A stretch of 63,153 nt of DNA, the filler included, from Malassezia furfur (lineage: Eukaryota), in assembly GCA_052055015.1 (NCBI GenBank). It is 21 parts of 21 records of this genome, joined end to end, with 100 filler letters (N's around TTAATTAATTAA, not from the genome) between each part and the next. Parts side by side here need not be neighbours in the genome. Positions count along the whole stretch, not along the records: positions 60,340 to 63,153 come from JBQJIT010000844.1; 20 more parts are not named here. One strand, given 5' to 3'. A model generated the notes under the pieces. It saw nothing but the letters and a program-made list of their open reading frames with translations. It made no database searches and was not told the origin of the DNA. The position numbers and the translations under genes are program-made. How positions within the stretch are numbered: position 1 is the first letter of the stretch; each line of letters opens with the position of its first letter. Of the stretch, positions 1 through 63,153 are shown in pieces.

Positions 1-2261
1 GCAGCCTCGAGGTGGGCATCGGCGTCGCGATGCTGGCGTCGACGAGCGACTGCAGTCCGCTCGTACGCAAGGAGCTCGTGGTGACGCTGTCGGCGCTTGT
101 GTCGCTGTACGAAAGCTTCTTTGTGTTGGCCGCCTACATGTACTATGCGCGCGACCACGAGCGCGCGGGCGCCGTCAACCTCGCGCCGTCGCGCCTGTCG
201 GCCGACGTCAACCTGCGCGTGGAGGAGGAGGAGCGCCTGCTCGCCTCGGTGCTGCGCAAGGTGCTCGCGCTCGGCGAGGACATCGCCCAGGAAGACATCG
301 TGAACATGCCTGCGATCCTGTCCATCTTTGTCACGCTGCTCGACCTGAGCGTCGACCCGCACCTCGAGGTCGCGTCGATGGCCGCCACGGTCGTCGACCA
401 CATCGTCGCGACCCTGTTCGAAAGCGGCGTGCTCCAGGCGCGCGACAGCGCCCTGCACCTCGCCACCCCGCACGACCTGGACACGCCCAGCACGGTGCCG
501 ACGCGGCTCGCCGACCGCCCACGGCCCGAACGCGCCGACTCGCGCGGCCCGCGCAGCAGCTTGGGCGGTACGCCGTTCGGCAGCCCCTCGACCTCCACCC
601 CGCCCACCGGCACCTCGCCGCCGGGCGCGGCCGAGGGCGGCGGCGCGGGGGGGTCGTCGGCGTTTGCGCGCACGGTCACCGCGCTCAAGGCGCTTGGCGG
701 GTACGCCTCGTCACCCGCACACTCGCCCAAGCCGTACGCGCGTGCGCACGAGCGGCAGGCCGTCACCGTCGCTGCACCCAAGATGCAAGTCGGCGACGCA
801 CGCACCACCTACGCGGCGTACGCCTCCCCATACGCCGCGCCGCACGACGCACGCCTCCCTGGCCCGCGCTTGCGCACTACGCAGCATCCGCCGAGCGTCG
901 AAGAGGTGCTGGCCGGCCTGATCGCCGCCGACCTGCACAAGCTGCGCACGCGCACCATGCCGGAGGAGCCGCACGGCGCCCAAGGCGCGCTGCGCACCAC
1001 GTTCCCGCTCAAGAGTCGCCTGTTTGCGTGGTGCAGCGAGTACTTTACCGAGCCGCAGATGAAGTCGGCCGAGTCCGACGAGCCGGGCAGCGTGCAGTAC
1101 AACCAGCAGACGTGGCGGCGGCAGTGCAGCGAGCGGCACATTGCCGACGCGATCGAGCAGAGCGAGGGTGCCGCGGATGCGCGCTGGACGCAGCTCGTGG
1201 GCCGCGTGCACCTCGGCGCGGCGCCGTCGCTGCTTGCGTTCCACGAGTATGAAAACGTGCTCGTCACCGCAAGCGACCACGACGTGGTGTCCGTGTTCGA
1301 CTGGGACGAGCACCGTCTGCTCGCCTCGTTCGTCAACGGAAACCGTGCGCAGACGGACATCACGTCGCTCGCGTTCATCAACGAAGAGGTCAATGCGCTG
1401 CTCCTCACCGGCTCCGCGGACGGCGACGTGCGCATCTTCCGCGCATACGACCATGCCGCCTCCCCCGCGCACCCCGACGGCGGGCCGCAGCTCGTGAGCG
1501 CCTTCCGCGCGCTGCCCGACCTCGTGCGCAGCAAATACCCGAGCGGCCTGCGCGTCGCGTGGCAGCAGGTGAGCGGGCGCCTGCTTGCCGCGGGCGACTC
1601 GCGCCTCGTGCGCACATGGGACGCACACCGCGAGCTGTGCATCGCCGACATCCCCACGCACGCCAGCAGCTGCATCACCTCGCTCACCAGCGACGGCGAG
1701 CTGGGGCACCTGTTCATGGCGGGCTTCGGCGACGGGTCGATTGGCGTGTACGACCAGCGCAACCCGCCGGCGTCCGCGCTCGTGCGCCTCTGGGAGGAGC
1801 ACAATGCCTGGGTGCAAAACGTGCACCTCCAGAAGCACGGCGCACGCGAGCTGCTCTCGGCGAGCGTCGACGGCGAGGTGTGTGTGTGGGATCTGCGCGG
1901 GAGCCGCTCGCTGTCGCGCACCAACCTCGCCTCCACGCTGCGCGACACGCTCTCGAGCTTTGCGGTACACGAGCGCGTGCCCGTATTTGCCGCGGCGGGC
2001 ACGCCGCACGCCTCGGGGCAGTCGTATACGCAGACCGTGCAGATGGGCGCCATCGACCAGCTCCAGCCGCTCGGCCGGCCGCTCGAGCGCGCGCTGCACA
2101 TCCCGGCGCAGCATGCCCACGCCGCACACACGCAGCGGCCCACACCGCCGTCTGCATACGCACCGAGCACCACGCTCGTCGCCTTCCACCCCCAGTACCC
2201 CCTGCTCGCGTACGGCGGCACCGACCACGTGCTCGAGCTACGCCGCTATGTAGGTGTGTAG
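1..2261 (+). CDS. KOG1: Raptor/KOG1 TORC1 subunit, C-terminal part (HEAT end plus WD40), 5'-partial
   Basis: DCSPLVRKELVV, LSVDPHLEVASMA, PLKSRLFAWCSEYFTEPQMK, and WD40 segments with FINEE..ALLLTGSADGDVRIFR and AGFGDGSIGVYDQR typical of Raptor. Confidence 0.93.
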   Translation, partial: SLEVGIGVAMLASTSDCSPLVRKELVVTLSALVSLYESFFVLAAYMYYARDHERAGAVNLAPSRLSADVNLRVEEEERLLASVLRKVLALGEDIAQEDIVNMPAILSIFVTLLDLSVDPHLEVASMAATVVDHIVATLFESGVLQARDSALHLATPHDLDTPSTVPTRLADRPRPERADSRGPRSSLGGTPFGSPSTSTPPTGTSPPGAAEGGGAGGSSAFARTVTALKALGGYASSPAHSPKPYARAHERQAVTVAAPKMQVGDARTTYAAYASPYAAPHDARLPGPRLRTTQHPPSVEEVLAGLIAADLHKLRTRTMPEEPHGAQGALRTTFPLKSRLFAWCSEYFTEPQMKSAESDEPGSVQYNQQTWRRQCSERHIADAIEQSEGAADARWTQLVGRVHLGAAPSLLAFHEYENVLVTASDHDVVSVFDWDEHRLLASFVNGNRAQTDITSLAFINEEVNALLLTGSADGDVRIFRAYDHAASPAHPDGGPQLVSAFRALPDLVRSKYPSGLRVAWQQVSGRLLAAGDSRLVRTWDAHRELCIADIPTHASSCITSLTSDGELGHLFMAGFGDGSIGVYDQRNPPASALVRLWEEHNAWVQNVHLQKHGARELLSASVDGEVCVWDLRGSRSLSRTNLASTLRDTLSSFAVHERVPVFAAAGTPHASGQSYTQTVQMGAIDQLQPLGRPLERALHIPAQHAHAAHTQRPTPPSAYAPSTTLVAFHPQYPLLAYGGTDHVLELRRYVGV

Positions 2262-2983
2262 TTCTGTGCTGCTTGCCAGGCCGTGCGCTGCTCCGGCGTG
2301 AGACGCTCCGCAACGTCGGCGGGCGTGTGCCGCAGCGCCTCGGCGAGCGTCGCGACGCGGTCCAACGACGCGATCGGCGCAAAGCCAGGCAGCGCCACGA
2401 TCGGCGCCATGTACGGCGGATCCTCCTCGCCGTCATCTTCCATGTCCATGCCGAGCGCCCCGAGGTCGTCCAGGAACGCGAGGCGCCGTGCGTCGCGCTC
2501 GGCATCCGCGGCGTTCGCCTCCTCGTCGTCCTCCCAGCCCTCGCCGTCCTCGGCGGCAGCGCCGAGGTCCACGGCGGCGGCCAGGTCCGCGGCGTGCGAC
2601 CGTTCGTCGGCCTGCGCCTGGAAGTCGTGTACGAGCAGCTGCGCAACCTTGACACGCGCAGGGATCGTGTCGTAGAGCTCCGCAGAGCGCGCCTTGGAAC
2701 GCGTCACAATCACTGCGTCAGTATGCCCCCACGTACCGTCGGCCGGCACCGCACGCACGTCACCCTTGACCGTGAGCGTGTCGAGCGAAGCGGGCCACTG
2801 GGTATAGAGACGCGCGAGCGCCAGCAGGTGCAGGTTGGTGACCGCGTGCCCGATCGTCAGCTCAGCGTGCTCGAGCCACTTGGCCACAACCGCACGCAGC
2901 GCGTCGCCCTCGCCGACGGTCGTCGCCAAGAGCAGGCGCACCACCTCGTCGGTGTGCTGCGCAAAGAGGAACTGCAGCGGGAA
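2246..2983 (-). CDS. KAP114: Importin-9/Kap114-like karyopherin, C-terminus, 5'-partial
   Basis: VKGD...IVTRSKAR...IPARVKVAQLLVHD followed by an acidic GWEDDEE tract, characteristic of the importin-9 C-terminus. Confidence 0.8.
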   Translation of the reverse strand, partial: FPLQFLFAQHTDEVVRLLLATTVGEGDALRAVVAKWLEHAELTIGHAVTNLHLLALARLYTQWPASLDTLTVKGDVRAVPADGTWGHTDAVIVTRSKARSAELYDTIPARVKVAQLLVHDFQAQADERSHAADLAAAVDLGAAAEDGEGWEDDEEANAADAERDARRLAFLDDLGALGMDMEDDGEEDPPYMAPIVALPGFAPIASLDRVATLAEALRHTPADVAERLTPEQRTAWQAAQNYTPT

Positions 2984-3083
2984 NNNNNNNNNNNNNNNNN
3001 NNNNNNNNNNNNNNNNNNNNNNNNNNNTTAATTAATTAANNNNNNNNNNNNNNNNNNNNNNNNNNNNNNNNNNNNNNNNNNNN
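2984..3083. other. Artificial contig linker N44-TTAATTAATTAA-N44 (first of 20 identical linkers)
   Basis: The identical 100-nt spacer recurs at 6062, 9139, 12209, 15267, 18324, 21376, 24427, 27471, 30496, 33509, 36516, 39516, 42500, 45476, 48449, 51413, 54370, 57320 and 60240. The flanking contigs decrease monotonically in length. Confidence 0.99.
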
Positions 3084-3340
3084 CGGCCCCGGGCGCACCG
3101 GCCCCGGCGCCGCCGCCGCTCAGTGCGCTCCCACCGCACCTCCAGGCCCAAGAGCCACTCGCGGGCCTTGCGCCGGAGCAGCACACCCTCGCGCTCCAGC
3201 TCGCGGCACAGACGCGGCTCGCATACCCGTACGCCGTGCAGTGCCTCGTGGAAAACGCGTGGGACTATGCACAGGCGCTCGCGGCCTTTGCCGCGCTGCA
3301 GGCGTCGCAGGCGATTCCCGCCGAGGCCTTTGTTTCATAG
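3084..3340 (+). CDS. MEX67: mRNA export factor Mex67, TAP-C (UBA-like) C-terminus, 5'-partial; absent from the ORF track
   Basis: Manual translation gives ...LQLAAQTRLAYPYAVQCLVENAWDYAQALAAFAALQASQAIPAEAFVS*, matching the TAP-C pattern CLxxNxWDY...IPxEAF. Confidence 0.88.
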
Positions 3341-3381
3341 TGCGCTTGTTCGTGTAGCCTACCTGCCCATTTCGGCGCTAC

Positions 3382-4319
3382 CTATGTCTGCGCCTTGGTC
3401 TTGCGCCGCGCACGGCGGTTCGGCGCCACGCCCGACGCACGCGCGACGGTTGCGCCGCGCGCACCGGGCTCCTGGTCCGCGGGCACCGTGGACAGCGCCG
3501 CCGCCAGCGCACGCACCACGACAATCACCAGCGCAAGCACGTTGCCGACGACCAGGCCGCCCACGGCGCCGTACACGCACGGCAGGGGCCACGTCTGCCA
3601 CACGCGCCCCCAGTCGAGCGCGACACCCGCGGCGCCAGCGAGCGTGCCGAGCGCAGCACACACGGCGGGCACGAGCACGAGCACCTCGCGTGGCGTCGCG
3701 AGGCTCGGTGCCGCAAGCACGCGTGTCCACATGGGCGACGGCGGCGCGCCCAGGATGTGCACCACGGGGAACAGCACGATCAGCGCGACATAGGCGGCCA
3801 GCACCGCCGTGCCCATGTACGAGCCGTTCACCGGCGCGCCCAGCAGCACCAGCACCGCAAGGGCCGCGGCCCAAAGCAGCGGGAACGCAAACGTAGACAT
3901 CACGAGGCGCTGTGTGAGTCGTCCGCCATAGCCCCACCCACCTCGAGTTGCTGGCCCACCGAGTGGGCCTGTTTTTGGGCCTCCTTGCGGTTCGCGCCGC
4001 TTTCGTATGCCTCGGACACGCTGTGCCAGCTCGCCATGCGAGCACAGAACCACGCCTGCGTGATGTACATGCCCTGCAGCGAGAGCGCCGCCTCGCGCAG
4101 GAGCGCCGCGCCCGTCGCGGGCGCGTCGCGTCCGACGCCCGGGCGCAGGATGCGCGAGACGTGCGCGAACGCGCGCATGAGGAGCGAGTCGGCCGCATCT
4201 GGCCACGCGCGTGCAAAGTCGACCAGTGTCAGAAGAAGAAGGAGCGGCTGAAGCACGAGCATCACAAACGCGAGCTGCACATCGTGCCGCACCGGCCACG
4301 CCGCCGCGCCCTGCGCCAT
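3382..4319 (-). CDS. GPI11: GPI biosynthesis protein PIG-F/Gpi11; intron 3910-3941 (32 nt)
   Basis: ALDWGRVWQTWPLPC matches the PIG-F LDWxRxWQxWP motif, with hydrophobic helices. A GT..CTCAC..AG intron joins the two ORFs in frame. Confidence 0.82.
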
Positions 4320-4432
4320 GCTGGAAGAATTGGGCAAATTTGGGCAGCGCCTCCGCGCCCGCCGCGCCTGCCTCCTCCACTTGTCCCCGCCGTCGGCGCA
4401 TCGAACCGGTGTACGCTTCGGGGTGTGCGACG

Positions 4433-6061
4433 ATGGAGTCGCCGGACCAGTCGGACTCGTTCGACCGGGGGCTCGCTGCGTACGCAGAGACTCCAGACCT
4501 CAATGTCCCGTACATTACGTCGCTAGCGCGCGCCGAGCAGCCCACACAGCGCCCGCGTCTGAGCTCGCCGATCCCCTCGGCGGACGCGCAGGCCGTTCAC
4601 GACGCGCTTGCGCATGACTCGCCTGTGTCGGCAGACACAAGTGCCCAGAGTGATGCGTCGCGCCGTGGCGCGCTGCAGCGAAACCGCGCCATCTACCGGA
4701 GCCGTGCATCGCCCGTGCACTCCGATTCTTCCAGCACGGCACGCAGCGTACGGCTGCAGCGTGCCAGCTCGAAAAGCCTCACGGCGTCGCCCACCACCTC
4801 GGCATCGCTACACTCCGAGCGCCAGTCGCCTGACATCACGGCCCACACGGCGTACTCGACGCTCTCGCCGTCCGCGAGCCGGCCGTTGCTCGGCAGCCCA
4901 TCGGTGTCGCGCCAGAGCAGCACCTCGGCGCGGCCCGCGGGGCTCGGCATCGAGGGACTCGAATGGGCGACGCGCACGCAGTCTGCCAGCACCACACCGG
5001 TGGTGCCGCCACCCGCTTCGTTGCGCGCACCCTGGGCCGCGACCGGTGCCGCGCATACGTCCTCGCCGCTGCCGACGGCGCCCGTGTCGGCGCCGCTGCC
5101 CCAGACGCCACAAAAGAAAGGGAACGGGGCCGCAAAGACTCCGCCACATACGGAGCCCATCTCGCCCGCGTCGTCGTATAGCGGCGACGCGTCGCCCCCG
5201 CCGGAGTCCCATGAGCCGACGCAGCCCGCGCAGCACTTGCATGAGCGCTTTGGGACAGCGCCCGCGCCGCTGTCCGATGGGACTGTAGGCCCAAGTGCAT
5301 CGCCCGCGTCGGTACAGCGCACGCTCAGCGAGGTACATCCCCTGCCGCCCCCTGGCTCTACCGAGGCAGCGGCACCGGTGCCGCCATCGCCGTCGGCCGT
5401 CCATGCGAACGACGCGAGTGGCCCCGCACTGCCCACGATTCAGCCGCTGCGCGTTGCGGGCCAGGGGTCCAGTTTGCCGTATTCGCCGCACGTGTCGGGC
5501 GCCCGCGAGCGTGCATCGCCGGCTGACACCCCGTCGCGTGCGCGCGTCGCCGAAATACCGTCCAGCCCGCTGGCGCCGGCGACGGCGCCGCGTGCGCCGC
5601 ACCCGCTCATGTCGACGCCAGGCCGGGCCGCCGAGTCGAAGCCCGCGGCGTCTGTAGCGGACGCAGCACCTGCCTCGGCGGCGCCGTCGACCACCGCTCC
5701 GGTCGCGCCGCAGTTGCCGCCGCGAGCGTCGACGCCGCGGACCGGCACTGACACGCCGGGTCGTGCGACACCCATACTGCGCGGCACGGCGGTCGAGGCG
5801 GCTTCGCCCCGCGCTGCGGCGCGCGAGTCGGCGCCGGCGCCCGAGCCGGTTTCGGGGCGAGGAATGACCGAGCCGGCGGCGCCTGCGTCTGCCGACACAG
5901 CGCGCCCTGTACCGCCGCTGCCGGTACCCACTTCACGGCCGGTGCCAACGCCACCCACGTCCGCGTCGGCGCGCCCGGTGCCTGCGCCGCCCGTGGCCGA
6001 ACCGGTGTCGCGTGCAGCGCCTGCGCCCCCGTCGCCGCGTCTCCCACCGCGCCCGCTGCCG
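4433..6061 (+). CDS. Ser/Pro/Ala-rich low-complexity protein, N-terminal part, 3'-partial
   Basis: Long open frame starting MESPDQSDSFDRG, divergent from GPI11, with PxxP-rich repeats. No recognisable domain. Confidence 0.6.
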
Positions 6062-6381
6062 NNNNNNNNNNNNNNNNNNNNNNNNNNNNNNNNNNNNNNN
6101 NNNNNTTAATTAATTAANNNNNNNNNNNNNNNNNNNNNNNNNNNNNNNNNNNNNNNNNNNNGTATGCGGGGCAGGTGGGTGGGACATGATGCGAGCATCC
6201 ACCCCACACTAGTGCATGGCCGGGCAGGACAAGCGCCGGGCGCACTACACAATGTGGAGGCGCCGCCACCGCCGACTACGTGGAGGCGCGTCCAGGCGCG
6301 CGCGCCGCCGCCTGTGCGGCACGCGCAGCACGGCTTGTGCGTCGTATCCGATACGGGCTATGGTACAATGGCGAGGCGCCG

Positions 6382-6781
6382 CTAGTTTTCGCGCCACTGG
6401 AATCCGCACTCTTGCTTGGTGCATTTGTAAAACGTCGTCACTGCTTGTTAGAACTGCGCCAACATACTTGGCTCGTCCGCCGACCGGATCTGTAGCTGCA
6501 TAAAGTAGGCACGCCCATGGTCGCACTTGGGGCACGTTGCTGCACGGTAAGCTATGCCGCGCACGCGCAGCACACGTACCGTCCGTCGAGTCCACATTCT
6601 TCCAGCTGTCCTCGCCGCCCATCACGTCATCGACCTGCTTGCGCTCCAGGCGGATGCGCGACGTCACCTGCCGGTCCATGGGGAACTCAAATGGGCATGT
6701 CGGGCACGTCCATTTGTTCTCTCCCGTACTTGACGATGGCAGGACGGTCACCACATTCGCGCAGTTCGGGCAGAAGAGCAT
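6382..6781 (-). CDS. RPC11: RNA polymerase III subunit C11; introns 6540-6579 (40 nt) and 6441-6467 (27 nt)
   Basis: Spliced product MLFCPNC...CPTCPF...VDDVMGGEDSWKNVDSTDATCPKCDHGRAYFMQLQIRSADEPMTTFYKC...WREN*: two zinc ribbons and the TFIIS-like RSADEP motif. Confidence 0.95.
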
Positions 6782-6887
6782 TACGGGGTGCGTCGCCAAA
6801 AAAAATTCGCACGCGCCGCACAGTACGAGCTCGGTGCGCTGGTGGCCCGTTATGTACGCACGCGACGAACTCTTCCGCACAAGCTAC

Positions 6888-6993
6888 GCTCCTATAGCTC
6901 AGCTGGCAGAGCGCAAGACTGAAGGAAAAATTCGCCTTCGCAAGGATTCAACAGTCCTTCTTGAGGTCACCTGTTCGAACCAGGTTGGGAGCA
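6888..6993 (+). tRNA. tRNA-Phe(GAA) with 33-nt intron (6925-6957)
   Basis: Acceptor GCTCCTA/TGGGAGC-A, D arm GCTC..GAGC, anticodon stem CAAGA/TCTTG with CT-GAA-G, T loop GTTCGAA, and a downstream T-rich terminator. Confidence 0.92.
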
Positions 6994-7077
6994 TTTCTTT
7001 TGCCGCGCGTCTAAATGTTTCCACGTGACTGTTCGAGGGCATGTATAAGCCCCAGATTCGCCCAATGGTAATATCGC

Positions 7078-7161
7078 GCTCCTATAGCTCAGCTGGCAGA
7101 GCGCAAGACTGAAGCGACGCAGTCGTTCTTGAGGTCACCTGTTCGAACCAGGTTGGGAGCA
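7078..7161 (+). tRNA. tRNA-Phe(GAA) with 11-nt intron (7115-7125)
   Basis: Exons are identical to the upstream copy. Followed by a long oligo-T Pol III terminator. Confidence 0.92.
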
Positions 7162-7162
7162 C

Positions 7163-7173
7163 TTTTTTTTTTT
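7163..7173 (+). terminator. Pol III oligo(dT) terminator
   Basis: Run of T immediately 3' of the second tRNA-Phe. Confidence 0.8.
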
Positions 7174-7226
7174 CTTCTCCGCGTGCACCGTGCGCCGAAG
7201 ACGGTTGGGACGTACGAGAGGGTACG

Positions 7227-8202
7227 ATGTGTATTTTGCTGTGGACGACGCAGCATCCCGACTACCGTCTGTAGGTCGCTGCACTCTGATGCCAGTATTT
7301 TGATTGACAACCGGGACGAGTTCCTTGCGCGGCCAGCGACGCCAGCACAATGGCACAATCTTGGGAACGAGGCCGTGGGCGACGCGATTCTGTGTGGGTG
7401 CGATACGCTCGCGGGCGGGACGTGGTTCGGTGTGACGCGCGCCGGGTCGTTTGCAGCACTGACCAACTTTACGGAGCCGGCGTCCGTACGAGCGGCGACG
7501 AACTCGACGCGCTCGCGTGGCGAACTCGTGTCACGCTTCCTGCACACGTATGCGACGCGTGCCCCGACCGAGGCCGACCTCGCGAGGTTTTTGGACGAGG
7601 CCGGCGATGAAAAGAGCGCCTTCAATGGCTTTAACCTAGTCATCGGCACGGCCGCGCGCGATGTGGCGCTACTGGGCTACCTGACGAACCGCGGCGAGGA
7701 TCCATACAGCGGGACGGTGCTGGCGTCGGATACGCGTGCGGTGGTGCATGGCCTGAGCAACAGCACGCTCGCGACGCCGTGGCCCAAAATTGGCGATGCA
7801 CAGGCGCTTGTGCGCGACGTGCTGCAGCGCGACACGTCGGTCGACGCGCTGGTCGACGGCCTGTTTGGCGTGCTCGACACGTCGCGTGGCCCCATTGGCG
7901 AGCCGGACGAGATGCGGTGCACGATCCGTGTCGAGCCCGTGCGCTTGCCGAGCAATGCCGACGGTACGCAGCTCGCGGCCCCGGGCAGCGCGGGTGCGAT
8001 GCACCGCGGCTGGTACGGCACACGCACGGCGACCGTGCTGTTGGTCCCCCGCAGCACGGCGCACCCGGCGGTGCTGGTCGAGCGCGACGTGTATGCGCTG
8101 GACGGAGGGAGCGGCACGAGCGACACGCCGCCGACGCACCTCGACTTTAGCGACGCGCGTGTGCGTGCGGCACACGAGCGGCGATATACATGGACGTTGT
8201 AG
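7227..8202 (+). CDS. TANGO2/NRDE-family protein; intron 7271-7295 (25 nt)
   Basis: Spliced N-terminus MCILLW...YRLILIDNRDEFLARP, then GGTWFG..ALTN, SRGELV, FNGFNL, HGLSNS..PWPK and YGTRTATVLLV. Confidence 0.92.
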
Positions 8203-8203
8203 A

Positions 8204-9090
8204 CTACATACGATGGACGGTGAGGACGGCGACGCGGCCGTCGATGGTGATGTTGTGGTTGATGCCTAGGTGAGTGTGCGCTCGACGTACTTTGCCGTCC
8301 GCTCGGAAGGAGGTCGTGCCACTCGACTGAAGCGCGCCACGTCGTGCCGTGGAACGAGCTGCCGCGCAGCGCAGTCTCGACGAGCGCGTCGCGGCCGAGG
8401 TCGTAGCCGTTGGGCACGATGGTGTGGTGCTCGGCGACGGACTGTGTGAGCGGTTGCACGTACCTCTTCCTTGGACACGGCGAGGAACCACGCACCGGTG
8501 TCGGCCTCGGTGCCGTTCTGTTTCCACACACGGAAGTGGTTGCCGCCCGCGAGGCTTTCCCAGCACGAGCCGAGCCAGACGCCCGGCGAGCCGGGGTAGA
8601 TCAGGCTGCGGTACTCGAACAGTTGCGGCTGCCACCCGTTGCCGTCGCCGAGGTTCGCGTATTGCAGACCGCCGAGGTGGATGTGCAGGCATTCGAACGA
8701 GAAGCCGATCGAGCGCACATAGTCCAGCAAGCCCTGCTCGCACAGCACGCGGGGGTCCGATTTGCCCGAGATGATGACGTTGATCGGCTCGCGGAACCCG
8801 TTGCCGACGACATCGAGCATGCTGCCCCCGCCATGCGCGGGCAATACCCATCCCTCGGCGTGTGCGGCACCGGTGCGTGTCGTGTTATCGAGCGAGATCG
8901 CGTCGTACACTGCGTCCGGGTCGTAGTGCGAAATCCGCGACGGGTTGTGCTGGGCGATGTGCTGAGCGGCGCCCGCCGGGACCTGCGGCACGGCGCCGTG
9001 CACGGCGCCCAAGCACGCTGCCCACATACATGCCAGCACGGCGAGCAGCGCAGCACGCACGCACACGGCCGTCGAGCCGCGTGCTCGCAT
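8204..9090 (-). CDS. Secreted conserved basidiomycete protein of unknown function; introns 8442-8463 (22 nt) and 8266-8290 (25 nt)
   Basis: Signal-peptide-like N-terminus and motifs GGGSMLD, EPINVIIS, ANLGDGNG, CWESLAGGNHFRVWKQNG, HTIVPNGYDLGRD, INHNITIDGRVAVLTV. Two GTACGT..CTCAC..AG introns join three frames. Confidence 0.8.
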
Positions 9091-9238
9091 CGTCGTGGTC
9101 CACAGATCACGTGTCGATTAGGGGGGGGGGGGACTACGNNNNNNNNNNNNNNNNNNNNNNNNNNNNNNNNNNNNNNNNNNNNTTAATTAATTAANNNNNN
9201 NNNNNNNNNNNNNNNNNNNNNNNNNNNNNNNNNNNNNN

Positions 9239-11749
9239 CTCGGCGCTCGGCGTATGTGTGGCGGGCGCCGGCGTGGGCGCGGCCGGCTCGGCGCGCGGCA
9301 GCAGCGCGTCGAGGTACGCGTCCGCCAGCGTCGTGACCGGCGGCAAGAGGTGCGGCGGCGCACTGAACAGCGCGAGCGCCTCGCCGAGGCCTGCGTCCGT
9401 CGCGGCCGCCGCTTGCTGCGCACGCGCCTGGTCGGCCTCGAGCAGCTCGGCGATCTGTGCATGCTCTGCCGCGTCCACACCAAATAGCTCGTCGAACAGC
9501 GTCGCACGCGTGTCGCCGAGCGCCGCGGCGTGCAGCGAGGCCGAGGGGTGTGCGCGCGCGGCACCGAGCGCCACGAGCGCGCCGCGCTCGTTGAGTGCGA
9601 CGAGGCGCGGCTCGTGCGCGTCCGGCGCGAGGTTGCGCAGCGTGTCGGGAAGCAGGCGCGGCACACGGTAGGTGTGCGTGCACTGTCCGTCCGGGCGGAG
9701 CGCATGCAGCGCCGTGCCGTCCGCATTGAGCGCGAGGAGCCCGTCGCGGTGCGGCACAAAGCCCGGCACGGCCTCAGGCGCGGCGTACACCATGTGCTGC
9801 CCCACCAGGTCCCACACGAGGAGGCGCGCTGCGCCGAGCGCCGCGAGGTAGCGGCCGTGGCGGCCCACGAACGCGCACCGCTCGGCCGCACGCAGCTCGG
9901 GCGCGGCGAGGCGCGCCTGCATCACGAGCGTGTGGGGGTCCCAGAGCGTGACGAACACGCCCTGTGCGACCGCGAACAGCGAGCCGTCGGGCGCCCACGC
10001 AATGTCGCGCGGCGTCGTGCCGCGGTACGCGAGTGCCGAGCGGCACACCCACGACGTCTCGGCGCGCGCGCCCTTGAGCGTGCGCGTGGCGATGCGCCAC
10101 GTCTTGATCTGCCCCTCGGCGCCGGCGGTCACGAGAAGGAACTCGGCGCTGGACTGGCGCGGCGAGAAGCTCACCGCGGTGACGCCGTGCTCGTGCGGGT
10201 GGTCGATCCGGGTATTCAGCACGTACGTCTGGTGGTGCGCGTCCCACGCCCACAGCTTCAGCGACAGCTCGCTGGTATAGGTGCCGCCGTCGCGCCCGTC
10301 GACGGTCGCCATCCACGCGGCGTGCGTCGCGCCCGCGAGCGGCTCCGAAAACGCGACGTGCTGCACGCGCAGCGGCGTGAGCGCCTCGTCCTCGGGGCGC
10401 GACACGCGGTTCGACGGCGCGACTTCCACGTCGCGGATGTGCTGCCGCGCAGCCACGTCGACAAACTGCAGCGTCGACGGGTGGCCCGCAGTGAGCGCGA
10501 CCTGCCCCGCGGCGCGGTCGAGCGCGAGGGGGTGCGGCAGCGCCGCGCGGCTCGGTGCGTCCAGCAGCGCGCGCGTCGCATCGCACTTGACCGTCGCAAA
10601 GACGCGCGCGATACGCAGCGACAGGCTCGCGATGAACGCCACGCTGCCGTCCGCAAGGCACACGACGCACTCTTGCTCGCTCTTCTCAAAGCTGTGTGCC
10701 ACGGCCACCGCCACGATCCCGGCACCGAGGCGCGGCACAAACTCGCGTGCATCCGCGCCCACAGCGTTGCCGCTGCTCAGCTTCCACACGACGAGCACGC
10801 CCTCCTCGCCACCAGACAGCAGCTGCGCACCGTCCCACGTAAACTGCAGCGCAGCGACCGCATGCGCGTGCCAGTGCAGCGTCGTGGTCGGCACCGCGTC
10901 CGTGGCCTGCTCGGGCACACGCCCCGCGGCCGCAAACTGCTCGAGGCAGTACCAGATGCGGATCTTGCCGTTCGCCTCGCCCGTCGCGAACCGCGGCGTG
11001 GACGCGTCGGGGTGGAAGGCAAGCGCCGTGAGGCGCGACTCGGACGCATACTTGACGAACCCCGCGCTGGTATCATGCAAGGACAGAATGTGCACGCGGC
11101 TCGCCCCCAGCGCGACGAGCCACGCGCCGTCGGGCGACACGCGCAGGTGCGTCACCTGCCGCGCCTTGCCGAGGCGCACCTGCTTCACGGCCTTGTGTGC
11201 GTGCGCCGAGGCGCGCCCGAGCTGCACCGAGTACACGGTGGTGCTCCGCCGCGACGACGCAGCGTCCGCCTCGTCGCCGTCTTTGCTCACCGCGACAAAC
11301 AGGCGGTGCTTCCAGTGCGCATGCGCAGCCATGGCGCACACCGCATAGCCGACGTGCATGTCGTCGTGCAGCTCCGAATCCAAATAGTCCCATGTCTTGA
11401 TCGTGCCGTCCAGCGAGCAGGTGAGCAGCTGCAACGGGTTAAAGGGGCTCAGCAGCATCCCCGTGATCGGCGCCGTGTGCCGCTGCCCAGGGCGCGACGA
11501 CTCACCCGAGAGCGTCGCAACCACCTGGTTCGTTGCACGCGACACAATCAGCACCGTGCAGTGCTGCACCACAAACACATAGCTCCCGTCCTTGGTAAAG
11601 ACGGGCGGCACCGACGATGCGGCCTCGTCCTGCAGCACCGTCACAGGCAGGTCGGTCGTGGACTCCGGCTTCGGCGCCGGGCCATCGGCCTCAGCGCCCT
11701 TTGCCGCGTGGGCACCGGCCCTCTTGGCGTCCTTCTTGCGCGCGGGCAT
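9239..11749 (-). CDS. UTP17: WD40 t-UTP ribosome biogenesis protein Utp17/Nan1 (WDR75), 3'-partial
   Basis: TTLHWHAHAV..LQFT.DG..LLSGGEEGVLVVW, FVPRLGA, LKLWAWD...YVLNTRIDHPH, and LFSAPPHLLPP near the C-terminus. Confidence 0.9.
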
Positions 11750-12077
11750 CCCTGCTACAACACACGCTCGCGAGCTCGACGGTGCACGGCGGAAGAAAAA
11801 TTTCGCGCGCTCGGCCGATCCGACTCCACACCGACCGTCCTCTGGGGGCTCGTGCGCAGCTGCCGCACAGCGCCGCTAGCCGTGGAAAGCAAAAGCCACT
11901 TACAAACTAGCAACAAATCGAAAGGACTGTCAAGGTGCCAGACGACTGGCCATAGAAACAAACAAATATGGAATAGGATGTGTATGGAAACCAGCGCAGG
12001 TCGACAGGCAACTTGACTGGGCGCCAGGGTGCTACAGCTGCGCGTCGACACGCACTTTGCGGGTGCGCAACGAGGAC

Positions 12078-12208
12078 TCAGTATTCGCCGCCAAAGTCGT
12101 CGCCACCAAAGTCGCCGCCGTCCATGCCCCCGTCAAAACCGCCGTCGTAGCCGCCGTCCATGCCCCCGTCGTAGCCCCCATCGAAACCACCGTCGTAGCC
12201 CCCGTCAA
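12078..12208 (-). CDS. C-terminal Gly/Asp-rich repeat tail of an unknown protein, 5'-partial
   Basis: Minus strand reads DGGYDGGFDGGYDGGMDGGYDGGFDGGMDGGDFGGDDFGGEY* (12-nt repeat units). Confidence 0.7.
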
Positions 12209-12308
12209 NNNNNNNNNNNNNNNNNNNNNNNNNNNNNNNNNNNNNNNNNNNNTTAATTAATTAANNNNNNNNNNNNNNNNNNNNNNNNNNNNNNNNNNNN
12301 NNNNNNNN

Positions 12309-12529
12309 TCGGCCACGGCGGCGCGCTGGGGCGCGGCGGGGGCCTCGGCGCCCGGCGCATACTCCGAGTCCGAGTCCGAGTCGGACTCGGCGCACTCGAC
12401 GTTGAGGAACTGCGCGTGCCCGGCGGCGCGCGGGCCTGCGAACGCGTCGAGCGGCTCGTACGGGAAGCCGATGTTGAGGTGCTTCAGCGGCGGCGTCGCC
12501 GCGTGCTCAAACGACGAAGCAAAGGCCAT
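12309..12529 (-). CDS. N-terminal fragment of an unknown protein, 3'-partial
   Basis: ATG at 12529 (MAFASSFEHAATPPLKHLNIGFPYEP) open to the contig end with GC3-rich codons. Confidence 0.45.
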
Positions 12530-12837
12530 GGTGCAGCAGCGGCCCACAGAACCGACCAAGGACGAGGGGAGGCGTGTGCGCGCGAGGCGATGGGGGGAGG
12601 GCAAGGCGCCGCCGCTGCGCCTGGCGCCGTTCTACGCGCGCGCGCACGGCCATTCGCGGCGGCGCACGGTGGAGTCTCGACGGACGCGCAGGCAGTCAGG
12701 GATGCAGCGCGCCGCCAATCAGCGCGTGGGGTGGAGGTCGTGCGCTCGGCCGACACGCAAGGTGGTGCCTCTCCTCACAGCGGGGGCGCCGCGCGGGCTT
12801 TTAGTCAGTGGCCTTGGGGCGCCAACTCCGCCGGGGG

Positions 12838-13190
12838 ATGGCGCACACGGGCGTGGGACGTGCGCGCGCGGCGTGGGCCGTCGGCGGGCACGCGGTGGTC
12901 GCCGCGCACACGGCGCTCGGCGTGAGCGCGTTTGTCGCGGCGCTCGGCGTGTGTGTGGCGCTGCACTACCGCCGCGTCGTCAAGAACCATGTAGCAGGGT
13001 GGCCGGACGAGTTCTGGCCGTCGGTCAGCGCGACCATCGGCGACTGGTTCCCGGAGCGCAGCGTGTTCCAGATCGCGATTGCCGCCACCTCGGGGCCGCG
13101 GTTCGTGCTGGTGGGCCTGTGTGCCTTGGCCGCCGGCCTGCAGCACCGCGCGCGGCGCGCCGCGGCGCGCACCCCCGCGCTCGTGCACAG
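12838..13190 (+). CDS. CWH43: CWH43/PGAP2 (Frag1-DRAM-Sfk1 domain) N-terminal fragment only, in frame with PPX1; end coordinate approximate
   Basis: HT......AF..AL.....LHY..VVKN.VAGWPDEFWPSVSATIGDWFPERSVFQIAIAATSGPRF is the fungal Cwh43 N-terminal signature. The rest of Cwh43 is absent. Confidence 0.8.
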
Positions 13191-13242
13191 GGCGCGTGCG
13201 CCCAGCGTGCAAAATCGCATGTTCGTGGCGTGCCACGTGCGC

Positions 13243-14769
13243 ATGCGGTGGGTGGGCGCGCTGGTGGTCTTCGCGGTGGGGCTGCGCATGCTGCTTCCCT
13301 CGACGATGACGGAACCGCCGCAGGCCCTGCCTGCGTTTCTCTCCTGGACGAAGCGCGAGGCGCTGGCGCACCTCGCGGGCGAGGCGCCCGCGTCGCGCCT
13401 CGTGCTCATCATGGGCAACGACGCGGGCGACCTCGACTCGGCCGCGTCGGCGATCGCGCTGAGCTACGTGCTGGCGCATGCGCCCACATACGCCGCGGCC
13501 CAGGGCTTCCCCGAGGGCACGACGTTCGCGCCGCTCGTGCAGACGCCGCGCGCCGAGCTTGCGCAGCGCCGCGAGAACCTGCTGGTGTACGAGGCGCTCG
13601 GCCTCGCGCTCGACGCGCTGCTGACGGTCGACGACCTCGGCGTGGACGTCGGGACGTCGGTCGCGCTCTCGCCGCACGCAAACGTCGGCCTGGGCCTCGT
13701 GGACCATGCGCGCCTGGCGCCCGCATGGGGCACGGAGCGGCACGTCGACCTCGTCGTCGACCACCACGAGGACGACGGCCTGTACATGGATGCGCGCCTG
13801 CGCATCGTGCGCGCACCGAGCCGCGACCCCGTGGGCTCGTGTGCGAGTCTGGTAGCCGACGTGTATGCAGACGCGCTGCGCAACACCGACGGCCGCATGG
13901 ACCGGGCGGTGGCCGACCTGCTGCTGAGCGCGATTGTGCTCGACACGAACCACGTACGCATGGCGCCGGCCGGCAAGGCGACGCCGACGGACGCCGAGGC
14001 GTTTGTGCGCCTCGTGCCCGCGTCGTCGTTTGCGTACGACGCCGCGCCCCACTTTGCGAAGATCGCCGCGCAGTACGGCGCACAGACCACCCTGCTCGAC
14101 GCGGACGGCGCGCCGGGGGCCGCGGCGCCGGGCGTGACGCGCGACGCGCAGGCACACACGCGCGCGTGGTCGCGTGCGCTGCGCGCCGTCAAGGGCGACG
14201 TCGCGCACCTCGACACCGCCGCGCTGCTCTCGCGCGACCTCAAGACGGTGTGGGCCCCGACGCCGCGCGGCCAAGTGGTGCTCGGCGTGGCGAGCGTGCC
14301 GGTGTCCGTGGCCGCGTGGGTCTCGGGCGCGTACAGGACGGGCGACGAGCCCGCCTCGACGACACACGCGGCCGCCGAGGCCGAGTGGCGCGCGTGGTGG
14401 CTCGCGCTGCGCGCGTTTATGGCGGCGCGGCGCATCGATGTGCTCGCCGTGCTGTGTGCGTACACGGACCGCGACCTGGGCGAGCGCGCGCGCGACCTCG
14501 TGCTGATGTACGCGGCGAACGCGCACGACGACTCGGTGTTCTCGGCGGTGCTCGAGAAGCTCGTGTCGCGCACGCGGCCGTCGCTCGACGTGACGCCGTA
14601 CGTGAGCCCCCGCCTGGTGGACGGCGCGCCCGAGCACCCGCTGGCGCTCAGCACGGACGACCGGCTCGACAGCGAGGTGCACGCGGCCGTGTTTTCGCAG
14701 GGCAACGTGCGCGCGAACCGCAAGGTGGTGCTGCCCGTGCTGCTCGAGGTGCTACAGACGGCGGACTAA
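13243..14769 (+). CDS. PPX1: Exopolyphosphatase PPX1/Prune (DHH family); start uncertain (13219/13243/13288/13306)
   Basis: MGNDAGDLDS (DxD motif), LVDH, VDHHED (DHH), VGSCASLV, AIVLDT, RDLK, and C-terminal QGNVRANRKVVLP. Confidence 0.88.
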   Translation: MRWVGALVVFAVGLRMLLPSTMTEPPQALPAFLSWTKREALAHLAGEAPASRLVLIMGNDAGDLDSAASAIALSYVLAHAPTYAAAQGFPEGTTFAPLVQTPRAELAQRRENLLVYEALGLALDALLTVDDLGVDVGTSVALSPHANVGLGLVDHARLAPAWGTERHVDLVVDHHEDDGLYMDARLRIVRAPSRDPVGSCASLVADVYADALRNTDGRMDRAVADLLLSAIVLDTNHVRMAPAGKATPTDAEAFVRLVPASSFAYDAAPHFAKIAAQYGAQTTLLDADGAPGAAAPGVTRDAQAHTRAWSRALRAVKGDVAHLDTAALLSRDLKTVWAPTPRGQVVLGVASVPVSVAAWVSGAYRTGDEPASTTHAAAEAEWRAWWLALRAFMAARRIDVLAVLCAYTDRDLGERARDLVLMYAANAHDDSVFSAVLEKLVSRTRPSLDVTPYVSPRLVDGAPEHPLALSTDDRLDSEVHAAVFSQGNVRANRKVVLPVLLEVLQTAD

Positions 14770-15266
14770 GGCGCGCGCGCGACGATGTACGTCGCAAACG
14801 AGCGGCTGCAGAAGATCTTCTCGCCGGGCTGCACCGTGTGGAACATGCGGCGCTGGCGCTCGGCGTGCTCGGTGCGCCGCAGAAACGCAAACGCGTCGTC
14901 CGACTCGGCGTCGCTCGCGCCGCTCTCGGCGTCGCTGCCCGGTCCATAGCTGTCGAGGTCGTTGCGCGGCAGGACCAGCACGCGCACGGCCGCAAACCCC
15001 ACCTCTTCCATCGCCTCGGTGAGCTCGCGCAGCGACCAGATGCGAAAGTCATACGCAAACACATCGCGCAGCCACGAGTGGTCCGCGAACCGGAAGCTCA
15101 GGCTCATCCGGAAGCGGTTCGTGGCGTAGTCGATCGGGCCGTCCTCGCGCCAGTACTCGAACCCGCCGTGCTCCTCGCCGGTGCGCACGAGCTTGAGGCG
15201 CCCGCGCGGCCACTCGGCGCGGGTGCCGCGCGCCTCGGGCGGCGGCGCGGGGAGCACCTGCAGGTC
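14766..15266 (-). CDS. Putative class I SAM-dependent methyltransferase, C-terminal part, 5'-partial
   Basis: FEYWRED..ID.....RMSLSFRFADHSWLRDVFAYDFRIWSLRELTEAMEEVGF resembles the C-terminal half of an uncharacterised methyltransferase family. The SAM-binding motif is not in the contig. Confidence 0.55.
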   Translation of the reverse strand, partial: DLQVLPAPPPEARGTRAEWPRGRLKLVRTGEEHGGFEYWREDGPIDYATNRFRMSLSFRFADHSWLRDVFAYDFRIWSLRELTEAMEEVGFAAVRVLVLPRNDLDSYGPGSDAESGASDAESDDAFAFLRRTEHAERQRRMFHTVQPGEKIFCSRSFATYIVARAP

Positions 15267-15366
15267 NNNNNNNNNNNNNNNNNNNNNNNNNNNNNNNNNN
15301 NNNNNNNNNNTTAATTAATTAANNNNNNNNNNNNNNNNNNNNNNNNNNNNNNNNNNNNNNNNNNNN

Positions 15367-16683
15367 GCTTGACGTACGCCTGGACGCGCTCGTCCCAGAT
15401 AAAGCGCTTGAGGTGCAGCGCGAGGATGTTGGGCGCGTGTCGAATCTTCATGCGCTTCTCGGCCTCCTGGAGACTTGCGCAGGCGTCGCAGAAGAACTTG
15501 TTTCGCCCGTGCAGCATCTCGCTCTCGGAAAACTGGCGCAGGCACGACGAGAGCGACGTGTTCGGCGACACGTTCACCGACAAATCGAGGAAGGCCTCGT
15601 CGCGGTACGACACCTAAGGTCAGCCACAGGGACGCACATTTTCACACGTGAGACACTTGGTCTCGTTCGTGAGCACGCCCTGGAACAGGTCGTGTACGTA
15701 GGTGCGCTGGGTATCGTCGTCGCCACGCGCGGCTGGCGCACTGCCGGTGCTGCCCCCCGCCGACGCCGGCGCATGCAGCGCTTCCAGGTCCTCACCGACC
15801 TGGTTCAGCGTGAAGTTGAGGAATTCGTGCGCGTCGTGGTGCATGCTGGTGTCAAACAGGTCGCAGTTACGCAGCAGCGTCTCGAGGAACGTCTTGATCG
15901 CGTCGGAGCTGACCGTCTGCGACACAATCACCGGCGCCCCACTCGCGTCGCGTTTGGCAGGCGCATCGCCGCTCTGCGGGTGAGCTGTGCCACTTACCTC
16001 GATCGAGATGCGCGACGACTCGCGCGCAATCGCGTGAAAAAGACGCACAAGCGCCGTATGCAGCGTATCGGAGCGCCGCACCACCGGCGATACGTGCGCG
16101 GCGTCCGCTTCCATCACCGCCTCGCGCAGCGGCGCACAAAAGTAGAGCGCTTGCAGCACCGAGTTGGCATAGCTGGGTGTGAGCGCCAGGCATCCACATA
16201 CCACGTATTCCCAAACTGCGTCCCCAGTTAGTACCTGCGCCAAGCGCTCCAATGAGTACGTACGTTTTCAATGCCAAGCAGTGCCGATTTGGTCTCTGAG
16301 TCGTGCACATGGTGGCCGCTGTCGCGCGACCACTCGCGCCACTCGGGTGGCGACCACCCAAGAGACAAGGGGAAACTCGCGGCCATCGCCGCCTCGTCGT
16401 GACGCTGCGATCCAAACGTATTCGGCGACGACACATCTGCACTCGAGCGCATCGGCGAGCCCATCCCCGCGCTCATCCCGTTCGCATCCGTACGGATCGG
16501 GCGGGGATGTGCAGCACTGGACGCCCCCGCCGATCCGCCAGGCGGTGACGCAGCACTGCCCACACTCGACGCGAGCCGCGGACCGCCCGACGTCTTCCGC
16601 AGTGAGCCGGACCGCCCCGTCGGCGAGCCACTCGAATCAGGTACACTGATGCCAAAGATACCCTTCCACGAGAACGATGACAT
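15367..16683 (-). CDS. Ubiquitin-specific protease (USP12/46, Ubp9/13, CreB-like), 3'-partial; introns 16216-16263 (48 nt), 16173-16201 (29 nt), 15614-15637 (24 nt)
   Basis: Spliced Cys box [21 protein letters not shown], then [39 protein letters not shown] and [20 protein letters not shown]. Confidence 0.92.
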
Positions 16684-17154
16684 CGTCTCGCTAACAATCT
16701 GGCCCGAGTCCCCACAGGCGCCGCTCGTCAGGAACGTAGCGACAAGCACACAAGAACTGCCCCAGGCCCGCGGCGTGCCCTGCACGCGCACACCGACTTA
16801 TTGGCCCTCCACTTACTAAACCCACCCGGGGCCCGCCGCGCACGCGTGCGTGCCAAGCAAAGGCCTATCGATGGGCGCGCCTCTTGGCCGCTACGGTCCG
16901 CCTGAGTAAAAAAAAAGGACTGGGTAAAGGACTATAGGATCCGAAGCCAGCAGAGCCTATAGTGCAACGGAGCAAGCGCGCAAAACAAAGTCTAGATAAA
17001 AAGGCATTGCGCTTGCCCATCAAGAAAACAGGGCCAAGTCCCGCTTGGCCAACCGAGACAGAATCATACTGCAAACATTGCCGGAATGCTCGCCCCAATT
17101 ACATTGTCGTGCGTTTCATAGTCGTCGAAGGTTTGATAAGGTGCGCCATGCTTC

Positions 17155-17790
17155 TTAAGCGCGGAGCTTGACCGGGCCGTACAGCGCGAAGTCCCAGGGG
17201 TTGGGCTTGTTGCACTTGTACAGCTTCAGGCCGGTCGTGACGCCCTCGTCGAGCGTGCCCGTGGTCGAAAGACGCTTGAACGCGCTCTTGGTCAGGTCGA
17301 CGTGGTTCTTGCTGCAGCCTTCGCACTCGTCAACGACGCGCACCTTAAGGCACTTGTCCGTCTTAGTGTTGCAAAGGCGCACAAACTCGCCGCACTGGGG
17401 GCCGTTGGTCCACGACTTCTGGACAGCACCAATGTGGTTGTTGTTGTTCGGGTTCCACTTGTCATCACCACAAGCAGGGTTCTTGAGGTCCTCCGAAGCG
17501 TACCAAGTGATACGAACGTTGCTGTCCTGCAGCTCATCACCCTCCTCGGGGCCGTGGCTAAAGCCGTTGCGCGAGTGACGGCGGGCAAGGCCAAAGGCCG
17601 ACTTGCCGCGCACGCCAATCGAGCGCTTCTCCATGTCGTCGTCCTCAAACTCGTCATCACCGACCTTGGAGTCGAAAACGACAATTTCCTTGCCGTTCTC
17701 ATCGTAAAACTTCTCCTCGGCCTTGACAACGGCGGCGAGGGCAGCGAGCGCAAGGAGCGCAAAGAGAGCAAACTTCATAGCACGGATCAT
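17155..17790 (-). CDS. Secreted RlpA-like double-psi beta-barrel (expansin/barwin-like) protein; start at 17790 or 17778
   Basis: Signal peptide MKFALFALLALAALAAVVKA, acidic pro-region ending in KR, then ITWY...PACG, CGEFVRL and VRVVDECEGC..NHVDLTKSAFKRL. Confidence 0.88.
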   Translation of the reverse strand: MIRAMKFALFALLALAALAAVVKAEEKFYDENGKEIVVFDSKVGDDEFEDDDMEKRSIGVRGKSAFGLARRHSRNGFSHGPEEGDELQDSNVRITWYASEDLKNPACGDDKWNPNNNNHIGAVQKSWTNGPQCGEFVRLCNTKTDKCLKVRVVDECEGCSKNHVDLTKSAFKRLSTTGTLDEGVTTGLKLYKCNKPNPWDFALYGPVKLRA

Positions 17791-17926
17791 TTCGAAAATA
17801 GGTGGGTTTCAGTTGTACGTCCAGCGGAGGTCTTGAGGGTTTTGAAGGGGGGGACAAGCGACTGGCGCTCTTCGACGAGTTGGATGGGGGAGATGGTGTA
17901 GGTCGATGGCGGTGCCGCCCGTCCCC

Positions 17927-17932
17927 TATATA
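17927..17932 (-). promoter_or_regulatory. Candidate TATA box of the DPBB gene
   Basis: TATATA about 140 nt upstream of the ATG in an otherwise GC-rich genome. Confidence 0.45.
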
Positions 17933-18586
17933 CTCCCGGGCGCCTTTTGTGTTTTGTCAACGCTGCGCGTTTGCGGATAAGTGGGCGCCTTGGCTCTATA
18001 ATGAATTGGCCAATCACGATCGTGATGACTGTGAGGGGTACTGCATCGTACATTCACTTATTTGCATCGATGCCGTCCTGCAGATATCGGGCAAATCGAT
18101 GCGTGGATTTTGTGCGCCGCAGGTCTAAGCCTATGGCGGACCAGCGTACTGGCGCGCCCCTTGCGCTGACGGTGTTTGTTGGCGGTGCAGCAAACAGTTA
18201 GATGCCTCGATAGGGAAGTGATCCATGCGTCACAGGCATTGAAGTGATTTGTCCCCTGCTGCGCGTTGCCAGCAACCGCGCGGGCGTTCGCAGTGCTGTC
18301 GCGCTCGGCCAGTCGGTGTGGGGNNNNNNNNNNNNNNNNNNNNNNNNNNNNNNNNNNNNNNNNNNNNTTAATTAATTAANNNNNNNNNNNNNNNNNNNNN
18401 NNNNNNNNNNNNNNNNNNNNNNNTGACATTGGCTACCAGAACGACGTCAACCATCCGTTCCGCCTGACGGGCAGCTGGAACGGCGCGCTGTGCCGCTCGC
18501 GCGCGTGCGCCTTGGCGTCGTGGTGGTCGCGCCGCTGGCCGACGCGCACCGAATAGGGCGTGTAGGTTTCGCCGCGTGTTTCGGGC

Positions 18587-19939
18587 GTGTGCACCGTCAG
18601 CGACGCCGAGACGTCCGCGGCGTCCGCGGACGAGACGCTGCCCGACGCCGAGGCGCCCACGCGGCGCGCGCAGATGGAGCAGGCGTTCCTGACGTTCACC
18701 GAGCAGCACCGCAAGATGCTCAACTTGATGGTGCGGCAGAACCCGTCGCTGATGTCGGGGTCGTTTGCGCTGCTGGTGCGCAACGCCAAGGTGCTCGACT
18801 TTGACAACAAGCGCAACTACTTTACGCAGCAGCTGCACAAGGGCCGCCGCGAGCACTATACCCCCCTGTCGCTGTCGGTGCGGCGCAAGCAGGTCTTTTA
18901 CGACAGTTTCCAGTACTTCCAGCGGCGCTCGGGCCCCGAGATCAAGCACGGCAAGCTGAATGTGCGCTTCCACAACGAGGACGGTGTGGACGCGGGCGGT
19001 GTGACGCGCGAGTGGTTCCAGGTGCTGTCGCGCGAGATGTTCAACCCCGACTATGCGCTGTTCCAGCCGTGTGCGGCGGACCGGACGACGTACCAGCCGA
19101 ACCGGATGAGCTCGGTGAACGACATGCACCTGGCGTTTTTCCGGTTCATTGGGCGTGTGATCGGCAAGGCGATCTACGACGGGCGGCTGCTGGACGCGTA
19201 CTTTACGCGCAGCTTCTACAAGCACATTCTGGGCCGGGCGGTGGACTACAAGGACCTGGAGGCGGTCGACCCCGAGTACTACAACAGCCTCGAGTGGATG
19301 CTGCACAACGACATCACCGACGTGCTCGACCTGACGTTTGCGATCGAGGAGGAGGTGTTTGGCGAGACGACGCTCGTGGAGCTCGTGCCCGGGGGCGCGT
19401 CGATGGCGGTCACGAACGAGAACAAGCACGAGTATGTGCGGCTCGTCACCGAGCAGCGGCTCACGAAGTCGATCCAGTCGCAGATCGACGCGTTCCTGAG
19501 CGGCTTCCACGAGGTGATCCCGCGCGAGCTGATCGAGATCTTTACCGAGCAGGAGCTCGAGCTGCTCATCTCCGGGCTGCCCGACATCGACGTGGACGAG
19601 TGGAAGAACCACACGGAGCTGCGCGGGTACAGCAGCAGCGACCCGATGATCCAGTGGTTCTGGCGCGCGGTGCGCTCCTTCGACCAGACGGAGAAGGCGA
19701 AGCTGCTGCAGTTTATCACGGGCACGAGCAAGGTGCCGCTCGAGGGCTTCTCGCAGCTGCACGGCGTGCACGGCACGCAGCGCTTCAACATCCACCGCGC
19801 GTACGGCGAGGGCCGCCTGCCGGTGGCGCACACGTGCTTCAACCAGCTCGACCTGCCGTCGTACGACTCGTACGAGAAGATGCGTGCGCAGCTGCTGCTC
19901 GCGATGAACGAGGGCGGCGAGGGGTTCGGCCTCGCCTAG
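18587..19939 (+). CDS. TOM1: HECT E3 ubiquitin ligase Tom1/HUWE1, C-terminal HECT domain, 5'-truncated
   Basis: FTEQHRKMLNLMVRQNPSLMSGSFALLV, VLDFDNKRNYF, GVDAGGVTREWF, and catalytic LPVAHTCFNQLDLP followed by GEGFGLA*. Confidence 0.95.
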   Translation: MCTVSDAETSAASADETLPDAEAPTRRAQMEQAFLTFTEQHRKMLNLMVRQNPSLMSGSFALLVRNAKVLDFDNKRNYFTQQLHKGRREHYTPLSLSVRRKQVFYDSFQYFQRRSGPEIKHGKLNVRFHNEDGVDAGGVTREWFQVLSREMFNPDYALFQPCAADRTTYQPNRMSSVNDMHLAFFRFIGRVIGKAIYDGRLLDAYFTRSFYKHILGRAVDYKDLEAVDPEYYNSLEWMLHNDITDVLDLTFAIEEEVFGETTLVELVPGGASMAVTNENKHEYVRLVTEQRLTKSIQSQIDAFLSGFHEVIPRELIEIFTEQELELLISGLPDIDVDEWKNHTELRGYSSSDPMIQWFWRAVRSFDQTEKAKLLQFITGTSKVPLEGFSQLHGVHGTQRFNIHRAYGEGRLPVAHTCFNQLDLPSYDSYEKMRAQLLLAMNEGGEGFGLA

Positions 19940-19970
19940 TTCTAGACCGCGTAGCTACTTCTAGTGTCTA

Positions 19971-21375
19971 CTACAGCGTCGTCCAGCCGCCGATGCCGAC
20001 GTTGGCCTCGGTGCGGCGCGTGACCATGTTGGCGATGCCGTGCGCGAGGTACTGCCGGCGGAGCTCGTCGTAGCGCTGGCGGTGCAGGCGCAGCGGCCGC
20101 GCCTTGAGCAGCGCATGGTCCACCTCGCCGTGCGTGTTGAGGTACGGCGACGAGGTGAAGCACCCGTTCCGCCCGAACAGCAGCACGACCATGTTGCTGC
20201 CCACGCGGAAGTGCGCGCCGAGGCGCCCGCCGCAGTGCTCCATGTGCTGGTGGCACTCGCCGCGCCCCTCGTCCTCGAGGTCGCTGCAGCAGTACGACTG
20301 GTCGCACAGCAGCTCGCCACACAGCAGGCACAGCGAGCTGAGCGGCGGCAGCGTGTGGCAGCGCGCGCACGTGCGCGTCTGCGTCTGCTGCAGCAGCGCC
20401 GCGAGGTCGTGCGGCAGGGGCAGCAGCTCGTAGATGTGCGGGTGCTCGAGCACGAGGCTCGGCACCGCCGCGCGCGCCTCGTCCGCGTCGTGCAGGATCG
20501 GCAGCGGGCGGAAGAGCGGCACGAGGTGCACGTAGGCGTGCTTCGTCCAGCCCTCGACGAGCATCGCGACGAGGCCCGCGGGCGCCGAGTGCATCGGCAG
20601 CGCGTCGGCGGGCGGCGGGATGCGCAGCAGCGCGAGCAGGCGGCGGTACTCGCTCGCGTCCGCGGGCAGCTCGGGCGCGACGTCGCCGCCGACGACGCGC
20701 ACGAGCAGCGCGGCGCGGCGCAGGAACGGCAGCGTGTACGCGCACAGCAGCTTGGCGAGGTCCGCGTCGCTGCAGTGGTCGAAGCCGAGCGTGATGTTGC
20801 CGCGCACGTAGCCGACGAGGTTGACGATGCTCGTCACGAGCCAGCGCGCGTGCGGGAAGAGCGCGAGCGCCTCGGCGGCGCCGAGCGGTGCGTCGTCGGC
20901 GGCGCGCCGCCGCTCGCCCTGCACAAACGTCGGCTGCGCGAGGCCAAACACGGTCTGCACGAGCGTCACGTAGTACAGCAGCGCCGCGACGTGCAGCACG
21001 TGCTCGGGCATGAGCACCGCGGCCTCGACGAGCACGCCGAGCGCGTTGCGCAGCAGCAGCGGGCTGCGCACCACGTGCTCGCCCGCCCAGTGCGGCATGA
21101 GCCGCTTGAGCAGCCCCTGGCGCAGCGCGTCCGCGCCCTTGGGGTCGCCGTGCGCCGCGCCCTGCGCGAGCGTCGCGAGCGCGTCGAGCAGCGCGCGCAC
21201 GAGCTGCACCTGCTGCTCGCTCAGCGCCGTGCCGACGTGCGCGCCGGGCGGCGCCGTGCCGCGCTGCGCGATCTCGAGCTGCGCGAGCGTGTAGCCCACG
21301 ACGTGCTCGGGCACGTACAGCGCGTCGGCGTGCGCGCCGTCCGCGGCGCCCTCGAGCACGGTCGCGCGCCGGTCG
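19971..21375 (-). CDS. UBR1: N-recognin E3 ligase Ubr1, C-terminal domain, 5'-partial
   Basis: LPFLRRAALL, LEHPHIYELLPLP, CLLCGELLC.QSYCC, GECHQHMEHCGG, SPYLNTHGEVD and the GGWTTL* ending. Confidence 0.92.
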
Positions 21376-21589
21376 NNNNNNNNNNNNNNNNNNNNNNNNN
21401 NNNNNNNNNNNNNNNNNNNTTAATTAATTAANNNNNNNNNNNNNNNNNNNNNNNNNNNNNNNNNNNNNNNNNNNNGGTGCCGGGCACGCGCGGCCGAGCT
21501 GGGCGGCGCCGTCGGCTCGGGCGCCATCGTTGTGGAGGAGGGGCGGGGGGCAGCGCACGCGGCGCGTGACTAAGCCTGCTTTTTGCACC

Positions 21590-24004
21590 ATGGCGACCCT
21601 CGCCGCTGTGCTGGGCGCGCTCGAGGAGCCGCACAGCGACGCTGACGCGCTGCGGTGCGCCGACGAGGCACGCGCGTGCAACACGCTGGGCACACTCGAT
21701 GCAGACGCGCGCAAGCTGCTCGACCGCCGCCTGCATGCGCTGCTATCCACCTCCGTCCGTGCCCAGGAATCGCAGGCCGCGTGGGCTAAGGCCGCATACG
21801 TTGCCGACGTGTACCTCGAGCAGGCCGGATGGGCCGTTGCAGAGGAGCACGGTGCACAGTGGATCCAAAAGACGCTTACGCACGCCGAACACGCCGCCTC
21901 ACACCCGGCGTCCCTGCCGCGTCTGCTGCCGCTCCTTGCGCTGGTGGTCGACCGCGTGATGGGCCGCGAGAGCTCAGCGCACCCAGAGTACTACCGCGTC
22001 GTTGTCGCTCCGAATGTTCCAAAGCTTGCGACGGCGTTGGTTGCGCTTGCCGAAGCGGCGCAGGGCGACGCGACGCAGCTGGAGCCGCTCCTACAGCTCC
22101 TGCTGTTGCACATCAGTCGGCACCCGAACGTCTACCGTCCGCACGCCGCACCACTGCATGCACTGTGCATGCGCATTCTGTTTGGCGCGTACGCGTTGAT
22201 GGACGACGCATGCGCCGCGCGCCCGGACGAGCGCGTCGTGCGCGCCGCTGCACAGCTCCTCGCCGAGCTCCACCTCACGGGCGCTGCAACAGGCGGGCAC
22301 GGCAAGGTGTCGCAGGCGCAGCTGTGGCTTGCGCCGCTTTCCGAGATGCTCGATGCGGCTCTAGCAGCCGTGCGCGGCGCTGTGCCGTCGCAGGGTGCAC
22401 CGGCGCCGAGTGCTGCCCTCGGATGGGCTGACACGACGCAGGACTATACCGTCAGCATCCCTGCCCACCTCGCAAGGCTGCTCTGTCTCGTCGGTGACGA
22501 GACGCATACGGGCGTGCTTGTGGCGTATCTGACGTACGCGACGCCACGGCCCGTGCCTGTCCCGATCGGACGGCTTCTTGCGCTGGCGCATGCGCTGGTG
22601 CGTGCACAGTCGGTGGACGCAGCGCACCTCCCGCAAGACCAGCTGCGTGCAGAACACACAATACTTCCGCGGATGCGCCGCGCAGGGCTGCGCCTCTTTG
22701 CTGTGACTACGTTGCTGTTCCAAACGGCGTACTGGCGCTATGTCGAAGAGGACGCCAGTCTCCTCGACGATATCTGCGCCCTCGCCGAGACGCAGACAGT
22801 GCCTGATGCAGCGTGTGTGCTGGCCGTGCGTGTGCTGGCCATTGCGTTCACCCAAGGCGCGCTTCCCGGCGGCACACTGCCCGGCGCAGGTCTCGTGCTT
22901 GACCCGGCATCGATGCGCGTGCAGCGTATGGCGCGACTGGCCATCCACGCGTGCAGCCAAGTTCTCTTGCCGACGGCGCAGTCCGACGAGCCCACGACGA
23001 AGCGGGCGCGTCAGTTTGAGAGCGACACCGTGGCGCTGGCGAACCGCCTCGCGCAGGACCGCGTGTTGGCACAGGGTGCGCGTGTAATGGAGTGGGCAGA
23101 CGCAGGCCTCGCGCTCTTTTTGGCACTGTTTGGTGTGCTGTCGTGCAGCCCAACGCCGGGCAGCCGTGACTTGGCGCGGACGGGAGCGCTCGTCGTTGTC
23201 GGGCTCGCCGAGGCGCTCCTCGAAAGCCGCCTGCTGGTCGTTGAGCGGCCCGAGGTGCTCGCACTCGCACAGAGGGCAGTGCGGACCCTTGTGTCGCTCG
23301 TGGTGAGCAATCATGGCGCGCTCGTTGCCTATATCCTACTCCGCGCTCGTGCGCTCCTTGAGCGCGGCGTGCAGTCGCCTGTGCCTCTGCTCCGCGTCGC
23401 GTGTGAAGACGGACTCGCACAGACGACACCGCTGCTCCGCCCACGTGCGCCGCCCGTGTTTGATAGCGTCGACTCGACGGCGCTCGAGACGCGCGAATCG
23501 GATGTTGTGCCGCTCCCGCGCCCGGCGTACAATGCCGCGAAGCGCGGCGCTGAGGCGCTTGATGAGATCTGGCGGCTCGAGACGGGCGACGAGCCGATGG
23601 ATGACGGCGAAGAAGAGGGACAGACGATGCCCAGTAGGGATGAGCGCATGCCGCTGGCGCCCACCGCACAGCCTGCAATGCCTCTGGCGAGCATGACACA
23701 AGCGCCCCAGCTGGCTGCACCTCCTGCGCCTGCGGCAACACCCGTGTCGGCGCCTGCCGCACCTGCCGCCGACGCCTCTCACGCGGCGCCTCCACCGCGC
23801 ACCGGTGCGCCAGCCGCCTCCACAATGCCGGCACCGGCAGAAGCCGTGGCCCCTGCTCCCACAGCTCGCGCCCCGGTTGCCCCTGCGGCCACCTCGGCGC
23901 CGATGCCCGGGGCTCCAATGCCCTCGGCTCCGATGCCCAATACTGATGCGGACTCCGACTCGGATGCCATGCCCGAGCTGGACGTAGGCTCCGACGATGA
24001 ATAG
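21590..24004 (+). CDS. RIX1: Probable pre-rRNA processing protein Rix1 (PELP1-like)
   Basis: Helical N-terminus (HPEYYRVVVAPNVPK, HPNVYRPH), Pro/Ala-rich linker, and the acidic end DSDSDAMPELDVGSDDE typical of fungal Rix1. Confidence 0.7.
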   Translation: MATLAAVLGALEEPHSDADALRCADEARACNTLGTLDADARKLLDRRLHALLSTSVRAQESQAAWAKAAYVADVYLEQAGWAVAEEHGAQWIQKTLTHAEHAASHPASLPRLLPLLALVVDRVMGRESSAHPEYYRVVVAPNVPKLATALVALAEAAQGDATQLEPLLQLLLLHISRHPNVYRPHAAPLHALCMRILFGAYALMDDACAARPDERVVRAAAQLLAELHLTGAATGGHGKVSQAQLWLAPLSEMLDAALAAVRGAVPSQGAPAPSAALGWADTTQDYTVSIPAHLARLLCLVGDETHTGVLVAYLTYATPRPVPVPIGRLLALAHALVRAQSVDAAHLPQDQLRAEHTILPRMRRAGLRLFAVTTLLFQTAYWRYVEEDASLLDDICALAETQTVPDAACVLAVRVLAIAFTQGALPGGTLPGAGLVLDPASMRVQRMARLAIHACSQVLLPTAQSDEPTTKRARQFESDTVALANRLAQDRVLAQGARVMEWADAGLALFLALFGVLSCSPTPGSRDLARTGALVVVGLAEALLESRLLVVERPEVLALAQRAVRTLVSLVVSNHGALVAYILLRARALLERGVQSPVPLLRVACEDGLAQTTPLLRPRAPPVFDSVDSTALETRESDVVPLPRPAYNAAKRGAEALDEIWRLETGDEPMDDGEEEGQTMPSRDERMPLAPTAQPAMPLASMTQAPQLAAPPAPAATPVSAPAAPAADASHAAPPPRTGAPAASTMPAPAEAVAPAPTARAPVAPAATSAPMPGAPMPSAPMPNTDADSDSDAMPELDVGSDDE

Positions 24005-24018
24005 CGTATACCCAGAAT

Positions 24019-24426
24019 CTACGTCGGTACATTGGGCTCCTGTGCATCGAGCAGTGCATCCGCATTCTTTTCGGTGGGCTCCTCTGTCTCGAGCTCCGGG
24101 GCATTGGCATCGTCACGCCGCCGTGCGCCCCAGACGTACTCGCCGCACCGCAGGCACTCCCAACCACCCTGGTCCTGCAGATCGTCGGCCATGTTCTCCG
24201 AGAGGAGCTGCTCGGCAATGCAATAGTAGCAGTAGACACACCTGTGTCCGCGGTCGACACACGGCAGCGTCACGTACGGTGTCGTGGCCAGCGCGTCCAG
24301 GTACCGAATCCCGTTCGGCGATGCGGCCAGCAAGCTCGGCCGCGTCTCGGCGGACTGCGTCGGCGCCGAGGCACGGGCCTGGCGCGCCGCGTTGAGTGTC
24401 GCGGTGTGGTCGATGCCGCCGCATTG
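24019..24426 (-). CDS. PEX2: Peroxin Pex2 RING-finger C-terminus, 5'-partial
   Basis: TTPY..LPC....RCVYCYYCI....GWECLRCG split RING pattern of fungal Pex2. Confidence 0.78.
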   Translation of the reverse strand, partial: QCGGIDHTATLNAARQARASAPTQSAETRPSLLAASPNGIRYLDALATTPYVTLPCVDRGHRCVYCYYCIAEQLLSENMADDLQDQGGWECLRCGEYVWGARRRDDANAPELETEEPTEKNADALLDAQEPNVPT

Positions 24427-24526
24427 NNNNNNNNNNNNNNNNNNNNNNNNNNNNNNNNNNNNNNNNNNNNTTAATTAATTAANNNNNNNNNNNNNNNNNN
24501 NNNNNNNNNNNNNNNNNNNNNNNNNN

Positions 24527-25175
24527 GCCGGCGTGCGCGCGGCCGACGCCGAGGCGGTCGGCAGGGTGTGGGCCGGCGCGGCGTCGGCGCCGACGAGGCG
24601 CTCGTGGAGCTCCTCCTGCTCGAGCTCCTGCAGCTCGTTGCGCAGCTCGTCCTCGTCGAGCTCGTTGCCCATCCCGATCGGGTTCGAGATCGCCTCGGAG
24701 ATCTCGTTCGAGAGCGCCATCTGCTCGCGGATCGAGTCCATCGTATTGTCGACCTTGTCGATGTCCCTGCGGGTGAGGTAGTGTACGTACATGTTCTGGT
24801 GGATGTGCTTGAGCGCCGCCGATCCACGCTGCATCGCGCGCATCGTCTCGAGGTTCATGTTGGCGTTCTCGATGGCGTTGACCTGCGTCTCGAGCGTCAT
24901 GCGGTTGCCCGCGAGGCGGTCGAGCTCGGTCTCGTACAGCTTCTTTTGGCGCAGGGCGGCCTGGGCGGCTGGGGTCAGTGGGTCGGCGGCGACGTACCCC
25001 GCTTGTTCGTCGTGACGTTGGCCTTGGCCTTGCGCTGCTCCTCGTCGATCTTGGTGAGCAGGTGCTCCTCCTTCTTGTTGATCAGGTGCAGCTGCTCGCG
25101 CAGCCCAATGATCGCGTCGCGCGCCGCATTTTTGTTGTCGCGCTTGCCGCTCACCCAGCTGAGCCACCCCGACAT
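24527..25175 (-). CDS. SNF7: ESCRT-III subunit Snf7/Vps32, 3'-partial; introns 24969-24997 (29 nt) and 24767-24790 (24 nt)
   Basis: MSGWLSWVSGKRDNKNAARDAIIGLREQL..INKKEEHL, ALRQKKLYE, LETQVNAIENANMN, and DIDKVDNTMDSIREQ...DEDEL..EL.ELEQE. Confidence 0.95.
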
Positions 25176-25213
25176 GGAGACGCGCGACGGAGGGCCACGT
25201 GGCGTCTCCCCCG

Positions 25214-26721
25214 ATGGCCGTGCGCCCGCTGTATGCCCAGCTGAACGCCCACGGGCGCACCGCGTTCCGCGCGTGGGACGTGCACGTCGACCATCTGGTG
25301 ATCGGTGCGGGCGTCGTGGGCCTCGCGGTGGCCAATGCGCTCGCGCGGCGCTGGCCGGAGAAAACGACGTACGTGATCGAGCGCCATGCGCAGGCGGGGC
25401 AGGAAACGAGGTGCGTGCCTGCGTGCGCGGCTGACGCAGCTCGCGCAACAGCGAGGTGGTCCACGCAGGCCTGTACTACCCGGCGGACTCGCGCAAGACG
25501 CAGTTTTGCCTGCGCGGGCGCGAGCTGCTCTATGCGCGCGCACAGCACCAGCCGATCAGCGTCAAGGAGGTGGGGAAGCTGGTCGTCGGCCGCACGCGCG
25601 CGGACGCCGCGTACCTCGAGCGGCTGCACACGCACTGCCAGGGCCTCGGCACGCTCGCGCCGCCCACCGCGCTGCTCACCGGCGACGAGGCGCGCGCGCT
25701 CGAGCCGGATCTGTCGCCCGAGATTACGCGCGCGCTGCACTCGCCGCGCACGGGCATCGTCAGCGCGCACGAGCTCATGGCGCAGCTCGAGGCCGAGCTG
25801 GACACGCTGCCCGACGGCACGTCGCCCGACGCGCAGGTCGTGTACGGCACGTCGGCGGTGCGCATCGACCCCGACCCCGACGGGTGGGTGGTGCAGACGC
25901 GCACGCACGACGCGGCGCATGCGGCGGACACGGACGCGCTGCGTGCGCGCGTGGTGGTCAACGCGAGCGGGCTGAATGCGCCGCGCACGCTGAATGCGCT
26001 CGTGGCGCAGCTGCGCGGCGGCGAGCAGCAGATGATCCCGATGTACTTTTCCAAGGGCAGCTACGCCAGCTACCGTGGCCCCGGCGTGGACCATGTGCGC
26101 CGCCTGCTGTACCCCACGCCGAACTTTGGCGCGCAGGACGCGGGCGCGCACGCGCACCAGTCGCTTGGCAGTACGTCGCCCGCTCACGCAGCGCACCTCA
26201 CCCTCGACCTGGACGGCCACGTGCGGTTTGGGCCGGACGCCCAGTGGCTCGCGCCCGCGGCGGTGCCCGCGGCGCCGGACGACGCGGGCTACCTGCACGA
26301 CTTTTGGGAGACGCAGCTGTACCCCGACGCGACGGACGCGTGGTACGCGGCGATGCACGCGGCCATCCAGCAGTACCTGCCCGGCGTGGAGCGCGCGGGC
26401 CTTGCGCCGGACTACAGCGGGATCCGGCCGAAGCTCGTGGGCCCCGGCGCGACGCAGTTTAGCGACTTTGCGCTGCTGTGGCACGCGAGCCGCGACCTCG
26501 GACAGCAGCACGTGTGGCAGCACACGCTGCCCGACGTGGGCGGCGGCGCGCTCGTGTCGCTGCTGGGCATCGAGAGCCCCGGGCTGACGTCATCGCTGGC
26601 GCTCGGCGAGCACGTCGCGGAGCAGGTGGCCGCGCGCGTGTGGGGCGTGCACAACCCGCGCGGGCGCGCGCGGCGGTACGTAGAGCACGTGGGGCACGAC
26701 AGCCTCGCGGAGTGGGCCTAG
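25214..26721 (+). CDS. L-2-hydroxyglutarate dehydrogenase-like FAD oxidoreductase; introns 25411-25439 (29 nt) and 26171-26191 (21 nt)
   Basis: VIGAGVVGLA, spliced GQETSSRNSEVVHAGLYYP.DS.KT, KGSY, spliced SLGTHLTLDLDG, PDYSGIRPKL and LLGIESPGLTSSLA. Confidence 0.92.
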
Positions 26722-26729
26722 CTTGCCAC

Positions 26730-27470
26730 CTACGGAGTCCAGAGGCGCGCGTCGCCGTCCGCGCCGGCGCTCAGCAGCCACGGCAGCGTGGGGTGCCAGT
26801 AGAGCGTGAGCACGCCGAGCGCGTCGGCGACGCGGTGGCCGCGCAGCACCTTGAGCGGGACGAGCAGCGCGTTCTTGAGCAGGTCGGCGTACACCGTCGC
26901 GTGGTAGATGTGCACCGTGCCGTCGTCGGCGGCCGTCGCGAACAGCGGGAAGCGCGGCGAGAAGGCCACGGCGCGCACCGCCTTAGTGTGGTAGCGCAGC
27001 GTCTTGTACGGCCGCTCGCTCAGGTCCAGGTCGAACCAGAGCACGCGGCGGTCGTACGAGCCGACGAGCAGGTGCTCGCCGCTGGGGTGCACGTCCATCG
27101 AGCTGATCCAGCGCACGCCGGGCTGCAGCGTCTTGTGCAGCGCCTGCTGCACCAAGTCAAACACGCGCACGTAGCGCTGCGTCGCGACAAACAGCAGCGG
27201 GCGCTGGGGGTGGAACGCGACGCACTGCACCGCATACGCCGCGCTGCTCTGCCGCCGCGCGCGGCGGAACGGCGCCTGGGACCGGTGCTTGCTCACCTGG
27301 TGGATGAGCACCGCGTGCGCCCCCGCGTCGGGGCACACCGTCGCAAAGTAGTCCGCGCGCGGGTGCCACACCACCTGCTTCGGCACGAGCGCCTCCACCT
27401 TGGCGCCGCGCGCCGCGCTCAGCGCCACGTGGACGCACACGCCCGCGGCGCGCGCCGCCTCGCTCGGGCG
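26730..27470 (-). CDS. ERB1: Ribosome biogenesis protein Erb1/BOP1, WD40 C-terminus, 5'-partial
   Basis: KQVVWH.RADYFATV, VLIHQVSKHRSQAPF, LFVATQRYVRVFDL, WFDLDLSERPYKTLRYH, and VYADLLKNALLVPLKVLRGH. Confidence 0.95.
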   Translation of the reverse strand, partial: RPSEAARAAGVCVHVALSAARGAKVEALVPKQVVWHPRADYFATVCPDAGAHAVLIHQVSKHRSQAPFRRARRQSSAAYAVQCVAFHPQRPLLFVATQRYVRVFDLVQQALHKTLQPGVRWISSMDVHPSGEHLLVGSYDRRVLWFDLDLSERPYKTLRYHTKAVRAVAFSPRFPLFATAADDGTVHIYHATVYADLLKNALLVPLKVLRGHRVADALGVLTLYWHPTLPWLLSAGADGDARLWTP

Positions 27471-27570
27471 NNNNNNNNNNNNNNNNNNNNNNNNNNNNNN
27501 NNNNNNNNNNNNNNTTAATTAATTAANNNNNNNNNNNNNNNNNNNNNNNNNNNNNNNNNNNNNNNNNNNN

Positions 27571-28415
27571 CGCTCGAGGCCGCCGAGCTGGAGGCCGCGG
27601 CGCTCGAGGCGTCCGCGGCGCAGGCGGCCGCCGAGAACCGGCCCAAGGTCGCGACGCTCCTCGAGGACCTCGCGCACGAGCGCTACTCGGAGACGCACAG
27701 CGCAGACGAGGCCAAGGAAGCCGAGGACGCGGCCAAGGACGCGGCCAAGGACGAGGCCAAGGCCGACGCCCCAGACGCGGCCAAGGACGAGGCCAAGGAC
27801 GGAGCCAAGGCCGACGCACCCGCTACCTCGACCGCGCCCACCGCCGCGGCGGGCTCGGCGCCGCTCCGTGTGCCGGTGGCCACCAAGCCGCGCTACTCGG
27901 ACGGCGCGGCCGAAAGCGGCCTGCTCCAGGCGCTGATGCGCGCCAACGAGCGCGCTCATACGCCGCCGCCGCCCTCGACGCCGCGTGCGCATGAGGCGCC
28001 CGAGCCGATGGACCAAGAGTCGGAGCCGGCCGCGGCGCCCAAGACCGCGCCCGAGGCGCCCAAGAGCGCCCCTGACGCGCCTACCGAAGCGCCGAAGGAC
28101 GCGCCCGAAGAGCCCCCGGCACGTGCGCCGATGGCCAACATCGGCAACGTCCAGCCGTCTGCATCGCTTTCCCAGGCGTCTATGCCGAAACTGAGCACGC
28201 ATGCGTCGTCGAGTGCGCTGCGTGCAAGGGCGCAGCGCTACCTGCGCAACTCGGCGAGTGTTGCCGACGTCAAGGCGAGTGCGCCAGCCGCAGCGCCACG
28301 CGCATCCGATGCGGACGGCGCCGAGAATGCGGCGCCGTCCAAGCCGCAGTACCAGCCGTCGGCGCTGAGCGAGTCGCTGCGCCGGCGCATGGCGCGCTTT
28401 GAACCCCCTTCGTAG
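27571..28415 (+). CDS. C-terminal Ala/Glu/Pro-rich part of an unknown protein, 5'-partial
   Basis: Frame open from the contig start to TAG 28415, ending SESLRRRMARFEPPS*. Low complexity. Confidence 0.6.
27710..27820 (+). repeat. Coding 12-nt tandem repeat (GCCAAGGAC-GCG/GAG) encoding AKDA/AKDE
   Basis: Repeated gccaaggacgcg/gccaaggacgag units are visible directly. Confidence 0.8.
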
Positions 28416-28474
28416 TTGTGGAGCCCTAGGCGTGCACGGACCTTCGGAAAAAAAAAAGACCTGATGACTAAGCT

Positions 28475-30495
28475 ATGGCTGTGGGCAGTGCGGCTTTGTT
28501 GGACTCGACCATGTCGTCGCGACCGGCCGCGCCCTCGCCCGGCCGTGACACTCAGCCAGCACTGCCGATGTCAGCGCCGGTCGTGCCGCCGGCCGCGCAC
28601 CTCCCTCCGGAGTATGCTACTGAGTCTGTGCCGGGCGCGCCCGGTGCCGCGCCGCGCGTCACGGTTGTAGAGCCGCCGAAGGAGTCCTTCGACAAGGTGC
28701 CTGGCGGGCGACCCGAGCCGGGCTCGGGCACGACCACGCCCGAGGCGCAGAACTACGCAGACATGCAGGACTACTTTGACTGGACGACCGAGACGGACGT
28801 CACCGAGTCGGCGCGCGACGAGTCGGCGACCGCCGTGCGCAAGCTGAACCTGCACCATATGTCGCCCGCGAAGCTGGTGCTGATTCTGTCCACGACGTTT
28901 CTCGGGAACCTGATCTTGACCGGGATCATGCTTGTGCCGATCCTCGTCGTGCACTACGTGTACCGCAAGCGCGACGACGACCACAAGGTGTATGTCGCCG
29001 ACAACGTCGAGGCATGGTTTATCTGGGCGGCCTTCAACCTGCACATGCAGTGGTGGATCCACTTCCTTGTGGAGCTCATGCCCGCGATCGTCATGGGTAT
29101 GGTGCGGCTCACATGGGGCGCGCCTGGGCAGCGGCTGCAGAGCTATCTCGAGTACTACCGCGCGCTGAACCGCTACCTGAAGCTGGTCTTTTACGCGGCG
29201 CTCAACTGGGGCAGCTGGACGATCATTTTCAATTCCATCTTTACGCTGTACTCGGCATCGAACCCGAGCGAGACGAGCCGCGCGTCCTACACGTACCGCA
29301 TATACCAGGTGATGGAGTTTATCGTACGTCGCCGCACTCACCCAGTTCTTTATCACCATCACGATGGGTGCCCAAAAAGTGATTGTCAAGCTCATTGCGA
29401 TCCGCTTCCACAAGTCGTCGTACGCGGACCGCATCCAGAACATGACGCACGCCATCAAGGTGATCGACTACCTGTACAACCACCGCCCCAAGGCCGGCGG
29501 CACACCCGGCGTGCCCAATGCGCGCTCCTTTGCGCAGGCCGGCAAGACGTTCCTGCGCGAGCGCACGCGGTCCGACGAGGCGGCGTCCATGACGCAGGAG
29601 CCTGCGTCGCGGAGCTCGCGCGCGAAGCGGCGCGTGCTCGACTTCCACGCCGCGCTCGTGGACCGCGCGCAAAAGTCGTCGGCAAAGGCGTCGCGCCTCG
29701 CGGCGATCGGCATGCGCGACCCGGCGCAGCTGCTCAAGACCATCGACATGGGCGTCAAGCTGGACATCAACAGCCCCGCCCAGGCGAAAAAGGTGGCGCG
29801 GTCGCTGTACAAGGCGTACCAGCGCGACCCGTCGCGGCGCTTCCTGCTGCTGAGCGACTTTGCGCCCGCGTACCCCAACGACCCCGCGGCGGCGGAGCGC
29901 GCGTTTGCCGTGTTTGACCGCGACGGGAACGGCGACATCTCGCAGCTCGAGATCAAAAACACGGTGCTGGAGCTGTTCAAGGAGCGGCGCATCCTCGCGC
30001 AGGCGATGCAGGACCTGAACCATGCGGTCGGCCAGCTGGACCTGATCTTGGTGATCATTGGGTGCATCTTTGTGCTGTTCGAGGCGCTTGCCATCTTCAA
30101 GGTGAACGCGAGCAAGACGCTCTCGAGTTTCTACACGATGGGCATTGCGTTTGCGTTCGTGTTCAAGGAGAGTGCACAGAACCTGTTCGACTCGATCATC
30201 TTCTTGTTCGTCACGCACCCGTTCGACTCGGGCGACTTGATCCAGCTGGGCGACAGCGTGTACGTGGTCAAGAAGCTCTCGCTGCTCTCCACCGAGCTGG
30301 TCACCACCGAGGCGCTCGACCTGTACATGTCCAACACCGTGCTGGCCGCGAGCAACATCATCAACTACCGCCGCTCGAAGCACCAGTACGAAGAGACCAA
30401 GATCCAGGTGGCCTTCGACACGCCCTGGGAGAAGCTCGACGCGGTGCAAAACGACCTGAACCACTGGATCGAGAACGACATCGAGCACCGCTTCG
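28475..30495 (+). CDS. MscS-like mechanosensitive channel (Msy1/Msy2 type) with EF-hand, 3'-partial; intron 29324-29345 (22 nt)
   Basis: Multiple TM helices, IAIRFHKSSYADRI, EF-hand FDRDGNGDISQLE, FDSIIFLFVTHPFDSGD and IINYRRS. Confidence 0.9.
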
Positions 30496-30637
30496 NNNNN
30501 NNNNNNNNNNNNNNNNNNNNNNNNNNNNNNNNNNNNNNNTTAATTAATTAANNNNNNNNNNNNNNNNNNNNNNNNNNNNNNNNNNNNNNNNNNNNCGCGA
30601 CAAGTCACGTGGGCGTGCCGGGAAGGCTCCGTCCGTC

Positions 30638-32797
30638 ATGTCGGCGTCGGCGTCGGTAGCGCGTCGCGCGCGCCTCGTGCTGCGCGGCGGCGCCGCGGCA
30701 CGCCGCATGCGCGCACCCGCGTGCGTCGCGACACGCTCCTTGCACACCGACCGCGCGCGCGGCGTGCTCCTTGGCGCCGCGCAGCTCTTCACCCCAGACT
30801 CCGCCTGGCACGCCGCTCTCGTGCACCAGGCGCACGACACGCGCACCACGCGCCGCGTCGTGATCGCAGGCGCCACGGCGTGCGGCACGGCCGACGTCGT
30901 CAATGCGCTCCTTGCCGAGCCGCACGACGCGCCGATCACGCGCGCGCTCGCCGCCAAGACCACCGCACACGCTGAGCACCCCGACGGCCTGCGCATCGTC
31001 TACGGCGAGCCGGGCACCGCGGCACCCGCGCCCACACCCAACACGCTTCCGCTCCCGCTGCCGTGGCTCCGTGCGGGCGTCGAGCTCGTCGAGCTGCTCG
31101 ACCCCCGCACCGACGCGGCGACGCTCCAGACCTTGTACGACGCCGACGCGCTCTTTTTCGTCGTAGACGCCGCGGACCTGGCGTCCAACGCGCCGCACCA
31201 CGCCAAGCACACGCTGGCGCTCGCCGAGCACTTCGCCGCGAAGCCAGGCACGTCCCTTGTCGTCAATCTGCCCTGGCGGGAGGTCGCGCCGACGACGCCC
31301 GCCCCGGCCGGCGCCTCGGTCCCCCGCGCCGCCGACATGCCCGACCTGGACGCGATCGCACGCGCGGCGCACAACACGCTCGGCGCACACACGCTCGCGC
31401 TCCTCGCGGCGCACAGCTCCGTGCCGGGCAACGCCGCGCCGGGCGTGATGGTCGTGTCGTCGGCGCTCGCCGCGCACGCCAAGTCGCTGCTCGCGCCGTC
31501 GCACGCGGCGATCAAGGATCAGTGGCGCCAGTTCTCCGACCACTTCCGCGCCGCGCGCTTCCCGGCGCTGTACGAGGCGGTGGTGCGCCCGTCGGACCCG
31601 CGTGTGCGCGCGACCTACCTCGCCCACACCGCGCTTGAGACGGCGAGCGTCGCCGAGGCGCTCGAAGGCGAGCGGCTGCGCACCGCCGCAGGCTACGCCC
31701 ACCTGCTCGCGACCAACGTGGAGCACACGATGGGCTCGCTCGCGTCCCACATCCTCGCGGACGAGCCAGCCGACGACGACGCACGGCCGTCGGCCGTCGA
31801 GGTGCGCCGCGGCGATGCAAGCGCGTCGGTCGCGGGCTTCCTCGCCGACTCGCGGCACCAAGTCGAGACGGTGCTGGGCGCGCGCTTCCCATGGTACAAG
31901 CTGCCGTTCCGCATCGACGAGCTGCGCCTCACGCTGCTCTACACGGTCGGGCGCAGCTTTGGCGTCGACCAGGAGACGCGCCTCGCGTACGAGACCGGGC
32001 GCATGCGTGGCATCGCCGCCGAGGAGTACGCACGGACGCTCGCGACGCTGCGCGAGCTTGCGCGCCGCGAGCGCCGCTCGGACGCCGACACGCCGGCGCC
32101 CGCGCTGGGCGGCGCGTGTGCGGATGCGTCGCCGTCGTTCGACAGCGCGACGCTGCGCAACGCACTCGCGGCATTCGACGACGCACAGCTCGCGCCGATC
32201 CTTACGCCGACGTGCCTCGCCGAGCCGCTCATTGCGCGCCGCCGGCAGCTGCTGGGGCCGCAGGGGCCCGTCGACCAGCTCGTCGCGCGGGCACAGCGCG
32301 CGACGCTGCACACCTACGTGTTCCTCGGCACGACGTACACGGCGTGCGCCTATGGGACGTTTGCGCACCACCGCCTCGTGCCGCGCACACCGCCCGCCCG
32401 CCCGATCGAGTCGGTGCCGAGCGTCGCGGAGCTGGCCGCGACCGACTGGACGCCGTGGTCGATGCCCGAGACGCTCACGCACCTCGCAGGGCTTGGCGAC
32501 TGGCTCGTCATGGCCCCCAGCACCGCGGGTGCCACAGCACTGCTCGCGACCGCCGCCGGCGCCTGGTACCTGCAGGGCCGGTGGTCGGCCGCGAAGCGCA
32601 AGTTCTGGAGGGACTGGGACCGCGTCGTGCACGCTGTCGACCGCGACGCAAAGCACGAGGTGAATGCGCTGCTGCGCTACGTGTTTGGCGCGCCGCTGCA
32701 TGCGGCGCGCGCGCTGCGTGACGTGTGCGTGGGCCGTGAGGCGGCGCACCAGGAGCGCATTGAGCAGCTGCGCAAGCTGCGCGACGCGAGCGAGTAG
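30638..32797 (+). CDS. Mitochondrial Mmc1-like membrane protein
   Basis: Arg-rich presequence-like N-terminus, degenerate GTPase-like region, PWYKLPFRIDEL (compare WWKLxWRVDD), and C-terminal TM followed by LQGRWSAAKRKFW. Confidence 0.55.
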   Translation: MSASASVARRARLVLRGGAAARRMRAPACVATRSLHTDRARGVLLGAAQLFTPDSAWHAALVHQAHDTRTTRRVVIAGATACGTADVVNALLAEPHDAPITRALAAKTTAHAEHPDGLRIVYGEPGTAAPAPTPNTLPLPLPWLRAGVELVELLDPRTDAATLQTLYDADALFFVVDAADLASNAPHHAKHTLALAEHFAAKPGTSLVVNLPWREVAPTTPAPAGASVPRAADMPDLDAIARAAHNTLGAHTLALLAAHSSVPGNAAPGVMVVSSALAAHAKSLLAPSHAAIKDQWRQFSDHFRAARFPALYEAVVRPSDPRVRATYLAHTALETASVAEALEGERLRTAAGYAHLLATNVEHTMGSLASHILADEPADDDARPSAVEVRRGDASASVAGFLADSRHQVETVLGARFPWYKLPFRIDELRLTLLYTVGRSFGVDQETRLAYETGRMRGIAAEEYARTLATLRELARRERRSDADTPAPALGGACADASPSFDSATLRNALAAFDDAQLAPILTPTCLAEPLIARRRQLLGPQGPVDQLVARAQRATLHTYVFLGTTYTACAYGTFAHHRLVPRTPPARPIESVPSVAELAATDWTPWSMPETLTHLAGLGDWLVMAPSTAGATALLATAAGAWYLQGRWSAAKRKFWRDWDRVVHAVDRDAKHEVNALLRYVFGAPLHAARALRDVCVGREAAHQERIEQLRKLRDASE

Positions 32798-32993
32798 AAA
32801 AATAGCTCAGCGCTTCTATACTACATACGGGCGCACATCGCCCAGGAGGTTGATGGGCGCGAGAGGGCGCGTGGGGTGCCTACCACGTGCGCCCTCGGCG
32901 CATTTTCGCCGCGGCGCCGCCGGTCGTACGACCCATCCACGGAGCGCGGCACGGCGCGGCGCGTGCGGGCGGGTGCGCACGCAAGCGCATCCA

Positions 32994-33269
32994 TTACGAC
33001 GGGAACGGGTTCGACTTGCGCTCATGGACTGCGTCAGCGCACGCGGCGACGTACTGTTGTAGTGCAGGAGCCGCTCGATCAGGTCGACGTGCGTCAGCAC
33101 CATGCGGCGGCAGCAGTACCGCTGCAGCCCGAGCTCGGTGAGCGCCTCGCCCTCGGTTCGCCCCTCGATCAGCAGCGCGAGGTAGGCGTCCCACTTGTCG
33201 CCGACGACCTTGCCGCAGCTAAAGCACCGGATGGGAATGATCTGCGTCAGCGTGTGCCCAACGCACCAT
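32994..33269 (-). CDS. RPB10: RNA polymerase I/II/III subunit Rpb10; introns 33242-33266 (25 nt, directly after ATG) and 33029-33054 (26 nt)
   Basis: Spliced [20 protein letters not shown]...[30 protein letters not shown]. Confidence 0.96.
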
Positions 33270-33371
33270 CTCGTCGAGGCGAACGACAAAAAAACCCGAC
33301 GGGGCGTTACGCTTATTTCCCAGGGACCCGATACGCTGGCAGGGTGTCTTCTCTCTCCACCGTTGGACAAG

Positions 33372-33508
33372 ATGAGTGGATGTACGTATGCGCGGCCGCT
33401 CACACGCTCCAGTCCGTTTCTTGTCGCTGGTGCGACCGTTCATGTCCGTGCTGCCGGAGGTGTCGCCTCCGGAGCGCAAGGTGCCGTTCCAGCAGCGGGT
33501 CATGTGGA
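33372..33508 (+). CDS. SEC61: Sec61 alpha translocon subunit, N-terminus, 3'-partial; intron 33382-33412 (31 nt)
   Basis: Spliced [35 protein letters not shown]. Confidence 0.9.
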
Positions 33509-33608
33509 NNNNNNNNNNNNNNNNNNNNNNNNNNNNNNNNNNNNNNNNNNNNTTAATTAATTAANNNNNNNNNNNNNNNNNNNNNNNNNNNNNNNNNNNN
33601 NNNNNNNN

Positions 33609-34360
33609 GCGCTCGCCGCGCGGCACGAGCGCGGTGCGTGCCACGAGGCGCGGCGGCGCAGGCACCTGCGGCACAAGCACGGGGCTACGGGACGGATCGG
33701 GGGGGTCGAGCAGCGCACGGACCGCGTACCAGACGTCGGCGGACGGCGGTGCGGCGCCGGCGGCCGGCGCCGTGTCGAGGACGGTGCGTGCGCGCTCCGG
33801 CAGCGCACGCAAGCGCGTGAGCATCGCTGGGTGAGCGAAGCAAACGTACGCAAATCGATGCCGACGGGCGGCGTGTGCGGCGCGCGGTGCGCCCACAGCA
33901 GGTACACGCCGAGCACGCCGCCGATCGCGTGGAGGAGCTGGGCGTCCGAGTCGTCGGCGGGCGCGAGGGTATCGAGGAGTGCGCGCGTCGTCGCCTCGTA
34001 GAACGCGCGCTGGGTATCGGGTTCTGCGGCGAGCACGGTGCGGAGCTGGTGCCACTGGTTGCGCACCCACACGCGCTCAAAGACGAGCAGGGCGCCGTAC
34101 GCCCAGCGCAGGGGCACGGGCGCCGACGGCTGCTGCGCGACCTGCCCCTCGAGCCACGTCCATGTGAGCGCGAACGAGTGCGTGAGGATGTGCACGTCGC
34201 GTGTGAGCGCGTGCACGAACGCGTGCGAGGAGGCGAGCGCCGCGAACGACGCGGCCGCTCGACCTTCGCGCGCGGCCTGCATAGTGGAGGCGGCGTGGGG
34301 GCGAGCGGCGGGCGGAGGCGGCCCGCAGGCCGAGGGGGCGCAGGGCCCCGCGTGCGGCAT
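33609..34360 (-). CDS. Uncharacterised protein, possibly SNAPC1/SNAP43-like, 3'-partial; intron 33827-33849 (23 nt); start 34360 or 34282
   Basis: DVHIL..SF...FERVW...W.....RAFYE....L......IGGVLGVYLLW....P..GID pattern. A GTACGT..CTCAC..AG intron joins two frames. Confidence 0.55.
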
Positions 34361-34427
34361 GCGCGTGCGGCGTGCCCCGGCGCTGTGCTGGCTCGGCTTG
34401 GTCCGAGGGAGACACTGGCTACCTACC

Positions 34428-35291
34428 CTACTCAAGCACCTGCCACTCTTCGCCCAGCTTGGTCTCGTCGACGTAAAAGTAGCGCACCGGCGACTTTTCT
34501 GCCTCGCACGTCCCCTGGAACTCCATGGCTTCGCCGCTGTTGGGCGTGACGCGCCACCGCGCCCACCAGCGCCCGACGACCTTGCCCTTGTTGACGTCGA
34601 TGGTCTCGGCGACGAGCTTCGACACGGTGTAGTCCGAGGTCTGCTCCACGCCCTGGTCCAACAGGAGCGGCGGGGGCAGCGACGGCAGCTCCCACGTCGC
34701 GAGCGGCCGCGTCGTCGCGCGCAGGAGCGACGGCGAGTACACGACGGTCTTGAGCGAGCGCATGTGCCACGAGAGCGTAGCGATCTCGAGGTAGTACGGC
34801 TCGTTGGCGTGCGTGCGCAGGTCGCTCGGCGTGTCGTCGAGCACCAGCTCGTTCACGCCGTCCGAGAGGTAGTGCGCCGGCTCCGCGTCCGGCGGCGAGC
34901 GGCGGAGCGTCATGTGCCCGACGTACGGCGAGCCGATCCACGAGATCAGCGCCGTGCTCGCCGAGCTCGCGCCGAGCGTCGTCAGGCTGATGCCGAGCCG
35001 CGCGGCCATCTCGAGCTTGCTCGGGTACAGCACAAAGATCGGCGCAAAGATCGCCGCGACGCTCAGCGACGACAGCGAGAAGAGTTTGAGGCGGTAGTAG
35101 GCCGTGCGCATCGGCCCGATGTACTGCGCGGCGATGCCGCTCGATCGCGCGGGCGGCGGCGTGGAGTAGGTGCGCTGCGTGAGCAGCGTCGGCGCGCACG
35201 GCTTGCATGCCCACGGCGCGCGCGGCGGCAGCGCTGCGCGACGCGCGGCGTACGGCGCGCGCAGGCAGCCGGCAATTCTTCCGCAGAGCAT
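34428..35291 (-). CDS. Mitochondrial TMEM70/TMEM186-like membrane protein
   Basis: Presequence-like N-terminus, YIGPMRTAYYRLKLFSLSSL, two TM helices and STALISWIGSPYV. Confidence 0.7.
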   Translation of the reverse strand: MLCGRIAGCLRAPYAARRAALPPRAPWACKPCAPTLLTQRTYSTPPPARSSGIAAQYIGPMRTAYYRLKLFSLSSLSVAAIFAPIFVLYPSKLEMAARLGISLTTLGASSASTALISWIGSPYVGHMTLRRSPPDAEPAHYLSDGVNELVLDDTPSDLRTHANEPYYLEIATLSWHMRSLKTVVYSPSLLRATTRPLATWELPSLPPPLLLDQGVEQTSDYTVSKLVAETIDVNKGKVVGRWWARWRVTPNSGEAMEFQGTCEAEKSPVRYFYVDETKLGEEWQVLE

Positions 35292-35342
35292 GGGGTGGAG
35301 GCGAAAAAGGAACTACCGGCCTCGGCCGCACAGACCACGGCG

Positions 35343-36515
35343 CTACAAGGCGTCGGAGCCCTTGCGCCGTGCCGAGGCCGCGTCGAGCTTGGCGCTGCGT
35401 GCGCCAAACTGGATCGCGCGCTTCGGCAGGTGCGCGGCGCGGTCTATGTCGAGGCGGCGCGCGAGGCGGCGCAGCAGGCGCTTGTCGCCGACGCCCTCGG
35501 TGCCCGGCGCGAGGTCGGCCTTGGTCGCGAGCGGCATCGCACACACCGCGGCCATGACGGGCCGCGCGAGGTACGGGAAGCGCGCCTCGCGCCCGTGGTC
35601 GCTGATCACGCGGTCGTCGCGCCCGAGGTTGCGCGTCGGCAGGCGGTCGAGGTCGAGCTGCAGCTCGGCACGTAGCGCGTCATAGTGCCCCCGGCGGAAT
35701 GCCTGCCGGTGCCGTGCGTAGCCGCCAAGCAGCTCATCTGCGCCCAGGCCCGAGAGGAACACGCGCGCGGGCGACGTGTACGGCGCGCCGTCGACGTGCC
35801 CCTCGGCGCGCGCCGCAAAGTAGAGCGCCGCGGCGATGCTCAGGTCCATCACGCTCGTGCACGGCGCGAGGAGCATCCGTACGCGGTCGAGGTGCGCCTC
35901 GTACGTCGCGTACGGCACGTCGACCTCGACGAGGCGCCAGCGGCGGTGCGGCGCAAGCGCACGTAGCTCCTGCGCACTCGCGCGCGCCGTGAGCCGGTCG
36001 GGGACCGCGTACGTCTCGCGCGCATGCGCCGCGAGCGCGCGTGGGTTCTCGAACGCGACGTTCACGAGGTCGATCGCCTGCGCTGCCGGGACGTGCGCGT
36101 GCGCAAGCGCCGCGAGCACCGTGCAGTCGACGCCGCCCGAGAAGAGCACGGCGACGTGCGCATCGTCCGGCTGCTGCGCCGGCGCAGAGCGGATGTGCGA
36201 CACGCGGCGTGCGACGCTCTCGCTAAGGAGCGCCGAAAAGGTATCGAGGGCGACGTCGTCGTCGGCATCGGCCGCGTCGGCGCCGCCGGCGCCGTGCACG
36301 GCGGGCGACACGACGAGGCGCGACGCGAGTGGCGCGTCGCGTGCGACGGGCGTATGTACAGCGAGGTCGGTGCGCCAGAGCGTCGCGCACGGCACTTCTT
36401 CGAACACGAGGCCGGCCGCGAGTGCTTCCGGCGCCGCGACCGAAGCGATGCAGCCCGGCTCGGGCGTGCGCAGGAGCGAGCGGCGGCCGAGCGGGTCGCG
36501 GCCGTACCAGACGTG
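35343..36515 (-). CDS. Asparagine synthetase domain-containing protein (ASNSD1/YML096W-like), 5'-partial
   Basis: GRDPLGRRSLL, VAVLFSGGVDC, IDLVNVAFENPR, MDLSIAAALYFAARA, SGLGADELLGGYARH, RNLGRDDR and PKRAIQFGARSAK. Confidence 0.92.
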   Translation of the reverse strand, partial: HVWYGRDPLGRRSLLRTPEPGCIASVAAPEALAAGLVFEEVPCATLWRTDLAVHTPVARDAPLASRLVVSPAVHGAGGADAADADDDVALDTFSALLSESVARRVSHIRSAPAQQPDDAHVAVLFSGGVDCTVLAALAHAHVPAAQAIDLVNVAFENPRALAAHARETYAVPDRLTARASAQELRALAPHRRWRLVEVDVPYATYEAHLDRVRMLLAPCTSVMDLSIAAALYFAARAEGHVDGAPYTSPARVFLSGLGADELLGGYARHRQAFRRGHYDALRAELQLDLDRLPTRNLGRDDRVISDHGREARFPYLARPVMAAVCAMPLATKADLAPGTEGVGDKRLLRRLARRLDIDRAAHLPKRAIQFGARSAKLDAASARRKGSDAL

Positions 36516-36615
36516 NNNNNNNNNNNNNNNNNNNNNNNNNNNNNNNNNNNNNNNNNNNNTTAATTAATTAANNNNNNNNNNNNNNNNNNNNNNNNNNNNN
36601 NNNNNNNNNNNNNNN

Positions 36616-37867
36616 GGCGGCTGCGCCCGCGCCGCGCGCCGTGGCGCGCCGGGACGGGGCGTCGACGACCGCGTACGACTGCGAGGCGCCCGTGTACCCC
36701 AGCTGCATGCGGCGGATCTATGCGACGGGCAACTACACCGTGCAGGCCGCGGCGGCGAGCCGCGTGGGCCTCGCGGGCTTTGTGCACGAGGCGCCCGACG
36801 CCGCGGATCTGCGTGCGTACGCGGAGCACTATCGTCCCGACGCGGCGAACGCGACGTTTGCGACGGTGTTTACGTCGCAGCGCGCGAACGATACGTACCG
36901 GCACGCGGCGTCCGCGCGGCGCATCGAGGCGAACTTGGACGTGCAGATGGCCGTGTCGCAGGCGTTCCCCCTGCCGGTGACGTACTACTATACCAGCGGC
37001 ACGGCGCCGCACCGTGCCGCGGGGGGCGAGTCGGGCGCGGACAACGAGCCGTTTCTGCAGCTGTTTGCGTATTTGCTGACGCTGCCCGACGCCGAGCTGC
37101 CGGGCGTGCTGTCGCTGTCGTACGCGGACCCCGAGGCGACGGTGCCGAAGGCGTACGCGCGGCGCGTGTGTATGTATGCGGCGCTGCTGGGCCTGCGCGG
37201 CGTGACGCTGGTGGTGGGCAGCGGCGACGAGGGTGTGGGCCCCGAGAATGCGGCGCACTGCCCCACGGGCGGCGGGGACACGACGCAGTTTGTGCCGTGG
37301 TTCCCGTCGACGTGTCCGTACGTGACCTCGGTCGGGGGTACGGCCACGCCGCCGTCCGAGACGGTGGCCGACCGTGCGAATGCCGGGTTTGCGACGGGTT
37401 CGGGCTTTTCGAACTACTTTGCGCAGCCTGCGTGGCAGCGGGCGGTGGTGCAGCGCTACGTGAACGACTCGGTGGCGCCTGCGTTCCGGACGCACTTTTG
37501 GGCCGAGGGCCGTGCGTACCCTGACGTGTCGGCGGTGGCCGCGAACGTGGCGACGTGGATGCACAACGCGTCTGCGCAGACGTCTGGGACGAGCGCCTCG
37601 GCGCCGATCTTTGCCGCGACGGTCGCGCTGCTGAACGACGTGCGCCTCGCGGCGAACCAGACGCGCCTGGGCTTTCTGAACCCGCTGCTGTACATGCGGC
37701 TGGCCGGTGTGCCCGGCGCGTTCCACGACGTGCAGCAGGGGAGCAACCCCGGGTGCGGCACAGCAGGCTTCAACGCCACGCCCGGCTGGGACGCGGCGTC
37801 GGGCTTTGGCTCGCCGCACTTTGGCGTGCTGCGGCGCGCCGTGCTGGCGGGGTGCGCCGCCGCGTAG
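36616..37867 (+). CDS. Sedolisin/tripeptidyl-peptidase (peptidase S53) catalytic domain, 5'-partial
   Basis: EANLDVQ (Glu/Asp), SGDEG (oxyanion Asp), FPSTCPYVTSVGGT, GRAYPDVSA, SGTSASAP (catalytic Ser) and GWDAASGFGSP. Confidence 0.93.
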
Positions 37868-38026
37868 CGTAGCGGCCGTAGTTCACGTGACCGACGCGTG
37901 CGCGGCGCTCGGCCGCGGCGCACGGGGGCATTTCTGCAAAATCGAGCGCGTGTCCCGGCCGGGCGACGCGCGCGGCGGGTTGCTGTGTGTCCACGCTCTG
38001 CGTCACTTGTGAGCTTTGGCATCGCG

Positions 38027-39382
38027 ATGAGGGAAGTTTTGTCTTTGCACGTTGGCCAGGCCGGTATCCAGATCGGCAATGCCTGCTGGGAGCTGTACCT
38101 GCAGGAGCACGGCCTCTCGCCCGACGGGACGGTGACCGACCCGAGCAAGTCGACCAACGAGGACGGCTTCTCGACCTTTTTCAGCGAGACGGGCCGCGGC
38201 AAGTACGTCCCCCGCTCGATCTACGTGGACCTCGAGCCGAACGTGGTGGACGACGTGCGCAACGGCCCGTTCCGTGACCTGTTCCACCCCGAGACGCTCG
38301 TCACCGGCAAGGAGGACGCGGCGAACAACTACGCCCGCGGCCACTACACGGTGGGCAAGGAGCTCATCGACCAGACGATGGACCGCGTGCGCAAGCTCGC
38401 GGATGCGTGCTCGGGCCTGCAGGGCTTCTTTGTGTTCCACTCGTTTGGCGGCGGCACCGGCTCGGGCTTTGGCTCGCTGCTGCTGGAGCGCCTCGCGCAG
38501 GACTACGGCAAGAAGGCCAAGCTCGAGTTCTCCGTGTACCCCGCGCCGATGATGAGCAGCTCGGTGGTGGAGCCGTACAACTCGGTGCTCACGACGCACA
38601 CCACGCTGGAGAACTCGGACTGCTCGTTCATGGTCGACAACGAGGCGATCTACGACATCTGCAAGCGCAACCTGGGCATCAGCGCGCCGAGCTACACCAA
38701 CCTGAACCGCCTGATTGCGCAGGTGGTCTCGTCGATCACCGCGTCGCTGCGCTTTGACGGCTCGCTGAACGTGGACCTGAACGAGTTCCAGACGAACCTG
38801 GTGCCGTACCCGCGCATCCACTTCCCGCTCGCGACCTACGCGCCGATCACCTCGGCGGACCGCGCGTTCCACGAGCAGAACAGCGTGGCGGAGATGACCA
38901 CCTCGTCGTTCGAGAAGGGCAACCAGATGGTCAAGTGCGACCCGCGCGACGGGAAGTTTATGGCGTGCTGCCTGCTGTACCGCGGCGACGTGGTGCCCAA
39001 GGACGTCAACTCGGCCGTGAGCCTGATCAAGACGAAGCGCACCATCCAGTTTGTCGACTGGTGCCCGACCGGCTTCAAGATCGGCATCTGCAACGAGCCG
39101 CCCGCGCAGGTGCCAGGCGGCGACCTCGCCAAGGTGTCGCGCTCGCTGTGTATGCTGGCGAACACCACGGCGATCGCCACCGCGTGGAGCCGCCTGGACC
39201 GCAAGTTTGACCTGCTCTACTCGAAGCGCGCCTTTGTGCACTGGTACGTCGGCGAGGGCATGGAGGAGGGCGAGTTTAGCGAGGCGCGGGAGGACCTCGC
39301 GGCGCTCGAGAAGGACTACGAGGAGGTCGGCATGGACACGGCGCTCGGCGACGAGGACGGCCTGGATGCCGAGGAGTACTAG
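38027..39382 (+). CDS. TUB1: Alpha-tubulin (intronless)
   Basis: [51 protein letters not shown] and C-terminal EEY. Confidence 0.98.
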
Positions 39383-39615
39383 CGGCGGCGGGCCCCGTGG
39401 GCCTGGCGCCTCGACAGTTGCGATAGTTGTGTGATGATGTTTGCCGAGATGCGTGCGGCCCCCCGGCGCGGCGTGCTGGGCGGCGTGCGGCCGCCGAGCG
39501 CGAGGCCACGGCGCGNNNNNNNNNNNNNNNNNNNNNNNNNNNNNNNNNNNNNNNNNNNNTTAATTAATTAANNNNNNNNNNNNNNNNNNNNNNNNNNNNN
39601 NNNNNNNNNNNNNNN

Positions 39616-42499
39616 CCCACGGCTGTGTGCGCCGCTCTTCACGCCCGAAGTGCACCGCGCAGTGAGTGCTCTGGCCACCTACATTGCACACAACGATGCC
39701 GCTGCGCGCCTCCTCGCGCGCCAGCTGCCCGCAACTGCGCGCGAGGCCCAGACGGTCGGCGAGCTGCTCGACGGCGCGCTCGCCATCCTCTGGCACAGCC
39801 AGCGCATCCCGCGCAACTCACTTGCAGGACAGCTGTGCGGCGAGGCGCTGCCGCGCCTCGATGAGGTGCGCACCTACGTGCTGTCTGAGCGCGACTTTGC
39901 CGCGCTGTCCACGCTGCAGCACGGCGCCACGGGCACGGTCGAGGTGGTGCGCTGCAAATTCGACCGGCGCCTCTATGTCATGAAGAGCATCCTGAAGGGC
40001 GTCGCACGGCGCGAGGCGTACCGCTTCTCGCCTGTGTTTGAGAGCCGGCTGCTCGCGCACGACAACGACACCGACACGCCGTGCACACCACACCTGCATG
40101 CCGCGTTCCAAGGGCCCGGCTCGGTGCATCTTGTCATGGAGTACTTCCCTGCAGGCGACCTCGACTCGCTCCTGCGTGCCGCCGCCGAGGCGGAGCCGGG
40201 GTACCCGGGCAAGAGCACCGCCGGCGGTCTGCTGCAGGAGGCATGGGTCGTGCGCTACGCGTGCGACATGATCGCTGCCATCGGCTGGCTGCACGGCCTG
40301 CAGTTTGTGCACCGCGACATCAAGCCATCCAACTTTTTGTTGCATCGCTCTGGGCGCCTCCGGCTGTGTGACTTTGCGACGTGTGCGCCATTTGCCACGT
40401 TCGGCACTGAGCGCCGCGTGTTGCAGTTCTACACGCAGCGCCCAGCGGGCACGTGTGACTACATTGCGCCCGACATCCTGCGGTGCGAGGAGCAGCGCAT
40501 CCTCGCAGCATGCCCCTCGCCACTGGGCGCGACGTCGCCGAGCAGCACGTCGGGGGCCGCGGCGGCGCCGCCGGCGGCCGACGCGCTCGTCCCCGGCGCG
40601 TACGGGCCCGAGGTCGACTGGTGGAGCGTCGGTGTGGTGCTGTACGAGATGGTGTTTGGCCGCCTGCCGTTCTGGGCGCCGCATCCCGCCGACGTCTACG
40701 CCAAGATTGCGCACCACGAGCAGCACTTTGCGATGGATGCGGACGTGCCGTGCTCGGCGGCGCTGCGCGCACTCATCGCCGCGTTCGTGTGCTCGCCCGA
40801 GCGCCGCCTCGGTCGCCGTGGCACGCGCGAGGTGCAACGCCACGCAGCGTTTGCGCACGTCCCATGGGACGCGCTCGAGACGTACGCGGTGCCGTTCGTG
40901 CCGAGCGACGCGGCGAGCGCCGTAATGCCCACGCTGCTCGCGACGAGCCCGCCGGGCACGTCGCCGGGCGCAGGCGTCTCCGTGACGCTCGATACCCCGC
41001 CGAGCTTCTCGCAGATGTACCGCGGCCCACTCGACCTCTTCCCAGCGTTCCCGGATTCGTTCGAGGCCAGCGCGCTGGACGTCCCCGCACGGGACGAGGG
41101 GGTGCATACGCCGGGCGCCGAGGTGCCACCGGCGCTCGCGGAGCAGACCTCGCCCGCCGACTCGTGGCCGTCGAGCGCCGAGTCGACGCCCGCGACCGCG
41201 TCGGAGCGCGACGCGCACAGCTGGCGCGAGTTGGATACCCACTTTTGCGGCTTTAGCTACGTGCCGCAATCCGCGGCTTTCCGCCCGGAGGACGCGCCGG
41301 TCGCGCCCACAGCCGATACGAGCGAGCTGCTCGGCGCGCCCGCCGGCGACGCGCCACTCGCGTCGACGCCCATGTCGAAGCCTGGCGCACGTGCGCCGCC
41401 ATCGCCGTCGATACGCATCGCCTCGCCCGAGACCAGCGCGCAGCCCACGCTGCAGCGCCGCGCGGTGCAGGCGGCACGGCGCGCGCGCAGCGGCCACGGT
41501 GCGCCAGCCGAGCTGCACACGCCCTTCCGCCGCGCGGATGCCTCGGGGAGCAGTGTGGAGCCTGCGTCGCCGTACCCCTTCCCGCTCGCGAGCGCACAGC
41601 GCTACCCCACGCCGCGGCTCGCGCTCTCGCCCGAGACACACACGACGCACACGCCGGGCATGTACGCGTACGACACGATGGGCTCCGACTCGCGCCACTC
41701 GGGCGGCAGCACATTCAAGCGCAACGTCTCGGAGCGCCAGGCATGGGTCGAGATGATGGACGCCGTGCAGCGCAGCGCACGCAAGCTCGATGCCACGCAC
41801 GCCCGCGCCGATGCGCCGCTACGCAGCCTCGCCGAGGAGGACGAGGGGCGCGAGTCGGTTGCGCCACTGCTGCCGCGCGCGTGGCATGCGCCAGGCCGCG
41901 CGGGCGCCGCGGGGCCGCACGCGCCGTCGCCGCCGCGCCACCACATTGACGAGCTCAGCGACGAGTCGCCCGAGAAGCACGCCGCGCCGGCGCTGCGCAG
42001 CGCCGCGTCGTGCTTCGACCTGCGGTGGCGCATGCGCCCGCTCGAGACGGAGCGCGCCGCGAACACCACGTCGCCGGACGCCGACCGCCCGCTGCTGCGC
42101 ACGCGGCGCAGCACGCGCCAGCTGCTGCTCGACGCGCAGGTCACCTCGACACCGACGCGCACCGCCCGGAGCCTGACGCTGCCCTCGCCGCCGCCCGCGC
42201 TGCTCGACACGCAGCCGAGCGCCAGCCCGCCGCGCCGGCGCACACTCAAGGGCAGCGCGTCGGTGCGCGACTTCCGCGAGCTGCTTCGCCAAGAAATGAC
42301 GCTCCCGACGCTCACCGACACGTCGCCGCCCGCACCGCAGCGCACGCGGACCCAGTCGCAGCCAGACACCGACGGCGCCAAGTGGGCGCCGTCCGACTCA
42401 CATCGCACGCTGTCCGAGTACCGCCGTGGGCTGCGCCCTCCGCCGCCGGCGCCGCGCACCACCGAGCCGGGCGCCGAGGACGCGTTCGGGCGGCCCACA
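39616..42499 (+). CDS. AGC-group Ser/Thr kinase (DMPK/NDR-like) with long Ser/Pro-rich tail, partial at both ends
   Basis: YVMKSI, HLVMEYFPAGDL, HRDIKPSNFLL, CDFA, GTCDYIAPD, DWWSVGVVLYEM, and the AGC hydrophobic motif FCGFSY. Confidence 0.88.
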
Positions 42500-42599
42500 N
42501 NNNNNNNNNNNNNNNNNNNNNNNNNNNNNNNNNNNNNNNNNNNTTAATTAATTAANNNNNNNNNNNNNNNNNNNNNNNNNNNNNNNNNNNNNNNNNNNN

Positions 42600-42643
42600 C
42601 TTGTGAATGCATGAGGCCGTGGGTTCAATTCCCACATTCTCCA
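42600..42643 (+). tRNA. 3' fragment of a tRNA, probably tRNA-Ala (anticodon not in the contig)
   Basis: TGCATGAGGCC-GTGGG-TTCAATT-CCCAC-ATTCTCC-A: T arm and acceptor 3' strand with U70 (G3:U70 Ala determinant), followed by T runs. Confidence 0.65.
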
Positions 42644-42798
42644 CATTCTTTTGGATTTTTTTTTTTTTTGTCAGCTTCATTGATGACGCTAACAAGTAAG
42701 CAATGCAACGTCAGTTAAGCGGCGTCATTGCAACCGTCGAACCAACTTGACGCTGAATATACCTTTTTATTTTAAAACTTTGTTACTGTTCTATTCAC

Positions 42799-45475
42799 TC
42801 AGTGCGTCGAATCAGGGACAAACTCGCGCCATGCGCGGACCTCTGAAGGGATGTTCTCTTCCTCGTAGTGAAGGAGGCAGCCCTTAGGAATCCTCTTTTC
42901 CAGGGTCTCCACAAACAGCAGCGCCGTGCGAGGCTCGTTAAAGAGCGGCAATCTGTGGTTAGTCCATAAGTGCGTGCGTACCCAAAGTCGACCGCGTTGC
43001 GACGGGCAACGTAGTTCTCGTCCACCGTATCCTTGGCGCGGTAGGGGGCAAGGTTGATCACGAATTGGATTTCGTGGTCGTCAAATACCTCGCGCAGTTT
43101 TCGCTTGTCCTTCAGCGGGAACCAAATCCGCTGCACCGAGACGTGCGGGATCTCGTTGAGGACCTCCTCGACATGGCTGTTGGAGCAGTACAGCTTGAAC
43201 CCGAGGTTGTACAGCTTGCGAGCGATCGTTGCGAGCTCCGGCTGCGACACATCACCACCGAGCAGCACGCCCTTGTTCGCCTGCGGCACACGGAAGCCCG
43301 TCGTGGATGCCAATGAGGCCCAGTACGCCTCGTGCACGTCGTTTCCGAACGAGGCGACCTCGCCGGTGCTGGCCATCTCGACGCCCAGGTACGGGTCGGC
43401 GCCGGCCAAACGCGTCCAGGAGAACTGGGGCACCTTGATCGCGACATAGTCGCGCTTCTCGGCCATGAGGTCGGCGGGCGGCGGCACGTCCTTGTCCATG
43501 ATGGCACACGTCGCGATGTCGATAAAGTTCACGCCAAGCACCTTGCTCACGAAGGGGAACGAGCGACTGGCACGCAGGTTGCACTCGATCACCTTGAGGT
43601 CCGATTCGCGGTCCGGGTATTCCTTGCGGATGATCTGCATGTTGAACGGTCCACTGATGTCGAATGCCTTGCCCACGCGCGAGGCAATGTCCTTGATGCG
43701 GGCCATGTCGATGTCGCTGACCGAGAACGGCGGGAGGACCAGCGTGGCATCGCCCGAGTGCACACCGGCGTTCTCGACGTGCTGCGACACAGCGTGCACG
43801 ATGAGCTCGCCCTTGTGCGCCACGGCATCCACGTCGATCTCCTGCGCGTTGGGAATAAACTTGGTGAGCACCACAGGGTAGTCCGTGTTCACCTCGGCGG
43901 CGGCGGTCAGGTTGTGCTCAAGCGTGGACTCGTCCCAAATGACGTTCATCGCGGCACCCGACAAGACGTAGCTCGGGCGGACCAGGACCGGGTAGGAGAC
44001 GCGGTTCGCGAATTCCTTGGCCTTGGCGACGTCGGTCACCTCGACCCAGTCGGGCTGGTCGACGCCAATGGAGTCGAGGATCGACGAGAACTTGTGGCGG
44101 TCCTCGGCAGAGTCGATCTTGACCGGGTCGGTGCCCAGGACGTTCACGTCGGCATTCTTGAGGCGCAGCGCAATGTTCTGCGGCAGCTGGCCGCCCACCG
44201 ACACCACGGCGCCCGTCGCGCCCTCAAGCTCGTAAATGTCCATCACACGCTCGAAGCTGAGCTCCTCAAAGTAGAGGCGGTTGGCCTCGTCGTAGTCCGT
44301 CGAGACCGTCTCCGGGTTGTAGTTGATCATGATGGTCTTGTGGCCCATGTCCTTGATGCGGCGCACACACGTCACCGCACACCAGTCGAACTCGACCGAG
44401 GAGCCGATGCGGTACACACCCGAGCCGAGCACCATGGTACCGTGCTCGTCAAACTCGACGTCGTGCGCAGCTGCGTTGTAGGTCGTGTACAGGTAGTTGG
44501 TCTGTGCGGGGTACTCGGCGGCGACCGTGTCGATGCGCTTCACCCACGGGTGGATGCCGAGCGACTTGCGCAGCTTGCGCACCTCGGGCTCCGTCGAGTT
44601 GGTCAGCTTCGCGATCTGGAAGTCGGAGAAGCCGCGCTGCTTGGCGGTGCGCAGCAGCTCCTCGTCCACGCTCTGCAACGAGCCTGCGGCCTGCAGCGCC
44701 TTGTGCGTCGACACAATGTTCTCCAGCTTGAACAGGAACCAGCGGTCAATCTTGGTGAGGTCGTGCAGGCGCTCCACGTCGTAGTCCTTCTCGAGCATCG
44801 CATAGGCAATCGCAAACAGGCGCGTGTCGGTCGGGACGGCGAGCGCGTGGTCGAGGTCCTCGGGGCGGGCGTACACGTCAAAGCCGTCGTAGTTCGGCGC
44901 GATCTGGCGCACCGCCTTCTGCAGCGACTCTTCAAACGTGCGGCCGATGGCCATCACTTCACCGACCGACTTCATGCTGGAGCCCGTCTGGCGGTTGACG
45001 TGCTGGAACTTGGACAGGTCCCACTTGGGGATCTTGGTCACGATGTAGTCCAGCGACGGCTCAAAGCACGCCGTGGTCGTCTTGGTCACTGCGTTGGGCA
45101 GCTCGGCGAGCGTGTGGCCCAGCGCGAGCTTGGCCGCGGTGTAGGCCAGCGGGTAACCGGTCGCCTTGGACGCCAAGGCACTCGAGCGGCTCAGACGCGG
45201 GTTCACCTCAATCACGCGGTACTCGCGGCTGTCCGGGCTGAGCGCATACTGGATGTTGCACTCGCCGACGATGCCAAGGTGCCGAATGACCTTGAGCGCG
45301 GCGGTGCGGAGCATGTGGTAGTTGTCGTCCGAGAGTGTCTGCGAGGGCGCGACGACGATCGAGTCGCCGGTGTGGATGCCGAGCGGGTCAAAGTTTTCCA
45401 TGTTGCAGCAGATCAGCGCATTGTCCTGCTGGTCGCGCAGCACCTCGTACTCGCTCTCCTTCCAGCCGCGCAGAC
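42799..45475 (-). CDS. CPA2: Arginine-specific carbamoyl-phosphate synthase large subunit, 5'-partial; intron 42953-42981 (29 nt)
   Basis: NMENFDPLGIHTGDSIVVAPSQTL, LGSGVYRIGSSVEFDW, RPSYVLSGAAM; spliced end RRNAVDFGLPLFNEP...EVRAWREFV with a stop and no DHO/ATC domains. Confidence 0.93.
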
Positions 45476-45672
45476 NNNNNNNNNNNNNNNNNNNNNNNNN
45501 NNNNNNNNNNNNNNNNNNNTTAATTAATTAANNNNNNNNNNNNNNNNNNNNNNNNNNNNNNNNNNNNNNNNNNNNTTGGCGCCGTGGCGCGCCGCGCGCC
45601 GCGCCGCGGTTGGCCTGTGCTCGCGGGGGCATGGCACGACGCGGCCTCCACATCACGTGGCGCGCCTTCCTT

Positions 45673-48448
45673 ATGGCGTCGAGCAAGCCGAACAAGCTGG
45701 CATTCCTGTCGCAGCCGGCGCCCGCGGGCTACGTCGCAGGTCTCGGGCGCGGCGCGAGTGGATTCACCACCCGCTCGGACATTGGCCCTGCGCGCGAGGG
45801 TCCGTCTGCCGAGGCCGTCGCGGCCGCACGCGCCAAGCGTGGCGAGGAGGACGAGGAGGAGGACGACGAGCGATTTCAGGACCCCGAGGAGGAGGGCGGG
45901 CTCTTTGCCTCGGCGGTGTACGAGCGCGACGATGAGGAGGCCGACCGCATTTGGGAGAGTGTCGACCGCCAGATGGACGAGCGGCGGCGGAAACAACGGG
46001 AGGCGCGCGAGCGGGCGGAGCGCGAAGAGGAGCGGCTGCGCACGCCCAAGATCCAGGCCCAGTTTGCCGACTTGAAGCGCAATCTGACTACGGTGAGTGC
46101 CGAAGAGTGGGCGGCGCTGCCTGAGCCCGGCAACCTTACCGGCAAGCGGCGCAAGGCGGCGCTCGCGCGCGAGAGCCGTGACAATCGGACGTATGCGTTG
46201 CCGGACAGTGTGCTGGTGGGCGCGCGCGACCGCAACCAGGTGCAAAACGAGGCGGCGGATGTGGACATGGATGGTACGCGCAGCACGCTTGGTGGTGCGA
46301 CGAGCTCGCTGACCGAGATTGGCGAGGCACGCAACAAGCTCTTCTCGCACCAGCTTGACCAGGCGTCGACGAGCAGCGGCGCGGCGCAATCCGGGCTTTC
46401 GTCATCGATTGACCCGCAGGGCTACTTGACCGAGCTGTCCGGTGTGTCGGTCAAGTCGGACGTCGAGATTGGCGACATCAAAAAAGCGCGCAGCCTGCTC
46501 GACTCGGTGATCAAGACGAACCCCAAGCATGCGCCCGGGTGGATCGCTGCGGCGCGCCTCGAGGAGGTCGCGGGCAAGATGGCGGTGGCGCGCAAAGTGA
46601 TTGCGCAGGGGTGCGAGCAGTGCCCCAAGAGCGAGGACGTGTGGCTCGAGAGTGCGCGGCTCAACACGCCCGACAACGCCAAGGTGATCCTTGCGCGGGC
46701 GATCCAGCACCTGAGCCAGTCGGTGTCCATCTGGCTGCGTGCCGAGCAGCTTGAAAACGACCCTGAGAGCAAGAAGCGTGTGTTGCGCAAGGCGCTCGAG
46801 CATGTGCCGCACTCGGTTAAGCTGTGGAAGCGCCTTGTGAACCTCGAAGAATCGCCCGAGGACGCGCGGATTCTGCTCGCGGGTGCCGTCGAGGCGATCC
46901 CGCTGAGCGTCGAGCTGTGGCTCACGCTTGCACGCCTGTCGCCGCCGGCCGAGGCCAAGAGTGTGCTCAACAAGGCGCGGCGCACGATTCCGACGTCGCA
47001 CGAGATTTGGATCGCCGCCGCGCGCCTCCTGGAGGAGTCGGGCGAGGCGGCGGAGCGCATCGACAAGACGGTGGCGGCGGCGGTCGCCTCGCTCGAGAAG
47101 GCCGGCGCGGTGCTCTCGCGCGAACAGTGGCTGCGCGAGGCGGAGCAGGTCGAGCGCGAGGGCAGCCCGGCAACGTGTGCGGCCATCGTCAAGGCCACCG
47201 TGTACCTCGACATCGACCCCGAGGATCGCAGCCGTGTCTGGGCCGAGGATGCGCACGCGGCACTCGAGCAGGGCTACTCTGCGACCGCGCGCGCGATTTA
47301 CGCGTGCGCCTTGCACGAGTTCCCCGACAACATCGCGCTGTGGCGCGCGGCCGCCACGCTCGAGCAGCAGCACGGCACGCGCGAGGCGCTCGAGGCGCTC
47401 CTGGAGCGCGCCGTACAGCATTGCCCGCGCGCCGAGCCGCTCTGGCTGCAGTACGCCGCCGAGAAGCAACGCGCCGGCGACGTGCCTGGCGCACGCGACG
47501 TGCTGAGCCGTGCGTTCGACCACAACCTCGGCTCCGAGGCGATCTCGCTGGCGGCCGCGGCGCTCGAGGCGCAGCACGGCGATGCACGCGCCGCATCGCT
47601 GCTGCTTGCGCGCGCGCGCCGCGAGGTGGACACGCCGCGCGTCTGGCTCAAGAGCGTGCAGTGGGAGCGCACCGACGGCACGCCCGACGCGGCCCATGCG
47701 CTCGTCCAGGAGGCACTGCAAAAGTTTCCGCGCGCGCCCAAACTGCACATGGTGCACGGCCAGCTGCACGAGGCGCGCGGCGACGACGCGGGTCTCCGCG
47801 CGGCGCGCGATGCGTACGCCGCCGGACGCGCGCAGTGCCCCGACGCGCTGCCGCTGTGGCTGCTCAGCAGCCGGCTCGAGGAGCGGGCGGGGTACGCACC
47901 TCGTGCGCGTGCGCTGCTTGAAAAGGCGCGCAAGGCGCACGAGCGCAGCGACGTGCTCTGGGCCGAATCGGCCGCCGTGGAGCTGCGCGCAGGCAGCGTC
48001 GCGCAGGCCAAGAGCCTGTTGGCGCGCGGGCTGCAGGCGTGCCCGGCGTCGGGCGTGCTGTGGAGCGCGTCCATCTGGCTCGAGCCGCGCCCCGCGCGCA
48101 AGACGCGCGCGGCCGACGCGCTGCGGCGCACGGGCGACCATGCGCAGGTGATCTGCACCGTGGCGCGCCTTTTCTGGGACGAGGGCAAGGTGGCGCAGGC
48201 GCGCAGCTGGTTTGGCAAGGCCGTCGCTGCGGATCGCGACGACGGCGATGTGTGGGGCTGGTGGTACGCGTTCGAAGACGCCCACGTGCGCACCGAGGGC
48301 GACGCGCCGCGCGCACAGGTGCTCGAGCAGGCGGTGCGCGCCGCACCGCGCCACGGCGCAGCGTGGGCGCCGCTACGCAAGGACCCACGCCACGCGCGCC
48401 TTTTCTGGGACGAGGGCAAGGTGGCGCAGGCGCGCAGCTGGTTTGGCA
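45673..48448 (+). CDS. PRP6: U5 snRNP/tri-snRNP splicing factor Prp6, 3'-partial
   Basis: APAGYVAGLGRGASGFTTRSDIGPARE, PKIQAQFADLKR, IGDIKKARSLL.SV..TNPKHAPGWIAAARLEE, and HAT repeats. Confidence 0.96.
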
Positions 48449-48548
48449 NNNNNNNNNNNNNNNNNNNNNNNNNNNNNNNNNNNNNNNNNNNNTTAATTAA
48501 TTAANNNNNNNNNNNNNNNNNNNNNNNNNNNNNNNNNNNNNNNNNNNN

Positions 48549-51412
48549 ACACGGTGGAGCTCTTGTACACGTCGCCGCGCACCACCGACTCGTCCTTCTT
48601 GAAGGAGATGTGAGCCTTTTTGCGGCCCTTGCGCTGGTAATCGAGCTGGCTGGCGATGTTGACGTGCGTGTTGCCGCGCGTCTGCTGCAGGATGCGCGAG
48701 ACGAACTCCGTCTTGAAGTCGAGGTGGAGCAGCGGGTCCCCCTCGTCCTCGCCCGTGTTGAGGATGACCCAGTCGTCGCGCAGGTTGGACAGGCCGATGG
48801 TACGGATGGACGAGAGCGCGATGCGCCGCTCGAGCAAGGTCTGGGGCACCTTGTTCACGAGCTGCGTCACCAGAATGTACACGTTGCGCTCGGTCATCAG
48901 CAGGAAGCGCGGGCTCGGCCGGCTCGAGCGGCCCAGGCGCGAGACGAGCAGCTGGGCACGCGAGCTGAACGCCACGGGCTCGTTCCCCGCGAGGCCCGCG
49001 GCCGCCCGAAGCATGCGCCCCTCGGGCGCCGAGCCGTTCACGTCGAGGTAGTCGCCCATGAAGCGGCGCATGCTCACCAGGCTGAAGCGGCGGCGCTCCT
49101 TGCGGCCCGCGAGCACCTGGTGGCCGTAGTCGCGCAGCACAAGGAAGTCGTGGCCCTCGCGGCTGCGGCGCCACGCGCGCTGGATGCGCCGCGCACATTC
49201 GTGCTTGTAGCGCATGTACGCGCGGAAGGCGCGCTGGATGCGCATCGCCATGTTGTGCCAGTAGCGGTCGCGCATCGTCTCGAGCGCAAAGAGCGTCTCG
49301 GGGTTCTTGATGAAGCCCTTGGTGGCGCCGAGCTGCCACTCGTCGCGGGCGATGCCCGTGTCGAGGAAGATGCGCTCGCACCCGCTGCGTGCGTCGCCCT
49401 GCCAGGTGTACTCGCCGGCGTACGACGTCGCGGGCGACAGCAGGTAGAAGCGCTGCACGATCTTCTCGAACGTGTTGCGGTACGCAAAGCCCGCGCGGCG
49501 CACGCGGATGTTCTCCTTCAGACCGAGGTACTTGATCTGGTGCAGGATCGCCTGCGCGTCGTACTCGCTCGGGCTCTTGTTCTGGTTGGGCTTGATGGTG
49601 CGGATGTACGACGGCTGCGCGCGCATCAGGTTGTCCACGAGCAGGTTCGCGCTTGCCTTGATGCGGTCGCCCGCGCTCGGCGGGCGCTTCTTGCTGTCGG
49701 GATCGGGGCGATCGGGGAAGAGCGCGACGAGGAAGGCGTTCGCGGAGGAGTCGACGAGGTTCAGGATGTCCTTTTGGAGCGCGTCCTTGTTCTTGTCGGT
49801 CATGCCCTGCACGTTGTACATCACGTCCCCGGCATAGTGGCGCACGAGGAACTTGTTGCCGCGCGCCTCAAAGTGCGGGTTGCTCGCGAGCATCGACGTG
49901 CGCTGCACAAACGAGTTGTCCGCCGCCGCAGGGTCGGCGTGCGCAGTGGCCATCGCGTCGTTCAGCGCGCTAAAGATGCCCGGCGGGCGGCGCTCCTCGA
50001 TCAGGTCACACACAATCTTGTTGTTGAAGTACTTGATCGGCGTCCACTGGATCTGCTCCTGCGCATACTCTTCCTGCTCCTTCTTCAGCGTGAGCTCAAT
50101 AAAGATCTGCTGCAGCTTCTCGTTGACGTAGTTGATGCACAGCTGCTCGAACGAGTTGTTCTCAAAGATCTCGAACCCGTAAATATCCAACACACCGATC
50201 ACGTTCGCCGCCGTGCTGCGCGGGTTCAGCGAGGTGTTGAGGCGCTGCACAATCCACTCAAACAGGTTGTTGTAGATCGCCTTGGCGAGCGCATCGCGCA
50301 CCGCCGCCGCCTGCGTGCAGTTCAGCGGCACCTCGTACACCGACCCACGCCGCCCGCCGCGCTGCGTCTCCATGATGCGCTGCGTCAGCGCACGCACCAC
50401 CGCGCCGCTGTCGACCTCCAGCAGGTACGCCACAAACGCGGGTGTGTCGGCGTTGGCGATCTCGGCATCGCCCTGCGCGTTCTCGACAAACTGCACGTTG
50501 CCGAGCCAGAGGATCGCGGCGAGCATGCGGAAGATGCTCGTCTGCTCCGCATCACTCAGCCCAATGATCCGCATCGCCTCGACGGCCGCCGCGTAGTCGG
50601 CGTGGTCGTCGATGCCCGGCACGTCGAGGCATCCGCTGTTCGCCGTGTACGCGTAGGCCTCCGGGCCCTGCAGGCCGAACATTTCGCGCTGCTGCGGCGT
50701 CGCGGCCTTGGTGAGCTGGTAAAAGATGTGAAAGTTGCGCTCGTTGCGGATTTGCCCCACGACGCGCGCCTTTTCGAGAAGGTAGTTAGTGATGTTGGCG
50801 CCGATCGGCGTGCCGTTGGCATCAAACATGATCTCGAGGTACTTGCCGTGGCGCGACGAGTTGTTGTTGCGCAGCGTCTTGGCACACCCAAAGCTCTCGA
50901 GCAGCGGGTTGGTCGCAAGCACCATGTCCTTGATGTCGTGGATTCCGCCCGATCCACCGCCGTCGCCGCTGACCGCCGCGATGTACTGCATAATCCGCTT
51001 CGCGGCCTCCGTCTTGCCCGCACCCGACTCGCCCGAGATGATCACGCACTGGTTCTCCTTGTAGGCAAGCATGTTGTAGTACGCGCCCTCGGCGATAGCG
51101 TACACGTGCGGGGGCATCTCGAGGCGGTTCTTGCCGCGGTACGACGCAAGCACCTCGTCCGTGTAGATCCCGAGATCGCGGAACGGGTTCACCGAGATGA
51201 GCACATTGCCGATGTATGTCTGCGGTCAGCGCGGTCAGCACCTACATAAATCTCGCCGTTCGCGAAGCGCTTCTGCAGGTTGCTGTTGATTGCCTCGTCG
51301 GTGATCTGCGTAAGGAGCGTCATATCGGACACGCCGGCCTGCGGCTTCTTAAAGCCCTCGCGCCAGTCGGCCTTCACAATGCCGCGGCTCGACGGCGCGG
51401 CGGCGGGCGCGC
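48549..51412 (-). CDS. MYO1: Class I myosin (motor, IQ, TH1), partial at both ends; intron 51220-51245 (26 nt)
   Basis: [56 protein letters not shown] and TH1 DDW motif. Confidence 0.96.
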
Positions 51413-51512
51413 NNNNNNNNNNNNNNNNNNNNNNNNNNNNNNNNNNNNNNNNNNNNTTAATTAATTAANNNNNNNNNNNNNNNNNNNNNNNNNNNNNNNN
51501 NNNNNNNNNNNN

Positions 51513-54369
51513 CCTGCCCCCGGCGCAGCCGCCGCCGCACGGTCCCACAGGCGCACGTGGCGCACAAGGAGCACGAGGAACAGCTCGACCGTGTCGAGGC
51601 GCGCGTCGGCGTCGGCGCGCAGCTGCGCCGCGACGCGCTGCAGTGCGCGTGTGACGTGCGGGCGCGGCGCATGGGCGGCCACGTCGTCGCCAAGCAGCTC
51701 GCGCGCAATCTCCGCCCACTCGTCGGCGCGCACCGACTCGGGGGTCCGGAGCACCGTGTGCACCCGCTCCCAGCTCTGCAGCACGGTGCTCAGTGCACCG
51801 ACTGCCTCGCTGAGCGCCGCAACGGCCGCACCGAACGTCGGTGCGGCCACAATGCGGGCAGGCGCACCGCTGGCGACGCCGCCGTCGGCACGCGACGCCG
51901 TCAGCGTCGGGACGAGCGTCGGGCGTGTCGCGGCGGCGCTCGCGCGCTCGAGGTACTGTGCCACGGCGCGCACGACGCGGTGCACGGTGCGGATCGCGCG
52001 CGTGTCAAACACGCTCGCGCGCATGGGCGGCGCAACGTCAAAGTGGAGCAGACCACCGAGCGTCGGCGCAAACACGGCGGCCTCGTCGCGCTCGGCGGGC
52101 GTGTGCGGTGCGAGGAGCGCCGCGGGCGCCGCGCCGACGTACGTCGCGGCGAGCGTGAGCACGGCGGTATGCAGCGCATCGAGCGTCGCGTCCGATTCGC
52201 CCGGCAGCAGCGTGGCGAGCGCCTCGACGAGCAGCGCCGCCTGCTCCGCGTCCGCGAGCGCCGCGTCGGGGTACGATGCGGCACGCAGCACCGCAAGCAG
52301 CGCGTCCTGGTGCGCAGCAAGCAGCGCGAGCGCCTGCGTGCGTGCAGCGTGCGCAGTGAACGACGCGCCGCGCCGCGCCGCTTCGGGCTCATGCAGGTGC
52401 TGCAGCACGCCGAGCACGAGGTGGAGCAGCGGCGTGAGGAGCGCCGCATAGCGCTCCGCGGCCGCGGGCAAGAAGCCGGTGTCGTCCACGGCGTCCCACG
52501 CCGCGCCGCTCGGGTCGGGGCGCAAGGAGAGGAAGTCGGCGCGCGCCACGACACGGAAGAGGTGCGCGTCGACGAGCTGCTGTGCGCCGGCGCGCGTCTG
52601 CGCGATGCGGCACAGGAACGCGACGAGCGCCTCGTACACGTACTGGGCGTTGAGCGAGGTCGGGTCCGGTGACAGCACGTCCTGCAGCGCGCCATCGAGC
52701 GTCTCGAGGCGCAGCACCAGGCTGCGCAGGTAGCCGCGCTGCACGAGCACGTCGGTGAGCGACGCGCCGCGCTTCCCCACGGGTGCCTCAAAGCGCACGA
52801 GGCGCGCGAGCGTCGCGAGCGCCACCGTCTGCCCGACGTCAGACGCATCGAGCGCATCCCGCGCCACCACCTCGACGAGACGCTCCATGTGCGCGGCGAG
52901 CAGCGCGTGCGTGCGCTGCGCAAGCGGCGCATCGCTGTTCGGCGCGCCGCTGAGCTGCGCAAAGCACACCACACTCAGGTAGAGGTCCATGCGCGCCGCG
53001 CCGCTCGTGCCGGGGCGCAGCAGTGCGTCGAGCAGTGCGCGGAGCACGGCGATGGCACGCTCGGGCGGTGCGCCCTGCACGTGCTCGGCGTCGTCGTGCG
53101 CCTCGAGCGCACGCAGCAGCACGAGCACGCCGCTCGCGGCCAGCTCGGCAAGGCACGCGTCGGGCTCGCCGCCGACGTCGCCGAGCAGCGGCAGCGCCGC
53201 ATGCACCGCGTCCAGCAGCACCGCCGCCCGCGATTCGGCGTGCAGCAGCGGCAACGCATGCGCCACCACAACGCCGACCGCGTCGCGCCACGCGTGCAGC
53301 GCCTCGCGCCTCGCGTGCGCCACGGCACGCTGCGTGTTTTGCGCGGCGGCCCACTGCAGGACGTGCGCGGCTTGTGCGAGCCACGTGGCATGGTCCTCGG
53401 CGCGCGCGGCGCCCGGCGCGGCGCGCGCCTGGCGCTCGGCAAGGAGCAGCTGCGCAACGGCACGCACGTCGTACACGCGCGGACCGCTTGCCGCGTCAAC
53501 GGGCTGCGCGTCCACGAGCGCCGCGGGCGTGGTGAGCGTGATGTGCTCGGCGAGCGCATCGCGCGCGTCGCTCCAGTACGCACGGACCACCTCGAGCGCG
53601 GTGCCGAGCGCCGCGGGGCGCCCGCCGACGCCGAGCAGCGCCCGGACGAGCGGCAGGGCGCGGGCGAGCTGGTTGCGCAGCGCAAGTGCGCGCACGTCGA
53701 GCGCGGCCAGCTGCAGCACGTGTGCGTCGGTGCGCAGCAACGCGAGCACCGGCGCGGCGCTCGTCGTGAGCTGCGCGCCGCTTGCGAGCGTGAGAGTGTC
53801 GCGCGCAGGCGCCTCGCCACTGGTGGGCGCCTCGGCGGGCACCTGCGGGAGCGCGTCGACGTGCCGCACGAAGAAGTCGCCATGCGTGCGCAGATAGCGC
53901 AGCGTCGCGGCGCTTGTGTACGGCTGCACACACAGCTGGCGGAGCACATGCAGCACGTGCTCGGCGAGCACGGGCGCGCGCGCGGTGAGCGGCGCGAGGC
54001 CCGCGTCGCTCTCTCCGCCAGGCGGCGCCACGAGCGTGCGCAGCGTGCGCAGCATCGCGGGCTCGCCCACGAGGCGGTCGTCGTCGCGTGCCGCATGCAG
54101 GTCAAAGCCGAGCAGCAGGTGGGCGACGTTGGGCGCCGCGGCATGTGCCGCCGTGCCCTCGAGCAGCACGTCGAGCACGGCGCGCTGGATGTGTGCGACG
54201 CGCTCCGTCTCGGGCACGATGTCCGCGAGCGCATCGGCGCTCGGCACGTCGACGTCGGGCGCGGCCACTTCGAGCCACGCGAGGAGGCCGCCGCGCACGC
54301 GCTCCGTCTCGCCCGTCATCTCGATGATGCCGACGAGGCGGTTGAGCGCGTGGCGCTGGCGCAGCGTGC
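51513..54369 (-). CDS. NUP192: Nucleoporin Nup192/NUP205, internal fragment
   Basis: PNVAHLLLGFD, PYTSAATLRYLRT..DFF and YVYEALVAFLCRIAQTRAGAQQL....LF.V....DFL..RPD match Nup205-family blocks. Confidence 0.8.
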
Positions 54370-54469
54370 NNNNNNNNNNNNNNNNNNNNNNNNNNNNNNN
54401 NNNNNNNNNNNNNTTAATTAATTAANNNNNNNNNNNNNNNNNNNNNNNNNNNNNNNNNNNNNNNNNNNN

Positions 54470-54786
54470 GAGCGCCCAGGCCACCGCGCGCGTACGGGCG
54501 TCCGTGCGCGCCGCGCGAGCGGTGTGGTGCGCGCGCGGCGCTTGACGGCGCCGGCGGTATGCGTGTGAGCGTCGGAGCTGGTGTCCGACGACGTATTGTC
54601 CCAGGGCGTGTCGTCCATGGCTGTCTCGTCGCCCGCCGACGACGTCGAGCGCGGCGATGCGGGGTGCGCGACGCTTGCGCCGCGACTCGGCGTGCGTTTC
54701 CGCTTCGCGCCGCGGCTCAGCGCATCCGCAGACACGTCCCGTGCTCCGCGCGATCCGCTGCGGGGTGCAGGAACGGGGCGGTGCAT
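54470..54786 (-). CDS. N-terminal low-complexity fragment of an unknown protein, 3'-partial
   Basis: ATG 54786 open to the contig end, with basic NLS-like KRKR and KRRAR. No domain recognised. Confidence 0.35.
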
Positions 54787-54967
54787 GCGCGGAGAAGCTA
54801 CACGCCGCTCGTCGCAACGTGGAGTGCACGGCGAGCCCGAAATGCACGCTTCACCGCCGTGGTGCGCCGTTCGCCTCCACTTGCACGTGGGCCTGGGGGG
54901 AAGGGGAATAGGAAAGGTTCGAACACTATGAGAAGCGGCCGCCGCCGCCGCCGCCACGTCTGGGACA

Positions 54968-56047
54968 CTACCACTGCGCGACCTGCTCGGCGGTGAGCGG
55001 CTCGGTCTCGCGCTCGTACTCGATCTCGAGCTGCGGGCGGGCTGCGTGTAAGTAGAGATCGCGGTACGTACCACGCCGGTCGCCGCCCCGCGGCGGGCGC
55101 TTCGCCGGGCGCGGCGCACGCGGCGTCGGCCCCTTGCGCTTGCCACGCTTGCCCGTGTCGTCGTCGCCACTCGAGCTCGATGCGTCCTCGTCCTCGTCGT
55201 CGTCGGACTGCGTGTGAGTGCCTTCCGCAACGTACCTCGAAGTCGTCTGCGCTCTCTTCGTCGCTCTCTTCGTCGTCGCTCACAAACTCGCGCTGGCCGT
55301 ACGCGTCGTCCTCCTCGTCCATGTCACGCAGGTTGCGCTCCATCTCCTCGATGTCCTCCTCGGCCTCTTCGTCGCTGAGCTCCTCCTCGAGCGCGAGGTC
55401 GTCGGTGTCGGCGTTCGGCGCCTTGGCCTGTGCGTTCTCGAGCACGGCGTTCCACACGTCCTCGTTGACGTTGAGCGGTGCGTCGCCGTACGCGCCGCGC
55501 TTGAGACGGTCGAGCAGCTCCTTCTCGATGGACTTCTCGATCTTGGCGGCGCGCAGCGCCTTGACTTCGCGCGTCGCCTCGCGGCGCTCCGTCTTTTTCT
55601 TGATGCCCACGAGCTCGGGTCTGTGTGAGTTGGCATAGCGACGACGTACTGTTCCTCTTCCTTGAGCTTGATCTTGCGCAGCTTGATGAGGTACTGCGTG
55701 ATCTTCGTCAGGCGCTGCTTCGCCTTGTGCACGACAAAGTTGGGCCAGTATACGAGCTCCTTGTCGATCTGCTCGAGCGCCGTCGAGTACCGGTTCGAGA
55801 GCCGCACACGCTCCCACTGCCGCCGCGGCGCGTGTGCACGCTCGGGCGTCTTGATATACAAATACACCACGCCCTCCTTCTCGCGCACGGTAGCGTACCG
55901 CGAGTTGGCGAGGGGGCACGACTGCCGGTTGCACAGACCGGTCAGGTTGTATTCATTGCGGCAGAACGTCTGGTGCGTCGACGACTTGATCTTGTACGAG
56001 CAAAAGTGGTGCCCGATGAGCGACCACACCACGTCGTCCGACTGCAT
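54968..56047 (-). CDS. MAK16: 60S biogenesis protein Mak16; introns 55621-55649 (29 nt), 55208-55235 (28 nt), 55042-55071 (30 nt)
   Basis: [69 protein letters not shown] and C-terminal LEIEYERE. Confidence 0.96.
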
Positions 56048-56166
56048 CGTGACGGTCGCCTCGAAAAAAAGTTCGGCGCGATTTGTCAGCGTGGCCACAC
56101 GGAGGTGGAGGCAAAGGGGGGGGGGGCCACCAGGAAACGCGCTACAGGAGTGGGGGGCACCTATGG

Positions 56167-56540
56167 CTACCGGTGCACGAGCGCTACGACCACGTCCCAG
56201 CGGCGCGCGATGCGCATGCCGAAGAAGCGGCGCACCTCGCGCCACCCCAGCATGCCGTCCGCCTGCGTGTCATCCTCGACGTGCGCCTCCTCGCCAAACA
56301 CGTTGAGGAGCCGCGCGGCCCGTACCAGTCCTTCGATCTCGCGCGCCGCAAGGCCATAGATGCCAGGCGCACGCACGTCGTACGCACTCGGCACCGCCGC
56401 CACGGGGCGCTCGGGCGGCGCAGACGTGCCATGCGCGGGCACCAACACATAGTCGGCCGGCTGCACAAACGAGCGCAGGAGCGAGCCGAGCAAGAACGAG
56501 ACGATCGCGACGAGCACCACCGTCGCGCGGCTGTAGTATG
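56167..56540 (-). CDS. C-terminal TM tail, probably of a basidiomycete START-domain lipid-transfer protein; 5' end lost at an internal junction (approximate)
   Basis: [24 protein letters not shown]...GWREVRRFF.....[10 protein letters not shown]. Confidence 0.6.
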
Positions 56541-57319
56541 CGGTGCCGGACGTGGCGGTGCAGCGTGCGGACCAGATCGTGCAGGGCGTCGCGGCCGAGG
56601 AGCTGGTGCACCTCGTGTCGAACGTCGGGTGCCGCGCGCTGTGGGACGAGCGGATGGGCGCCGCGTCCATCGTCGCGGCGTACGGCAGCGGCGCGCACAC
56701 GGCGTGCTGGACGTCGCACGGCACCTTCCCCTTCCGCCCGCGCCTGTTTGTCGTCGGGAGCGTCACGGCGTGCGGGCGGCATGCGGCGCCGGTGAGCCCG
56801 TCGGGCCTGCTGTCGCCGACGAGCGCGCGGCAGCCGGTGTACTTCCACGCGAGCGCGTCGTGCGACGCAGACACGGTGGACGTCGCGGCGCTGAACCCCC
56901 AGCAGCTGCCCGTCGGGCGCGTGCTGATCGACGGCTGGATCCTCGAGACGCTCGACCCGTACAGCTCGGCACACTACCCCATCCCCAGCACGCGCGCGAC
57001 GCACGTCGTGGCCATCGACTACGGCGGCGCGATGCCCACGGCGGTCAACGCGCTGTGGAACGCGGCGCTCCCCCGCGCGCTCGGCCCGCTCGCGCACTTC
57101 CTCCAGACGCACGGACCGCCGCCGTTTGTGCACGTGCCGCCCGCGTGGATGGAGGTGGGCGGCGACGGGCACGACGACGACCGCACGCTCGTGTGGACGC
57201 TGCAGCGCCCCGCGCGGCGCGTCAACCTGCTCGCGCGCGACTTTGGCGCACAGTCGCGCACCCTCGACGTGCGCGTGCAGCTGCCGCCGCAGGACGTGCG
57301 CCGCGCGGCAGGCGCCCTG
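56540..57319 (+). CDS. START/SRPBCC lipid-binding domain, internal fragment (no true start, 3'-partial)
   Basis: QIVQGVAAEE, RALWDER, FPFRPRLF, YFHASAS, GRVLIDGWILETLDPY...IPSTR...VAIDYGGAMP. Confidence 0.75.
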
Positions 57320-57419
57320 NNNNNNNNNNNNNNNNNNNNNNNNNNNNNNNNNNNNNNNNNNNNTTAATTAATTAANNNNNNNNNNNNNNNNNNNNNNNNN
57401 NNNNNNNNNNNNNNNNNNN

Positions 57420-58829
57420 GCGGCCTTGACCTGCTTCTTGTGCTCCTTGCGCTCGTCGCGCTCGCGCTGCCGCCGCGCGTCCGGCGCAAGGTCGTCGGCT
57501 GCCGCCGCCTCGGCGTCGGAACCGCTCGCGTCCGAGTCACTCGCGTCCAAGTCACTCGCGTCCGAGTCGCTCGCGTCCGGCGCGGCCTCCGCCTCCTGCG
57601 GTGCCGCGGCGATGCGCTGCGCGGCCGCCTGCTCTACCTGGTCCAGGCCGGTGACCTGCGCGTAGATCAGTTCCTGCGCCTCGCCCGCCTGCGCCTTGGC
57701 CGCATCACGCTCGGGGTCGTAGAGCTCGTCGAGGTTGCGGGGGAGGTACGACTGCCGGAACACGGCATCCTCGTGCTCCTGCTCAGGCGCGCTCTCCATG
57801 CGCTCCATCATCTGCTCGAGCTCGGCAATGAGCGACGCCTCGGTCTCAGGCGCGTCGTCGCTGCCGCCGTCCTCGGCGGGCGCAGGCACCTCGAGCGCCT
57901 GCTCGTCGTCGTACAGCTTCTCGAGGCCCGCGACGCCGCCTTTACGCGCACGCCCAGTGTCACGCACGACAAAGTGGAACGTGGTACGCAGCCCCAGCGT
58001 CGCGACGCCATGCCGCCCAAAGTAGTCTTCAATGTGCGAAATGTCCTCGCGCAGAAAGTCGAACGCATGGGGGTGGTCGTGCTCGACGGACTGCGACACG
58101 TCGATGATCCACAGGTGGCCCTCGTGGAACAGGATATTGTACTCGCTCAGGTCGGCATGCACCAGGCGGCACCGGTGGTACATGAGGCGCACCGTCGCGA
58201 CCAGCTCGCGGTACAGCCGCGCCCAGTCCTGGGCTGGGATGGCCGATTCGGCGTCCTTGAGCCGCGGGCTCGGCCAGCCGTCGGCATCGCCCAAGAACTG
58301 CATCACCAGCACATGGTCACGCAGCTCGATCGGCTGCGGCGCGCGCAGCTCGGCGTGCACGAGGCGCTTGAGGTTGCGCATCTCCTTCTCGGCCCACAGC
58401 CGCACCATCTTCCGGGGGTTGTGCCGGCTGTACCCGTGCCGGAAACGGAATTCGCCCGAGACGTAGCGGTCGCGGTCCTTGAACACTAGGATGCTCGTCT
58501 TGTAGATCTTAACCGCCGCGCTGCCCGACGTGCCCTCCGGCTGGGCCGGCGGCGTCGTGGCGTGGTATACGTTGGCCTCCTTGCCGGTGCTCACACACCC
58601 ATTCACCTGCTCAAGCAGCTCGCGCTTGATCATTTTGTATAGAATGAGCAGCGTGCGGGGGTCCAGCACCTGCTGCAGAGTCGCGCGGTCCGCCTTGTCC
58701 TTCCGCCGGTTCTCGTCGGTGCGATTCGTCTTGCGGGGCACACGCGCGTCGACGCTGCCGCCCGCGACAAACGACGGGTCGTATTGCTCTTCAATGTGAA
58801 TGCGCGACGCATACTGTGCAAGCGCAGAT
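57420..58829 (-). CDS. RIO1: RIO1 atypical kinase, mirror copy, partial
   Basis: KDKADRAT..QVLDPRT, STGKEANVYHA, AVKIYKTSILVFKDRDRYVSGEFRFR, LVHADLSEYN and IDVSQSVE. Confidence 0.9.
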
Positions 58830-60239
58830 ATCTGCGCTTGCACAGTATGCGTCGCGCATTCACATTGAAGAGCAATACGACCCGTCGTTTGTCGCGGGCG
58901 GCAGCGTCGACGCGCGTGTGCCCCGCAAGACGAATCGCACCGACGAGAACCGGCGGAAGGACAAGGCGGACCGCGCGACTCTGCAGCAGGTGCTGGACCC
59001 CCGCACGCTGCTCATTCTATACAAAATGATCAAGCGCGAGCTGCTTGAGCAGGTGAATGGGTGTGTGAGCACCGGCAAGGAGGCCAACGTATACCACGCC
59101 ACGACGCCGCCGGCCCAGCCGGAGGGCACGTCGGGCAGCGCGGCGGTTAAGATCTACAAGACGAGCATCCTAGTGTTCAAGGACCGCGACCGCTACGTCT
59201 CGGGCGAATTCCGTTTCCGGCACGGGTACAGCCGGCACAACCCCCGGAAGATGGTGCGGCTGTGGGCCGAGAAGGAGATGCGCAACCTCAAGCGCCTCGT
59301 GCACGCCGAGCTGCGCGCGCCGCAGCCGATCGAGCTGCGTGACCATGTGCTGGTGATGCAGTTCTTGGGCGATGCCGACGGCTGGCCGAGCCCGCGGCTC
59401 AAGGACGCCGAATCGGCCATCCCAGCCCAGGACTGGGCGCGGCTGTACCGCGAGCTGGTCGCGACGGTGCGCCTCATGTACCACCGGTGCCGCCTGGTGC
59501 ATGCCGACCTGAGCGAGTACAATATCCTGTTCCACGAGGGCCACCTGTGGATCATCGACGTGTCGCAGTCCGTCGAGCACGACCACCCCCATGCGTTCGA
59601 CTTTCTGCGCGAGGACATTTCGCACATTGAAGACTACTTTGGGCGGCATGGCGTCGCGACGCTGGGGCTGCGTACCACGTTCCACTTTGTCGTGCGTGAC
59701 ACTGGGCGTGCGCGTAAAGGCGGCGTCGCGGGCCTCGAGAAGCTGTACGACGACGAGCAGGCGCTCGAGGTGCCTGCGCCCGCCGAGGACGGCGGCAGCG
59801 ACGACGCGCCTGAGACCGAGGCGTCGCTCATTGCCGAGCTCGAGCAGATGATGGAGCGCATGGAGAGCGCGCCTGAGCAGGAGCACGAGGATGCCGTGTT
59901 CCGGCAGTCGTACCTCCCCCGCAACCTCGACGAGCTCTACGACCCCGAGCGTGATGCGGCCAAGGCGCAGGCGGGCGAGGCGCAGGAACTGATCTACGCG
60001 CAGGTCACCGGCCTGGACCAGGTAGAGCAGGCGGCCGCGCAGCGCATCGCCGCGGCACCGCAGGAGGCGGAGGCCGCGCCGGACGCGAGCGACTCGGACG
60101 CGAGTGACTTGGACGCGAGTGACTCGGACGCGAGCGGTTCCGACGCCGAGGCGGCGGCAGCCGACGACCTTGCGCCGGACGCGCGGCGGCAGCGCGAGCG
60201 CGACGAGCGCAAGGAGCACAAGAAGCAGGTCAAGGCCGC
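58830..60239 (+). CDS. RIO1: RIO1 atypical kinase, partial at both ends
   Basis: Same motifs as the mirror copy. The N-terminus is missing at the fold-back point. Confidence 0.93.
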
Positions 60240-60339
60240 NNNNNNNNNNNNNNNNNNNNNNNNNNNNNNNNNNNNNNNNNNNNTTAATTAATTAANNNNN
60301 NNNNNNNNNNNNNNNNNNNNNNNNNNNNNNNNNNNNNNN

Positions 60340-61301
60340 TGTCGATCTCCTCGAGCTTCGGGCAGCGCCGCTTGTTCTCCTCCTGCGGCAGCGTGTTGGT
60401 GACGATCAGCGCCTCGAGCTCGCTGTTCGCGATGCGCTCCAGCGCGGGCGGCGACAGAATGCCGTGCGTGACGATCGCCAGGACGCGCTCGGCGCCGCTC
60501 TCGCGCAGCTGCCGCGACGCGAGGTCGAGCGTGCCGCACGTGTCCGCCATGTCGTCTACGAGGATCGCGATCTTGTCGCGCGCGTTGCCGACCAGCACCA
60601 TGCGCGACACCTCGTTCGCCTTCTTGCGCTCCTTATGGAACAGCGCGAAGTCGACGCCCAGCTGGTCGGCCAGCGCCGTGGCGCGCTTCGCACCGCCCGC
60701 GTCGGGCGACACAATCACCACGCGGCTCGTGTCGAGCATCTCGCGCACGTACTGCAGCGCCGCCGGCTCCGAGTACAGGTTGTCGACGGGCACGTTGAAG
60801 AAGCCCTGGATCTGCGACGCGTGAAGGTCCATCGTGATCACATGGTCGCACCCGGCCTGCTCCAGCATGTTGGCAATCAGCCGCGCCGTGATCGGCGCAC
60901 GGCTCTTGTCCTTCTTGTCCTGCCGCGCATAGAAAAAGTGGGGGATCACCGCCGTGACGCGCCGCGCACTGGCCGTCTTGCAGGCGTTGATCATGATAAG
61001 CAGCTCCATGAGGCTCGTGTTCGGCGAGATGAGGCTCCCGTCCACGCCGTGCGACACACACGACGTGTTGATGATGTACACGTCGTGCTCACGCACCGAC
61101 TCGCCCATGCGCACGATCGTCTCGCCCGCCTCGTTCTTCGTTACGGTCGCATTGCCGAGCGGGACCCCGAGACTGCGTCAGTGCACCGACCTACCGCTTG
61201 CACACGAGGTTCGCGAGACCCCGGTGACTCGTCCCTGCCGGTCAGCTGCACACACACGCGCACGTACCGCTGAACACCTTGATATCCGCCAGCGTCGCCA
61301 T
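60340..61301 (-). CDS. PRS: Ribose-phosphate pyrophosphokinase (PRPP synthetase), 3'-partial; introns 61235-61267 (33 nt) and 61173-61194 (22 nt)
   Basis: Spliced [67 protein letters not shown] and [10 protein letters not shown]. Confidence 0.95.
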
Positions 61302-61475
61302 GTCGTCGTCCGTGCCTAAGCGGCACCCGAAAGCGATTTTCAGCTTAATTCCCCGACCTGCGCCGGCGCTCGGGGGCACAGACGCACGCGCCCGGGCATG
61401 GTGCATTGAGGTCGTCGTCGGAGTGCGCCTAAGCCGCCCCGCGCGCGTGCACGCGTGCTGGGGGACACAAGGCAT

Positions 61476-61501
61476 GCACACACACGCACACACGCACACA
61501 C
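61476..61501. repeat. Imperfect (CA)n microsatellite between SMD1 and PRS
   Basis: cacacacacgcacacacgcacac. Confidence 0.65.
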
Positions 61502-61599
61502 CCAACTACCTACATAGACCACACACGCCCCACAGCCCCACTGCCATGCATAATACAGGATTCACTGGCTGCTCTACCTCGGCGACGTCGCCAAGCACA

Positions 61600-62180
61600 T
61601 CACGGCCGGCCGCGGCCACGGCCACGCATACCACGGCCACGGCCACGGTCGCCACGGCCCCGTGCGGCCGGCGCATTGGGGTCGCGCTTCGATTTCGGCC
61701 GCGGCGCATCGTCGACCAGCAGCGTATCGAGCGGCAGCGCATCGGGCAAAATCCAGTACCGCGTGTTGTTGCCCCGGATCGAGAGCGTATCCAGCGTGAT
61801 CGGCTCACGCCCACGCACCGTGAGCTTGACATTTTTGAGGTGGGTATTCATCTGCACATCGACACCTGCATAAGTCGTGGAGTGGGCGCCGCGCGCACGC
61901 CGCGCGCACGCCACCAAGCTGCTGCGCACTTCGGACGCATCTGCTTGCGCCTCTGCCGCACGCACTGCGACATGCGCGGCGCTAGATTACCGCGCACGTC
62001 GCACGCTGCACGCTGTGCGTGCGTCGCACGAGCAGCGCGCGCGCGCGCCCGCTCCGGCATACGTACCAGTGACCGTGCCATGGACAATCGTCCCGTTCTT
62101 CAACTCGATCGTGACGCTCTCATTGTTGAGCTTCATCAAGAAGCTGCGTCAGCGCGCACCACCTACCGAACCAACTTCAT
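61600..62180 (-). CDS. SMD1: Small nuclear ribonucleoprotein Sm D1; introns 62144-62166 (23 nt) and 61866-62066 (201 nt)
   Basis: Spliced [44 protein letters not shown]...[23 protein letters not shown] plus an RG-repeat tail. Confidence 0.96.
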
Positions 62181-62270
62181 CTTGGTCGCAGCGAAGACGG
62201 CGACGGCCCGGTCACGTGACGATACAGCCGCGCGGGGCTCGACGCGTCGAGCAACGCTACGCGTGCCGCG
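62181..62270. promoter_or_regulatory. 90-nt bidirectional SMD1/EXO1 promoter with GTCACGTGAC and two ACGCGT (MCB-like) boxes
   Basis: GTCACGTGAC at 62211-62220, palindrome GCTCGACGCGTCGAGC at 62237-62252, ACGCGT at 62259-62264. Confidence 0.6.
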
Positions 62271-63153
62271 ATGGGCATCGCCGGGCTGCTCCCCCTGCTG
62301 AAGGATATCCAGGAGGCGACGCATGTCGAAAAGTACCGCGGAAAGACGGTCGGGATCGACGCGTACGTGTGGCTGCACCGCGGCGCGTATGCGTGTGCGT
62401 CCGACCTGGCGCTCGGTCGGCCCACGACGCGCTACGTCGCGTACGCGGTGCACCGGATCCGTATGCTGCGGCACTATGGCGTGATCCCGTACGTGGTGTT
62501 CGATGGCGGGCCGCTGCCGAGCAAGGCGGGCACCGAGGCGGAGCGCGCAGCGTACGTCCCTCTTGGCTCACCCAGGAAACGCGCCGAGCACCGTGCCAAA
62601 GGCCTCGCGCTGCACCAGCAGAACAAGGGGTCTGCGGCGCGCGACGCGTTTGTGCGGTGCGTCGACGTGACGCCGGCGATGGCGCACGAGCTGATCCGCG
62701 TGCTGCGCGCCGAGGGCATCGCGTACGTCGTGGCGCCGTACGAGGCCGACGCCCAACTCGCGTACATGGAGCGGCACGGCCTCATCGACGCGATCATCAC
62801 CGAGGACTCGGACCTGCTCGTGTTCGGGTGCAAGACGGTGCTGTTCAAGCTGGACACGTACGGCCACTGCGTCGAGGTGCAGCAGGCGCGCTTTGCGTCC
62901 ACGCAGCAGATCTCGCTCGAGGGCTGGGGCGCCGACGAGTTCCGGCGCATGGCGATCCTCTCGGGCTGCGACTACCTGCCGTCGATCGTCGGCATGGGGC
63001 TCAAGAACGCGCACCGCTTCTTGCGGCGCTACGAGTCCGTAGACAACGTGCTGCGTGCGCTGCGCCTCGAGGGGAAGCTGCGCGTCCCGCCGAGCTACGC
63101 GGACGACTTCCGCCGCGCCGAGTTCACCTTTGTGCACCAGCGCGTGTGGGACC
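62271..63153 (+). CDS. EXO1: Exonuclease 1 (XPG/RAD2 family), 3'-partial; intron 62552-62575 (24 nt); absent from the ORF track
   Basis: Manual translation gives MGIAGLLPLLK...GKTVGIDAYVWLHRGAYAC, VFDGGPLPSK.GTE.ER, VAPYEADAQLAY, ITEDSDLLVFG and ILSGCDYLPSI.GMGLKNA. Confidence 0.95.
   Translation, partial: MGIAGLLPLLKDIQEATHVEKYRGKTVGIDAYVWLHRGAYACASDLALGRPTTRYVAYAVHRIRMLRHYGVIPYVVFDGGPLPSKAGTEAERAAYVPLGSPRKRAEHRAKGLALHQQNKGSAARDAFVRCVDVTPAMAHELIRVLRAEGIAYVVAPYEADAQLAYMERHGLIDAIITEDSDLLVFGCKTVLFKLDTYGHCVEVQQARFASTQQISLEGWGADEFRRMAILSGCDYLPSIVGMGLKNAHRFLRRYESVDNVLRALRLEGKLRVPPSYADDFRRAEFTFVHQRVWD

Follow-up and report, generated by a model that had tools for sequence, protein, structure and literature searches.

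A long self-folding intron in the SmD1 gene of Malassezia furfur, a probable expansion of an ancestral mini-intron

Structured introns and mini-introns

In S. cerevisiae, zipper stems have been described in the introns of RPS17B/RP51B, RPL7A, RPL7B and others (PMC12350175, PMC2536676, PMC12311795). As PMC12350175 presents them, a segment after the 5' splice site pairs with a segment before the branch point, giving a shorter effective distance from 5' splice site to branch. Fungal introner-like elements, in the account drawn on here (PMC3609843), exceed the regular introns of their genomes, have stable predicted structures, and occur in hundreds of near-identical copies, each a whole intron with its own splice signals. 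The introns of Malassezia are of another kind, with a mean of 30 bp tabulated for M. sympodialis (PMC5389616, Table 2) and a median of 30 and mean of 37.2 for M. restricta (PMC9241646, Table 1). Our literature search turned up no paper on nuclear introns in Malassezia that are long or structured.

Here we describe the second intron of the SmD1 gene of Malassezia furfur, which lies within a stretch of 63,153 nt that we analysed as a whole (the window). We consider it probable that this intron is a lineage-specific, repeat-built and GC-rich expansion of an ancestral mini-intron, tolerated since the added sequence loops itself out. It shares with Malassezia-type mini-introns its donor, its branch-to-AG spacing and its position in the gene, where the orthologous introns are 23-57 nt, and differs from them by 177 additional nucleotides. 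As in the zipper-stem introns, predicted pairing loops out the middle of a long intron, and the branch sequence departs slightly from the consensus, as does that of RPL7B. The differences from the yeast systems concern proportion, geometry and evidence. The looped-out part makes up 88% of SmD1 intron 2, where normal introns are 22-33 nt. The predicted closing helix leaves 11 nt on the 5' side and 7 nt before the branch A, compared with the 20 required in the S. cerevisiae A complex model of PMC12350175, distances that would come close to the modelled limits with the outer ~10 pairs opened. Lastly, the SmD1 structure is known here from prediction, and its closure is no better than that of shuffled controls. 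The yeast criteria may not carry over, because whole introns here are shorter than the linker in those criteria. By analogy, SmD1 intron 2 may follow the same principle as the budding-yeast zipper stems. Its likeness to introner-like elements (PMC3609843) lies in exceeding the regular introns of its genome and in its stable predicted structure; in contrast to them, its insert was seen once in 63 kb and is framed by ancestral signals.

The SmD1 gene and its second intron

The window is split into 21 pieces by 20 linkers (44 N, TTAATTAATTAA and 44 N) between positions 2984 and 60339. The 20 complete pieces decrease steadily from about 2980 to 2820 nt, and the window stops partway through the last one. 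All are small contigs from a fragmented draft that were strung together by size, and neighbourhood across a linker is meaningless. One of them, 57420-60239, is a perfect palindrome of two 1410-nt arms, 100% complementary and without a spacer, in which one gene fragment occurs twice in opposite orientations. This palindrome is most likely an assembly or amplification chimera, and it is the source of a -170 kcal/mol outlier in our folding scan. ARAGORN called a 'tRNA-???' at 7078-7162 whose anticodon has four bases (gcga); this call, in GC-rich sequence, is probably false.

The final piece (60340-63153) carries three genes identified with Pfam: ribose-phosphate pyrophosphokinase (PRS) and the Sm-fold gene SmD1 on the minus strand, and an XPG/EXO1-like nuclease on the plus strand. 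The XPG/EXO1-like gene is divergent from SmD1 and starts 91 bp upstream of its start codon, with 90 bp (62181-62270) between the two start codons. The SmD1 gene is composed of the following parts.

62167..62180, minus strand: exon 1, 14 nt, ATG at 62180-62178, in frame with exon 2 across a 23-nt intron
62144..62166, minus strand: intron 1, 23 nt, GTAGGT...CTGAC-GCAG, a typical mini-intron, with an intron at the equivalent place in the three closest related loci
62067..62143, minus strand: exon 2, 77 nt, LSM profile positions 2-25, its peptide present in 72 of 80 related loci
61866..62066, minus strand: intron 2, 201 nt, phase 1, GT-AG, 71.6% GC
61603..61865, minus strand: exon 3, with an RG-rich tail, matching the LSM profile and SmD1 chains; stop codon at 61602-61600

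Exon 3 matches solved SmD1 chains with E-values of 2e-33 to 1e-31 in an alignment that starts at chain residue 32, and exons 1 and 2 with the split Gly codon account for exactly 31 residues. In the LSM profile, exon 2 and exon 3 (positions 28-63) correspond to adjoining parts. Because the LSM profile and the SmD1 residue numbering are both continuous across the junction, the 201 nt are one intron, without coding sequence or a hidden exon. The proposal that this long intron (GTACGT...CTTATGCAG) is real was borne out, in that its removal restores both the reading frame and the protein alignment to the LSM profile and the SmD1 chains. Compared with each of its three closest relatives, the gene shows 33-40 synonymous and 9 non-synonymous codon differences and is, therefore, in use.

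The signals at the ends of intron 2 are those of a U2-type GT-AG intron: a GT donor, an AG acceptor and, at the normal spacing upstream of the acceptor, a branch motif. As RNA, it starts with GUACGU and ends with CUUAUGCAG.

62061..62066, minus strand: 5' splice site GUACGU, which fits the GTRNGT donors of other introns in the window
61870..61874, minus strand: branch motif CUUAU, intron positions 193-197, branch A at 61871

CUUAU is the sole CU.A[CU] motif in the whole intron. After its branch A come 5 nt, the last two being AG, a spacing that by-eye comparison found to be identical in the mini-introns.

Elsewhere in the window, introns were defined by joining coding segments through compatible GT..AG intervals, with a GTRNGT-type donor and a CT[ACG]AC branch required, a search that UTR introns would escape. 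The 12 introns re-derived with full donor and branch signals are all 22-32 nt long, and 4 more were recognised by eye in the SmD1 piece, namely SmD1 intron 1 (23 nt), one in the XPG gene (24 nt) and two in PRS (33 and 22 nt). No second long intron was found among the introns definable in the 63-kb window. The original prediction had set SmD1 intron 2 apart as far longer than 27 other introns; the contrast in length holds, with 16 other introns of 22-33 nt and none long, on a smaller number than was claimed.

Some minor features of these genes were also recorded. At the start of PRS (61173-61265, minus strand), a 40-nt micro-exon lies between the mini-introns of 33 and 22 nt (recognised by eye). 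The 24-nt intron of the XPG-like gene (62554-62577) is a multiple of three in length and has no stop codon, and its retention would add just 8 residues. The long SmD1 intron itself begins 114 nt inside the gene, near the shared divergent SmD1/XPG promoter region, where it may have a role at the level of DNA.

The insert and its history in related loci

Scanning metagenome contigs with the exon-3 peptide, we fetched 80 loci, 72 of which also have exon 2 upstream. An intervening sequence occupies the intron site in 64 of these 72 loci and is missing from the other 8 (median 60 nt, with a few boundaries approximate). At the three closest loci, the intron at the site of SmD1 intron 2 measures 28 nt (L001), 57 nt (L002) and 23 nt (L003). 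These loci share 88-92% amino acid identity with the window over aligned exon 3 and 77-80% nucleotide identity over 87 codons, and their GC contents are 62%, 54% and 66%, respectively. They are also syntenic with the window: all three have an XPG-like gene upstream on the opposite strand, and L002 and L003 have PRS downstream, the contig of L001 ending before the position of PRS. The PRS matches (E 1e-129 and 4e-93) are in frame; the matches upstream of SmD1 (E 9e-17 to 5e-11) were obtained with an XPG query one base out of frame and reflect conserved DNA read in a shared shifted frame.

Intron ends were compared by eye, as a MAFFT alignment of the four SmD1 loci misplaced the 3' part owing to the insert. 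The L003 intron, GTACGTGGACGAGACTTACGCAG, is essentially the ends of the intron in the window, GTACGTATGCC and ACGACTTATGCAG, minus 177 nt. Length and structure in orthologues had been set beforehand as a test of conservation, and the outcome was negative, since the three syntenic introns are 23, 28 and 57 nt long. The available relatives are about 20% diverged in exon nucleotides, and it is possible that the insert is conserved among relatives nearer than that. The description of the SmD1 branch site as deviant is correct for the final U of CTTAT, where C is usual; this last base (C to U) is unique to the window. It is not correct for the T at the third position, which is ancestral, as the 57-nt intron of L002 and the 23-nt intron of L003 both contain CTTAC. 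The presence of CTTAY in an intron of 23 nt means that the "weak" branch predates the long intron and is unlinked to it.

The additional sequence can be delimited as a discrete insert.

61879..62055, minus strand: lineage-specific GC-rich insert, 177 nt, intron positions 12-188, missing in the three closest orthologues
61887..61912, minus strand: perfect tandem repeat in the insert, 11-nt unit x 2.4

The insert (62055..61879) is bounded by the predicted closing helix, and what lies outside, 11 + 13 nt, amounts to a 24-nt mini-intron. It is 72% GC, in a window of 69% GC, and is made up mostly of GCGTGCG-type units that form short direct and inverted repeats. Besides the 11-nt unit, a 7-nt unit is repeated 2.1 times, each of these tandem repeats with 100% matches, and six more direct-repeat families are present. 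The 11-nt repeat would be a sign of slippage-type growth, and repeat content is likewise the basis on which we suggest that the insert grew by local duplication. At L002:2942-2998, the 57-nt intron contains a tandem duplication with a unit of about 10 nt (GGCGACGAAA), which in sequence reads as an independent, smaller expansion of the SmD1 intron. With a tandem duplication in L002 too, the SmD1 intron therefore appears to grow by slippage in more than one lineage.

Alternatively, the insert could stem from a mobile or fold-back element, small, non-autonomous and of introner-like or MITE-like type, which inserted itself into a mini-intron that was already there. The discrete boundaries of the insert, its lack in the orthologues, and its ends, which form an 11-nt imperfect terminal inverted repeat (GGAGCGGGCGC / GCGCCCACTCC), are what such an element would leave, and the long, stably folding introner-like elements of fungi (PMC3609843) offer a precedent. 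We nevertheless regard this reading as unlikely. No second copy was found in the 63-kb window, a small sample of the genome, where the best blastn-short matches were 13-19 nt of GC-rich simple sequence, and a search of the same window for paired terminal repeats returned just chance matches in which each arm had 2 mismatches. The insert has no visible target-site duplication at its flanks, its interior is short-repeat sequence, and the splice sites were not supplied by it, being ancestral and common to the orthologues that lack it.

In a draft of poor quality, the insert could also have arisen as an assembly artefact. The contigs joined in the window are each roughly 3 kb long, and one of them is the perfect 2820-nt palindrome that is most likely a chimera. 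The insert, however, is imperfect and repeat-rich, with G-U pairs and mismatches, rather than a perfect inverted copy; it has no matches elsewhere in its own contig; and it sits exactly within an intron whose flanking exons and gene order are intact. We therefore consider an artefact very unlikely, and return to expansion of a mini-intron as the probable origin of SmD1 intron 2.

Predicted fold and what it may do

The predicted fold of intron 2 comprises a closing helix at the ends of the insert, a long GC arm and a central hairpin, with pair probabilities for the closing helix and the central hairpin computed in a 401-nt pre-mRNA context.

62046..62055, minus strand: 5' arm of the closing helix, intron positions 12-21, pair probabilities 0.99-1.0
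61879..61888, minus strand: 3' arm of the closing helix, intron positions 179-188
61966..62003, minus strand: central hairpin of 14-15 bp with one internal G-U pair and a loop of 8-10 nt, 14 of the 15 pairs having probabilities of 0.99 or more

Several inverted repeats had been pointed out in the original prediction, and most of them recur in this fold. The 14-bp stem (61966-61979 with 61990-62003, 10 nt between) is the central hairpin, to which one added U-G pair gives 15 bp and an 8-nt loop. The CGCACGCAC/GTGCGTGCG pair lies within a longer inverted repeat and is part of the minimum free energy (MFE) structure, with a pair probability of about 0.55. The GC-rich arms noted near donor and acceptor correspond to the closing helix (intron positions 12-21 with 179-188, probability at least 0.99). 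With the long GC arm included, the predicted pairs between intron positions 12-42 and 157-188 number 29, of which the outermost 9 reach a probability of at least 0.99; in its pairing, this predicted stem is in keeping with the zipper-stem definition of PMC12350175. Pairing of GCTGCT with AGCAGC is possible as proposed, but the MFE structure gives 62031-62036 other partners.

Folding against dinucleotide shuffles, the control called for at the outset, showed intron 2 to be more stable than most of them, at -122.8 kcal/mol compared with -112.95 +/- 4.31 (z -2.29, 6 of 200 as good). Of 1140 native 201-nt segments taken from the two strands, 11 fold as stably; of the 392 that are GC-matched, 0 do. 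When the splice signals were kept unpaired, the MFE was -122.2 kcal/mol, a value reached by 0 of 150 shuffles (-109.8 +/- 4.1) and by 0 of 150 native GC-matched inserts (-90.4 +/- 8.6). The central hairpin is unremarkable alone, as a stem of at least 14 bp arose in 88 of 1000 shuffles, and the overall self-complementarity of the insert was equalled by 19 of 500. As modelled, then, the structure of SmD1 intron 2 would be moderately beyond chance.

These data suggest the following model. An old intron site would have held an ancestral mini-intron of about 24 nt, which gained the 177-nt GC-rich insert and kept its ancestral splice signals at the ends, GUACGU on the 5' side and, on the 3' side, CUUAU with the branch A and 5 nt to the AG. 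The insert would pair with itself through the closing helix at its extreme ends, the long GC arm and the 15-bp central hairpin, so that in the folded pre-mRNA just 11 + 13 nt would be single-stranded between donor and acceptor. A spliceosome used to introns of 22-33 nt could then handle SmD1 intron 2 like a mini-intron from which a stem domain is looped out. Under this model, the fold would form in vivo and would be what permits splicing.

The idea that folding shrinks the intron fared unevenly. The predicted fold does loop out 177 nt and leave 11 + 13 nt unpaired, but this outcome is generic, and shuffles do likewise. The predicted path from 5' splice site to branch motif is about 10-11 steps, and, between identical ends, a path as short or shorter was given by 66 of 150 dinucleotide-shuffled sequences and by 65 of 150 native inserts matched for GC. 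In a run based only on MFE end distances, with the splice sites free to pair, 91 of 200 shuffles brought the ends as close, in agreement with the run in which the signals were unpaired. End closure is therefore generic for GC-rich RNA of such size and, being no better than in controls, is not to be called an adaptation. The ends of long RNAs tend to lie near each other as a general rule. It is plausible that this generic closure is the reason why the insert is tolerated, rather than evidence of selection.

One could go further and propose that SmD1 intron 2 is spliced only because the insert zips away, the insert perhaps being a young fold-back or introner-like element, newly landed. We doubt that this stronger version is correct. 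If zip-out were needed for splicing, the intron would offer a natural experiment on how long an intron a mini-intron spliceosome can take. A required fold would also make it a compact natural substrate for how a spliceosome of ~25-nt introns handles a long one, and would carry the zipper-stem principle beyond budding yeast, to a genome of the basidiomycete mini-intron type. Under the expansion that we favour, the intron mainly illustrates a route by which mini-introns may grow, through repeat-driven, GC-rich expansion that is self-folding by chance. Most of its apparent significance is removed by the comparison with orthologues and by the shuffled-insert control. Most likely, the insert is tolerated extra sequence, and we see no sign that its structure has been selected for some separate function.

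The prospect that had made this intron attractive was that of a splicing-feedback element in a core Sm gene. As a regulatory device, it would act through regulated retention, tuning SmD1, perhaps with spliceosome or Sm levels, by bringing a TAA (61989-61987) into frame.

61987..61989, minus strand: first in-frame stop codon upon intron retention, TAA, at the 5' edge of the hairpin loop

Retention would thus lead to a premature stop, and the final U of the branch motif in place of the usual C could be taken as a weak signal suited to such control, were it not that CTTAY also occurs in the orthologous introns of 23 nt and 57 nt, where it is not coupled to structure. The fold is predicted to be more stable than controls, yet neither length nor structure is conserved in the three syntenic orthologues. 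Autoregulation of another Sm gene in animals, via a poison exon, counts in favour of the idea. Sm proteins bind a U-rich Sm site, and SmD1 intron 2 contains no RAU(3-6)GR motif and no U run of at least 3. An informal look revealed no mutually exclusive alternative fold, and literature on autoregulation through SmD1 introns in fungi was not found. In yeast, RPL7B is autoregulated and has both a zipper stem and a branch point that departs from the consensus (PMC12311795); compared with autoregulatory introns of the RPL7B/RPL30 type, SmD1 intron 2 has neither a structure conserved in the three syntenic orthologues nor an Sm site for the gene's own product. The proposal of a splicing-feedback element was, therefore, not upheld, given orthologous introns of 23, 28 and 57 nt, CTTAC in short introns as well, and no Sm site, and we regard a regulatory role as quite unlikely. 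Structure and a core splicing gene are insufficient to infer regulation.

It had also been suggested that the intron hosts a stable non-coding RNA, which could be a snoRNA, a miRNA-like hairpin or another type. Many fungal snoRNAs are intronic, and the intron does contain a stable predicted hairpin domain. We searched it for the C (RUGAUGA), D (CUGA) and H (ANANNA) boxes and a 3'-terminal ACA; as had been noted before, C/D and H/ACA boxes are lacking on the sense strand, the lone ACA being at position 51. The Rfam search proposed as a check, run permissively on both strands of 61000-63153, gave 8 matches, all far below gathering scores, the best of them miRNA models at 20-21 bits (gathering 62-80) with E-values of 1-7. 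A tRNA scan found none in or near the intron. With no Rfam match near a gathering score, no snoRNA box and no conservation of the intron, the suggestion did not survive, and a hosted RNA is extremely improbable.

Long introns at the equivalent site also occur among the distant SmD1 loci. One of these, L064:1025-1234 (63% exon-3 identity, GC 59%), has an intron of 210 nt that is strongly structured (-95.8 kcal/mol, z -4.1 compared with 60 shuffles). For 11 other long GT..AG orthologous introns, |z| was below 1 in 9, and z was -1.9 in one and -2.3 in one.
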